From: Patescibacteria group bacterium
GTDB taxonomy: Bacteria > Patescibacteriota > Microgenomatia > UBA1400 > PJMF01
NCBI GenBank assembly: GCA_019454415.1
Contig: JACFOI010000007.1
Coordinates: 1 to 46,163, forward strand
Reading direction: 5' to 3'
Length of the DNA: 46,163 nt
Below, one piece after another: positions 1 through 46,163 of the stretch. Both the position numbers and the translations under genes were made by a program. How positions within the stretch are numbered: position 1 is the stretch's first letter; each line of letters starts with the position of its first letter. The notes beneath the pieces were generated by a model. That model was not told the DNA's origin. It did not search any database and saw only the letters and a list, made by a program, of their open reading frames with translations.

Positions 1-1932
1 TTGGCGCAGCTCGGTGACAGTACTGTCCGCGATCTGTGTCTCGAGATCCTGGTAGCTAATTCTAAAGCTGACATTCTGCTGGTACTGGTCGACAAACTCA
101 ACGGAAGCAATCAACGGCGAAACGCTCCGAATCGTTTCCAAAATGTTACCCACGTTAGTTTCCTCGGGGACAGTGAAGGTCATGTCTTCAATCACCGCGC
201 TGGTTTTGGCAAGTGGCCGGTAGTGAGGATAGCCGTGACTGACTTCAATCAGCTTTGCTACTGGAATATCGACGCTCACCATTTTATTTGGTAGCAGCGT
301 CAGCTCACCGAACACCACTTGTTCTTTGGTTGGCCCATCGACCAACAGGTGTGCTGTATTATTTCCTTCCTGCTTATAGCTCAGGCCGGTCACGTACAGT
401 GTTCGCAGCAAGACTTCCAGATCACCTTTGACACGGCGCAGCGGCCGACGGGAGACCATGGTCAGATGAAGTGCCTCAACGGGTAGCTGTTTCTCTACCG
501 GCGTATACGTATTCGCTAGCTCAAAAACGCCCAGATTCGGGTACTGAGTGTTCTGTTCCAGAATCTCAATGAGCGACGGAACCAACGAACGGCGTAAGTA
601 GACACGGTCATCCGTTAGCGGATTCTGCAGTTGCAGATGTTCTTCGAGGGTGTATCCCGACTGTCGGGCAATTTCGGCACTGACCATGGAGTAGGTGTAA
701 ACCTCTTGCCAGCCTATCGCAGCCAGGAAGTGCTTGATCCGATTTTCCAGGTCAAAGTTGGTGTGCTTTGGCTTGTCCAACGGAATCGGCGTAGACATCA
801 AGACACTTGGCAAGTTGTGATAGCCATAGATGCGGGCAATCTCTTCGATCACATCTGCCGGAATCCGAATGTCGGGGCGGAAAGTGGGCGGCTGAACAGT
901 GAACGTTCCTTTTTTCAAGCTGACGACGCAGCCCAACTCTTCCAGGATGGTGGCGATCTTGTTAACTGGCAGCTCGATGCCTAAGTAGTCAGTGATCCGC
1001 TCCAAGCTGACTTCCACTGTGGGCTGCGGCCGCTTTCCAGGGAACTGGTCAAAGACGGGGCTGGCCACGGTGGCTTTACACAAGACTTGGAACAGCTTGG
1101 TCCCCTCTTCCAGGACTGGTAGGGCTAGATGGGGATCCACATTTTTTTCGTTCAGCTGCGCGGCCACAGTCCGAATTGCATGACTCATAGAGCCAAACCG
1201 GATCTTCTCCGCGACCACGTCCTCGATCCAAAATAGAACATTTTTAGTGTCTGCTTGAATTGCAGTGTTGGCGGTTCCTTTGATGCCCGGCAAGTCGATG
1301 ATCACACCTTGATCGTTCTCAAAAACCAGTTCACCACCGACTGTGGTGTACTCGACCCCGTCGAGAGTCGTAAAAGGCTTACCCGCTTCCGCCTCTTTGA
1401 CAATGATAGTGCCGCCCAGCTCCATGACTTTGTCATAGTCGAAAGCATGACAAGGATGACCAAGTTCGTGAGTAATGTAGTTGGTAATATCAATCACTGC
1501 GTCGTGAACGTTGATCTCCACCTGGCGCAGTCGCTTGGCCATCCACTTGGGAGTTTCTGCTCGTTCGACGGCGGCCAGTGCCACACAAACAACCCGGTGA
1601 CAGAGCTTGGGGTCGTTGATGATAGTAGGCAGCTTGAGCTTTTTTGGCGCAGTTTTGGCATTGAACTTGATCGGGGCTGGCTCGAATGGTTTGAGGGCTG
1701 CTTTGATGCCGAACTGGTTGAGGATGACTGCTGCCTCGCGCGCAATGCCGCGCACTGACATCGAATCGACGCGATTGGTAGTCACTTCAATGTCGTAGAC
1801 TGGTTCACCCTCGCGCTCATAAATGCGTTCCACTGAGGGCCCACACAGCGATAGGTACTTTTGTATTTCAGTTGGGCTGGCCTCGGTCTCGAGGTGCTCG
1901 AGCAGCCAGTTGTGAGGGATTAAGATATTCAT
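1..1932 (-). CDS. pheT: Phenylalanyl-tRNA synthetase beta subunit (3' end runs off window)
   Basis: Not in the ORF track; I translated both ends by hand. ATG at 1932 gives MNILIPHNWLLEHL...YDIEVTTNRVDSMSVRGIARE (PheT 'NR.D..S..GIARE' motif). The same frame at base 1 reads ...VEFVDQYQQNVSFRISYQD (anticodon-binding domain). Lies downstream of pheS. Confidence 0.95.
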   Translation of the reverse strand, partial: MNILIPHNWLLEHLETEASPTEIQKYLSLCGPSVERIYEREGEPVYDIEVTTNRVDSMSVRGIAREAAVILNQFGIKAALKPFEPAPIKFNAKTAPKKLKLPTIINDPKLCHRVVCVALAAVERAETPKWMAKRLRQVEINVHDAVIDITNYITHELGHPCHAFDYDKVMELGGTIIVKEAEAGKPFTTLDGVEYTTVGGELVFENDQGVIIDLPGIKGTANTAIQADTKNVLFWIEDVVAEKIRFGSMSHAIRTVAAQLNEKNVDPHLALPVLEEGTKLFQVLCKATVASPVFDQFPGKRPQPTVEVSLERITDYLGIELPVNKIATILEELGCVVSLKKGTFTVQPPTFRPDIRIPADVIEEIARIYGYHNLPSVLMSTPIPLDKPKHTNFDLENRIKHFLAAIGWQEVYTYSMVSAEIARQSGYTLEEHLQLQNPLTDDRVYLRRSLVPSLIEILEQNTQYPNLGVFELANTYTPVEKQLPVEALHLTMVSRRPLRRVKGDLEVLLRTLYVTGLSYKQEGNNTAHLLVDGPTKEQVVFGELTLLPNKMVSVDIPVAKLIEVSHGYPHYRPLAKTSAVIEDMTFTVPEETNVGNILETIRSVSPLIASVEFVDQYQQNVSFRISYQDLETQIADSTVTELRQ

Positions 1933-2447
1933 TATTCTCCTTGTTCGTCTGCGAACTGATCTAAGAAAGTCGTCACTTCGTAAAACTGCTGTTGGTCTGG
2001 GGCCTGCTCGTGCTCAGTGCGGTAGCGTTTGCCAGTTAAGAGCTCGCGAACGTGTTGGCGCGAAACAAGAGCTGGCGTGTTTTCTTTGCGGATACGACCG
2101 GTGACGTGTAGGACGCCTTTACTCTCCAAGTCTTTTGCCATCAACGCAAACAGCTTTTTGGCCAGGTCTTTGCCTCGATACGGTGGCTCGACTTCCTTAT
2201 TAACCACAGTTGCAATCGGGGGCTTAACGCTCTTATCGATTTTGTAGCTGAGGACGGCTGCTTCTCTCCCCTGCGGGTCTCTGGCAACCAATAAGTATGA
2301 CTCGATGCCGGCAAACTCACTGACTTTCTCCCAGCTGACCGACAAAGTTTCTGGTCCAGCTAAGGTCCGAATCTCAATGGTGGCACGACCGTCTCGCAAC
2401 TGATCTGCCAGCTGTGTTGAGAGTTGCTGATACTCGTTTTCTGGCAT
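1932..2447 (-). CDS. GNAT-family N-acetyltransferase
   Basis: Acetyl-CoA motif A-like VEPPYRGKDLAKKL and downstream ENTPAL. The stop overlaps the pheT ATG (TAATG); the start is 1 nt after the pheS stop. Confidence 0.75.
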   Translation of the reverse strand: MPENEYQQLSTQLADQLRDGRATIEIRTLAGPETLSVSWEKVSEFAGIESYLLVARDPQGREAAVLSYKIDKSVKPPIATVVNKEVEPPYRGKDLAKKLFALMAKDLESKGVLHVTGRIRKENTPALVSRQHVRELLTGKRYRTEHEQAPDQQQFYEVTTFLDQFADEQGE

Positions 2448-2448
2448 A

Positions 2449-3534
2449 CTAGAACTGCTCCAAGAATCTCATTTCACCACTATAGAAGAGACGAATATCA
2501 TCGATGTTGAGGCCCGGTTTGAGGGTGTAGGTTCGCTCTACTCCCCAGCCAAAAGCGAAGCCGGTGTACTCATCGGGATCGATTCCGCCGGCTTTCAAAA
2601 CATTCGGATGAACCATGCCCGCGCCGCCAACCTCGTGCCAGCCGGATTTGCAGAACTTGCACTTCACTTTGGCGGGTTTGCCGGTCTCGTCTTTACCGTC
2701 CACCAAGCCAGTGCCATGACAGATGTGGCAGCTGAAGTCGACCTCAAACGACGGTTCGGTAAACTGAAAGTGAAAAGGCCGGATCCGACTCTTGGTGCCA
2801 GGCCCGTAGAACTCCTGGGCAAAGTAGTCCAGGGTGCCTTTTAGATTTTGAATTGTGATGCCTTTGTCGACTACCAGGCCTTCAAACTGATGGAACATCT
2901 GGGTGTGAGTGGCATCCTGTTGGCGGCGATAGCAACGGCCGATGTTAATCATCCGAATTGGTGGTTGGGAGTTCAAGCGTTCCATCTCGCGAACTTGGCC
3001 GTTGGAAGTGTGAGTCGTCAGGACGACCTTGCCGAACTTTTTGTCGATGGGTGCGTCAACGAAGAACGTCTCCCACTCGTCCCGAGCCGGGTGATTGGGT
3101 GGCATGTTAAGCGCTTCAAAGACATAGTGATCCCAGTCAATTTCTTGGTAGCGAACGCGGGTAAAGCCGATCCGCTCAAAAATCCGAGTTACCTCCTCCA
3201 TCGCTTGTGAGACAGGATGGATGTGGCCGAGCTTGGGCGGCTGCCCAGGGATGGTCATGTCGGTCCACTCAGGCGCCAGATCTTGTTCAAGGGTGAGCTT
3301 ATTGATCTGTTTTTCGAGTGATTCTTTGAGCTCGTTCAAGATCTGCCCTGCTTCTTTGCGATCGTCAGGGGCAACCAGGCGGATATCTTTAGCAAGTTCA
3401 TTGAACTTGCCTTTTTTACCGAGATACTTGGTAGTTAGCTCTGCTGGCGGGGCTTGGTCGAGCGACAGCTCTGCACGAATATCCTCTGCCTTACGACGGA
3501 GGGCGGTGAGGGTGATGGTGATCTGTTCTGGCAT
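2449..3534 (-). CDS. pheS: Phenylalanyl-tRNA synthetase alpha subunit
   Basis: HPARD, THTS, DATHTQMFHQFEG, FQFTEPS, GMVHPNVL and GFAFGWGVER motifs; CxxC...CxxC insertion. Confidence 0.98.
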   Translation of the reverse strand: MPEQITITLTALRRKAEDIRAELSLDQAPPAELTTKYLGKKGKFNELAKDIRLVAPDDRKEAGQILNELKESLEKQINKLTLEQDLAPEWTDMTIPGQPPKLGHIHPVSQAMEEVTRIFERIGFTRVRYQEIDWDHYVFEALNMPPNHPARDEWETFFVDAPIDKKFGKVVLTTHTSNGQVREMERLNSQPPIRMINIGRCYRRQQDATHTQMFHQFEGLVVDKGITIQNLKGTLDYFAQEFYGPGTKSRIRPFHFQFTEPSFEVDFSCHICHGTGLVDGKDETGKPAKVKCKFCKSGWHEVGGAGMVHPNVLKAGGIDPDEYTGFAFGWGVERTYTLKPGLNIDDIRLFYSGEMRFLEQF

Positions 3535-3545
3535 ACAGTTCCTTG

Positions 3546-3551
3546 ATTATA
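3546..3551 (-). promoter_or_regulatory. -10 box (TATAAT) for pheS
   Basis: Consensus TATAAT 11 nt upstream of the pheS ATG, just past the rplT terminator. Confidence 0.6.
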
Positions 3552-3565
3552 GTGTCTTTTCAACG

Positions 3566-3590
3566 AAAAACCCCGCGGGTGCGGGGTTTT
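3566..3590 (-). terminator. Intrinsic terminator after rplT (possibly bidirectional)
   Basis: AAAACCCCGC-ACCC-GCGGGGTTTTT on the minus strand: GC stem with A/T tracts on both sides. Confidence 0.85.
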
Positions 3591-3625
3591 GAACTTTCTG
3601 TTTTGGTTTTTTGGACGCGCTTCGA

Positions 3626-3976
3626 TTACCCCCGCACTTTTTCGACGATGGTTTTAAACGAAGCAAAGTCTGTGGCAGCAATGTCGGCCAGGATCTTGCG
3701 GTCGAGGGCGATATTAGCTTTCTTGAGCATTGGCACAAAGCGGGAGTAGCTGACGCCGCCGACCTGTTTCAAGGCTGCAGAGATGCGCAGGATCCAGAGG
3801 GATCGCATGTCGCGTTTGCGCAGCTTGCGGCCGATGTAGGCGTATTGACCTGCGTGCAGGTCAGCTTCTTTGGCACGTTTGTAGAGGCGGGTGTTGGCGC
3901 CACGGAAGCTCTTGGTGCGAGCCAGGACTTTCTTGTGGCGACGATGGCGGACGGTACCGGTTTTTGTTCTTGGCAT
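3626..3976 (-). CDS. rplT: 50S ribosomal protein L20
   Basis: MPRTK...YAYIGRKLRKRDMRSLWILRISAA...LDRKILADIA; infC-rpmI-rplT order. Confidence 0.98.
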   Translation of the reverse strand: MPRTKTGTVRHRRHKKVLARTKSFRGANTRLYKRAKEADLHAGQYAYIGRKLRKRDMRSLWILRISAALKQVGGVSYSRFVPMLKKANIALDRKILADIAATDFASFKTIVEKVRG

Positions 3977-4004
3977 GATTCCTCTTTTTTCTCTTTTGCT
4001 GCGC

Positions 4005-4208
4005 TTATCTCAAACCAAGCATGTGCTTGATTCGGCGTGCCCATTTGCCGGTCACCTCGATTGGTTTACGGCTGTGGCGGATCGCTTTTTTACTTTTCTT
4101 ACGGCGTAAGTGGCGCATGTTTTGAGCACGGCGCAGGACTTTGCCGGTGCCGGTGATCTTGAAACGCTTAACTGCGCCTTTGCGTGTTTTTCGTTTGTAC
4201 TTCTGCAT
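4005..4208 (-). CDS. rpmI: 50S ribosomal protein L35
   Basis: KTRKGAVKRFKITGTGKV motif; position between infC and rplT. Confidence 0.97.
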   Translation of the reverse strand: MQKYKRKTRKGAVKRFKITGTGKVLRRAQNMRHLRRKKSKKAIRHSRKPIEVTGKWARRIKHMLGLR

Positions 4209-4228
4209 ACTGCCTCACTAACGATTTC

Positions 4229-4777
4229 TTACTTTTTCTTAATTGGCATCAACTGAGCCATCATCTTCTTGCCCAGCATTCTTGGTTGTATCTCGACAGT
4301 GGCAATGTCGGCAGTCTCGGCAAAAACACGGTCAAAGTGTTCGCGGCCGAACTCCTGCTTGGTAATCGCTCTACCCCGGAACTCCAGAGTTAAGCGCACC
4401 TTGTCACCTTTTTTTAAGAACTCGACGACGCGTTTGAGTCGAGTCTGGAAGTCACCTTCCCCGATAAACGGAGTGAAGCGGACTTCTTTGATATCTTGTG
4501 CCTTTGATTTCTTGCGGCCTTCAGCCATTTTTTGCTGAAGTTGATATCGGTACTTGGCCAGATCAATGATCTTGGCAATGGGTGGATTGGCAGTTTCAGT
4601 CACCAGCACCAGATCCTTCCCTTCGGTACGTGCGCGCTCCAATGCTTCTTGAGTAGACATGACCCCAATCATCTCGCCGATGTCGGTGAGGACCCGTAGC
4701 TCTGGAACCCGGATGTTGAAGTTGGCGGTAATCCGGAACTGCGGCTGAGGCCGTTGAAACGGTTTTTTTCTAATCAT
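4229..4777 (-). CDS. infC: Translation initiation factor IF-3
   Basis: NFNIRVPELRV, DLVLV..ANPPIAKIIDLAKYRY, KEVRF, FLKKGDKVRLTLEFRGR. Start placed at ATG 4777 because the ORF-track start at 4843 lies upstream of the TGgCATAAT promoter box. Confidence 0.95.
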   Translation of the reverse strand: MIRKKPFQRPQPQFRITANFNIRVPELRVLTDIGEMIGVMSTQEALERARTEGKDLVLVTETANPPIAKIIDLAKYRYQLQQKMAEGRKKSKAQDIKEVRFTPFIGEGDFQTRLKRVVEFLKKGDKVRLTLEFRGRAITKQEFGREHFDRVFAETADIATVEIQPRMLGKKMMAQLMPIKKK

Positions 4778-4959
4778 GAAATCGTTTTTTCGTCTGCTCC
4801 TGTTGGATGGCTTACGTAACGACCTTGTATTATGCCATAGCACCCTCGAGATTGCTAGGGGGAGGTCAAAAAAGATCTTGCTCCACCTCCCCTGACTTTG
4901 CTATAACTAATTCGCTGAAGAATCAGCGTAAAACGTGCTTGAAATTGCAAAGGAAGCCT

Positions 4960-5262
4960 ATGCCTGCCAAAGCCAAGAAGGCCACCCCCAGAAAAACTGC
5001 CTCAAGCGCCGCTTCTCGTCGAGTAGCTGCCCGCTCTGTCCGAGCTCCCCGCCCGGCTAGACCCATCGCCAAGATCCCACGCCCTCACCGGGAAGAGAGT
5101 ATCTGGACCAAACAGTACTTTTTGGAGCCTCAGATCGAGTTTTTCAGAAGACATACCAATGCCCAAGTTCTGCTGGCACTCTTTATCGGTGCTGCGCTCT
5201 TCTACTTCTTCATCGTCTGGTCAAACAGAGTGGAGATCTTCCCGGAACTTTTCTCCTGGTAA
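4960..5262 (+). CDS. Small membrane protein with K/R/A/P-rich N-terminus and one TM helix
   Basis: ATG 4960 preceded by AAAGGA; MPAKAKKATPRK...; hydrophobic stretch VLLALFIGAALFYFFIVW. Confidence 0.75.
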   Translation: MPAKAKKATPRKTASSAASRRVAARSVRAPRPARPIAKIPRPHREESIWTKQYFLEPQIEFFRRHTNAQVLLALFIGAALFYFFIVWSNRVEIFPELFSW

Positions 5263-5301
5263 ACCAGGGTTTCCGGCGTTAAAAAGTACGACTCGTTTTC
5301 T

Positions 5302-6165
5302 TTAGAGAATAACGCTGTCTTCCTCAATGCTGCTGCCGTTTTGCAGGATAAAGACGTCCGTGTTGTAGCTGTTAACGCCCACGAACTCAGCTTCCCCACG
5401 CTGGATTTTCAGGTACGGTTCACAAGCGGAGCAGCTCTCCCCACCCGGACACTTGTAACGTTCGAGCTTGCGGGCCAGTTTGACTTGTTTGGCCAGCTCC
5501 AGCACTCGCTGGCGGGAGACTTCTAGATCAGGGAGTGTCTTTTCCGTCAGCTCATCCGAGTACTGCAGGTACCAATAGCAGGCATGTGCGACTTGACGTT
5601 TTTGGCAGTTGGCGACCAACAGTCGGTAAATCGGGAGCTGGAGGGAGTCATCTTTTTCTTCGTTTTTACCGGTTTTGAAGTCAATGATATTAACCATGTC
5701 TGTATCTGGCAAATACTCCAGCCAGTCGACCTTACCGCAGAGAATAATCTGGTCCTCCTCACTTAGCCAAAAATGCGGCAAGTCCATGTTAATCTTGACG
5801 GCCAGGTTTTTGAGGGGGCCTGGATGCTGTTCTACGCGCCGAATCATCTCTTCAGCTCTGGCACGATATCGGGCTTCCTGTTCGGGACTGGAAAACCCAC
5901 CCTTTTTTCCCGAGACTTTTTCCCAAGCAGTAGCCAGCTTCATCAACAGCGGTTGCCGGAAGCGTTGGTCTGTCGGTAGAGTTGAGAGTGACTCCACCAC
6001 GTCATGAACAGCTTGACCCAGAGCCAACGGCGGCGTCATCAAGGTCATCTTGTGCCCGGTTTCTGGACGTTTATAGACATTCTTGAGGTAATAAAGCTGC
6101 GGACAGGCTAGAAAATCGCACAGCGAAGAATGCGAAACCCAGACAGCAGAGTACTTATCAGGCAT
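5302..6165 (-). CDS. PD-(D/E)XK nuclease, RecB/AddB/Cas4-like, probable Fe-S staple
   Basis: SHS....F..CP..YY, G..VH, GKVD...IIDFKTG, QLPIY, and C-terminal C-x5-C-x2-C. Confidence 0.85.
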   Translation of the reverse strand: MPDKYSAVWVSHSSLCDFLACPQLYYLKNVYKRPETGHKMTLMTPPLALGQAVHDVVESLSTLPTDQRFRQPLLMKLATAWEKVSGKKGGFSSPEQEARYRARAEEMIRRVEQHPGPLKNLAVKINMDLPHFWLSEEDQIILCGKVDWLEYLPDTDMVNIIDFKTGKNEEKDDSLQLPIYRLLVANCQKRQVAHACYWYLQYSDELTEKTLPDLEVSRQRVLELAKQVKLARKLERYKCPGGESCSACEPYLKIQRGEAEFVGVNSYNTDVFILQNGSSIEEDSVIL

Positions 6166-6185
6166 AAAACGTCGTCTTTCCTGGT

Positions 6186-8009
6186 TTAGAGTGCTTTATC
6201 CTCGATCTCTTGGCCTAGTTTTTCGATGAAGTTTTGAAGCTGTAGGAGGCCGAGATCTTGGTTGCCGCGATGGCGGACACTAAGCATCTTATCCTCGACT
6301 TCTTGTTTGCCCAGAATAATCATGTATGGCACTTTCTCCTTCTCCGCCCGACGGATCCGTTTCTGCATACTCTCAGCCTCATTCCAGTTCTCTACCCGGA
6401 TTTTGGCCTGACGCAGCGCAGTGGAGACTTCCGCAGCATACTGATGCTGGTCTTCTGAGATCGGAATGACCACAGCTTGCACAGGCGCCAGCCACAACGG
6501 GAAGGCTCCCCCAAACTTCTCGATTAAGAACGCCATGGTCCGCTCAACTGCCCCAATCGAAGATCGGTGAACCACAATCGGCTCTTCTTCTTTACCTTCC
6601 TCATTGATGTAGCTGAGCTGGAAGCGTTTGGGCATCACAAAGTCATACTGGACGGTGAAGGCAGTCTCTTCTTTGCCATGCACGTTCTTCATCTGGACGT
6701 CAATCTTGGGTCCATAGAAGGCTGCTTCATCTTCAGCTTCAAAGTACATTGAACCACGTTGCTGTAACACTTGTCGTAGCACATTCTCCGCAAAGTCCCA
6801 GGCAGCGTCGTCTTTGTAGTACTTTTTGTCGTCCTGGCGATTGCCGAGTGACAGTCGGAAACGGTAGTCTTCACCGGGCTGGAGACCCCACAGCTTTAAA
6901 ACGTACTCGATCAGATCAATCACGCCGTTAATTTCCTCGACTGCTTGGCTCTTGCGGGCGATGATGTGGGCATCTGCCAAACAAAACGTCCGGACGCGCA
7001 TCAGACCAGTCAGCTCGCCGGACTTCTCATAGCGATACAGCTGGGCCAGCTCGGCTAAGCGCATCGGCAGCTCTTTATAGCTGCGCGGCTGTGATTTGTA
7101 GATCTCAAAATGATGTGGACATGTCATCGGCCGGAGCATGAACTCCTCGTCGTCAATCGTGATCGGCGCGTACATGGTGTCTTTGTAGTACGGGTAGTGT
7201 CCGGAAGTACGGTAGAGATCGAGCAAGGCGATGTCAGGGGTGTTGACGTGCAGATAGCCGCGGGCCAACTCTTCATCTACCACAAAGCGCTCGAGCTCAC
7301 GGCGGACTGTGGCGCCTTTGGGCGTCCAGAGCGGCAATCCCTTGCCCACCAAGTCAGAGAAGGTAAACAGCCCGAGTTCTGCACCTAGTTTGCGGTGATC
7401 ATTCTGACGTGCCTTTTCCAGTTGTGCCAGATAAGCATCGAGCTCTTCTTGAGAATTGAATGCTGTCCCATAGATCCGCGTCAGCATCTTATTTTTCTCG
7501 TCCCCATGCCAGTAGGCACCGGCGACCGAGAGCAGCTTGAATGCTTTGATGGCGCCGGTAGAGTCGGCGTGAGGTCCACCACAGAGGTCGACCATCGAAC
7601 CTTTCTCTCCGGGCTGACCCGTCCAGTAGATCGTGACTTTCTCACCGCGTTGCTCGATTTCGTCGACCCACTCGAGCTTGTACGGATTATTGGCAAATAG
7701 TTTCCGTGCTTCGTCTACAGAAACTTCCTGTCGGATCATTGGCAAGTTGCGGTTGATGATCTCCCGCATGCGCTTTTCAATCTTGGGAAAGTTTGCTTCA
7801 GAAATAACTACTTTGACTTCAGGAGAAGGGGTGCTGTCAAAGTCACAGTAAAAGCCGTCTTCGGTAGCCGGACCCATGGCAAGCTGGATTTCAGGATACA
7901 GCTCCTTGATGGCCTGGTGCAGAACGTGCTCGGTAGTATGCCGCAGTGCCCAAAGCTGCTGTTCGTCGACTGACTTATGGCTGAGCGCCTCGTCAAGTTT
8001 TTGTGACAT
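6186..8009 (-). CDS. thrS: Threonyl-tRNA synthetase (no N-terminal TGS domain)
   Basis: RHTTEH, DLCGGPH, GAYWHGDEKNKMLTRIYG, DHRKLG, LRPMTCPHH, YRYEKSGEL.GLMRVR, AFYGPKID, FPLWLAPVQ. Confidence 0.99.
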   Translation of the reverse strand: MSQKLDEALSHKSVDEQQLWALRHTTEHVLHQAIKELYPEIQLAMGPATEDGFYCDFDSTPSPEVKVVISEANFPKIEKRMREIINRNLPMIRQEVSVDEARKLFANNPYKLEWVDEIEQRGEKVTIYWTGQPGEKGSMVDLCGGPHADSTGAIKAFKLLSVAGAYWHGDEKNKMLTRIYGTAFNSQEELDAYLAQLEKARQNDHRKLGAELGLFTFSDLVGKGLPLWTPKGATVRRELERFVVDEELARGYLHVNTPDIALLDLYRTSGHYPYYKDTMYAPITIDDEEFMLRPMTCPHHFEIYKSQPRSYKELPMRLAELAQLYRYEKSGELTGLMRVRTFCLADAHIIARKSQAVEEINGVIDLIEYVLKLWGLQPGEDYRFRLSLGNRQDDKKYYKDDAAWDFAENVLRQVLQQRGSMYFEAEDEAAFYGPKIDVQMKNVHGKEETAFTVQYDFVMPKRFQLSYINEEGKEEEPIVVHRSSIGAVERTMAFLIEKFGGAFPLWLAPVQAVVIPISEDQHQYAAEVSTALRQAKIRVENWNEAESMQKRIRRAEKEKVPYMIILGKQEVEDKMLSVRHRGNQDLGLLQLQNFIEKLGQEIEDKAL

Positions 8010-8034
8010 ACGTTCCTTCCTGCCTCTTGCAGTT

Positions 8035-8337
8035 CTATTGTACTTGATTTCTTCCTATTCCTAACACCTGGCCGATTGTTTCCACTTTATGCCGGACTTC
8101 CTCAGCATAGTCACTATTTAGTGCCATGACTGCCTGAATGTGAGCCCACATCATCAAGCGGGTTGGCTCAGTAAGGCGAGCAATTTGGCGCTGAGCATCT
8201 TCAGCAGAGACGCCAAGCTCTTGGATACTCTCAACATAGACGCCTTTAGATAAAAGGAAAAGTTGGTACAACAGCCACTTGGCTTGGAGGCGCTCTTTGT
8301 CTTTGGATAGTACTGGTTTAGCCACTTCAACTGACAT
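8035..8337 (-). CDS. Hypothetical protein (100 aa), first gene after the Thr attenuator
   Basis: ATG with a purine-rich upstream (GAAGAGAG); fills the gap between the terminator and thrS; no recognisable motif. Confidence 0.7.
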   Translation of the reverse strand: MSVEVAKPVLSKDKERLQAKWLLYQLFLLSKGVYVESIQELGVSAEDAQRQIARLTEPTRLMMWAHIQAVMALNSDYAEEVRHKVETIGQVLGIGRNQVQ

Positions 8338-8365
8338 ACTCTCTTCACTGCATCGTTTTGCCCAT

Positions 8366-8389
8366 AAAAAACCCCTCTAGAGAGGGGTT
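8366..8389 (-). terminator. Attenuator terminator (segments 3:4)
   Basis: AACCCCTC-TCTA-GAGGGG-TTTTTT on the minus strand, upstream of the thrS operon. Confidence 0.9.
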
Positions 8390-8413
8390 ACGATGCGCAG
8401 GTTTTTGCTTACA

Positions 8414-8479
8414 TCAAACCCCACTCCATTCAGTGGTGGTAACGGTTTGAATAGGACAAAGCATATGGTTGGTAAACAC
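8414..8479 (-). CDS. Thr-rich leader peptide, (MFTNH)MLCPIQTVTTTEWSGV*
   Basis: ATG 8464 or in-frame GTG 8479 to TGA 8414-8416; codons ACC GTT ACC ACC ACT; overlaps the attenuator hairpins. Too short for the ORF track. Confidence 0.85.
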   Translation of the reverse strand: MFTNHMLCPIQTVTTTEWSGV

Positions 8480-8487
8480 GAGGACAG

Positions 8488-8497
8488 ATTATACAAT
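8488..8497. promoter_or_regulatory. Overlapping divergent -10 boxes (TATAAT minus 8488-8493; TACAAT plus 8492-8497)
   Basis: Sequence ATTATACAAT; each box lies 8 nt from a start codon (GTG 8479, ATG 8506). Confidence 0.7.
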
Positions 8498-8505
8498 ACT
8501 TTGCC

Positions 8506-9993
8506 ATGGATGGAAGCCAGGTGCGTACTTGGGGAGTGAGTTTGCTGCTTGTAGCGGTAGTGCTGTGGGCTGGTGTGGGTGCTTTTTTGACTGATCCCTA
8601 CTTTCCGTGGACCACGGTGCGAGCTCCTTACAGGACATCTATCAAGAATGATGGCACTATTGAACTCGTAGAAGTACAACCACCTGTTTTCCGGCGCGAC
8701 TGGTTCTCGCGACTGACCGCCTATGTCAGGGCCGGCAGTCGGATTTTAATCTATCGTTGGATACCAGAAAGAAAACTGGGACACTCCACCGCCGAAGTAC
8801 TGGCAGTACTCCACGACCAGCGTTTCCAACCCGATAAGCCCTATGTCATCACCGGAGCCCACTACTCTGATCTCTATGTTCGTAACCTCGGAATTTTCTT
8901 CAATGAGCTTACTAATGAGCAGCTCGAACAGTCTCCTCAGGACCTTCAAAACCGCCAACGTCTGGCACTACAAACAGTTGCTCTCGACCTGGCTTTTCTA
9001 CGGGCAAACGGCCGGCTAGTCACGACGATTGCTCCTTTAGGCGGTAGCTCTTTCACAGGAATAAATATCTACACTGAGCCGTCCGACTCACTGTATGCCG
9101 TCTTATTTACTCTCAATAAACTCAAGCAGGCTGAACCCACTCGTACAGCCGCCAACTCACTACTGGCTGACAATAAAGAAGTCCTGCAGCGGGAGCTTCT
9201 CCGCTACCTGCAGACTGTCATTGATCCACGCACCCTGACTATCCGCAACGACATCCATCTCTCCGGAGCTCGTGATGGAGTCAAACGAACGGCCTCGTTT
9301 TACGATACCGTGATCGCTTGGCAAACAGTCCGCTTGGCAGACCAGCTTCAACTGATCCCTTTGCAAGATTGGCCCGCAGAGTTGCAGCCGCTGCTGGATG
9401 GAGCAGGCTGGAAACAAACAATCATTGACCGCTACTGGAATGCAGACAAGGGGTACTTCATCAATGACCTAAGCGAGAAAGCTGGAGGGAAGGCAGATGA
9501 TTTTGGAAGTGATAGCTTGGTTGTTCTTTCCACTGGTTTCCTGGATCCTGGCCAAGAACAGGACCGCCAAAAACTTGAGCGGATCGTGGAACACATCCAA
9601 CAAAACACCCTCGATCGCCCCTTCCCTCTCAAGTACTCCACGACCAACGGCCAGAATCGGATGCACTGGACGGTCAAGTACTTTGCTCCGGGATACATGG
9701 GGAAAGGAATCTGGAGTCACTGGGGAGTCGAGTATGTAAAGACACTTCTGGCACTTAGCCAGACGTCCGATCCGGCAGAATGTCTTCACCTTGAAGATGC
9801 CCGGGAGTTTTTGGATTTGTATGCACAGAATATCGCCGCCTTCGGCGGCTATCCTGAGCTCTACGGTCAGGATGGTAAACCCTACCAAACTCTTGCACTG
9901 CGCTCGGTCCTCCATTCCGGTTGGGTCGTTAACTATGAAGCAGCCCATGCGGCGCTAGAGTCGGACTTGAGGACTACTAGCTGTCAATTTTGA
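8506..9993 (+). CDS. Membrane-anchored/secreted six-hairpin glycosidase-like protein
   Basis: N-terminal TM/signal; YVRN, IIDRYWNADKGYF, GIWSHWG and GGYPELY segments resemble (alpha/alpha)6 glycoside hydrolases. Family call tentative. Confidence 0.55.
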   Translation: MDGSQVRTWGVSLLLVAVVLWAGVGAFLTDPYFPWTTVRAPYRTSIKNDGTIELVEVQPPVFRRDWFSRLTAYVRAGSRILIYRWIPERKLGHSTAEVLAVLHDQRFQPDKPYVITGAHYSDLYVRNLGIFFNELTNEQLEQSPQDLQNRQRLALQTVALDLAFLRANGRLVTTIAPLGGSSFTGINIYTEPSDSLYAVLFTLNKLKQAEPTRTAANSLLADNKEVLQRELLRYLQTVIDPRTLTIRNDIHLSGARDGVKRTASFYDTVIAWQTVRLADQLQLIPLQDWPAELQPLLDGAGWKQTIIDRYWNADKGYFINDLSEKAGGKADDFGSDSLVVLSTGFLDPGQEQDRQKLERIVEHIQQNTLDRPFPLKYSTTNGQNRMHWTVKYFAPGYMGKGIWSHWGVEYVKTLLALSQTSDPAECLHLEDAREFLDLYAQNIAAFGGYPELYGQDGKPYQTLALRSVLHSGWVVNYEAAHAALESDLRTTSCQF

Positions 9994-10021
9994 GTGTATT
10001 TGTTAGAATACGTAGTCTAAC

Positions 10022-10095
10022 GACCGCGTAGCTCAGTTGGTTAGAGCGCCACATTGACATTGTGGAGGTCAGGAGTTCGAGCCTCTTCGCGGTCA
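10022..10095 (+). tRNA. tRNA-Val (GAC); CCA not fully encoded
   Basis: Acceptor GACCGCG/CGCGGTC, D-arm GCTC/GAGC, anticodon arm CCACA-TTGACAT-TGTGG, T-arm AGGAG-TTCGAGC-CTCTT, discriminator A then CCC. TGtTAGAAT upstream. Confidence 0.97.
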
Positions 10096-10105
10096 CCCTT
10101 TTCTT

Positions 10106-10342
10106 TTAACTCGCAGTAGCCAAGGCCGGCAATAAGATCCACATGGGTACGTAGTTCAGAAACCAGATCTCGGTTTCTTTTTCTTGGGAGAGTGTTTGTT
10201 CTTCGCTGTGGTAGATCACTTTTTCAGCGCCGGCTGTTTCAAAAGGTGGGAGTGTCCCGTGAATCCACACTTTGTGGCGGGTGCCTCCATCCACCTTTTC
10301 TGTCTGGTAACCAATGGCCCGATAGCGATTGTGTTCTGACAT
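10106..10342 (-). CDS. Small hypothetical protein with hydrophobic C-terminus
   Basis: 78 aa ORF filling an intergenic gap; TAGACT -10 box 7 nt before the ATG. Confidence 0.6.
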   Translation of the reverse strand: MSEHNRYRAIGYQTEKVDGGTRHKVWIHGTLPPFETAGAEKVIYHSEEQTLSQEKETEIWFLNYVPMWILLPALATAS

Positions 10343-10415
10343 ATAAATCAGTCTACACCTGTTTTTTGAAAAACCATAACTATAGGTTTTGGGTGGTGAT
10401 TGCTATAGTGAGTAT

Positions 10416-11801
10416 ATGGAACGTTTACTGGAAAAATCTTCCCATGTTTTGGCCATATTGGTCTGTGTCGCTTTTATGATCTGCGGCGTCGCAGTCTCGC
10501 TGCATCGCTTTTGGCAGTACGAAACCCAGTACTATGACTTCGGCATCTTCGATACCGCGATTCGCAGGGTGGCGGTGTTTCAACCACCAGTGATTGATCA
10601 CTTTATTGTGGAAGATAAACTGATCTGGGCTGATCACTTTCACCCTGCTATTTTTCTGCTCAGTCCGTTGTACTGGTTAACTGACCGGAGTGAGGTAATC
10701 CTGATCGTTCAAGCAGTGGCAGTGGGGCTGAGTGCATACGTGCTCTATCGGATGAGTCAGGGAGTGCTTAAGAGTAATTTTTTGAGTTTGGCGGTCTTGG
10801 TCTCCTATGTTGCTTTTGTGGGACTGCAAAATGCGATTATCACTGACTTCCACGAAGTGACAGTGATGACGTTACCTTTAATGCTCTGTTACTGGGCTAT
10901 TCTGACAGAGCGAAAGCGCGCGTTCCTCTTCTTTTTTGTCTTAACACTGGCGTTTAAAGAACTACTCTTCATGCTGGGCATTGGCTTGGCAATCTTTGTC
11001 TTTTTCTACCGGCCGAAATGGCGCAAGTTAGCTTTGGCGGCAGGAGCGTACGCAGCACTGTGGGGGTTAATAACCATCAAGTTGATCATTCCCTACTTCT
11101 CGGAAGGACTTTACCAGTACACGCCGCCAGCGAGGAGCATCGGAGAGATCCTAGCGGCGTTAGTTTCACCGGCGGTCAAGCTGAAGACGACCTTCAACAT
11201 CTTCTGGAGCTTTTTGTTTCTGCCGCTCTTTTATCTGCCCACTCTTCCCATTTTGTTGATGAACCTCGCAAGTAGGTTTCTGTCTATCAACAGCAACCTA
11301 TGGGATCTAGGTTTTCACTACAACGCCGAGATTGCTCCGACACTCGCGGTCAGTGCACTGTTGATGATTGCTTTTCTGCAAAAGAAGCTGCCTCGTCCGG
11401 CAGTTCTGGGATTGGCTGTAGTACTGCTTCTCAATAGCCTGTTCTTATATCGCTTTGTGTTCCGCGGGCCGTTTGGCTTGGGTTATAACCCCGCCTTTTA
11501 TGCTCATACTCAAGACTTTGCCTATCTAAATGAGTTTCTGGCGAAAGTGCCGACTGGCAAAACTATCATGACGCAGAACAACTTGGCTGTCCGCTTTACC
11601 GATCGCAAGGTCAAGTTGCTGCGGCAGAACTATGAAGACTATCAGCCAGAACTGATTGTGCTTGATTTGCGCGACGGCCAAAATCCCAACAACTTGATGG
11701 GTGCGGGTGATGTCGCCAACATTCTGATGCGTTTGGAACAAGACCCCCACTACGAGGTCCTCTATCACGAGGGTCAACAGTACATCTTTCAAAAGAAGTA
11801 A
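10416..11801 (+). CDS. DUF2079-like multi-TM protein (GT-C type)
   Basis: YDFGIFD, DHFHP, DFHEV, KE and GFHYNA motifs; many TM helices. Start at ATG 10416, 6 nt after TGcTATAGT. Confidence 0.8.
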   Translation: MERLLEKSSHVLAILVCVAFMICGVAVSLHRFWQYETQYYDFGIFDTAIRRVAVFQPPVIDHFIVEDKLIWADHFHPAIFLLSPLYWLTDRSEVILIVQAVAVGLSAYVLYRMSQGVLKSNFLSLAVLVSYVAFVGLQNAIITDFHEVTVMTLPLMLCYWAILTERKRAFLFFFVLTLAFKELLFMLGIGLAIFVFFYRPKWRKLALAAGAYAALWGLITIKLIIPYFSEGLYQYTPPARSIGEILAALVSPAVKLKTTFNIFWSFLFLPLFYLPTLPILLMNLASRFLSINSNLWDLGFHYNAEIAPTLAVSALLMIAFLQKKLPRPAVLGLAVVLLLNSLFLYRFVFRGPFGLGYNPAFYAHTQDFAYLNEFLAKVPTGKTIMTQNNLAVRFTDRKVKLLRQNYEDYQPELIVLDLRDGQNPNNLMGAGDVANILMRLEQDPHYEVLYHEGQQYIFQKK

Positions 11802-11827
11802 ATGGAGGGTTGCTGTGAGTGATCGTC

Positions 11828-13042
11828 TTAGCGCCGGGCGATCTTCTTAAACGCCTCAGCAAGCATCCCTGGCGCAACACTTGAAGAGCTATGGGTCGTC
11901 GTTTTCAACAGCAGCGCTCTTTCCTTTGCCTCATCTTCACCCAGAAAGTCTACAATCTCGTTCATCTTCACCAGCGCATCGTACTCCGGAACTAAGAACG
12001 AGACATCTACTCCGGCATCATACAGCGGTTTCAGCTCACGATAAGAACTGCCAGTGAGAAGTCCAGTAATCAGACGAGCTGAGCCCAACATCGCCTGGGC
12101 ATAGAGCCGCCAAGTGGCTTTTTCTGTTTCCTCTTGCTGTTCCGGTGTCTCGGTTTCTTCTATAGGCAAACCGGAATACGTTTCCTGAACATACTTCCCC
12201 AAAATTCGACCACGCTTGGTGAAAAGCTGACGGACAGTAGCCTGGTCTCCCCGTTGGGCAGCAATCCAGATAAGATCGTCATATTCATACAGTTTTTGTT
12301 TTTCTTCATCAGTCAGCCGGGCAAATCGTGCCTGGAGCGTATCCGGATTGTGCGTCTGATAGACACCGTCGATCTCGTTGGCAACTGGCGAGCCACCTGC
12401 TTTGCCTCGCTGGGACTCATCATGAAAGAAACGGGTAATGAGCCCTGCTTGCTCAGGGGCTGAGAGGAAGACAGCATCATCTTTTTTGGCACCTGGGGCT
12501 TTTAGAGGTAAGTACGCTACTGTCTCCAAGCCGAAGATATGTCCAGACTTTTCGGAACCAGCCAAAAGGATATCTTTCATCCGATAAACTCCCTGGGCCA
12601 GCTGGCGGAGATTCTTCCCAAAGCCTCCGGGAGACATCAGGACCAGGTGCAGTTTCTGAAGATCAGGATGATCTCCTTTAAGATCCGGTCGCATCTTGCG
12701 GACCAAAAACATCACTCGTGCCAACTCAACGGCGCCCAGGGAGTGTCCGTACAAGTGAATATCCTGTCTATCACTGAGTGCTTGAACGACTTTACGCGCC
12801 AAGAGAATGTGCCGATCTCTATCAGGCAGCTTCAAGGTGTCCGGAGAGATATAAGAGTTTCTGGCTTCAAACTGGGCGCCTGGGTAGTGTTCCTGGACTG
12901 CCTGAGCAACCTCGTCATAGATGGCTTTCATGCCTTGATCAGTTCCCATGATGCCAGGAAGATAGATGTGGAGAGATGAGTGCGATTCTGTTTCGTGAGA
13001 TTCGGCAGCAGGACGATAAGCAGCTTCAGGCGCAGAAGACAT
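11828..13042 (-). CDS. Alpha/beta-hydrolase fold protein
   Basis: LPG oxyanion region, GHSLG nucleophile elbow, LMSPGG, YDALV and C-terminal TTH: a plausible Ser-Asp-His triad with a large cap. Confidence 0.75.
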   Translation of the reverse strand: MSSAPEAAYRPAAESHETESHSSLHIYLPGIMGTDQGMKAIYDEVAQAVQEHYPGAQFEARNSYISPDTLKLPDRDRHILLARKVVQALSDRQDIHLYGHSLGAVELARVMFLVRKMRPDLKGDHPDLQKLHLVLMSPGGFGKNLRQLAQGVYRMKDILLAGSEKSGHIFGLETVAYLPLKAPGAKKDDAVFLSAPEQAGLITRFFHDESQRGKAGGSPVANEIDGVYQTHNPDTLQARFARLTDEEKQKLYEYDDLIWIAAQRGDQATVRQLFTKRGRILGKYVQETYSGLPIEETETPEQQEETEKATWRLYAQAMLGSARLITGLLTGSSYRELKPLYDAGVDVSFLVPEYDALVKMNEIVDFLGEDEAKERALLLKTTTHSSSSVAPGMLAEAFKKIARR

Positions 13043-13050
13043 AGCCGTGG

Positions 13051-13476
13051 TTACTGTGAGATCTTATAGTTGTAGGTTTTGCGATGCTCTTCGTCGCGGG
13101 TTTTGACACGGTCGAAGCCATACTCTTCCATTGTAAACCGATAGCCTGCACCCATGCCAGTCACATACGAGCTGTTCATTGGGTCGACGTCAATTTTTTC
13201 GTTCGGCCGCTCCTCGGTCATCAGCACTGAGGCATGTTTGATGATTGGAGCACTATTATAGGCACGGTATCGATAGCCTTCATCTAGGGCAATATCCCAG
13301 GCTTGCGGTGAGAGCTCCCGAACAACAAAGTATCGTTTGCGTTTGAAGTTGTTATCTTCGTCAAAGGTTTCTACCACAAACCGTTTGTTGCGAATGGCCT
13401 GACCTGTGGAGTAGGTCTTCCATGAATAGTACAGATTGTAGATGAGGGCGAGGCTGGCTCGCTCGAACCCAGTCAT
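13051..13476 (-). CDS. Hypothetical protein (141 aa)
   Basis: TAAAAT 6 nt before the ATG; ends 8 nt upstream of the hydrolase. Confidence 0.7.
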   Translation of the reverse strand: MTGFERASLALIYNLYYSWKTYSTGQAIRNKRFVVETFDEDNNFKRKRYFVVRELSPQAWDIALDEGYRYRAYNSAPIIKHASVLMTEERPNEKIDVDPMNSSYVTGMGAGYRFTMEEYGFDRVKTRDEEHRKTYNYKISQ

Positions 13477-13541
13477 ACCTGTATTTTACTCTATGAATCA
13501 GGGAAAGCACGGAGAGCTAGCGAGTGAGAAACAGAGTGACT

Positions 13542-14159
13542 TTATCCACCGGCGCGCGCCAGTTGGCGTTCGTGGTGCATCGTATCCCAAACGTTCTTCG
13601 TCTGGGCGTGACCCTTGGCATTGAAGTTGAGGGAACCCTGCTTGGCTTTTTTGCTGCCAAAAGTAGTGGCCCAGGTACGTGCGCTATGAATCTTCTGACG
13701 AAGCAGGATGATGAACTCTTTGAGTTTGGAGAAGAAGCCTTTCGCTCCTTTACCCGCCTCCCCTACTTCCACCACGTTAGACATGATGGCGATGTCGACG
13801 TCTTTGACCATACCTTCCAACTCTTGAGTAAGGAGGCGTAGTTCGTGGCGAATATCATCGATCTCTTTTTTGACCTGTTGTTTGCGGGCATCAAAGATAT
13901 CTTTTTGATCTACTGGATTTACCCGTCGGTGAAGCTCCTGGCGAAGGCGTTCTCGACGCTGTTGTTCGAGCAAGCGTTTTTGCTGTTCTGCAGGATTGAA
14001 GACTTCTTGGGAGGGGGTGTTTTGCTGAGGAAGACTGTCAGCTCCCTGGGTGGCGTCATCTGTACCCATGGCTCCACGAGCCTCAGCCAAGGCTCTGGCA
14101 AACGGGTTTACTCCAGATGGCTGTGGTCGGTTAGCTGGTGACTGACCAAAGTTATTCAT
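13542..14159 (-). CDS. Coiled-coil hypothetical protein (resembles CPR DUF5660 family)
   Basis: Q/E/R-rich coil and FFSKLKEFIILLRQKIHSARTW segment; family name from recollection only. Confidence 0.65.
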   Translation of the reverse strand: MNNFGQSPANRPQPSGVNPFARALAEARGAMGTDDATQGADSLPQQNTPSQEVFNPAEQQKRLLEQQRRERLRQELHRRVNPVDQKDIFDARKQQVKKEIDDIRHELRLLTQELEGMVKDVDIAIMSNVVEVGEAGKGAKGFFSKLKEFIILLRQKIHSARTWATTFGSKKAKQGSLNFNAKGHAQTKNVWDTMHHERQLARAGG

Positions 14160-14256
14160 ATCTATCTACGCAAACAATACCTTCAAAGAAGGTTTTTGTT
14201 ATTATAGGCCTAATTACTCGAGATGTCAACTTATAGTGAAGTATAGCGTACTTTTT

Positions 14257-15234
14257 CTAAAGTGAAAGAAGGTGGCGGATGATCTTTTGCTTGGCTATGC
14301 TGTTAAAAATATAGCTCCGGTAGTCGGCATTTTCTTGCTGTTCCTTGGTCATTTGATCACCGAACACTTGCTTCATCATCTCGTCAATTTCTTTGTCCTC
14401 CACCGAAAGCTTCTCAGCTTTTCCAATCTCGGCCAAGATAAACTCAATCTGGAGAGAGGTGGCAGCTGCACTGAGGTATTCGAGGCGAAGCTGGTCGGCC
14501 GTCATGTTGCGAGACTTAAGGTAACTCTCAACTGACAGCTTGAGCTGATCCAGCTGCTCCAGGAGGCGGTGCAGTTCGCGATCAGCCTCTCGACGCACTA
14601 AAAGCTCAGCAATCTCTGGCTTAATCTCCTCCACCAAATGCTTAAAGATTTGGCGAGTGCGCAAGTCATCTTTCTGTTGGTCAGTCAAAGTGGTGGGCGC
14701 TTGGTCTGCTTTCTGGTCTTTCTGATCAGTCGTCTCGGCCTCTTTCGCCTTTTTCACCAGCTCAGCTTCTTGGTCTGCAATATCTTTTTCCGCAGCTTTT
14801 TTGGCTGCTTTGACGATATCTTGATACTTGCCCAGTTTGATGACTGGAGCCTCGGCAAAGCTGGCAACCAGCTTCCAGTCTTTCCCCTTCTCAATCTCTT
14901 CGGGGTCAATTTCCGGCTGAGAGATAGGGTGCTTGTCGGCTGCCTTGATTGCCTCGGCATAAGCCGTAGGCAGAACTTGCTGAAGGACGTGCTCTACCAG
15001 AGCACTTTGGTCCACCATCTTCTCAACCATCTCTAACGGAACTTTGCCTTTGCGGAAGCCGTCAGCCTTGGTATTTTGGGCGAGACGCCGTAGACTTTTT
15101 TGGTACGCAGGTTCGACATCCGACCACTTGAGGGTGATGTGAATGTGAGAGTTGGGGGCAATTGGCAGTCGTGGCTGCGGTTGGTCCTGGGTAGGTTCTT
15201 GAGTGGTTTTTTTGGATGCTGGGGTCTTAGACAT
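14257..15234 (-). CDS. tig: Trigger factor lacking the FKBP/PPIase domain
   Basis: Ribosome-binding signature GFRKGKVP; C-terminal LILAEIGKAEKLSVEDKEID-like region; only 325 aa. Confidence 0.92.
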   Translation of the reverse strand: MSKTPASKKTTQEPTQDQPQPRLPIAPNSHIHITLKWSDVEPAYQKSLRRLAQNTKADGFRKGKVPLEMVEKMVDQSALVEHVLQQVLPTAYAEAIKAADKHPISQPEIDPEEIEKGKDWKLVASFAEAPVIKLGKYQDIVKAAKKAAEKDIADQEAELVKKAKEAETTDQKDQKADQAPTTLTDQQKDDLRTRQIFKHLVEEIKPEIAELLVRREADRELHRLLEQLDQLKLSVESYLKSRNMTADQLRLEYLSAAATSLQIEFILAEIGKAEKLSVEDKEIDEMMKQVFGDQMTKEQQENADYRSYIFNSIAKQKIIRHLLSL

Positions 15235-15304
15235 GGTGGGAATTATACCTCACCATCCTACTAGTCGCAGATACGGCTCAAATCTTCTATGATGGAAGAG
15301 AGGC

Positions 15305-16660
15305 ATGAAACGAGTTGCCAGTGTTTTACTAGTCCTTTTGAGTATGCTGACATATGGTGGGCTAGTTCTGGCCAATCAGGTGTACGCTCAGGCTGTCATC
15401 TTTGCCTCCCCCACCCCTGGCCCCTCGCCGGCAAACATCACCGTTGACTGTGCCCCAAACTCCATGCCGAGTTTGTCGGTCTTTGTCCCTTTGGGAATTG
15501 TCCTTGACCAACCGTCAGGAATCCGGATTGTGGGCGCTCCAGAGATCTTCCGGGGGAAGCGGGTCTGGCTGTTCTTTGAGAATACCAATCCTCCTACCGA
15601 TTTTGGTTTCTACACCTTCAGTCTTCCGCTCCACATCGATAGTGCTGGAAATGCTGACTTATCAGGCCAAACACTTAATCAACTGATGTCGATTTCTCCT
15701 GGCACGTATAAAATTTCCATTCGGGGCGGTCCAATCACCACCCAGAGTGATGGCGGGCCGCTTGTTGAGAACTACCCGATCTGTTTCGAGCAAACCACTT
15801 ACAACGTGGAGGTAACTGCCGGGACAGAAAGCTGTCTTGATCTTGGTGATACCTGTACCCCAGGTACTTCACCTAACCTCTGTTACGCGGCTCAGTACGC
15901 CTATTGTGATGACACGCAGAATCCACCACGAATCCGGCTGCCTGATCTCCCGCCGGTAATTTTGAACAACGCGCTCTGTGAGTATGTTTCTACACCGGGA
16001 AGTGTGACCTGTGCTCAAGCACTTGAAAGTCGGCCCATTACTTGTGGAATTGAGTACATGAGTCGGATTAATTCAGGGGACTCTTCTAGCCCAGTGGGTC
16101 AGATTACGATGTGTTGCGAAAGTACTTCGGAGTGTGGAAAAGCTCAGGGCTTGGATCAGGAGGCTGGTGAGGAGTCAATGGTTCCGTTCAATGCCTGCCG
16201 ACAGATTGCAATTCCGACCGGTGATCCTGCGCGGGCTGCTACCCAGAGAGAAAAACGTGATGCCTGCTGTAAATGTATGACTGGTGATCAGAGTTCATTT
16301 TTCGTGACGTCCGAACAGCGATGTTCGGGAGAAGTCGAGGCGGAAGAAGATCCGCTTCAGGCCGCCAACAGAGGCATCTACACCGCAGTCGGATGTATCT
16401 CTGCCGATGCTACAGCCGAGGGCGGCATGGTCACGACCCTAGTACGGATCGGGATTGGCCTAGCAGGCGGTGTGGCGCTATTGATGATCCTGGCAGGTAG
16501 CTTCATGTTTACTACTTCTCAAGGAGATCCGAAGCGCGCCAATGAAGCAAAAGAGCTGATTACTTCAGCAGTGATGGGGATCTTGTTTATTATCTTCTCC
16601 GTCACGATCCTGCAGTTCATCGGCGTGACGGTGCTGCATATCCCTGGCTTTGGAAGTTAG
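15305..16660 (+). CDS. Cys-rich surface protein with C-terminal VirB2/TrbC-like (CPR-type) pilin domain
   Basis: Signal peptide; TAVGCI...GIGLAGGVALLMILAGSFMFTTSQGDPKRANEAKELITSAVMGILFIIFS...PGF pilin hairpin. Confidence 0.8.
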   Translation: MKRVASVLLVLLSMLTYGGLVLANQVYAQAVIFASPTPGPSPANITVDCAPNSMPSLSVFVPLGIVLDQPSGIRIVGAPEIFRGKRVWLFFENTNPPTDFGFYTFSLPLHIDSAGNADLSGQTLNQLMSISPGTYKISIRGGPITTQSDGGPLVENYPICFEQTTYNVEVTAGTESCLDLGDTCTPGTSPNLCYAAQYAYCDDTQNPPRIRLPDLPPVILNNALCEYVSTPGSVTCAQALESRPITCGIEYMSRINSGDSSSPVGQITMCCESTSECGKAQGLDQEAGEESMVPFNACRQIAIPTGDPARAATQREKRDACCKCMTGDQSSFFVTSEQRCSGEVEAEEDPLQAANRGIYTAVGCISADATAEGGMVTTLVRIGIGLAGGVALLMILAGSFMFTTSQGDPKRANEAKELITSAVMGILFIIFSVTILQFIGVTVLHIPGFGS

Positions 16661-16691
16661 CACGCAGGTATTTCAAAACCTAAACAGAACT

Positions 16692-16717
16692 AAAAATCCC
16701 CGCTTGCGCGGGGATTT
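16692..16717 (-). terminator. Intrinsic terminator between the convergent pilin and RRM genes
   Basis: AAATCCCCGC-TTGC-GCGGGGATTT with the longer T tract on the minus strand; probably bidirectional. Confidence 0.85.
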
Positions 16718-16737
16718 CCTTGTTTCTTAAACAGTGT

Positions 16738-17151
16738 TTATCTGTCTCGGTTATCTCGACGGAAGTTGTCGCGTCGTCCACCACCGAAGCCTCCTCGGCC
16801 TCCGCGGTCTCCGCCACGATCACCGCGAGGTTGCCACTCGTTACGTGGTTTAGGTGGTTGCGCAACGTTCACTGCGATTTGGCGACCGTCAACTTCTCGT
16901 TGGTGTAAACCAGCGACAGCTGCTTGGGCCTCCTCATCGGTGGACATCGTTACAAAACCGAAACCTTTTGAACGGCCGGAGAACTTGTCGGTGAGAACAA
17001 AAGCTTCCTCAACAGTGCCGAACTCAGCAAATAACTGCTGAAGATCTTCACTGGTTAAGTTCCAGCTCAAGTTACCAACAAAAAGTTTTCTCGGGTTCAC
17101 ACCAGCTTGCGCTTGGGGTGCCGTTGCTTGATCTTGGGTATGATCTGACAT
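16738..17151 (-). CDS. RRM RNA-binding protein with RGG tail
   Basis: RNP2 KLFVGNL, RNP1 KGFGFVTM, GDRGGDRGGRGG tail; SD GAGGTGAG before ATG 17151. Confidence 0.95.
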   Translation of the reverse strand: MSDHTQDQATAPQAQAGVNPRKLFVGNLSWNLTSEDLQQLFAEFGTVEEAFVLTDKFSGRSKGFGFVTMSTDEEAQAAVAGLHQREVDGRQIAVNVAQPPKPRNEWQPRGDRGGDRGGRGGFGGGRRDNFRRDNRDR

Positions 17152-17309
17152 CAAAAAATACTCACCTCTTTTCTTAATGGTGAGGATGGGAAAGAAAGTA
17201 TCAGCGGACCTGAACCCACGTTCCTACCTACTGCTCAGGGCCGCTGTGATCAATGCTTTTTGCACACTGAGTACAGGGATGAACACTCAAATAACTGTAA
17301 TCTATTATA
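17152..17309 (-). promoter_or_regulatory. TATAAT promoter and structured ~145-nt 5' UTR of the RRM gene
   Basis: -10 at 17304-17309; long stem 17202-17246; CTCACC/GGTGAG hairpin 17161-17184 covering the SD. Confidence 0.6.
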
Positions 17310-17390
17310 CAACATGCTCTGCAATAGGGAGCATGGTATACTCCTAGCGCGGTTTTCCTTGAGTAAATAGCGAAAAATAAAGGAGTTTTC

Positions 17391-18215
17391 ATGTCAACAC
17401 CGACTCTGTTACACGTCATCTGTGACTATGCTCCTGCCGGACTTGAGTTTGGTGAGATCAGCAGCCGGCTGCATCTCCACCTCTCTGATCCTCACGGAGT
17501 CCGGATTCACCCCACTTCCGTTCCCCCACTGGATACGATGGCCATTGGTTTTGTGACTGCGCAGTACGCGTTTGCTCCCCATCATGGTCGGATGGTGATC
17601 TATGGTAACGCTGCTCCTCGTCGTGATAAGAGCAAAGCCATGAAAAACAACCAAGATAACGGTATCAAGTATGCCCGGCTCGATAACGGCGTAGAGATCA
17701 TTAACGTCTACTCCGAGTTTGCGTTCGGTTTTGTCAAAGATCACATCGTTGAGTATCGCGGAATTGACAGCCCTGAAGGCGGCTCACAGTTCCGTTCTCG
17801 GGACTTCTTCCCGGAGCGAGTGGCTGAGATTGTTAACGGTAATCGCTCGATGTTGACCGACGAGCTCGATATCAATGCTATTCCTGACATCCCCAACAAC
17901 TTAGTCGCTTGGACGGATGGTTTTGGCAACATTAAGACCACCATGCGTCTCTCTGATCTAGAAGATCTGGGACTCAAGGTGGGTCAGAAAGTTCAAGTCA
18001 TTCTGAATGGTGTTTCAATGCTCGGTGTAGTCGCTGTGGGCGGCTTTTCTGTTGACCGAGGTGTCTTGGCAGTCAATGCTGGCTCTTCTGGCTATGAAGA
18101 CCCGTTTATCGAGCTGTTCCTGAGAGTCCATCACATGCGTGAGAAAACAGCTGCCGTCCGCTTTGACTACCCGGAGGGTGGTACTCCATTTGAGATCAAG
18201 CCGCTTGATGAGTAG
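17391..18215 (+). CDS. SAM hydrolase / SAM-dependent halogenase (DUF62) family protein
   Basis: N-terminal CDY, SQFRSRDFF (cf. TFHGRD), WTDGFGNIKTT, GSSG; SD AAGGAG. Confidence 0.75.
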   Translation: MSTPTLLHVICDYAPAGLEFGEISSRLHLHLSDPHGVRIHPTSVPPLDTMAIGFVTAQYAFAPHHGRMVIYGNAAPRRDKSKAMKNNQDNGIKYARLDNGVEIINVYSEFAFGFVKDHIVEYRGIDSPEGGSQFRSRDFFPERVAEIVNGNRSMLTDELDINAIPDIPNNLVAWTDGFGNIKTTMRLSDLEDLGLKVGQKVQVILNGVSMLGVVAVGGFSVDRGVLAVNAGSSGYEDPFIELFLRVHHMREKTAAVRFDYPEGGTPFEIKPLDE

Positions 18216-18232
18216 GTTGAAGGGATAACCCG

Positions 18233-19312
18233 ATGCCCATGACCGATTACTTTGCCACTCACGCTCCTGCGATTTCTCAAGAAATCAAGGATTTCTTTGC
18301 CGAGCGGCGTAGAGCTGCCCGCGAACTCTCCCCCAATCTGGAACAAAGTATTGATATTTTGGAGGACTTTACGCTGCGTGGCGGTAAACAGATCCGGCCG
18401 ATGCTAGTACTGCTGGGATATGAGCTCGCTGGTGGAAAGATCAACAAAGCTGCTTATCAAGTAGCGGCTGCTGTTGAGATCTTTCATAAACATATCTTAA
18501 ATCTCGATGACATGGCTGACCGTGATGAGATGCGCTACAACGGTCCTACGATCTGGAAAAAGTACGAAGCAGTCTTTGAGGGCTGGAAAGACGCCCAGCA
18601 TCATGCGCGCAGCTTTGCCGAGATTGATGGCACCCTGCTGGGGTCTTTCGCCTTTGATCTTGTCCGGCGTGCGCAGCTCCCGGCAGAAATCAAGCTGGCG
18701 GTGATGGAGGTTCTGATTAATCGCATGTACTTTGAGACCGTGGCTGGTTGGCAGATTCACTATCATCAGAATCAGGAATCACTGGAAGCAGCAAACGAGG
18801 AAGTGTTTATCAAGGGGCTCGACCTAGTGACAGCCCGGTACACCTTTGTCGGCCCGTTGAAGATTGGTCTAATCCTGGCAGGAAAAACACCATCAAAGCT
18901 GAGGAAGGCGGTCGAAAGCTACGCCATGAAAGTTGGCCTCGCCTTCCAGATTACCGACGATATTTTGGGCGTGTTCGGAGATCCTAAAGAAACCGGGAAG
19001 TCGGTGGGGAACGACATCCGCGAAGGGAAAAAGACGCTTTTGCTCCAACGTGCCTATCAGGCAGCTCAGCCCGCTGATCAAGAGTTCCTGGCGGATGTCT
19101 GCGGCCGGGAGTTGCGTCCTCAAGAGTTGGAGCGCGCCCAACAGATTATTCGAGACACCGGCTCGCTGGAGTACTCTCTGCAGCTGGCTCACCAGCAAAT
19201 TGCTGTGGCCTCTCAGGATTTACAAGCAGTACAGCTTTCCGGCAAAACTGCCGAAGAGGCACGCAGTGTCTTGCGGGAGCTAGCAGAGTTTATCGGGCAG
19301 AGAAAAAAGTAG
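18233..19312 (+). CDS. Polyprenyl diphosphate synthase (IspA/GGPPS family)
   Basis: GGKQIRP, first Asp-rich motif LDDMADRD..R, second motif FQITDDILG, GKSVGNDIREGKKT. Confidence 0.93.
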   Translation: MPMTDYFATHAPAISQEIKDFFAERRRAARELSPNLEQSIDILEDFTLRGGKQIRPMLVLLGYELAGGKINKAAYQVAAAVEIFHKHILNLDDMADRDEMRYNGPTIWKKYEAVFEGWKDAQHHARSFAEIDGTLLGSFAFDLVRRAQLPAEIKLAVMEVLINRMYFETVAGWQIHYHQNQESLEAANEEVFIKGLDLVTARYTFVGPLKIGLILAGKTPSKLRKAVESYAMKVGLAFQITDDILGVFGDPKETGKSVGNDIREGKKTLLLQRAYQAAQPADQEFLADVCGRELRPQELERAQQIIRDTGSLEYSLQLAHQQIAVASQDLQAVQLSGKTAEEARSVLRELAEFIGQRKK

Positions 19313-19318
19313 GATGTG

Positions 19319-19392
19319 AGGCACGGGCGGGATTCGAACCCGCGAACGAAGGTTTTGCAGACCTCGCCATTGGACCGCTCTGGTACCGCGCC
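19319..19392 (-). tRNA. tRNA-Cys (GCA); CCA not encoded
   Basis: Acceptor GGCGCGG/CCGTGCC, anticodon arm GAGGT-CTGCAAA-ACCTT, T-arm GCGGG-TTCGAAT-CCCGC, U73 discriminator; TGgTAAAAT at 19419-19427. Confidence 0.97.
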
Positions 19393-19433
19393 AAAAAAAT
19401 CAGACAAGTACGTTGCCCATTTTACCAGATAAA

Positions 19434-20537
19434 TTAGCGAACGCGGCGATAGAGATAGATGCCGACCGGGACGACTATTCCCAAAGCTACCAGGAGAATC
19501 AGACCTGCAGTCAGCAACCGATTGTTGTTGCCGCTTTGAGCTGTAGGAACAGCTGAGGGGCTTGGGCTGGCCCGCCGAATGGTCGGCGATGGTGAGACGC
19601 GAAGTGATCCCTCGTCGTAGAAAGTCCCTCCTGATGGCGTGGCAGTCGGACTGGCGGATGCAGTGGCGACTGGACTTGGGCTTGGGGACGGCGTTGGAGT
19701 GGGTCGCGGGCTGGCTGGAGCTGGCGTAGCAGCCGGAACATAGACTACTTGCGGAGTTGGTTTCGGTGAAGGTGGATTGCTGCAGTTTTCACTGGTGATG
19801 TTTAAGGGATTCCGGCAGCGGTTGTTGTAACAGCTGTAGTTGGCAGCACATTCGTTTTTGTCCGCACAGTACTCGTTGCAACCGCGGTGGATGCCTTGGT
19901 CTCCTACACCAGCGCTCGGCGATGGATTAGCACTTGCTGGCGCATAGTACTGCCCAATGGTGAAAGAACGCGAGGTAGTCATATCCAAGGTTACATTGGG
20001 AGCTCCGGCAACAGGAATGCTGGTTTCACTCGGGTCGAGAGTCACAGTGAATGAGCTGCCTTGATTCTTTCTAACCGTGATCGTCGCAAAGCGAACTTCT
20101 TGGCCATTGGTGTTTGCGATCTTCGACTTATCAAGTGGAGCGAACTGAGTGAAGGTGAACTCCACGCCATCACTAACGCCATTGATCTTGCTGCCGACTG
20201 GCTGAAGATTGAGTCCATTGTTCAAGTCAATGCTGACCTCGTTGCTATTAACGCCGGTGATTTTGCCGGTAACCTGAGTACCTACGAGCGCGTAGCCTCT
20301 ACTGTTGACATAAAAATCAACGTGGAACTCATTATTATTGACGGTCTGACCATTCATCCGCAAAAGAACGGTTTGACCTTGCGAAGCTTGTTGTTGAAGA
20401 TTCTGTTGCTGACCGATGTACTGCACTCCAAAAAGTAAACCAAAGGACAGCACCAACGCAGCCAGCGCTGTTACGACAATCGGCGCTTTTTTCGTCCGGA
20501 TTTTCTGAGGCACAGAACGTACTGAATCAGATGTCAT
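19434..20537 (-). CDS. Surface protein: N-terminal TM, cohesin-like beta-sandwich, Cys-rich module, P/S/T linker, C-terminal TM
   Basis: Two hydrophobic anchors, alternating beta-strand pattern (FHVDFYVN...FATITVR...FTVTLD), CNEYC..CAANYSCYNNRCRNP..C and PSPTP runs. Confidence 0.7.
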   Translation of the reverse strand: MTSDSVRSVPQKIRTKKAPIVVTALAALVLSFGLLFGVQYIGQQQNLQQQASQGQTVLLRMNGQTVNNNEFHVDFYVNSRGYALVGTQVTGKITGVNSNEVSIDLNNGLNLQPVGSKINGVSDGVEFTFTQFAPLDKSKIANTNGQEVRFATITVRKNQGSSFTVTLDPSETSIPVAGAPNVTLDMTTSRSFTIGQYYAPASANPSPSAGVGDQGIHRGCNEYCADKNECAANYSCYNNRCRNPLNITSENCSNPPSPKPTPQVVYVPAATPAPASPRPTPTPSPSPSPVATASASPTATPSGGTFYDEGSLRVSPSPTIRRASPSPSAVPTAQSGNNNRLLTAGLILLVALGIVVPVGIYLYRRVR

Positions 20538-20539
20538 GG

Positions 20540-21433
20540 TTACAATCCACTGCTCTGGCGATAATCATTAAAGAAGATCGCGTAATCCTGAATATCAGTT
20601 CGGCAGTCCCGATTAAGATCCGACGCGGCGTAGTTGCCGTTGCCGCACAGAGTCGGACTGGCAGATGCAGCAGGAGTAGGCGTCGCCGACGCAGATGGAG
20701 TCGGTGTTGGAGAGACTCCGGCATTATTCAGACATTGAGTGAGAGTATCCGACGGCGTGAAGCCACACTGTCCGTTTGCCTGAACTTTACACTCAGCTTG
20801 TTGGTAACATGCATACTCAGGCTTCCACTCACAAGTGGTGATGAGGTCAGCGGCGTTAGCCGCGACACAGAGTTGACCGCTACACCCGGCACGTTTACAT
20901 GCATCAGAGGTAGTTCCCCCTGCAACGGCAAACTGGTCAGTATCAGAACAGCTGTTGCTAGCATTCTTACAAGTAAATGTGTACGTACCAGTTTTCAAAA
21001 CCTGAAGCTTGCGAACCTCGGCAGAGTTAGGATTACTGAGAGTAATTGCCTCGGTTTTGCCGTTGGCAGTTACGGTTGCAGACATACGCGGATTACTCAA
21101 CAGAGCTGTTCCATTCTTGGCAAAACAGTTGACTTCCACGTACTCACCAGCCTTGAGCTCTAACTGACGTCCATCAATCCACGGGGTATCTTGGCCAGTC
21201 CACTTTCGGAACTGAACATTAACAGGAGCCTCGGAGCAAGTAACTGTATTTCCACCTCCACCCGTGTTACCACCGCCGGTGTTGCCGCCCCCACTCTCAC
21301 CATATGCCTGTCCCCGAATTTCCTGAGGACTTTGGGTGGCGCCGAGAGAAAACCAGATCACAAAAGCCGATGCTGCAACAAAAAGAAAAACAAGTAACGC
21401 CACCACGTATTTTTTTTGCATATGAATATTCAT
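20540..21433 (-). CDS. Surface protein with Cys-cluster domain and C-terminal dockerin/EF-hand-like motif
   Basis: N-terminal TM; CKRAGCSGQLC..TTCEWKPEYACY...C..GQCGF; SDLNRDCRTDIQDY. Start ATG 21433 or 21421. Confidence 0.7.
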   Translation of the reverse strand: MNIHMQKKYVVALLVFLFVAASAFVIWFSLGATQSPQEIRGQAYGESGGGNTGGGNTGGGGNTVTCSEAPVNVQFRKWTGQDTPWIDGRQLELKAGEYVEVNCFAKNGTALLSNPRMSATVTANGKTEAITLSNPNSAEVRKLQVLKTGTYTFTCKNASNSCSDTDQFAVAGGTTSDACKRAGCSGQLCVAANAADLITTCEWKPEYACYQQAECKVQANGQCGFTPSDTLTQCLNNAGVSPTPTPSASATPTPAASASPTLCGNGNYAASDLNRDCRTDIQDYAIFFNDYRQSSGL

Positions 21434-21565
21434 GTAGTTCTCAGCATAGCAGTCTTTTTTTCGACTTGTAAATAGGTGAGTGTAAGTTTTACTTGACCTG
21501 GGAACTGAATATAGTCGCGGCCCAAAAAATCTGTATATAATGATCCAAAGTTGTTGAAAGGGTTC

Positions 21566-22585
21566 ATGCAAAAAATCAAGACTTTTCTTCGCTCCTTTTG
21601 GCTATCTTGTACGTCTCCGACCTACTATGCGGAGATTATTCGCACGCACTTTAGTTTCTCACTGAAGTACTTACTTGTTTTTCAATTTTTAACGACTCTA
21701 GTTATCGCCACTTTTATTCTCGTTCCTCTTTCTCAAATTAATGTGCTCGGAATCCTGGATACGGTCAAAAACGTCTATCCTCAAGACCTGGAGATAACAG
21801 TGGATGATGGTAGGCTGTCAATTAATCAGCCTCTACCCTACCGTATCCCACTACCGGTGATCATGGAGGACCAGATGCGTCCGGAGCGATGGGCCGATGA
21901 CAAAGCTGATTTGAGGTATATAGCGGTTTTTGATAGTGACAGTAACATCCAAGGAGTCGACGATGTGCTGAGTGAAGACGCCTTTGTGGTGGTGACTGAA
22001 ACAACTATTTATACGCGCGACGGAGACGGGAAAGGGTTGCGAGTCAATCAAATCCCCGACGGGGAGTCTTTCCAACTTAACCCAGACATGGTCAATCAAG
22101 CGTTTGGGAAGATCACAGGCTCAACCTTCGTTCAACAGAAGCTGTACGTTCCGCTGCTTGGACTCTTCTTTATTGTTGTAGTCTTGCCAGTCATGATTGT
22201 GGCCAGCTTAATTCTGGTGGCCGTTTACGGATTCCTGGTGCTGATTATGACTCGATTGTTGAAAGGCTGGATGCTGGCTGGTCAAGTGTTGTCATACACC
22301 AAAGCAGTCCAAGTCTCGATTCACAGCTTAACATTGATCAACGTCCTGCATTTTGTGCTGAGGGGTTTGGGTGAAGGTAAGTGGCTGGATGGCGGCAACT
22401 ATGCGATAGCTTTCCTGCTCTGGACAGGTTTTGTCCTGTACCAGTCATTCCATATGGGAGGAAAAAACCATGTTACTGCTTCCCCAGTGCCCACAACATC
22501 CCGCACGAGAGCGTCTGCCCGATCCCGGAAGCCGGTGAAGGCCACTAAAGCTCCTCTAAAAGCTGCCAAGAAAACAAGGAGATAA
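21566..22585 (+). CDS. DUF1189-like membrane protein with basic C-terminal tail
   Basis: TM, soluble loop (ITVDDGRL), then 3-4 TMs; tail RTRASARSRKPVKATKAPLKAAKKTRR; TATAAT upstream. Confidence 0.7.
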   Translation: MQKIKTFLRSFWLSCTSPTYYAEIIRTHFSFSLKYLLVFQFLTTLVIATFILVPLSQINVLGILDTVKNVYPQDLEITVDDGRLSINQPLPYRIPLPVIMEDQMRPERWADDKADLRYIAVFDSDSNIQGVDDVLSEDAFVVVTETTIYTRDGDGKGLRVNQIPDGESFQLNPDMVNQAFGKITGSTFVQQKLYVPLLGLFFIVVVLPVMIVASLILVAVYGFLVLIMTRLLKGWMLAGQVLSYTKAVQVSIHSLTLINVLHFVLRGLGEGKWLDGGNYAIAFLLWTGFVLYQSFHMGGKNHVTASPVPTTSRTRASARSRKPVKATKAPLKAAKKTRR

Positions 22586-22671
22586 TCTCAAAATTTCTGT
22601 GTCTGAGGATGTAGTTGTCATCGGCCAACAGGCTCAGAGTGGTATAATTTGCATCAAATACACATAGAGTT

Positions 22672-23703
22672 ATGACCGATACACACGAACACAACCGACC
22701 AGTAGATGATGAAGAACGCGAAGAGTTCGATGGTGAAGAGTTTGACGACGATGACCTCGACGAAGATGATGAGTTCGTGGAGGATTTGGCCGATGAAGAC
22801 GAGTTCCCTGATGAAAGCGCTGATGAAGATGAAGATATAGCGGCTACAGTTAACCTGGCGGTCGCTGATATCGATCTGCCTCCCACCTATACAGAGGAGG
22901 TTACTGGCAGAAGTCGTTGGTCTCACTATGCAGAGATTATGCGAGATCTGCATATCGGGAAGTTGAAAAAAGTCCTCCGAATTGGTGAGGTCTCCTTCCG
23001 GTCAGAGTATCGTCGCGGTACCTCGGTTGCGTTGGGACTACTGCTCTTGGCGCTGTTGATTGCTGTGAGTAACCAGGGGGCTGTTTCTGTGCCTGATACC
23101 AAGGATGGACAAGAAACAGGAGTACTCTCTGATGGAACTCCAACTCCGGATTCCCCGTCCTTCAGTGGTTCAGGAGAAGGTGGAGGAGTTGTTATTCAAG
23201 GCGTTGGGGAAAACATGGGTGGTGGAGTCCCGATTCAGCCCACGCCTGAAGTTCCCGGGACACGCCCACCCTATCATGTTGTTCAGCAAGGTGAAAACTT
23301 ATTCCGGATCGGACTACGATATGGATTCACTCCGGAAGAGCTGGCTCTCTACAACAGTATCCCGGATCCTAACTACATTGTGATTGGTCAACAGATTAAC
23401 TTGCCTCCGGGCCCAATGCCCGGCGCGACTGGTGGTGGCGAGCCCCCTGTGAACACTCAAGTTGGTGAAGTGACCTCGGTCGAAAACGCAATCCCGGCAG
23501 TTACGACAGAGCGCCCACGATCCAGCGATCCTCTGCTCCTGGGAACGATGCTGGATGCAAATCACTACGTGGTCAACCAAGGAGATACCCTCTTTAGCCT
23601 GTCCCAGCGCTTCAACGTGCCGATGGAACAGCTGATGGCGTGGAACGGTATTACTGACCCAAATGTGCTTACGATCAGTGACATCCTTCAAGTAAGTCCC
23701 TAA
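22672..23703 (+). CDS. Membrane-anchored double-LysM protein with acidic N-terminus
   Basis: YHVVQQGENLFRIGLRYG...YNSIPDPNYIVIGQQINLP and YVVNQGDTLFSLSQRFNV...WNGITDPNVL; one TM. Confidence 0.9.
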   Translation: MTDTHEHNRPVDDEEREEFDGEEFDDDDLDEDDEFVEDLADEDEFPDESADEDEDIAATVNLAVADIDLPPTYTEEVTGRSRWSHYAEIMRDLHIGKLKKVLRIGEVSFRSEYRRGTSVALGLLLLALLIAVSNQGAVSVPDTKDGQETGVLSDGTPTPDSPSFSGSGEGGGVVIQGVGENMGGGVPIQPTPEVPGTRPPYHVVQQGENLFRIGLRYGFTPEELALYNSIPDPNYIVIGQQINLPPGPMPGATGGGEPPVNTQVGEVTSVENAIPAVTTERPRSSDPLLLGTMLDANHYVVNQGDTLFSLSQRFNVPMEQLMAWNGITDPNVLTISDILQVSP

Positions 23704-23746
23704 CCTCTCGAGTTTCCTGGTTACTTTCTGGTACAATTTGGCCGCG

Positions 23747-24919
23747 ATGACTGGAACGTATTACATTCATACTTTTGGCTGTCAGTCCAACAAAAGCGAT
23801 TCAGAACGGATTGCCGGCGACTATGAGGCGCGCGGATATCAACCGGTTGATGACTGGCGTCACTGTGATGAGCTAGTGGTCAACACCTGTGCGATTCGCC
23901 AGAGTGCTGAAGATCGCGCCAAAGGCTTTCTCCATAACGTCGTTGTCTACTTTCACGAACAGGGCCAACGCCGACCCAAGATTATCCTGACCGGCTGTAT
24001 GACTCATCATGGTCACCCGAAGCTCTACGAGATGTTGCCGATGGTGGATGAGATCCTGCCGATCAATGAGGTTGGTTTCAATCAAGCGGCTGTCCGTAAA
24101 GATTACCTGACCAAAGAAGGCAAAAAACACGCTTGGATTCCCATCTCGGCTGGCTGTAACTCATTCTGTACCTACTGCATCGTTCCCTACTCTCGCGGCC
24201 GGGAACAGTCGCGCTCACTGGAGTCGATCATTGAAGAAGTAGAGAGATTGGTGAAGGAAGGCTACTCGGAGATTACGCTGCTTGGGCAGAACGTGAACTC
24301 GTGGGGATTGGAAAAAGTTGGTATTGGTTTCCGCAAGCTGTTGATGGAACGGCCGGATTACAGTCGTGAAGACTTACCAGAAAACCAATCCCAGTATCTT
24401 ACGCCGGAGGGAACTCCACCTTTTGTCAAACTACTTCAGGCTGTTTCCGCCTATCCGCAGATTGAGAAGATCCGCTTTCTGACTAGTAATCCCTGGGATT
24501 TTCATGACGAGCTTATTGAAGAGATCGGCAAAAACAAAAAGATCGACCGCTTCATCCACTTGCCGGTCCAGTCCGGCAGTAACGGCGTCCTGTACAGGAT
24601 GAACCGTGGCTACACCAAGGAGCGATACCTGGAAGTTCTTAATAAACTCCGTGCAGTTGACTCGGCAGTGACGATCGGAACTGACATCATTGTCGGTTTT
24701 CCGGGTGAAACGGATGAAGAGTTTAACGAGACTGTCGAGCTGGCTAAACAAGCCAACTGGAAAGTAGGATTTGTGGCAATGTACTCCCCCCGTCCCGGTA
24801 CGGCCAGCTGGCGCATCTACCCTGACGACATTCCTCACACAGTTAAAAAACAACGCTGGGAAATCTTGGATAAAATAATTAACAAAGATAACCTGCATGT
24901 CCGACCTACTATTGTCTAA
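23747..24919 (+). CDS. miaB: tRNA methylthiotransferase MiaB (radical SAM; no TRAM domain)
   Basis: TFGCQSN..DSE, NTCAIR..AE, TGC, GCNSFCTYC, HLPVQSGS, TDIIVGFPGET, YSPRPGT; adjacent to miaA. Confidence 0.9.
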   Translation: MTGTYYIHTFGCQSNKSDSERIAGDYEARGYQPVDDWRHCDELVVNTCAIRQSAEDRAKGFLHNVVVYFHEQGQRRPKIILTGCMTHHGHPKLYEMLPMVDEILPINEVGFNQAAVRKDYLTKEGKKHAWIPISAGCNSFCTYCIVPYSRGREQSRSLESIIEEVERLVKEGYSEITLLGQNVNSWGLEKVGIGFRKLLMERPDYSREDLPENQSQYLTPEGTPPFVKLLQAVSAYPQIEKIRFLTSNPWDFHDELIEEIGKNKKIDRFIHLPVQSGSNGVLYRMNRGYTKERYLEVLNKLRAVDSAVTIGTDIIVGFPGETDEEFNETVELAKQANWKVGFVAMYSPRPGTASWRIYPDDIPHTVKKQRWEILDKIINKDNLHVRPTIV

Positions 24920-25952
24920 TCAAATTTTTTCAATTGTCGGGACCACCGCGACCGGAAAAACTGCGTTAGCTTTTCAGCTGGCAGAAGAAATCTGCAGACA
25001 GGATAAGGCTGCCGGAGTTACTATTCTGTCCGCGGACTCACGGCAAGTGTACAAAGGTCTGGAAGTCTGCAGTGGCGCTGATCTTCCCCCCAGCTGGGAG
25101 AAAACACTTCAGTTTGCGACTGACGGGTACAAGCATCCGGAGTTCCCGATCTCCTTTTTTGGTACCTCGGTAATTGAGCCCACAATGGAATGGTCCGTCG
25201 CCCATTTCAGACAGTACGCGCTGCCGCTGCTTGCCCAAAGTATTGATAGCGGTTTTACCGTTTTGGTGGTGGGCGGAACCGGTCTTTATCACGAACATCT
25301 TTTTTCTACTGATCCACAGCTGGATATTCCGCCTGATGAAGAGTTGCGAATGGCTGCTTCCCAGGTGAGCCTTCAAGATCTACAAGCCAAAGTGCAGTTG
25401 GAAGCGAGTGCTGCATGGGAAGAACTAAATGAGTCCGATCGTGCCAACCCACGTCGCTTAGTGCGGGCGTTGGAGCGCAGTGCTGCTCGAACAATGGAAG
25501 CAGAGAGCTCCCTCCCCTTAGAATTTCCACTTCAGCTCGACCAACTCAAACATGTGACCATCGGCATCGTTGACTCACCAGAGCACTTAAAAGAAAAGAT
25601 CAGCCAACGGATCACTGACCGTTTCCAGCAGGGTGTCGTCGAAGAAGTTGAGCGACTGATGAGTAGGTACGACGATCCACTTTGGAAACTGCCTGCATTT
25701 ACTTCCACCGGTTGCAGAGAAATTCGGATGTACATTGAGAGCCAGTTAGAACTCGAACAACTCAAAGAACTCTGGCTGCGCCGTGAGCTCCAGTATGCCA
25801 AACGTCAGCTCACTTGGTGGAAGAAACATCCCTATGCGACGAGTACTGATACTTTTCTGGCCAAGGTTCACCAATGGATTGACCTGAGTACAAATGAAGA
25901 TGAGGATTGGCAGACAGCGGTGACACAGTCATGTATACTTGGTCTATGTTGA
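24897..25952 (+). CDS. miaA: tRNA dimethylallyltransferase
   Basis: GTTATGKT, SADSRQVY, VGGTGLY, NPRRLVRALE, QYAKRQLTW. Confidence 0.93.
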   Translation: MSDLLLSNQIFSIVGTTATGKTALAFQLAEEICRQDKAAGVTILSADSRQVYKGLEVCSGADLPPSWEKTLQFATDGYKHPEFPISFFGTSVIEPTMEWSVAHFRQYALPLLAQSIDSGFTVLVVGGTGLYHEHLFSTDPQLDIPPDEELRMAASQVSLQDLQAKVQLEASAAWEELNESDRANPRRLVRALERSAARTMEAESSLPLEFPLQLDQLKHVTIGIVDSPEHLKEKISQRITDRFQQGVVEEVERLMSRYDDPLWKLPAFTSTGCREIRMYIESQLELEQLKELWLRRELQYAKRQLTWWKKHPYATSTDTFLAKVHQWIDLSTNEDEDWQTAVTQSCILGLC

Positions 25953-26986
25953 GTAAAGATCAGGAAGTTTCCATCAAGATAAGTCTCTCCACTCTCCTTT
26001 GGATTGCTGGTCTGATAGTCGGAGCATACTTTTTGTATCGTGTTCAACAGATCGTGATCACGATCCTTTTTTCAGTGATCGTGATGGCCGCACTTCGACC
26101 GGCTGAAAAGTGGTTAGTGCGTCGGCTGAAGTTTCCCAAGATCTTAGCAATTCTCGTGCTGTATGCATTGGTCATCCTGCTGATCTGTCTAGCATTCGCC
26201 CTGATCATTCCTTCGTTGGTGCACGAGCTACCGAACTTTGTGAGTGCTTTGGCTCTGCCACCATTTTTGGCGGACTTTGCATTCGGGAGTCTGAACGGGT
26301 TCGCATTGGATGGACTGAGTATCAGCGATTTGGGGACGATTATTCCTCAAATAGGTGTCTCATTTAACGCGGTCTATCGCATCATCAGCTCGACTTTCAG
26401 CGGCGTCTTCACCTTTGTCACAATCTTGGTGATGTCATGCTACATGATGCTCGACCGAGAGAACTTACATTTGAAAGTTGTTTGGTTTACCAGAGATAAA
26501 AAACATATAGAAATGGCCCGACAACTGTTGGATGACATTGAGATGCAGTTGGGTGGCTGGGTACGTGGCCAGTTGGCCTTGATGCTGATCATCGGTCTGA
26601 TCACGTATGTGGGTCTGCGGCTGCTCTCAATTCCCTACGCTTTACCACTGGCACTTGCTGCAGGTGCATTGGAAGTGCTGCCGAACTTAGGACCGACCAT
26701 CGCCGCAGTGCCAGCAATTGTCGTAGCCTACTTGACGCTTGGCCCGGCGATGGCACTTTTCGTGGTGTTGTTTTACATCCTAGTCCAGCAGTTTGAGAAT
26801 AACTTAATCGTGCCAAAAGTGATGAAAGACAATGCCGACGTTAATCCTTTGACGACGATCATCCTCATCTTGGTAGGTATAGAACTGGGTGGCGTAGTAG
26901 GAGCGCTGCTATCCGTCCCGATCTACATCGTTATTCGGAGTGTTTACTCGATGTGGTACCGGAATCACTACAAACTTCCGGCCTGA
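25946..26986 (+). CDS. AI-2E (PerM) family transporter
   Basis: LGGWVRGQL, EVLPNLGP, QQFENNLIVPKVM, GGVVGALLSVP; ATG 25946 is 6 nt after TATACT. Confidence 0.92.
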   Translation: MLSKDQEVSIKISLSTLLWIAGLIVGAYFLYRVQQIVITILFSVIVMAALRPAEKWLVRRLKFPKILAILVLYALVILLICLAFALIIPSLVHELPNFVSALALPPFLADFAFGSLNGFALDGLSISDLGTIIPQIGVSFNAVYRIISSTFSGVFTFVTILVMSCYMMLDRENLHLKVVWFTRDKKHIEMARQLLDDIEMQLGGWVRGQLALMLIIGLITYVGLRLLSIPYALPLALAAGALEVLPNLGPTIAAVPAIVVAYLTLGPAMALFVVLFYILVQQFENNLIVPKVMKDNADVNPLTTIILILVGIELGGVVGALLSVPIYIVIRSVYSMWYRNHYKLPA

Positions 26987-27015
26987 TTTTTCCTCGACTA
27001 TAACGTATAATACGG

Positions 27016-27356
27016 GTGTGTGGCCGAACGATGGCCTTCTCTTCCTTTGGAGGAGAGGGAGGAAAGTCCGGACAGCAGAACATAGGGTGTCTTGCGAAAG
27101 CAAGAGGGTTGGCTACTGCAAGGTAATCAACAACAGTCGAGCAACAGTGACGATACGGGTGGCGCCGTGTGAAACGACCAAGCTTCTGGGTACGGTCTTC
27201 CCTGTCAAGGAAGGTGCCGTGGCAATCCTCCCCGCTGCAACTGACGAACTTCACCTGAATCGAGATGTTCCGTATAGGTCGCAAGACCGAGGTGATAAAG
27301 CTGCAGGCATTAGAGAAATCATCGTAAGAACAGAATCCGGCTTACGAGCCACACAC
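27016..27356 (+). ncRNA. rnpB: RNase P RNA
   Basis: P1 GTGTGTGGC/GCCACACAC, P2 ACGATG/CATCGT, conserved GAGGAAAGTCC and AACAGAATCCGGCTTA (P4), GTGTGAAAC; TATAAT immediately upstream. Confidence 0.96.
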
Positions 27357-27426
27357 AATTTGCTTGAATAGTTGGCCAAAAGGTGGGGTAAAATGCTAAC
27401 TATTCAGATATGCGATAAGGAGAGAT

Positions 27427-28119
27427 ATGGACGCTGTTCCTAGTTCCTGGCAAGACTCACTCAGTTTAGGTTTAACTTACACTGTTGCCCAAATCTCCAG
27501 TTACCTCCCTACTCTTTTGGCGGCTGTGGTGGTATTGGTGGTCGGCCTTATTCTCGCTAGATTAGTCCGAAGTATTGTCCTTCGCGGTCTGGGAGCACTG
27601 CGTGTTTCCAAAATCCTAGATAAAACTCCGATTGAGTTGTTCCTGAAGAATGATGAGTTGGGAGTAAAGCTGGAAGAAGGTATTGCCAATATTATTTATT
27701 GGCTGCTACTCTTCCTGGTACTTCACACCACAGTGTCGGTGCTCGGGCTTGTTCAGTTATCTGAAGTCTTGAACTTGATTCTGTACTATCTCCCGCACGT
27801 CTTCTCTGCGTTGGTGATCTTTCTGTTTAGTGTTCTGCTCGCAGGTGTTGCCGAGACGTTTGTGAAGAGCTCACTGCGACGGCTGGATATTCAAAGCGCC
27901 CGTTTGTTTGCCAAGGTTGCCAGCTACATGGTTGTGACTGTCGGGAGTCTGGCTGCAATTGCTGAGCTGGGAATTGCCAGTCAGTTTATCTTTATCTTGT
28001 TCCAAGGAGTCGTTGCTGCGTTTGCGTTGGGAACGGGACTGGCTGTTGGTTTGGGCGGCAAGTCAACGGTTGAGAAGATGCTCAACAACTGGCAGAAGCA
28101 AGACGAAAAGACTCAGTAG
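27427..28119 (+). CDS. CmpX/MscS-associated conserved TM-helix repeat protein
   Basis: Repeated YLPTLLAAVVVLVVG / YLPHVFSALVIF motif; ALGTGLAVGLGGK; SD AAGGAG. Confidence 0.8.
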   Translation: MDAVPSSWQDSLSLGLTYTVAQISSYLPTLLAAVVVLVVGLILARLVRSIVLRGLGALRVSKILDKTPIELFLKNDELGVKLEEGIANIIYWLLLFLVLHTTVSVLGLVQLSEVLNLILYYLPHVFSALVIFLFSVLLAGVAETFVKSSLRRLDIQSARLFAKVASYMVVTVGSLAAIAELGIASQFIFILFQGVVAAFALGTGLAVGLGGKSTVEKMLNNWQKQDEKTQ

Positions 28120-28133
28120 GTTAGTCGTCATTT

Positions 28134-29648
28134 TCATAGTTCCCGGAAGTCTGCGGCTTCTTGAAGATATTCAGGTAGAATGGTGGCGGACTCTTCCAAA
28201 TCTGCAATAGTTTGGGCCACTCTGAGCAACGACCAGTATCCCCTGCTAGTTAAGTCCTTTTGGAATGAGATTTTACGCAGTGTTTGTTGTGCTTTGAAGG
28301 GAAGCTGCAAGCTTTCTTTGAGCTGCGTAGATGTTAACTGGTGAACGGTCGTACAGTTAAAACGTGCATATCGCTGCTGTTGATGCTGGCGGCAACGAGT
28401 AATGGATCGGCGAAGACTGTTGAGTGCGTCTCCATTATTTTGGGTGCTGTATGTGTCTGCAAACAGCTGCCGCTCTTGGTCAACGCGGAGCTGGAGATCG
28501 AAACGATCTAAAAGTGGTCCCGAGAGTTTTTGGCGATAGCGATCTACTGTTCCGGGTGAACAGGTACACGGTTTGTGACCTGATCCAAAGTAACCACAGG
28601 GGCAAGGATTGGTAGCGGCAACCAGAGTAGTGGCAGCGGGAAAGCTGGTCCGGCCACTACTCAGTGAAAGAGTGACTCGTTTTTCTTCGAGTGGTTGCCG
28701 GAGCATATCAAGCAGGTTTCCGGGAAACTCCAAAAGCTCGTCCAGAAAAAGAACACCGTGGTGTGCCAGCGAGAGTTCGCCCGGCTTGAGTGGATTCCCA
28801 CCACCTAGAAGGCCTGTTCGAGAGATTGAATGATGCGGAGAACGGAAAGGCCGTTCCTGCACCAGTGACTGGGGCGAAAGTCCAGCCACAGAATGTACGG
28901 CGGTGAGTTCTATGCTCTCCTGCTCATTGAGCGGAGGCAGTAATTCAGGCAGTGTTCTAGCAAGCTGCGTTTTCCCGGAACCGGGTGGACCTATCATCAG
29001 CAGATGATGGCCGCCTGCGGCGGCCAACACCAGTGCTCGTTTGACTTTTTCTTGACCAACAATTTGTGAAAAAACCGAAAGTGTGGAAGTAGCTGCAACA
29101 GACTGAAACGACTGGGGCAGCACGCGCTTCAACCTCAACTCTTCCCTCTTTCCAATCATAAATAGCTCCTTGAGATGTTCTATGACAAAGATTTCAATCC
29201 CACGAATGGTACTGACTTCGGGCCAGTTCAGTTTGGGAATGACAACTCTGCCGAATCCCAGTTTTTTCGCTCCGAGTACCAATGGCAGAACTCCTGGTAC
29301 TGGTTTGATCTGTCCGTCGAGGGCCAGCTCTCCCAGAAAGATCGTCCTTTCTGTAGAGAATGAAAGCTCCCCATACATCTTCAGCAGACCGATGATGATT
29401 GCCAGGTCAAAAGCTGTGCCCGACTTTGGTACTGAGGCAGGGGCCAGATTAACGATTGTCCGTTTACTTCGGACGCGAATACCGCAGTTATGCAAGGCAG
29501 ACGTAATTCGCTCTTTGGCCTCTTCGACCGCCCGCGACGCAAGTCCGATCAGGATAAACTGCGGAATACCTTGTTTACCATCCACTTCTACTTCCACAGG
29601 ATAAACATCCAGTCCCAAGTGAGCGGCTGTATAGGTGCGGGTGACCAT
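28134..29648 (-). CDS. comM: YifB/ComM Mg-chelatase-like AAA+ ATPase
   Basis: VNLAPA..PKSG..FDLAI, GELALDG, GPPGSGKT, PFRSPHH, PGELSLAHHGVLFLDE, NPCPCG, SGPLLDRFD, RVAQTIADL. Confidence 0.95.
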   Translation of the reverse strand: MVTRTYTAAHLGLDVYPVEVEVDGKQGIPQFILIGLASRAVEEAKERITSALHNCGIRVRSKRTIVNLAPASVPKSGTAFDLAIIIGLLKMYGELSFSTERTIFLGELALDGQIKPVPGVLPLVLGAKKLGFGRVVIPKLNWPEVSTIRGIEIFVIEHLKELFMIGKREELRLKRVLPQSFQSVAATSTLSVFSQIVGQEKVKRALVLAAAGGHHLLMIGPPGSGKTQLARTLPELLPPLNEQESIELTAVHSVAGLSPQSLVQERPFRSPHHSISRTGLLGGGNPLKPGELSLAHHGVLFLDELLEFPGNLLDMLRQPLEEKRVTLSLSSGRTSFPAATTLVAATNPCPCGYFGSGHKPCTCSPGTVDRYRQKLSGPLLDRFDLQLRVDQERQLFADTYSTQNNGDALNSLRRSITRCRQHQQQRYARFNCTTVHQLTSTQLKESLQLPFKAQQTLRKISFQKDLTSRGYWSLLRVAQTIADLEESATILPEYLQEAADFREL

Positions 29649-29723
29649 AGAGAGAGTTATAAAGTAGAGCTGTAACAGGAAGCTTTACTCCGCAGTTCGT
29701 GTCGTCGTGTATCCTAGGGTTTG

Positions 29724-31103
29724 TTATGGTCGCCGAATCAGGAAGTAACTTTGATTGCTCTCCAGTACAACAAAAGGAATTTGATCTCTTTCCAAGTCGC
29801 TTTTGTACTGTTGATTAATGATGAAGACATCGTCTGTCGATCCAAGGAGGGCAAGCATCTTTTGATAGGCACGTCCGTCCCAGTGGAGAGCGTCGATCGG
29901 CTTTCGGGAATAGAACACTGCAGCAGGATAAAAGGTATCCATCAAGTGAATCGTATCGTACTTCCCTGCTTTGAGTGAGATATCTTTTTCGACACTAAAG
30001 ACAGGCTCGGGCATGTACACCAGATTTGAGAACTGATGAAATTGGAAAACAGACAGCACGACAAAACCAGCCACAACGAGGTATGTCAAAAACTTCTTCT
30101 TGGGAAAGATACTGCGCAAAACAGTAAAGATAAAAAATGAGGTACAGAGAGCGACCGGTGGATAGAGCGGTAGCAAGTGCCAAACAGCTGTCTCACTGGA
30201 AAGCAGAAAAGGCACAAATCCCAGCAGCCAAACTAACAGCGTCACACTCTTGGTACGGGTGGACTTCTTCAACACTCCCGCGATTGCCAATCCCAGCGAC
30301 AACAGGAAAATCTTAAACCACTTGCCAACGCCGATTGCCAGGTACTGTGTTTTTGAAAGGATGGCTGACAGCGCAAAACTGTTGCTGGATCCACGTGTCC
30401 CAATCTCAATAAAATGATGAGTGAGAAAGTTGTGGTCCCGTAACTGGTTAGCCACGTACCACGGCAGGACGAGAGCAAAGTACAGAGCTAGTGCCTGAAG
30501 AATTTCTATAGCTTTGAACTCTTTTCGGCGAGTGTAGACAATGAAAATGATCACCGGCAGGAGGCCGAAGCCGACCAAAGTTTTAGTGAGTATCAGTGCA
30601 GCAAAGCTGAACGCACCCAGCCAGAGCGCTCGCTTGCCTTTGAGCAGCAATACATAGACCGTTGCAATCTCAAAAAAAAGAAACGGAACATCCAGGTTGC
30701 CGGACCGGGTGCGGATGACAAACCACAGGCTGGAGAATAACACTGCACTGGCTCCGATCCCGACTGCTCTTCCGCCCAGTTTTTTACCCAGCAAATACAG
30801 CAGGATCAAACAGCCCACACCTGAGATCACTGAAGTCAGACGAGCGGTAAACTCCGAGACACCAAGCCCGGCCATCGTTAATGCCATCAGGATATAGCCA
30901 AATGGCGGATGGTCGATGAAGATCTGGTTATTAAATGTCAGGGTGAGCGGATTTTTGGAAATGATCAGGTTTCGTGCGATCTGGCTATACCATGCTTCAT
31001 CGTAACTGGTGAGCGCGGTGTAACCCAGATGAAACGTGAAGAGATAAAGAAGAATCCCAGTAACAACGATGAGCCCAACGTGTTCAAGGCTTAGTTTACG
31101 CAT
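29724..31103 (-). CDS. ArnT/PMT (GT-C) family glycosyltransferase
   Basis: YDEAWY, DHPP, EFTARL, LTK motifs and many TMs; start at ATG 31103, 7 nt after TACAAT. Confidence 0.85.
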   Translation of the reverse strand: MRKLSLEHVGLIVVTGILLYLFTFHLGYTALTSYDEAWYSQIARNLIISKNPLTLTFNNQIFIDHPPFGYILMALTMAGLGVSEFTARLTSVISGVGCLILLYLLGKKLGGRAVGIGASAVLFSSLWFVIRTRSGNLDVPFLFFEIATVYVLLLKGKRALWLGAFSFAALILTKTLVGFGLLPVIIFIVYTRRKEFKAIEILQALALYFALVLPWYVANQLRDHNFLTHHFIEIGTRGSSNSFALSAILSKTQYLAIGVGKWFKIFLLSLGLAIAGVLKKSTRTKSVTLLVWLLGFVPFLLSSETAVWHLLPLYPPVALCTSFFIFTVLRSIFPKKKFLTYLVVAGFVVLSVFQFHQFSNLVYMPEPVFSVEKDISLKAGKYDTIHLMDTFYPAAVFYSRKPIDALHWDGRAYQKMLALLGSTDDVFIINQQYKSDLERDQIPFVVLESNQSYFLIRRP

Positions 31104-31124
31104 GAAGAACATTGTACACGGTGT

Positions 31125-32168
31125 CTACCGTCCGACTTGCTCCACTAACCGACAGCAGTAGCCGAACTCGTTGTCATACCAAGCGATCACTTTGACCAAG
31201 TCGCCGTCGATCACCTGGGTTAGCTCCAAGTCAACGATGGCGCTTTCCGGGCGACCGATGATGTCGCGGGAAACTAGTGATTCACCAGCTTCGCTGACGG
31301 CCAGGATACCCTTCCAGCGGGGTTGCTGCGTGGCATCACGCATGGCTTGATTGACTTCTTCCACAGAGGTCTTGCGTTTAGTGACAAAGACCATGTCCGA
31401 AAGTGAGCCGACAGGTGTAGGAACACGCATTGATAAACCATCGAACAGACCTTTGAGCTCCGGAATGACTTCGGTGGTAGCAATCGCCGCGCCCGTTGAG
31501 GTCGGGACGATGTTCAAGGCTGCGGCGCGGGCGCGGCGCATATCTCTGTGAGAGTTGTCATGCAAATTCTGGTCATCAGTGTATGAATGAATGGTCGTCA
31601 ACATTGCCTTGGCCACTCCAAATACTGAGTGCATGACTGCTGCGACTGGCGAGATACAGTTGGTGGTGCAGGAGGCGTTGGACATGATTGCACCTGGTTC
31701 GCCTGTCTCATTAACACCAATGACATTGGTGGGAACTCCCTCACCCTTAGCTGGTGCAGAGATGATCACTTTTTGTGCACCTCCCTGCAAGTGAAGGCCA
31801 GCTTTATCAGCCGAGGTAAAGACACCAGTGGACTCGATCACTGTTTGAACTCCTAAGCTTCCCCAAGGAATCTTAGCCGGATCGCGTTGCGCGGTGACCG
31901 TAATGGTTCGTCCACCGATAGAAATCGTCCCGATGACAGAGTTCTCCTCGGTCACTTCTTTGGGCGACTGGGTTTCAGTGTAGGTGATAGGTTCAGTAAA
32001 AATACCGTAGTTCGAGTCGTACTTAAGTAAATGGACCCAGTCCTTAACTGGCATAGATCCAGAGGTATTGATCGCCTTCAACTCCAGTCTGTCACGGTGA
32101 TACATCCACCAGATTCGGAATGCTGTCCGACCAATTCGACCAAAACCGTTAATGCCAAATGTATTCAT
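31125..32168 (-). CDS. gap: Glyceraldehyde-3-phosphate dehydrogenase, type I
   Basis: GINGFGRIGR, SNASCTTNC, PTSTGAA, RVPTP, WYDNEFGY; SD GGAGG. Confidence 0.98.
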   Translation of the reverse strand: MNTFGINGFGRIGRTAFRIWWMYHRDRLELKAINTSGSMPVKDWVHLLKYDSNYGIFTEPITYTETQSPKEVTEENSVIGTISIGGRTITVTAQRDPAKIPWGSLGVQTVIESTGVFTSADKAGLHLQGGAQKVIISAPAKGEGVPTNVIGVNETGEPGAIMSNASCTTNCISPVAAVMHSVFGVAKAMLTTIHSYTDDQNLHDNSHRDMRRARAAALNIVPTSTGAAIATTEVIPELKGLFDGLSMRVPTPVGSLSDMVFVTKRKTSVEEVNQAMRDATQQPRWKGILAVSEAGESLVSRDIIGRPESAIVDLELTQVIDGDLVKVIAWYDNEFGYCCRLVEQVGR

Positions 32169-32255
32169 AGTGATCCTCCGCGGCTCTCTCTGTATACTGT
32201 GTCAGAATCAACACCTACTCTATCATTTCTTCTCGGAACGATTCCAGACCAAAAT

Positions 32256-32981
32256 ATGCAAGATCTTCCTAATCTTCGTCCGTTGTGTAGCGACCCTTTC
32301 TCCCCAGCAGACCTGCTGGATGCCCTTCGTGGACATGGTGAGTTGGCACGCTTGATGGCAGCTTCGGCTGAAGTCTGGGAAGGATACACGGTTGAACAGC
32401 ACACTGAGATGGTCATGAATGTTTTTGAAAAGTTTTGGGGGCGATTTTTTGATCAGGAGGGAAAAATCTTCTGGCGACTTCTGTTGTTGACGCATGACAT
32501 CGGTAAACCGGTAGCAGTTGAGAAGTACGGCACAAAAGACCGCCAACATGAGACCACTTGGCCGATCATGAAAGAGGTGATGGCTGCTGCCCAGTGTAGC
32601 GAACTTGAACTGAAACGAGCAAAAGTACTGCTGCAGCAGGATGTTCTGGGAGAGTACTTTAAGGATAAAATAGATAAAGACAATGCAGTCCAACAGGTTC
32701 TAGATATTCAAAAACAAGGACAGTGGACAATTGAAGAGGCGTTATTCCGGTTGAAAGTTTTTTTCTGTTCTGATGCTGGTGGCTACACCACTTTTGCGGG
32801 TGGGATCTACTCACTTGATTACCTTTTTGAAGTTGATGAAGACCAAAAAGTGATGGAGTTCTCAAATACACACAACGACCGGCCTGAGTATCAACAGTTT
32901 ACGACTTTTGGGAAGTTTCAGTTGCTTGCCGCAGCTGCTTCAGCCTCATCGGCGGCCTCAATGGCCGGTAAGCTGCGGTGA
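32256..32981 (+). CDS. HD-domain phosphohydrolase
   Basis: YTVEQHT...LLTHDIGKP...QH...CSD; start at ATG 32256 to avoid overlapping gap. Confidence 0.75.
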   Translation: MQDLPNLRPLCSDPFSPADLLDALRGHGELARLMAASAEVWEGYTVEQHTEMVMNVFEKFWGRFFDQEGKIFWRLLLLTHDIGKPVAVEKYGTKDRQHETTWPIMKEVMAAAQCSELELKRAKVLLQQDVLGEYFKDKIDKDNAVQQVLDIQKQGQWTIEEALFRLKVFFCSDAGGYTTFAGGIYSLDYLFEVDEDQKVMEFSNTHNDRPEYQQFTTFGKFQLLAAAASASSAASMAGKLR

Positions 32982-33973
32982 GCCAAGTAGTGCATCATCG
33001 CTCCGCCCCCTGAGCTGATGTGACTGAAGTTTCCCGGTTCTTCCAGATCAAGAACTGTTAAGGCAGACTCGGTGTCCCCGCCCCCGATCAGACTGAATGC
33101 ACCAGTCTGGGTAGCACCGATCACGGCTCCGGCTACAGTTTTCGTTCCCTCAATGTGTTCACCGTCTTCAAACTTGCCCATTGGACCGTTCCAGACAATG
33201 GTTTGAGCTTGCGAAATCCGAGCTGCAAAGTCTTGTGCAGCTGTTTCGGAGATATCGAAAGTATCTTCCGTAATCCCGGCAATCACCATTTTTTGTTTGA
33301 GCGCATCACTGTAGTTGAGCTGACTCTGATTGGCTTCGACTGCCAGCTTTCCTCCGACTAAAATGACATCGACCAGGTCGGCCATCTTCTCCAGAAGAGG
33401 CAGCTTGGTCTCCAGCTTTGCTCCGCCTAAGATAAAGACAAACGGTCGGGCAGGATCGTTCAAGATCCGGCGAAAGGCGTGCATCTCTCTCTCAAACTGG
33501 AATCCGAACACCGTGGGCAAAACCTGGGGCAAGGTCACGATAGAAGTATGCTTGCGATGGGAAGTAGCAAATGCGTCATTCACAAATAAGTCATGGCCAG
33601 CGGCCAGCTCTCGGGCAAAGACCAGACTCCCTTCTTCCTCGCGGCTGTCAAAACGGAGGTTCTCTTTGATGGTCAGCCACGAACGCAGCTCACCTTCCTC
33701 AAAGTTACTCATGGTCGGTTGTTTGAGTAGTCCCCGGTAGAGGAGCTCAGCAATCGGTTCAAGTGAAAAATCCACACTCTTTTCCGGTTCATGACCGCGG
33801 TGAGCAATCACGGTCACGTCCTTAGCTTTACGCTGCCAAAGGTCAATCAGCGTATCAAATCCATCCTCCATCCGCGTTGTATCAAAGAGACCGTCCGCAT
33901 TTCGGGGTAAATCAAGATCCAGTCGGACAAGAACGGAAAGTTGGCCGGGGTCTATGTTGCGAAGAAACTGCAT
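32918..33973 (-). CDS. pgk: Phosphoglycerate kinase (shortened, divergent)
   Basis: ENLRF, FVNDAFATSHRKHTS, LGGAK..TK, WNGPMGKFE, GGGDT, HISSGGGA. Confidence 0.93.
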   Translation of the reverse strand: MQFLRNIDPGQLSVLVRLDLDLPRNADGLFDTTRMEDGFDTLIDLWQRKAKDVTVIAHRGHEPEKSVDFSLEPIAELLYRGLLKQPTMSNFEEGELRSWLTIKENLRFDSREEEGSLVFARELAAGHDLFVNDAFATSHRKHTSIVTLPQVLPTVFGFQFEREMHAFRRILNDPARPFVFILGGAKLETKLPLLEKMADLVDVILVGGKLAVEANQSQLNYSDALKQKMVIAGITEDTFDISETAAQDFAARISQAQTIVWNGPMGKFEDGEHIEGTKTVAGAVIGATQTGAFSLIGGGDTESALTVLDLEEPGNFSHISSGGGAMMHYLAHRSLPAIEAADEAEAAAASN

Positions 33974-34044
33974 GGCACCACCATATCATGCTCTGCTGTA
34001 TAGCGGCAACGATAAGCTCTGCCCTCTCTCTATTTAGACAAAAT

Positions 34045-34785
34045 TTAAGCAAACTCGGTTTTGACGTCGTTGCTGACGTAGGTACCGATGTCCTCACCCT
34101 GAATTGCTTTTTCCAAGTTGTTGTCTTTGAACAGCTCGAAGACCATCACCGGCATGTTGTTATCACTACTCATGGCCAACGCGGCAGTGTCCATCACTTC
34201 AACTCCGGGCATGGAGATCGCGTCTGCAAAGCTCAAAGTTTTGAAACGTTTGGCGTCAGGATTCTGGACAGGATCCTTGTCATAAATGCCGTCGACTTTG
34301 GTCGCTTTCATAAAGACGTCACAGTGTAACTCCAGTGCATGAAGCGACGCACCGGTGTCCGTCGTCACGTATGGCACGCCGGTGCCGGCAGCCAGAATCA
34401 CGACGCGACCTTTTTCCATATGTCGGATAGCGCGGCGACGAATGAAACGTTCAGCAACTGATGGCATTTCCAGTGCAGACTGGACGCGCGTCGGGACGCC
34501 AATTTTTTCCAGCGCATCCTGCAGTGCTAAGGCGTTCATCACCGTTGCCAACATTCCCATGTAGTCAGCAGTAGCTCGATCAATTCCGTTTTTCTCCCCT
34601 GCCATGCCGCGGAAGATATTTCCCCCACCGATCACTACGGCGATTTCGACACCTTCATCGTGGATTTTCTTGATTTGTTCAGCCACCGTCATGGCTGCTC
34701 TGGGATCTATACCGTACTCTCGTTCTCCAATCAAAGACTCTCCACCCACCTTGAGCATGATTCGTTTGAAACGAGCATTTGGCAT
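34045..34785 (-). CDS. pyrH: Uridylate kinase
   Basis: KVGGESL, VIGGGNIFRG, ADYMGMLATVMN, TTDT, KATKVDGIYDKDP; ATG 34785 with SD GGAGG. Confidence 0.97.
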   Translation of the reverse strand: MPNARFKRIMLKVGGESLIGEREYGIDPRAAMTVAEQIKKIHDEGVEIAVVIGGGNIFRGMAGEKNGIDRATADYMGMLATVMNALALQDALEKIGVPTRVQSALEMPSVAERFIRRRAIRHMEKGRVVILAAGTGVPYVTTDTGASLHALELHCDVFMKATKVDGIYDKDPVQNPDAKRFKTLSFADAISMPGVEVMDTAALAMSSDNNMPVMVFELFKDNNLEKAIQGEDIGTYVSNDVKTEFA

Positions 34786-34795
34786 ACTGCCTCCC

Positions 34796-35827
34796 TTATT
34801 TTCGGAACTTTGCTTTAAGACGTAAAAACGTCCAACGCAGATTCTCCGCCAGCCGGAATACCGGATACATGGATGAATTAATAACAACGTCGTACGAGCC
34901 GATGAACTCCACCAGCTCGCCGCCAAACCCTTTTTTGAAACGATGAAAGCCGAACCACGGATCTTTCTCATCCGGCTCGGGACCAAGTGCGCCCCACATA
35001 TCAAACATCTTGCAGCCGTTGGCTTTGCCGAACTTGATCATCTCCCACATCATTAAGTTGCTGGCCATCACGTCACGATGAATACTGCGAGAGGCACCAT
35101 ACGGATAGTACAAGATACCATTGAAGATAAACATGATCCAGGAAACGAGCACTGTTCCCTGGTAGTTAGCCTCAAAGATCCGCATTGTGCCGGTTTTGCC
35201 GAGGGTCTGCCACATGTCTCTAAAGTACTGCGGCGAGTGGGCGTAGAATCCCTGACGGCTAGTTGTCTCTGCCAGAATCTCAAGATGACGCTCCAGCCCT
35301 TCCTCAGTGCTGTTTTCATAGATCTCTACCCCTTTTTTGAAAGCAAGGTTAACGTTGTAGCGGGTCTTACTGGACAGCTGGGCAAATAGCTTTTCCTCAG
35401 AGGGGCGAAGGTCTAGCTGGAAGGTGTATTTGGTAAAAAGTGGCCGGCCAGGCTGTGCACCTTGAGAGACTAAGAACTTTTTAACTTCATCAAAGGCAGA
35501 GACGCCGTTGACAGGTTGGGCGACATTTGGCTCCATCTTGACAAAGATCGCTCCGTGGCGTTTGCCCAGCTGTTGCACAGCACTCATCTGTTCTTCGTCA
35601 GGCATCGGCCCTTTTGGAAAGTAGCCGGCGGTCCCGTTGAAGTGTGGGATTTTATGAAAAAAGATCTGTAGCGCGTGGACCAGTTTGCCGTTATCAAAGA
35701 AACCGACGCGCTCAACCTCTACTCCGGTTTTCTTCCGGAACTCTCCCCATGCCCATGACTGTAAAGGATGTTGCACCGTTTGGTCGTAGATGGGACGTTC
35801 TTCTTCACGAATCGGTCTGAGGAGCAT
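34796..35827 (-). CDS. FemABX-family peptidoglycan aminoacyltransferase
   Basis: HPLQSWAWGEF, PKGP, KTRYNV..A.KKGV, YPYGAS, FDMWG, GFHRFKKGFGG. Confidence 0.92.
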   Translation of the reverse strand: MLLRPIREEERPIYDQTVQHPLQSWAWGEFRKKTGVEVERVGFFDNGKLVHALQIFFHKIPHFNGTAGYFPKGPMPDEEQMSAVQQLGKRHGAIFVKMEPNVAQPVNGVSAFDEVKKFLVSQGAQPGRPLFTKYTFQLDLRPSEEKLFAQLSSKTRYNVNLAFKKGVEIYENSTEEGLERHLEILAETTSRQGFYAHSPQYFRDMWQTLGKTGTMRIFEANYQGTVLVSWIMFIFNGILYYPYGASRSIHRDVMASNLMMWEMIKFGKANGCKMFDMWGALGPEPDEKDPWFGFHRFKKGFGGELVEFIGSYDVVINSSMYPVFRLAENLRWTFLRLKAKFRK

Positions 35828-35910
35828 AGCCTCGACATTATAACAAGTTCTCTGGAGGACAGATACTTGTTTTTATCTGCTATAACAGAAGATAAAGAGC
35901 GATAGAGCGT

Positions 35911-36288
35911 ATGCCAAATAAAATTGAAGCATCGGGACTAAGTAAACTGCTCGTTCGCTATATCCGCGCGACCAGCGTCCAGAATGCTTTGTTGGCCAAC
36001 TATGACTGGTCAGCCGAACACGATCAGGAAGTGATGGACATGGCATTGCTGACTGAGGAGCAGCTGACTCAAGCACTGGCGCACCTAGAAACTGAAGAGT
36101 TAATTGAAATTATACTGATGCTGGGGGCAAACTTTGGAGATACGACTGAAGAGGAAGTCAACGACCGGCTGATAACTCTGACGCTGCAGATGCTGAATGA
36201 GTACGAAGGGTACCACGATGAAGACGAGTTGCCCGGAGGACAGTTTAGGAATGATCCTGATGGCCAAGATGACTCTGGGACAGAATAG
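35911..36288 (+). CDS. Acidic hypothetical protein (125 aa)
   Basis: ATG-started ORF that fills the gap between femABX and pcrA; D/E-rich. Confidence 0.65.
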   Translation: MPNKIEASGLSKLLVRYIRATSVQNALLANYDWSAEHDQEVMDMALLTEEQLTQALAHLETEELIEIILMLGANFGDTTEEEVNDRLITLTLQMLNEYEGYHDEDELPGGQFRNDPDGQDDSGTE

Positions 36289-38340
36289 CTATTTCTTGAG
36301 GAATGCTTCAATATCTACGTCCCCGCTCAGCACGTCGTCCAATGCACTGTCATCGAGCGGGACGAAACGGCGTTCTTTACCGATCTTGCTGAGTCTCTGA
36401 TTCAAAGCCTTCAAGCCATACCGATCCTCCTCATGATCGACGTCCTCATCAAAGCGCTCTTTCCACTGTGGCGGCCGGTCATAGTTTTCTGCATAGGAAC
36501 TAAAACTGGACGGTCGGGTGTAGTCTGCTGCTTCGTGTTTGACCAATGACTCAGGGATGTCATGAAGAAACCGACTTGGCATGGCACTGGTAATGCTGCC
36601 GTACACCAGCCGTCGCCGTGCATATGTCAGGTAGAGCTTACTTTTGGCGCGAGTGATTCCGACGTAGGCTAACCGTCGTTCCTCTTCCATCTGCTCTTTA
36701 TCCAAGATAGAGCGTGAGTGCGGGAAGAGGCCTTCTTCCATGCCCACCATATAGACAATCGGAAACTCCAGCCCTTTGGCAGAGTGTAAGCTCATCAGCG
36801 TCACCACGTCTTCTTTACCTTCCACGGTGACGTCGGCCATGGTTTCGTCTTGAATCAAGGCAATATTTTCCAAAAAGGCATCGATCTGTTGAAACTGACT
36901 GGCAACTGACAGTAACTCCTGAACGTTTTCCAGTCGACTCAAGTCATCAGGATCTTTGGGATCATAGCGATCAGTGTACTGAGTGACTTCCAGGATTTTT
37001 TGAAGTGCTGCGAGCGGCAGCACGTTCTCTACGCTGGTAATTTCATTTTTGGCTAACTCAGCAAGGGTATTGTTTTTCCAGTTAAAGAAAGCTTCCAGTT
37101 TGCGTTTGCCCAGCTTGGTCGCACGCTCCAGACTAACCGAGTCATTGGGATTGATGAATAGCCGCAAGTATGCCAAGACGTCTTTGACTTCTTTCCGCGC
37201 GTAGAACTTGACGCCGCCGACGATCCTGTAAGGAATACCAGCTCGGATAAATGCTTCTTCAAAGCTGCGGGATTGGGCGTTGGTCCGATACAAGACCACC
37301 TGGTCGGCATAGCTATTGTCCAGGTTTTTCGTCTTGATGTACTGAACAACTTTGCGAGCCTCATCTTCTCCGCTATCCGCTTCATAGACGATGATCGGAT
37401 CCTGATCGGTGTTCTCGGTCCAGAGTTGCAGAATAGGGTGCGAGGTATTCTGGGAGATAACATGGGTCGCAGCATCCAGAATAGTCTGGGTCGAGCGATA
37501 GTTTTGTTCAAGGCGGTACTCTTGGATATTCGGAAAGTCTGTAGTCAGGTTCAACATGTTCCGATAGTCTGCACCTCGCCAGGCATAGATAGACTGCGAG
37601 AAGTCGCCTACTACATATAAGTTATTCTGCGGAGCACTCAGCAGCTTGCTCAGAACGTACTGGGCTTTATTAGTATCCTGGTACTCGTCGATTAGGACGT
37701 GAGACAAGATGTGCTGATACTTTTCCAAGACCTCGGGGTGAAGGGTGAACAGCTCAATGGCTTTCAACAGCAGATCATCGAAGTCTACGGCGTAGTTCCG
37801 GGCAAGCTCTTCCTGGTACAGTTTATAGGCGCGGGCGACGAACTCCTGATACTTGCCCTTGGCTGCACGAGCATAGTCATCACTACTCAGCATCTCATTC
37901 TTAGCTGAAGATATGGTTGCTTTGACAGCTCTGGGATGGAACTCTTTCTCGGACCAAGAGTTGTTCTTGTAGATTTGTTTGAGCAGGTCGAGTTGATCGT
38001 CACTGTCCAGAATCAAAAAGTGTGCTGGCAGGCCGATCAGGAAACCATCCTTGCGAAGAATCTTGGCACAGATCCGGTGAAAGGTGCCAGCAAACGGGAG
38101 CTCTTGGCCAGTAATCCTAAACATCCGCTCTGCAATCTCTTGAGCAGCTTTGTTGGTAAAGGTTACCAGCAGAATAGAGCTGGCCGGAACCTGTTGTTCG
38201 CCAATTAGCCAAGCCGCGCGGGTGGTCAGGACGCGGGTCTTGCCGGAGCCAGCCCCAGCCAACACAATCGCTGGCCCCTGCGGGTGAAGGACCGCGCGGC
38301 GTTGTTGTTCGTTGAGCAGCTCAAGCAGTTCACTAGTCAT
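36289..38340 (-). CDS. pcrA: UvrD/PcrA ATP-dependent DNA helicase
   Basis: LAGAGSGKT, TFTNKAA, TFH, DEYQDTN, VGD..QSIY.WRGA, LEQNYRS, HSAKGLEF, EERRLAYVGITRA; start ATG 38340 (or 38388). Confidence 0.96.
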   Translation of the reverse strand: MTSELLELLNEQQRRAVLHPQGPAIVLAGAGSGKTRVLTTRAAWLIGEQQVPASSILLVTFTNKAAQEIAERMFRITGQELPFAGTFHRICAKILRKDGFLIGLPAHFLILDSDDQLDLLKQIYKNNSWSEKEFHPRAVKATISSAKNEMLSSDDYARAAKGKYQEFVARAYKLYQEELARNYAVDFDDLLLKAIELFTLHPEVLEKYQHILSHVLIDEYQDTNKAQYVLSKLLSAPQNNLYVVGDFSQSIYAWRGADYRNMLNLTTDFPNIQEYRLEQNYRSTQTILDAATHVISQNTSHPILQLWTENTDQDPIIVYEADSGEDEARKVVQYIKTKNLDNSYADQVVLYRTNAQSRSFEEAFIRAGIPYRIVGGVKFYARKEVKDVLAYLRLFINPNDSVSLERATKLGKRKLEAFFNWKNNTLAELAKNEITSVENVLPLAALQKILEVTQYTDRYDPKDPDDLSRLENVQELLSVASQFQQIDAFLENIALIQDETMADVTVEGKEDVVTLMSLHSAKGLEFPIVYMVGMEEGLFPHSRSILDKEQMEEERRLAYVGITRAKSKLYLTYARRRLVYGSITSAMPSRFLHDIPESLVKHEAADYTRPSSFSSYAENYDRPPQWKERFDEDVDHEEDRYGLKALNQRLSKIGKERRFVPLDDSALDDVLSGDVDIEAFLKK

Positions 38341-38479
38341 GGTGTCACAGTCTGTAGGCGTACTTGAAATGGTATCGGAGAAGACCATACTAGCATACCC
38401 GTTTTGGTTTTTGTTTGGAAAAAAGCACAAGACTGTTGATCCGTTCCGACTTGATTACTGTTATACTTTCTGTGCATCT

Positions 38480-40651
38480 ATGTCATCTGCTCCTCGAGCT
38501 ACTTTGGAACTTCGAACTGCCCGTGAAAGCGTACAGACGCCGGAAGCGGCAGCTCAGTTTCTGGCAGCTCTGCCTAACCCGCCCCATGGTCTTCTCAAGC
38601 AGTGGACTGCGGGCACACCTTTTGTCTTAGAGTTTTTCAATCAAGGACAAACTATCTACGAGTTAGTAACGCTGCCTGAATCGCTGGTGGAGTATGTCAG
38701 CAGTCAACTGACGGCTGCTTATCCGGAAATCTTAATTAAACGCCTCGAGCATAATCCGCTCCAAGAGTTTTCGCTGGATCTACCCAAGTCTGCGGGTGAG
38801 GTCTTTTTCAGTGCCCCGTCACAGTACCCTATCAAAACTTTTCGTGAGACTGGTGAAAATGACCCGCTCTCCACTCTGCTGTCTGCGCTGGCGAAGCTCA
38901 TCGAAGGCGAAACAGCCTTGGTCCAGTTGTATGTCCGCAAGAGTCGAGAGAAGTGGAAAAATAAGGTTCGCCCTACCGGGGGCAGCTCTGCCGAAGGGGT
39001 TCCCGCGTCGGTCCTGCCAGCTACGCATCAAGCAGCGGTCAGCCGCAAGCTGGCGCTGCCTTCTTTTGAAGTCAGCTTCCGGTTCCTTGCTCAAGCAGCC
39101 ACCCAGGAAAGGGCCGATCAAATCGTTGACTCTCTCGCTACTGCGTTGACTGCTCTCCAATCTGAGACAAACAGCCTGGTCTTCAAACGACCACTGATCG
39201 GTAAAAAACGTCTGCTACGGGACATCCTGGAGCGAACGAATACCAGCTTGGTCCCCGGTGTTCACAACTGGCAGTACTTCTCGATTGATGAGCTGGCGAC
39301 CATCTGGCATATGCCCAACAAACAGCTCTCCACGATCAGAAACATTGCTTGGGGAAAGAACTTGCTCGGTGAGCCACCCGAGAACCTGCCGACCTACGTT
39401 CATACTCCGGAAGCCGAACGGATGAATTTGAACCTCTTCGCCCGAACTGAGTTTAAAAACCAAGAACAGATCTTCGGTATTCGGAAGCTGGATCGTCGCC
39501 GCCACATGTATGTGATCGGGAAAAGTGGTACTGGTAAGTCCACCTTGCTGGCCAACATGATCATTAACGACCTTAAACATAACGAGGGGTTAGCAGTGGT
39601 CGACCCTCACGGTGACTTGATCGAAACAGTGCTCAACTACATCCCCCGTCATCGCATCAACGACGTGATTATCTTTGACCCCGCTGACCCTCACGCTGTG
39701 GTCAAGATGAACTTGTTTGAAGGTGGCTCACTCGTCCATCGAGAGCTGATTGCCTCAGGCATTGTTGCCATCTTCCAAAAGATGTATGCCAACTCTTGGG
39801 GTCCCCGGTTGGAGTATATTTTGCGAAATGCTTTGCTGACGCTGCTGTCAAAAAATGCCAAACTTGAGGATGTTTTACGGATTCTGACCGATGCCAAGTA
39901 TCGAGAACGCGTCGTTGAGAATCTTGATGACCAAGTCCTTAAGAACTTCTGGGAAGCGGAGTTTAATACCATGCAGGAACGACTGCGGACCGAGGCCATC
40001 TCACCGATTTTGAATAAAGTCGGACAGTTTGTCACTTCTCCGCTGATTCGTAACGTGGTCAACACCAACACCAGCTCCTTTGACATTGAAGACGTGATGA
40101 ACCAAGGCAAGATCCTGTTGGTCAACGTTTCCCAAGGAAAGCTGGGGGAAGATAACATGGCCTTGCTGGGTGCGATGATTATTACCAAGATTCAGCTGGC
40201 AGCGATGAATCGCGTCTATATGCAGGAAGAAGAACGCCGAGACTTCTACCTCTACATTGACGAGTTCCAGAACTTTGCCACCACCAGTTTTATCAAGATT
40301 CTGTCCGAGGCTCGCAAGTATCGGTTGAACTTAGTCTTGGCGAATCAGTATATGGCGCAGATCCCTGAAGAGGTCAAAGCGGCGATCTTTGGGAATGCCG
40401 GCAGCATGGTCAGCTTCATTCTGGGTGCAGGCGACGCTGAGTACATGCAAAAAGAGTTTGGCGGAAAGTACACACAGGAGGATTTAGTCTCGCTCGGTCG
40501 TTATCAAATCGTCACCAAACTGATGATTGACGGACAAGTCAGTCATCCCTTCCCTGCCGCAACGTTATCGCTAGCGTCCTCGCGCAATCAAAACCGTGAG
40601 AAAGTCCTCACCGTTTCTCGCGAGCGATACGCAAAAAAGAAGAAAACGTAA
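38480..40651 (+). CDS. VirD4/TraD-like (HerA/FtsK superfamily) ATPase, CPR type
   Basis: DRRRHMYVIGKSGTGKS (Walker A), VDPHGD, WGPRLEYIL, LYIDEFQNF (Walker B), LSEARKYRL, ANQY; start ATG 38480. Confidence 0.9.
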   Translation: MSSAPRATLELRTARESVQTPEAAAQFLAALPNPPHGLLKQWTAGTPFVLEFFNQGQTIYELVTLPESLVEYVSSQLTAAYPEILIKRLEHNPLQEFSLDLPKSAGEVFFSAPSQYPIKTFRETGENDPLSTLLSALAKLIEGETALVQLYVRKSREKWKNKVRPTGGSSAEGVPASVLPATHQAAVSRKLALPSFEVSFRFLAQAATQERADQIVDSLATALTALQSETNSLVFKRPLIGKKRLLRDILERTNTSLVPGVHNWQYFSIDELATIWHMPNKQLSTIRNIAWGKNLLGEPPENLPTYVHTPEAERMNLNLFARTEFKNQEQIFGIRKLDRRRHMYVIGKSGTGKSTLLANMIINDLKHNEGLAVVDPHGDLIETVLNYIPRHRINDVIIFDPADPHAVVKMNLFEGGSLVHRELIASGIVAIFQKMYANSWGPRLEYILRNALLTLLSKNAKLEDVLRILTDAKYRERVVENLDDQVLKNFWEAEFNTMQERLRTEAISPILNKVGQFVTSPLIRNVVNTNTSSFDIEDVMNQGKILLVNVSQGKLGEDNMALLGAMIITKIQLAAMNRVYMQEEERRDFYLYIDEFQNFATTSFIKILSEARKYRLNLVLANQYMAQIPEEVKAAIFGNAGSMVSFILGAGDAEYMQKEFGGKYTQEDLVSLGRYQIVTKLMIDGQVSHPFPAATLSLASSRNQNREKVLTVSRERYAKKKKT

Positions 40652-40714
40652 CAGGATTAGAGAGTCCAAGTACTGGAAAAAAAGCAGGCAGCTCCCTAAG
40701 GTATACTTAGCTTC

Positions 40715-41419
40715 ATGAAGTACATCATTGCCAACTGGAAGTGTAATAAGAACGAGGATGCCACTGATGAGTGGGTCCACTATCTTTTTGAGTCGAAAGT
40801 CGTTGAGCAGGCCCACGGACTGACAGTAGTGCTCTTGCCGTCGTTTCTCTATCTACGCCAACTCTGGGGTCGGGTCGAGGGTCTACACCTGGGAGTACAA
40901 ACGGTTTCACCCTATCCGAACGGAGCTTATACCGGAGCTGTTTCGGCACTTCAAGCAGCGCAGTGGGCCGAGTTTGTCATGCTCGGTCACGCAGAACGCC
41001 GGAAGTACTTTGCCGAAACCGATCAAGTGGTGAGCCAGCAGGTTCGTCAAGCGCTTGAAGCAAAGTTAACCCCGATCATTGCGGTGGATCAACATAACTG
41101 GGCAAAACAACTCAGCCTGTTAGACGTCGATGAGCTCAAGTCCTGTATCGTGATGTACGAACCGCCGGAAGCAATTAGCTCCGGAGGAGGCGAAGCTGTT
41201 GATCTTAATCAAGTAGTCCCTGCCATTGAGCAGCTCAAAGCAGAGTTCAAGGTGAAAGCTGTTTTATATGGTGGCTCCGTGTCCGCCAAAAATATAGCAA
41301 CGTATCTGAAACATCCGAGTATCGATGGAGTGGTTCCCGGAGCTGCGAGCTTGGATCCATCGGAGTTTATTGATTTGGTGCGGACCGCCCACGCAGCAGT
41401 CAATCAGAAGACATCATGA
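40715..41419 (+). CDS. tpiA: Triosephosphate isomerase
   Basis: ANWK, GAYTG, GHAERR, YEP, LYGGSV, GAASL. Confidence 0.95.
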
Positions 41420-42132
41420 AATTGAGTTCGTTGACTGCCTTTTTCCCCTGTTATAACGAAGAGGCAAACGTTGAGTTGATGGTTCAACAGCTAGAGAAAG
41501 TGCTGCCACGTTTTGCCAGAAAGTACGAAATTCTGGTTATCAACGATGGCAGTACCGACAGAACTGGCAAGATCGCGGACCAACTCAGCAAGAAGTTTCC
41601 GGCAGTCAGAGCTATTCACCATCCCACTAACTTGGGGTATGGCGCCTCACTGCGGACTGGCTTCAACCACGCCAAGTATGACTGGACTTTCTTCACAGAT
41701 GGGGACATGCAGTTTGACGTCTCTCAACTCGAAGAGTTCCTGCCCTATACTGCCGACTTTAACGTCATTATCGGCTATCGCAAACACCGGGCCGACGGTG
41801 GAGTTCGGGCGTTTAACGCGCGCCTCTTTAAGTTGTATATCGACCTTCTTTTCCGTTTGCATGTTAAAGATATTGACTGTGCTTTCAAACTGCTGAACAC
41901 GCAGCTGATCCAGTCGCTGCATCTGCAATCAACGGGCGCTTTTACCAGCGCCGAGATGCTCTATCGCTTGAAAAAACGAGGCGAAAAAATGAAGCAGCTT
42001 CCGGTTGATCACTTCCCGCGAAAGTTCGGAACTCCGACCGGGAATAACCCCAAGGTAGTGATCAAAGCGGGAGTCGAAGCGTTTAAGGTGTACTTCCACG
42101 CCAAACTTGAACAACTACAGTCCGCCGGTTAG
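41416..42132 (+). CDS. GT2 glycosyltransferase (polyprenol-phosphate glycosyltransferase-like)
   Basis: [31 protein letters not shown]; ATGA overlap with tpiA. Confidence 0.92.
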
Positions 42133-43812
42133 CGAACGGACGTCGTAGATCCGATAGTTTCGGGAGCTCACCGCAATAGGATATTTATTACTGAAGTAGG
42201 CTTCATTCGCCCGCATGAACTGACGTTCCTCAGGGCCAATGGCAACATAGCTGACGTTGTACTTCTTCATCAGCTCTTCGGCAGCCGGGCCGCCCTGGAA
42301 CATAGTCCCGATATCCCGTTCACGCTGTTGATAGAGGAATCCAAAGTTAAACGCCCAGCCGGGATACCCCAGCAGAATCGAGCGAGCTCCCCACTCCATG
42401 ACTGGGTGGTTATGAGAAGTCGCGGTCAAGAACACGGCCCTAGGGTGTGTCTTTTGCTGAATCTCTTCTCCGAGTTCAATGTCTTCATAGCTGGCCATCT
42501 GCAGGGAGTTTTTATCAAAACGAGCCAGCCTCCACATCTCCATGATCCCGCTGCCGATCAACAACACGGCCAGCAACATCGCGACCACTTTAGGTAGCTG
42601 GCTCTTCTCTCGCCACAGCTGTTGAAGAACCAGCACGGCCATAGGACTAAAGAAGAGATATGCCCACATGAAGAGCTTAGAGTTGTCCCAGTGGATCGGC
42701 TGAAACAAGATCACATTGGCCAGTGCAAAAACGACCCAGCCAGTGCCGAGGAAAGCAAGACGAAACGTATCAAGCTTTTTGCGCGCGATCGAAAAGCCAA
42801 TCAAAGCCATCGGAACCATTACTCCCCAGATTTCCCACCACATCTTCAGCCAGTTAAAGATCCGCTCCAACAGACCATTTCCTACCGGAGCAGTCCAGCC
42901 GATCAGAATCCGCATGAACTGAGGGTTCTCGATGCCGCCTTTGACAAAGGTGACATACAAGACACTGGAAAGGATGCCTGCTGGAATCACATACCAGAGC
43001 CACTTACGCCACTGCTTGATCGTCAGGAGGCCCAACAGCCCGCTGCCGATCACTAGGACGATGAAGCTGTGCATATGAGTAATCGGCAGAAGTCCCGCGC
43101 CTAGACCGCAAGCGACCAGGACATACTTTTGATACTTCGTCAGGTGTTCCTTGGGTTTTTTGGCGACGCGTAAGAATACCCAGAGGACTCCTGCCATCAC
43201 CCAGACTGTGATGCACATCCCCAGCAAAAAGGCACGTTGGGGAATCAACATCCCGTTAAACCAGTTTCCGGCCAGCCATTGATACTGTTTTTCTAAACGA
43301 GTGTAGTCTTTGGTCGGATACAGCAGAGACTCGAGCGTTGGTTTGTTCAGCCAGTCTGCCAGGAAGCGCAGAAAGCCAAGTCCGGAGGAACAGAAAAAAA
43401 CAATCACACTGGTAACTGCTGCTTTCTGGGTACGCAGCAGCTGGTAGAAGAGGACATACAATCCGTAAGTCAGGGCAATTCCATACAGCATCGAAGGAAC
43501 CAGCATCGACACCGTCAGGCTCAAGCCGCTGCGGAGCAGTAGACCACTGACCAGATTGGTCAGGAACCCGTAGGTCAACTTTCCGCCCGCGTAGTAGGGA
43601 TGATAGGCAAACCAGTCACCTGGATCTTTGAAGGCAAAGATGTTGACCATGGCAATGTGGAGCGACCAGTCGCCCCAGACATGGACGTGCCCAGCCCAGA
43701 GTCCATTGGCACGGTATCCGAGCATCTGAGAAAAGATGTAGACAAAGTAAACACCAAACGTGAGGGTCAAAAGAAGAAGCGGCCCACGATGGCGACGTAT
43801 CACCTGTTTCAC
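42115..43812 (-). CDS. Multi-TM membrane protein, probable GT-C glycosyltransferase
   Basis: WGDWSLH, PQRAF, HMHS, WDNSK, RSILLGYPGW, MKKYNVSYVAIGPEE. Start at GTG 43812, 7 nt after TACATT, which removes the overlap with the upstream gene. Confidence 0.7.
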   Translation of the reverse strand: MKQVIRRHRGPLLLLTLTFGVYFVYIFSQMLGYRANGLWAGHVHVWGDWSLHIAMVNIFAFKDPGDWFAYHPYYAGGKLTYGFLTNLVSGLLLRSGLSLTVSMLVPSMLYGIALTYGLYVLFYQLLRTQKAAVTSVIVFFCSSGLGFLRFLADWLNKPTLESLLYPTKDYTRLEKQYQWLAGNWFNGMLIPQRAFLLGMCITVWVMAGVLWVFLRVAKKPKEHLTKYQKYVLVACGLGAGLLPITHMHSFIVLVIGSGLLGLLTIKQWRKWLWYVIPAGILSSVLYVTFVKGGIENPQFMRILIGWTAPVGNGLLERIFNWLKMWWEIWGVMVPMALIGFSIARKKLDTFRLAFLGTGWVVFALANVILFQPIHWDNSKLFMWAYLFFSPMAVLVLQQLWREKSQLPKVVAMLLAVLLIGSGIMEMWRLARFDKNSLQMASYEDIELGEEIQQKTHPRAVFLTATSHNHPVMEWGARSILLGYPGWAFNFGFLYQQRERDIGTMFQGGPAAEELMKKYNVSYVAIGPEERQFMRANEAYFSNKYPIAVSSRNYRIYDVRSLTGGL

Positions 43813-43891
43813 ACTCTGAAATGTATACGTTAAATGCTCCGTCGGCAAGTCGAAGGCAGAACTTCTCTGTACCCGACTCACTAGAAAATCA

Positions 43892-45547
43892 CTAGAAGTC
43901 GCGGAAGAGGACGCACTTCCCTTCGGCAGACAAGTAGACGGAGTACGGAACACCTTTGATGGGTCGGTACACTGTCATCATTCCCTGGAGATCTTCTTTT
44001 TTGACTGAAGCAAACTGAATGTCGTCAACTTGCTCTGGGGTTGTCGTCCGCATATCCCAGATTTTGATTCTTTTATCCAGCGACTCATATAGCTGTTGAT
44101 CAGGTTTCCGTTGAGCGTAAAAAAGGTAAAAAATATAAGGCTGAGTAATCTGCAGAGTTACTACTCGGGAGGTACAACGTTCTTCTTCCAGTAAAGCGCG
44201 CATACTCGCCCCCAAGTCATCATTGAAGTAACGGCGTAGTTGGTCCGGGTATCGTCCAGTTGCCTGCCGCAGATAAGCCAAAAAGACAGCCACGTTAATC
44301 AAGACAATCAGTCCCATCATATCGAGCGCCAACTGCTTGTGAACTGCTTTAGTCAACAGCGCGTAGAGACGCTCTGCGCCGATGGCCATCACTACCACTA
44401 CTACGGGTAATAAGTGGACCGAACGCAAGAAATGGTAGCTGTCTCTGGCCAGCGCTGGTGAGACTGGTGAAAGCACGATCCAAAAAAGCAGCAGCAGTGC
44501 TTGAAGTTCAGTGAAGTGGACTGGCCGATGTCCAAGAAAGTGCTTTGTTCCCAACCCCGTACGATAGAACAGCGCGCCAATGCCCACCAAGAATGGTACG
44601 GCCAGTACCAGCGGGAAAAGAGGAACACCAGGCATCTGGTACATCGGATGCTTATTACCCTCACCAAAAAAGTAGCGATACGAAAGATACTGCAGATAGT
44701 TGCGTTTGAAGTTGCCCACTACATTCGGGCGTCCCATGATGGTGATCTCGTTAAAGCGCGCGTTGTACTTTTGCGGCTGAGTAATGGTGATCCACAGCAT
44801 TGGTCCGGCAACGAGGAGATAGACAATCCAGATCATGAAGTAAGACAGACGGAGATGTGGACGCACTAACCACACCAGTATTCCCGCTCCTGCTAGAAAG
44901 ACCGGAATATGCAGATTCATCGTTGAATAGGCGTGAGTTAGCAGGCTCGCCACCAAGCCGACTCCTCCACCCCAGAGTAAACGCTGTTTCCAGGAAAGTG
45001 ATTTAGGCAGCTCAAGCCAAGCAAAAAAAACAACTAGAAATGCACAGACAAAAAACGGGACCGGACTGGGCGGAATGGCAAAGTGACTGAGGTAGATGCT
45101 CCACCCTGCCAGGCCCAGAATGAGCGTAGCGAGTAAAGCAAACCATCGTGACAAACCGACTCGCCTTCCCAGAAAGTACATCGCTACTACCGACGCACAG
45201 CCAAAAAGTGCCACCACCAGTCGAATCGTCGTTACCGATAGCCCAAGCACTTTCACAAAAGGAACAGTCACATAGGTGAGCAGTACAGGTGGCCAGTCAT
45301 CAAACGCTTGGAGTAAGAGGGGCCAGGAGTTGCCACGATGATCACGACCATTAATTCCCAAGGTATAGGCGTCGTAGCCGTTAACGGCTTCATCCTGATC
45401 CAGGCCAGGAGGAAAGGTAGTCAGCCACAAGATACGACTCAAAAAACTGGCCGTAAGTACCACCACCACTGCGCCAACAAACAAAAACTGCTCTGGTTTT
45501 CGCAGTTTTTTGTTGAGGGTGGCGAGCATAGAAGACACTGTAGGCAT
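43892..45547 (-). CDS. ArnT/PMT (GT-C) family glycosyltransferase
   Basis: PPGLDQDEAVNGYDAY...GRDHRG..WP, TIRL, many TMs; ATG 45547 with GGGAG upstream. Confidence 0.85.
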   Translation of the reverse strand: MPTVSSMLATLNKKLRKPEQFLFVGAVVVVLTASFLSRILWLTTFPPGLDQDEAVNGYDAYTLGINGRDHRGNSWPLLLQAFDDWPPVLLTYVTVPFVKVLGLSVTTIRLVVALFGCASVVAMYFLGRRVGLSRWFALLATLILGLAGWSIYLSHFAIPPSPVPFFVCAFLVVFFAWLELPKSLSWKQRLLWGGGVGLVASLLTHAYSTMNLHIPVFLAGAGILVWLVRPHLRLSYFMIWIVYLLVAGPMLWITITQPQKYNARFNEITIMGRPNVVGNFKRNYLQYLSYRYFFGEGNKHPMYQMPGVPLFPLVLAVPFLVGIGALFYRTGLGTKHFLGHRPVHFTELQALLLLFWIVLSPVSPALARDSYHFLRSVHLLPVVVVVMAIGAERLYALLTKAVHKQLALDMMGLIVLINVAVFLAYLRQATGRYPDQLRRYFNDDLGASMRALLEEERCTSRVVTLQITQPYIFYLFYAQRKPDQQLYESLDKRIKIWDMRTTTPEQVDDIQFASVKKEDLQGMMTVYRPIKGVPYSVYLSAEGKCVLFRDF

Positions 45548-45560
45548 TTGTGAGCGCTCC

Positions 45561-46163
45561 CTACTCAACCTTCACGTACTGGAGACTAACCCATCCGACT
45601 TTATCACCGAACTGAATCTTGACCCAACCATCACGTACTTCTTTGAGAAACTGGTAGCTTGATCCGACGGGTGCTTTGCCAATCTCGCTCGAGCTGGAGT
45701 TGGACTCTGCCCGAACACGGAGAACTTCCTGACCCTCTTCACTATAGCCAGTGGGCTGGATCGTTACTTTGGTTCCGTTCACCAGGACGTTTGCACTGGT
45801 CGAAGCGCTGCCACTGGCGTTCAAGTTACTGGTACCAGAGACCACGTTGGCGCTCATGCTGGCCGTTCCCATGTAACCGGAAGGTGAAGCTTGAAAGTCT
45901 TGTTTCCCTAACTTGACGGTGACCAGTAAACGGTAGCCTTCCAGAATATTGATCGGTTTGGCAATTGACTCATAGCTGGGCAGTTTGACCTCAAACTGAT
46001 GTTCACCTTTGGATAAGTTCTCGACCGTCACTGGCGCAAAGCCTTTAGCCTCACCGTCGACATAAATAATGCCACCGTCCGGAATAGTTGTGATCGAAAG
46101 CTGAGTCGCCTTTTTATCACGGAGCGCTTCCGTCTCAAAGATAACCCCGCCACTCGTTTCCGG
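45561..46163 (-). CDS. PEGA + C-terminal SH3-domain protein (5' end outside window)
   Basis: Frame is open to the window edge: LSITTIPDGGIIYVDGEAKGFAPVTVENLSKGEHQFEVKLPSY (PEGA-like); LRVRAES...GWVKI..GWVSLQYV (SH3b-like). Confidence 0.8.
   Translation of the reverse strand, partial: PETSGGVIFETEALRDKKATQLSITTIPDGGIIYVDGEAKGFAPVTVENLSKGEHQFEVKLPSYESIAKPINILEGYRLLVTVKLGKQDFQASPSGYMGTASMSANVVSGTSNLNASGSASTSANVLVNGTKVTIQPTGYSEEGQEVLRVRAESNSSSSEIGKAPVGSSYQFLKEVRDGWVKIQFGDKVGWVSLQYVKVE

What the first reader, a model, noticed from the sequence alone, without database searches (positions are those of the whole stretch)
8366..8493. Complete threonine-sensing leader-peptide attenuator upstream of the thrS operon
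Seen on the minus strand: TATAAT (8488-8493), then an unannotated uORF MLCPIQTVTTTEWSGV* (ATG 8464 to TGA 8414-8416) with 4 Thr in 5 codons (ACC GTT ACC ACC ACT, all ACY). Three mutually exclusive helices follow. The 1:2 protector pairs TCAAACC (8444-8450) with GGTTTGA (8414-8420), with inner CCACT/AGTGG over the Thr codons. The 2:3 antiterminator pairs GGAGTGGGGTT (8417-8427) with AACCCCTCTCT (8379-8389), 10 of 11 positions. The 3:4 terminator is AACCCCTC-TCTA-GAGGGG+T6. Established: this is the trpL/thrL/pheM architecture, whereas E. coli thrS is autorepressed translationally and Firmicute thrS uses T-boxes. Inference: stalling on Thr codons masks segment 1, frees segment 2 and raises ThrS when Thr-tRNA is scarce. 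I know of no description of such an attenuator in CPR bacteria, which are viewed as regulation-poor and depend on scavenged amino acids; I could not check the literature.
Basis: partly seen in the sequence, partly recalled or inferred. Interest (0 to 1): 0.9.

Follow-up and report, generated by a model that had tools for sequence, protein, structure and literature searches.

The report
Threonine-sensing leader peptide before thrS
A tiny threonine-rich reading frame followed by a stop-or-go RNA hairpin sits ahead of the threonyl-tRNA synthetase gene of a Patescibacteria (CPR) bacterium and most likely raises the enzyme when charged threonine tRNA runs short; the mechanism is classical, but I found no description of it in this group.

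Summary
The interpretation, a ribosome-mediated Thr-sensing transcription attenuator, is well supported.

A Thr-rich short frame plus an intrinsic terminator lies upstream of thrS in 30 of 101 (one is really a T-box) and 9 of 48 non-duplicate Patescibacteria loci. Controls gave 1/101, 0/101, 0/101 and 0/48.

- The likely start is the in-frame GTG at 8479, 8 nt after the -10. This is the spacing of leaderless genes in this genome.
- The antiterminator is a longer interrupted helix, 8428-8378, at -24.8 kcal/mol.
- A lineage-specific 100-aa ORF and a second promoter-like TACAAT lie between the attenuator and thrS.

In fold models the terminator's 5' arm is sequestered with a ribosome on the Thr codons and free with a ribosome at the stop codon (0.86 vs 0.09).

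The same genome has analogous cognate-codon leaders before cysS, leuS, trpS and tyrS. Related genomes carry T-box-like leaders before thrS instead.

Leader-peptide control of synthetase genes is known in E. coli and Actinobacteria, so this is a new member of a known kind. No raw-read RNA or experimental evidence exists.

The parts
8488..8493 (-). -10 promoter hexamer TATAAT of the leader transcript (P1), preceded by TTG
   Evidence: The motif TTGTATAAT or TTGTATACT is conserved in the close relatives G002, G017, L141 and L144. It overlaps by 2 nt a + strand TACAAT (8492-8497) that lies 8 nt before the divergent ORF's ATG at 8506.
8414..8479 (-). Leader-peptide ORF: GTG 8479-8477 to TGA 8416-8414, 21 codons with 5 Thr.
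   Evidence: The GTG lies 8 nt after the -10 in G000, G002, L141 and L144. G002 has no in-frame ATG at all. In this genome, ATGs that open ORFs of 100 aa or more peak 6-9 nt after TATAAT (14, 11, 7 and 6 cases, against 0-3 at each other distance from 0 to 40 nt).
8432..8446 (-). Regulatory Thr-codon cluster ACC GTT ACC ACC ACT. It also forms segment 1, pairing with 8425-8418.
   Evidence: Related leaders have 4-9 Thr codons, median 5 of 15 codons, using ACC 72, ACT 56, ACA 21 and ACG 4.
8378..8428 (-). Antiterminator: 5' strand 8428-8411 (segment 2, ending at the stop codon), inner hairpin 8408-8395, 3' strand 8394-8378 (segment 3, which is the terminator's 5' arm plus loop). It has 20 pairs at -24.8 kcal/mol.
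   Evidence: The same extended helix is predicted in L141, L143 (= G002), L144 and L145 (= G017).
8366..8389 (-). Intrinsic terminator: 8-bp stem AACCCCTC/GAGGGGTT, loop TCTA, T6 run; hairpin -12.4 kcal/mol
8035..8337 (-). 100-aa ORF of unknown function, the first gene after the attenuator
   Evidence: No Pfam family. Only 2 protein clusters were found in the large collection. A 57%-identical homologue occupies the same place in L141/L142. It is absent in G002, where the leader ends 59 nt before thrS.
8037..8042 (-). Promoter-like -10 TACAAT (P2) 27 nt before the thrS ATG, followed by a small hairpin and an SD-like GGAAGGA
   Evidence: (A)GTACAAT(A) recurs 20-40 nt before thrS in many relatives, including G001, which lacks the leader. 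TACAAT behaves as a -10 in this genome. That it acts as a promoter is an inference.
6186..8009 (-). thrS, threonine--tRNA ligase (607 aa)
   Evidence: Pfam PF00587 6.7e-36, PF03129 2.7e-21, PF07973 3.9e-13.

Best explanation
This is a ribosome-mediated (leader-peptide) transcription attenuator that senses charged tRNA-Thr and controls read-through into the 100-aa ORF and thrS.

Transcription starts a few bases after TATAAT (8493-8488), so the GTG at 8479 sits at or next to the 5' end, making the mRNA leaderless. A ribosome then translates a 21-codon frame.

When Thr-tRNA is plentiful, the ribosome runs to the TGA (8416-8414). There it covers segment 2 (8428-8411). The terminator (8389-8370 plus U tract) then forms and transcription stops near 8366.

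When Thr-tRNA is scarce, the ribosome stalls on the ACC/ACT cluster (8446-8432). Segment 2 stays free and pairs with 8394-8378. This locks up the terminator's 5' arm, and RNA polymerase reads on.

Without any ribosome, the Thr codons (segment 1) pair with segment 2 and the terminator forms.

Shown here: the sequence elements, their conservation and codon specificity across relatives, and the predicted alternative folds. Inferred: the transcription start, translation of the frame, stalling, termination and the response to threonine.
For: (1) All elements are present.

(2) The architecture is specific to thrS and to Thr.
- A short frame with at least 4 Thr in 6 codons, followed by a terminator, occurs upstream of thrS in 30 of 101 non-duplicate loci. 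One of these (L095) is really a T-box.
- The reverse complement of the same regions gave 1 of 101. Two 730-nt windows inside thrS gave 0 of 101 each. No other amino acid exceeded 5 of 101.
- Among 48 further metagenome loci, 9 were positive and 0 on the reverse complement.

(3) In 23 of 29 leaders a canonical in-frame start lies 6-12 nt after the best -10-like hexamer. This matches the leaderless gene spacing of this genome.

(4) Fold model on RNA truncated before segment 4, measuring pairing of the terminator's 5' arm:
- It is more than 50% paired in 26-27 of 27 leaders with a ribosome on the first or second Thr codon.
- It is more than 50% paired in 6 of 27 with a ribosome at the stop codon, and in 11 of 27 as free RNA.
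- G000 gives 0.86 (stalled) and 0.09 (at stop).
- Against dinucleotide shuffles, observed means are 0.87/0.35 and shuffled means 0.61/0.44, Wilcoxon 1.6e-6.

(5) Each upstream region pairs better with its own terminator arm than with those of other loci. The means are -13.45 and -10.99 kcal/mol, permutation p 5e-5, with a median rank of 4 of 27. G000 ranks 2.

(6) Segment 2 sits at the stop codon in nearly all leaders, starting between -18 and +16 nt from it.

(7) The five closest ThrS relatives (G000, L141, G002, L144, G017) form a clade (support 96) in which all have the leader and the same two-state fold.

(8) The same genome has a -10, then exactly 8 nt, then a start codon, a short frame rich in the cognate codon, and a terminator before four other genes (gene identities):
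- cysS (two adjacent Cys codons)
- leuS (6 Leu, three of them consecutive)
- trpS (two adjacent Trp codons)
- tyrS (three consecutive Tyr codons)

Trp-Trp and Leu-rich leaders recur before trpS and leuS in relatives, in 5 of 30 and 8 of 22 loci. Thr-rich frames scored 0 of 30 and 0 of 22 there.

(9) Other Patescibacteria carry T-box matches directly before thrS in 7 of 12 loci tested. These score 30-44 bits, below Rfam's cut-off of 93, with E 1.6e-6 to 7e-3. The gene is therefore under attenuation control by tRNA charging elsewhere in the group.
Against: - Per-locus structural statistics for G000 alone are not significant: 2:3 duplex p = 0.106 and stall-minus-stop difference p = 0.066. The aggregate p-values come from related, non-independent loci.
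- Formal covariation is weak. RNAalifold on 5 close sequences found 14 pairs, only 2 of them with compensatory changes, on an imperfect alignment.
- In truncated free RNA of G000 the antiterminator, not helix 1:2, is favoured (0.86). The 'protector' therefore relies on folding order.
- The frame has no Shine-Dalgarno sequence, and a GTG leaderless start is assumed.
- A promoter-like TACAAT (8042-8037) lies between the terminator and thrS. Part of thrS transcription may therefore bypass the attenuator.
- G001, of the same genus, has no leader; a tRNA gene lies upstream instead.
- 57 of 139 ThrS loci showed neither a leader nor a T-box-like motif.
- No raw-read RNA data were available. The ribosome footprint used (13 nt from the first A-site base) is an assumption taken from other bacteria.
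Confidence: 0.85

Rival explanations
1. The leader is an independent small transcript (a small RNA or a micropeptide gene) ending at its own terminator. thrS would be transcribed only from the proximal TACAAT promoter, so the element would not regulate thrS.
For: A promoter-like TACAAT sits 27 nt before thrS here and in many relatives, including G001, which lacks the leader. In G000 a 100-aa ORF separates the terminator from thrS.
Against: - The element is tied to thrS across divergent genomes and is Thr-specific.
- Cognate-codon frames sit before four other synthetase genes in the same genome.
- The peptide sequence is not conserved apart from the Thr run and the codons that overlap segment 2.
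- An antiterminator that overlaps the terminator would have no purpose in a free-standing small RNA.
- RNA-library contigs of two runs cross the terminator (X2 8312-8462, X4 8208-8452). This is only a weak hint, because contigs may derive from DNA.
Confidence: 0.07
2. The leader senses tRNA-Thr or ThrRS directly, without translation. It would act either as a T-box-like RNA using the ACN run as specifiers, or as a ThrRS-binding operator like the one in E. coli.
For: Related genomes use T-box-like leaders before thrS. E. coli ThrRS binds its own leader (established knowledge, recalled).
Against: - No Rfam family reaches E < 0.1 in 7900-8700, and there is no T-box or Thr-leader match.
- The ACN run is always in frame with a start at leaderless spacing and with a stop that abuts segment 2.
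- Third codon positions vary among all four Thr codons.
- The same design with Trp, Tyr, Leu and Cys codons precedes the matching synthetase genes.
Confidence: 0.05
3. The stalled ribosome controls translation or Rho-dependent polarity of the downstream gene rather than intrinsic termination, as in the mycobacterial polycysteine leaderless short ORFs.
For: That mechanism is documented for leaderless short ORFs in mycobacteria (10.1101/834739; abstract and outline read).
Against: A canonical G+C-rich hairpin with a T6 run follows the frame here and in the related leaders. [quoted passage not shown]
Confidence: 0.03

Closest known systems
Classical leader-peptide attenuators of Enterobacteria (trpL, thrL, hisL, and pheM before pheST)
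   Same: A short frame with clustered regulatory codons, segments 1:2, 2:3 and 3:4, and an intrinsic terminator. pheM likewise controls a synthetase gene (recalled; pheST is also cited in PMC1262725).
   Different: No sequence or Rfam relationship. The frame here is leaderless with a probable GTG start. Segment 2 overlaps the end of the frame. The regulated gene is thrS, which in E. coli is controlled by a translational operator instead.
Leaderless leader peptides before synthetase genes in Streptomyces (trpS and leuS in PMC1262725; thrS, alaS, leuS and trpS in S. lividans, PMC8079986)
   Same: Leaderless short frames with cognate codons upstream of aaRS genes, including a thrL before thrS (passages read).
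   Different: The S. lividans thrL has only two Thr and no clear U-rich terminator. Here there are 5 Thr, a canonical terminator and a strong antiterminator. The phylum is different (Patescibacteria), and no sequence similarity was tested or is expected.
Polycysteine leaderless short ORFs of mycobacteria (10.1101/834739)
   Same: Leaderless AUG/GUG short ORFs that act as amino-acid-specific sensors, with several loci sharing one logic, termed a 'ribulon' (abstract read).
   Different: In those ORFs a stalled ribosome unmasks a ribosome-binding site, which is translational control. Here an intrinsic terminator is the output.
T-box leaders (Rfam RF00230) before thrS in Firmicutes
   Same: The same gene, the same signal (tRNA-Thr charging) and the same output (terminator or antiterminator). 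T-box-like leaders occupy the same position in sister Patescibacteria. The two types are interleaved on the ThrS tree. Such switching is described for hisS in PMC2965389 (passages read).
   Different: The sensor there is a direct tRNA-RNA contact, not a translating ribosome. The window has no T-box match.

Membership tests
Ribosome-mediated leader-peptide transcription attenuators | Short ORF in the 5' leader with a usable start | tested here: met
   In-frame GTG 8479 lies 8 nt after the -10, the spacing typical of leaderless genes in this genome. Translation itself was not tested.
Ribosome-mediated leader-peptide transcription attenuators | Cluster of codons cognate to the regulated gene | tested here: met
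   4 Thr in 5 codons and 5 in 21. The signal is Thr-specific across 101 loci: 30 for Thr against at most 5 for any other amino acid.
Ribosome-mediated leader-peptide transcription attenuators | Intrinsic terminator between the short ORF and the regulated gene | tested here: met
   8-bp G+C-rich stem plus T6 at 8389-8366, -12.4 kcal/mol.
Ribosome-mediated leader-peptide transcription attenuators | Antiterminator mutually exclusive with the terminator, and geometry that couples it to ribosome position | tested here: met
   Helix 8428-8378 at -24.8 kcal/mol. Terminator-arm pairing is 0.86 when stalled and 0.09 at the stop codon. G000 alone gives p = 0.066.
Ribosome-mediated leader-peptide transcription attenuators | Base-pair covariation supporting the helices | tested here: inconclusive
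   2 of 14 pairs are compensatory in 5 sequences. The own-versus-other pairing test is positive, p 5e-5.
Ribosome-mediated leader-peptide transcription attenuators | Read-through responds to the supply of the amino acid or charged tRNA | not testable with these tools
   Only contig-level RNA libraries were available.
Rfam Thr_leader and other curated leader families | Match to the covariance model | tested here: not met
   No such match at E <= 10 in 7900-8700. The best hit of any family is istR at 19.8 bits, E 0.18.
T-box leader (RF00230) | Match to the covariance model | tested here: not met
   None in the window. Sub-threshold full-length matches occur before thrS in 7 of 12 other Patescibacteria loci.

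The most novel reading that the evidence does not exclude
Patescibacteria may run a lineage-wide 'ribulon': leaderless short frames enriched in the cognate codon, each followed by an antiterminator/terminator switch. These control at least five aminoacyl-tRNA synthetase genes in this genome (thrS, cysS, leuS, trpS, tyrS). Across the group they are repeatedly exchanged with short T-box-like leaders. If so, sensing of tRNA charging at synthetase genes, through tight transcription-translation coupling, would be a main regulatory layer in these reduced, amino-acid-scavenging bacteria.
Probability: 0.6. Interest if true: 0.7.

Novelty: new member of a known kind. Interest (0 to 1): 0.6.

Why it matters
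CPR/Patescibacteria have small genomes and few recognised regulators, and almost none are cultivated. A sequence-readable sensor of tRNA-Thr charging, together with sister sensors for Cys, Leu, Trp and Tyr, makes several points predictable or testable:
- These cells adjust synthetase levels to amino-acid supply.
- They couple translation closely to transcription.
- They use leaderless initiation, including at GTG.

The finding also supplies dozens of unannotated short ORFs and attenuators for genome annotation. The frequent exchange between leader-peptide and T-box control of one gene offers a natural series for studying how such switches evolve.

Tried and rejected
- DNA-level search with the 168-nt leader in 61 related genomes found only the genome's own copy, terminator-like fragments and two partial hits upstream of thrS in G002. 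The leader is too divergent for nucleotide homology.
- Rfam at gathering thresholds on 20 thrS loci returned only tRNAs. T-box matches appeared only with the E-value threshold.
- MAFFT alignment of five close leaders misaligned the terminator, so RNAalifold on it is of limited value.
- My genome-wide scan for a terminator plus a homopolymer-rich short frame gave 44 candidates, most inside coding regions or of no evident meaning. Four of the six downstream proteins I checked were not synthetases: one DUF3160, one NAGPA and two with no family.
- The aspS leader (TTG frame with 3 Asp, plus a T-box-like motif) remains ambiguous.
- RNA libraries: only Logan contigs were available. X1 holds the stretch in a 50.9-kb contig at depth 92, which looks like DNA or like the source of the assembly. 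An X3 contig (8433-9000) crosses both predicted start sites. Parts without cover in X2-X4 mean nothing. No transcript end can be read from these data.
- The 100-aa ORF has no informative homologue.
- Bias towards ACY codons: 5 of 5 in G000, with a chance of about 0.1 given 64% ACY genome-wide. This is not significant on its own.
- Chance as an explanation is rejected by the controls.
- Supplementary files of the papers were not opened. Tables of predicted attenuators in PMC2965389 or PMC8079986 could hold further thrS cases that I did not see.

Full report
**What is there**

On the minus strand the window reads, in order:
- TATAAT (8493-8488).
- An open frame that reaches TGA (8416-8414).
- A 24-nt spacer.
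- The hairpin AACCCCTC-TCTA-GAGGGGTT with a T6 run (8389-8366).
- A 100-aa ORF (8337-8035).
- thrS (8009-6186).

Pfam confirms ThrS (PF00587 6.7e-36, PF03129 2.7e-21, PF07973 3.9e-13). It finds nothing for the 100-aa ORF. A PD-(D/E)XK nuclease and IF3 follow downstream.

The gene on the other side (8506-9993, + strand) is divergent, so the hairpin cannot be the terminator of an upstream gene. The leader folds better than all 200 shuffles (z -2.6). No Rfam family explains it: the best match is 19.8 bits at E 0.18, and there is no Thr leader or T-box match.

**The organism**

The window is contig C32 of a 1.08-Mb genome in 40 contigs. The closest named ThrS relatives are Patescibacteria: UBA924 at 86% identity, then WWE3, Gottesman-, Roizman-, Collier- and Parcubacteria-labelled MAGs.

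**Conservation**

The leader's nucleotide sequence is not conserved beyond the nearest relatives, but its architecture is. I collected thrS loci from three sources: 41 related genomes, the species-representative collection and metagenomes.

I then scanned 700 nt upstream of thrS for two features together: a frame with at least 4 Thr in 6 codons that stops within 90 nt, and a terminator hairpin within 110 nt.

| Set scanned | Positive |
|---|---|
| Upstream of thrS, 101 non-duplicate loci | 30 (one, L095, is really a T-box) |
| Reverse complement of the same regions | 1 of 101 |
| First 730-nt window inside thrS | 0 of 101 |
| Second 730-nt window inside thrS | 0 of 101 |
| Any other amino acid, same upstream regions | at most 5 of 101 |
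| 48 further metagenome loci | 9 |
| Reverse complement of those 48 | 0 |

Loci with under 300 nt of upstream sequence, and duplicates, were dropped before counting.

The peptides share little beyond the Thr run. Examples are MLRNSHTATTQTTTTTTEVGF*, MRVKNIFTTTTITLGPVGE*, MKKFFNYTTTSTTSP* and MQNIRFTTTTTTIPAGE*. The median is 15 codons with 5 Thr, and all four Thr codons are used (ACC 72, ACT 56, ACA 21, ACG 4). This is the pattern expected if the codons, not the peptide, are under selection.

**The start codon**

In 23 of 29 leaders a canonical in-frame start lies 6-12 nt after the best -10-like hexamer. In G000, G002, L141 and L144 it is a GTG exactly 8 nt after the -10, and G002 has no in-frame ATG.

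In this genome, ATGs that open ORFs of 100 aa or more pile up 6-9 nt after TATAAT (14, 11, 7 and 6 cases, against 0-3 at each other distance from 0 to 40 nt). The same holds for TACAAT and TATACT. Leaderless mRNAs are therefore common here.

The leader frame most likely starts at GTG 8479, giving 21 codons. This removes the objection that the frame lacks a Shine-Dalgarno sequence.

**Alternative structures**

The full-length free leader of G000 folds into three elements: helix 1:2 (Thr codons 8440-8432 with 8425-8418), a small hairpin, and the terminator (-31.7 kcal/mol).

With the first 46 nt masked, representing a ribosome with its A site on the first Thr codon of the cluster, the best fold is an interrupted 20-pair helix. 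It joins 8428-8411 to 8394-8378 at about -25 to -27 kcal/mol and consumes the terminator's 5' arm. With the mask moved to the stop codon, only the terminator remains. The four closest relatives show the same two states.

I then modelled 27 leaders on RNA truncated before segment 4. The two leaders whose detected hairpin overlapped the stop codon, and L095, were left out.

| Ribosome state | Leaders with terminator arm more than 50% paired |
|---|---|
| Stalled on first or second Thr codon | 26-27 of 27 |
| At the stop codon | 6 of 27 |
| No ribosome (free RNA) | 11 of 27 |

These are the counts. Dinucleotide shuffles of the intervening sequence give mean pairing of 0.61 (stalled) and 0.44 (at stop), against observed 0.87 and 0.35. 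The Wilcoxon p is 1.6e-6, and G000 alone gives p 0.066.

The best 2:3 duplex beats shuffles in aggregate (Fisher 1.4e-7; 7 of 27 at p <= 0.05; G000 p 0.106). It always lies at the stop codon. Each upstream region pairs better with its own terminator arm than with the arms of other loci (permutation p 5e-5).

The loci are related, so these aggregate p-values overstate the evidence. Classical covariation on five close sequences is weak, with 2 of 14 pairs compensatory.

**Context that bears on function**

(a) Other Patescibacteria carry T-box matches directly before thrS. Seven of 12 loci tested have one, as full-model matches of 30-44 bits. These are below Rfam's cut-off of 93 but have E-values of 1.6e-6 to 7e-3.

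On a ThrS tree of 139 loci, 38 have the leader, 44 a T-box-like motif and 57 neither. The three states are interleaved, and the leader state needs at least 19 changes on well-supported branches. The G000 clade of five all have the leader, and its next neighbours are a 'none' and a T-box-like locus. The 'T-box-like' label rests on a short motif alone.

(b) I examined 18 synthetase-family places in G000. Five have a -10, then exactly 8 nt, then a start, then a short frame with cognate codons, then a terminator:

| Gene | Leader peptide |
|---|---|
| thrS | MFTNHMLCPIQTVTTTEWSGV* |
| cysS | MTTTRTLSCCRFVQ* |
| leuS | MNLCVAQLSLLLPLC* |
| trpS | MTRTTARSSWWASLK* |
| tyrS | MHKISVCASYYYSSPTLGE* |

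The stall/stop switch is modelled in four of the five; cysS is undecided at 0.63/0.63.

In relatives, Trp-Trp frames precede trpS in 5 of 30 loci (4 convincing) and Leu-rich frames precede leuS in 8 of 22 (6 convincing). Thr-rich frames score 0 of 30 and 0 of 22 there. Cross-controls gave 3 of 22 and 1 of 30.

**Complications**

- The attenuator directly precedes a lineage-specific 100-aa ORF. This ORF has only two protein clusters, a 57%-identical homologue at the same place in L141/L142, and is absent in G002.
- A TACAAT 27 nt before the thrS ATG, conserved in many relatives, is probably a second promoter. The attenuator would then modulate thrS on top of a basal level.
- G001, of the same genus, lacks the leader.
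- The RNA data are contig-level only. Contigs of two runs from two studies cross the terminator (8312-8462 and 8208-8452). One run clearly holds genome-length contigs, so DNA carry-over cannot be excluded.

**Comparison with what is known**

The mechanism is the classical leader-peptide attenuator. Synthetase genes under such control are in print:
- pheST in E. coli, and trpS and leuS in Streptomyces (PMC1262725, passages read).
- A leaderless thrL before thrS in S. lividans, with two Thr and no clear terminator (PMC8079986, passages read).
- Leaderless polycysteine sensors in mycobacteria (10.1101/834739, abstract and outline read).
- T-box to leader-peptide switching at hisS (PMC2965389, passages read).

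Four full-text searches found nothing on such elements in this group: Patescibacteria + leader peptide; candidate phyla radiation + T-box + riboswitch; Patescibacteria + leaderless; candidate phyla radiation + attenuator. The few hits use the words in other senses. I read passages of only one of them (PMC12641178) and judged the rest from the listings.

**Verdict**

The element is a new member of a known kind, first noted here for Patescibacteria as far as the searched library shows. It appears to be part of a wider set of synthetase leaders in this lineage. Confidence in the mechanism is 0.85 and interest is 0.6.

Noticed in passing
G000 contigs outside the window: C5:8375-8466 (+), C21:13170-13259 (+), C9:13508-13404 (-), C25:6605-6497 (-): Leaderless short frames with cognate codons, each followed by a terminator, precede cysS (two adjacent Cys), leuS (6 Leu), trpS (two adjacent Trp) and tyrS (three consecutive Tyr). 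Each start lies exactly 8 nt after a -10 hexamer. Between the tyrS leader and its gene lies a run of N.
   Followed up: partly
window 8488-8508: Back-to-back divergent leaderless promoters. The + strand TACAAT (8492-8497) overlaps the minus-strand TATAAT by 2 nt and lies 8 nt before the ATG at 8506 of the 495-aa ORF, which has no Pfam family.
   Followed up: no
whole genome G000: Leaderless genes appear common. ATGs that open long ORFs peak 6-9 nt after TATAAT, TACAAT and TATACT. gltX, valS, serS, argS and a probable metG show this spacing.
   Followed up: partly
window 8010-8042 and the same place in relatives: A conserved (A)GTACAAT(A) motif is followed by a small hairpin (CTGC...GCAG) and an SD-like GGAAGGA before thrS. 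The same motif precedes cysS and trpS in G000. It is probably a second promoter. GTACAATAG occurs 11 times in the genome, 6 of them within 70 nt of a long ORF's start.
   Followed up: partly
G000:C22:1-1776 (L232) and G000:C22:4800-5120 (L223); G000:C16 upstream of ileS (L231): glyS has a partial T-box match (27.8 bits, E 0.012). aspS has a TTG frame MNIFRDDLD* plus a T-box-like motif and a long terminator. A similar motif plus terminator lies about 300 nt upstream of ileS, with what looks by eye like a tRNA gene between them; the Rfam scan of L231 at E <= 0.1 did not report a tRNA there.
   Followed up: partly
L223 (G000:C22:5120-6991) and L229 (G000:C25:4309-6210): AspRS carries a C-terminal aminoacyl-tRNA editing domain (PF04073, residues 493-612). 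TyrRS has an N-terminal extension of about 240 aa ahead of the tyrS equivalog match.
   Followed up: no
L221 (G001:C21:12300-13600): In the same-genus genome G001, thrS has no leader. What looks like a tRNA gene on the opposite strand (judged by eye, not scanned) lies upstream, and only the TACAAT motif remains. ThrS there matched in two pieces.
   Followed up: no
thrS loci L035, L043, L059, L064, L092, L105, L108: The T-box-like leaders of Patescibacteria are short (about 140-210 nt matched) and score 30-44 bits against an Rfam cut-off of 93. Standard annotation would therefore miss them.
   Followed up: partly
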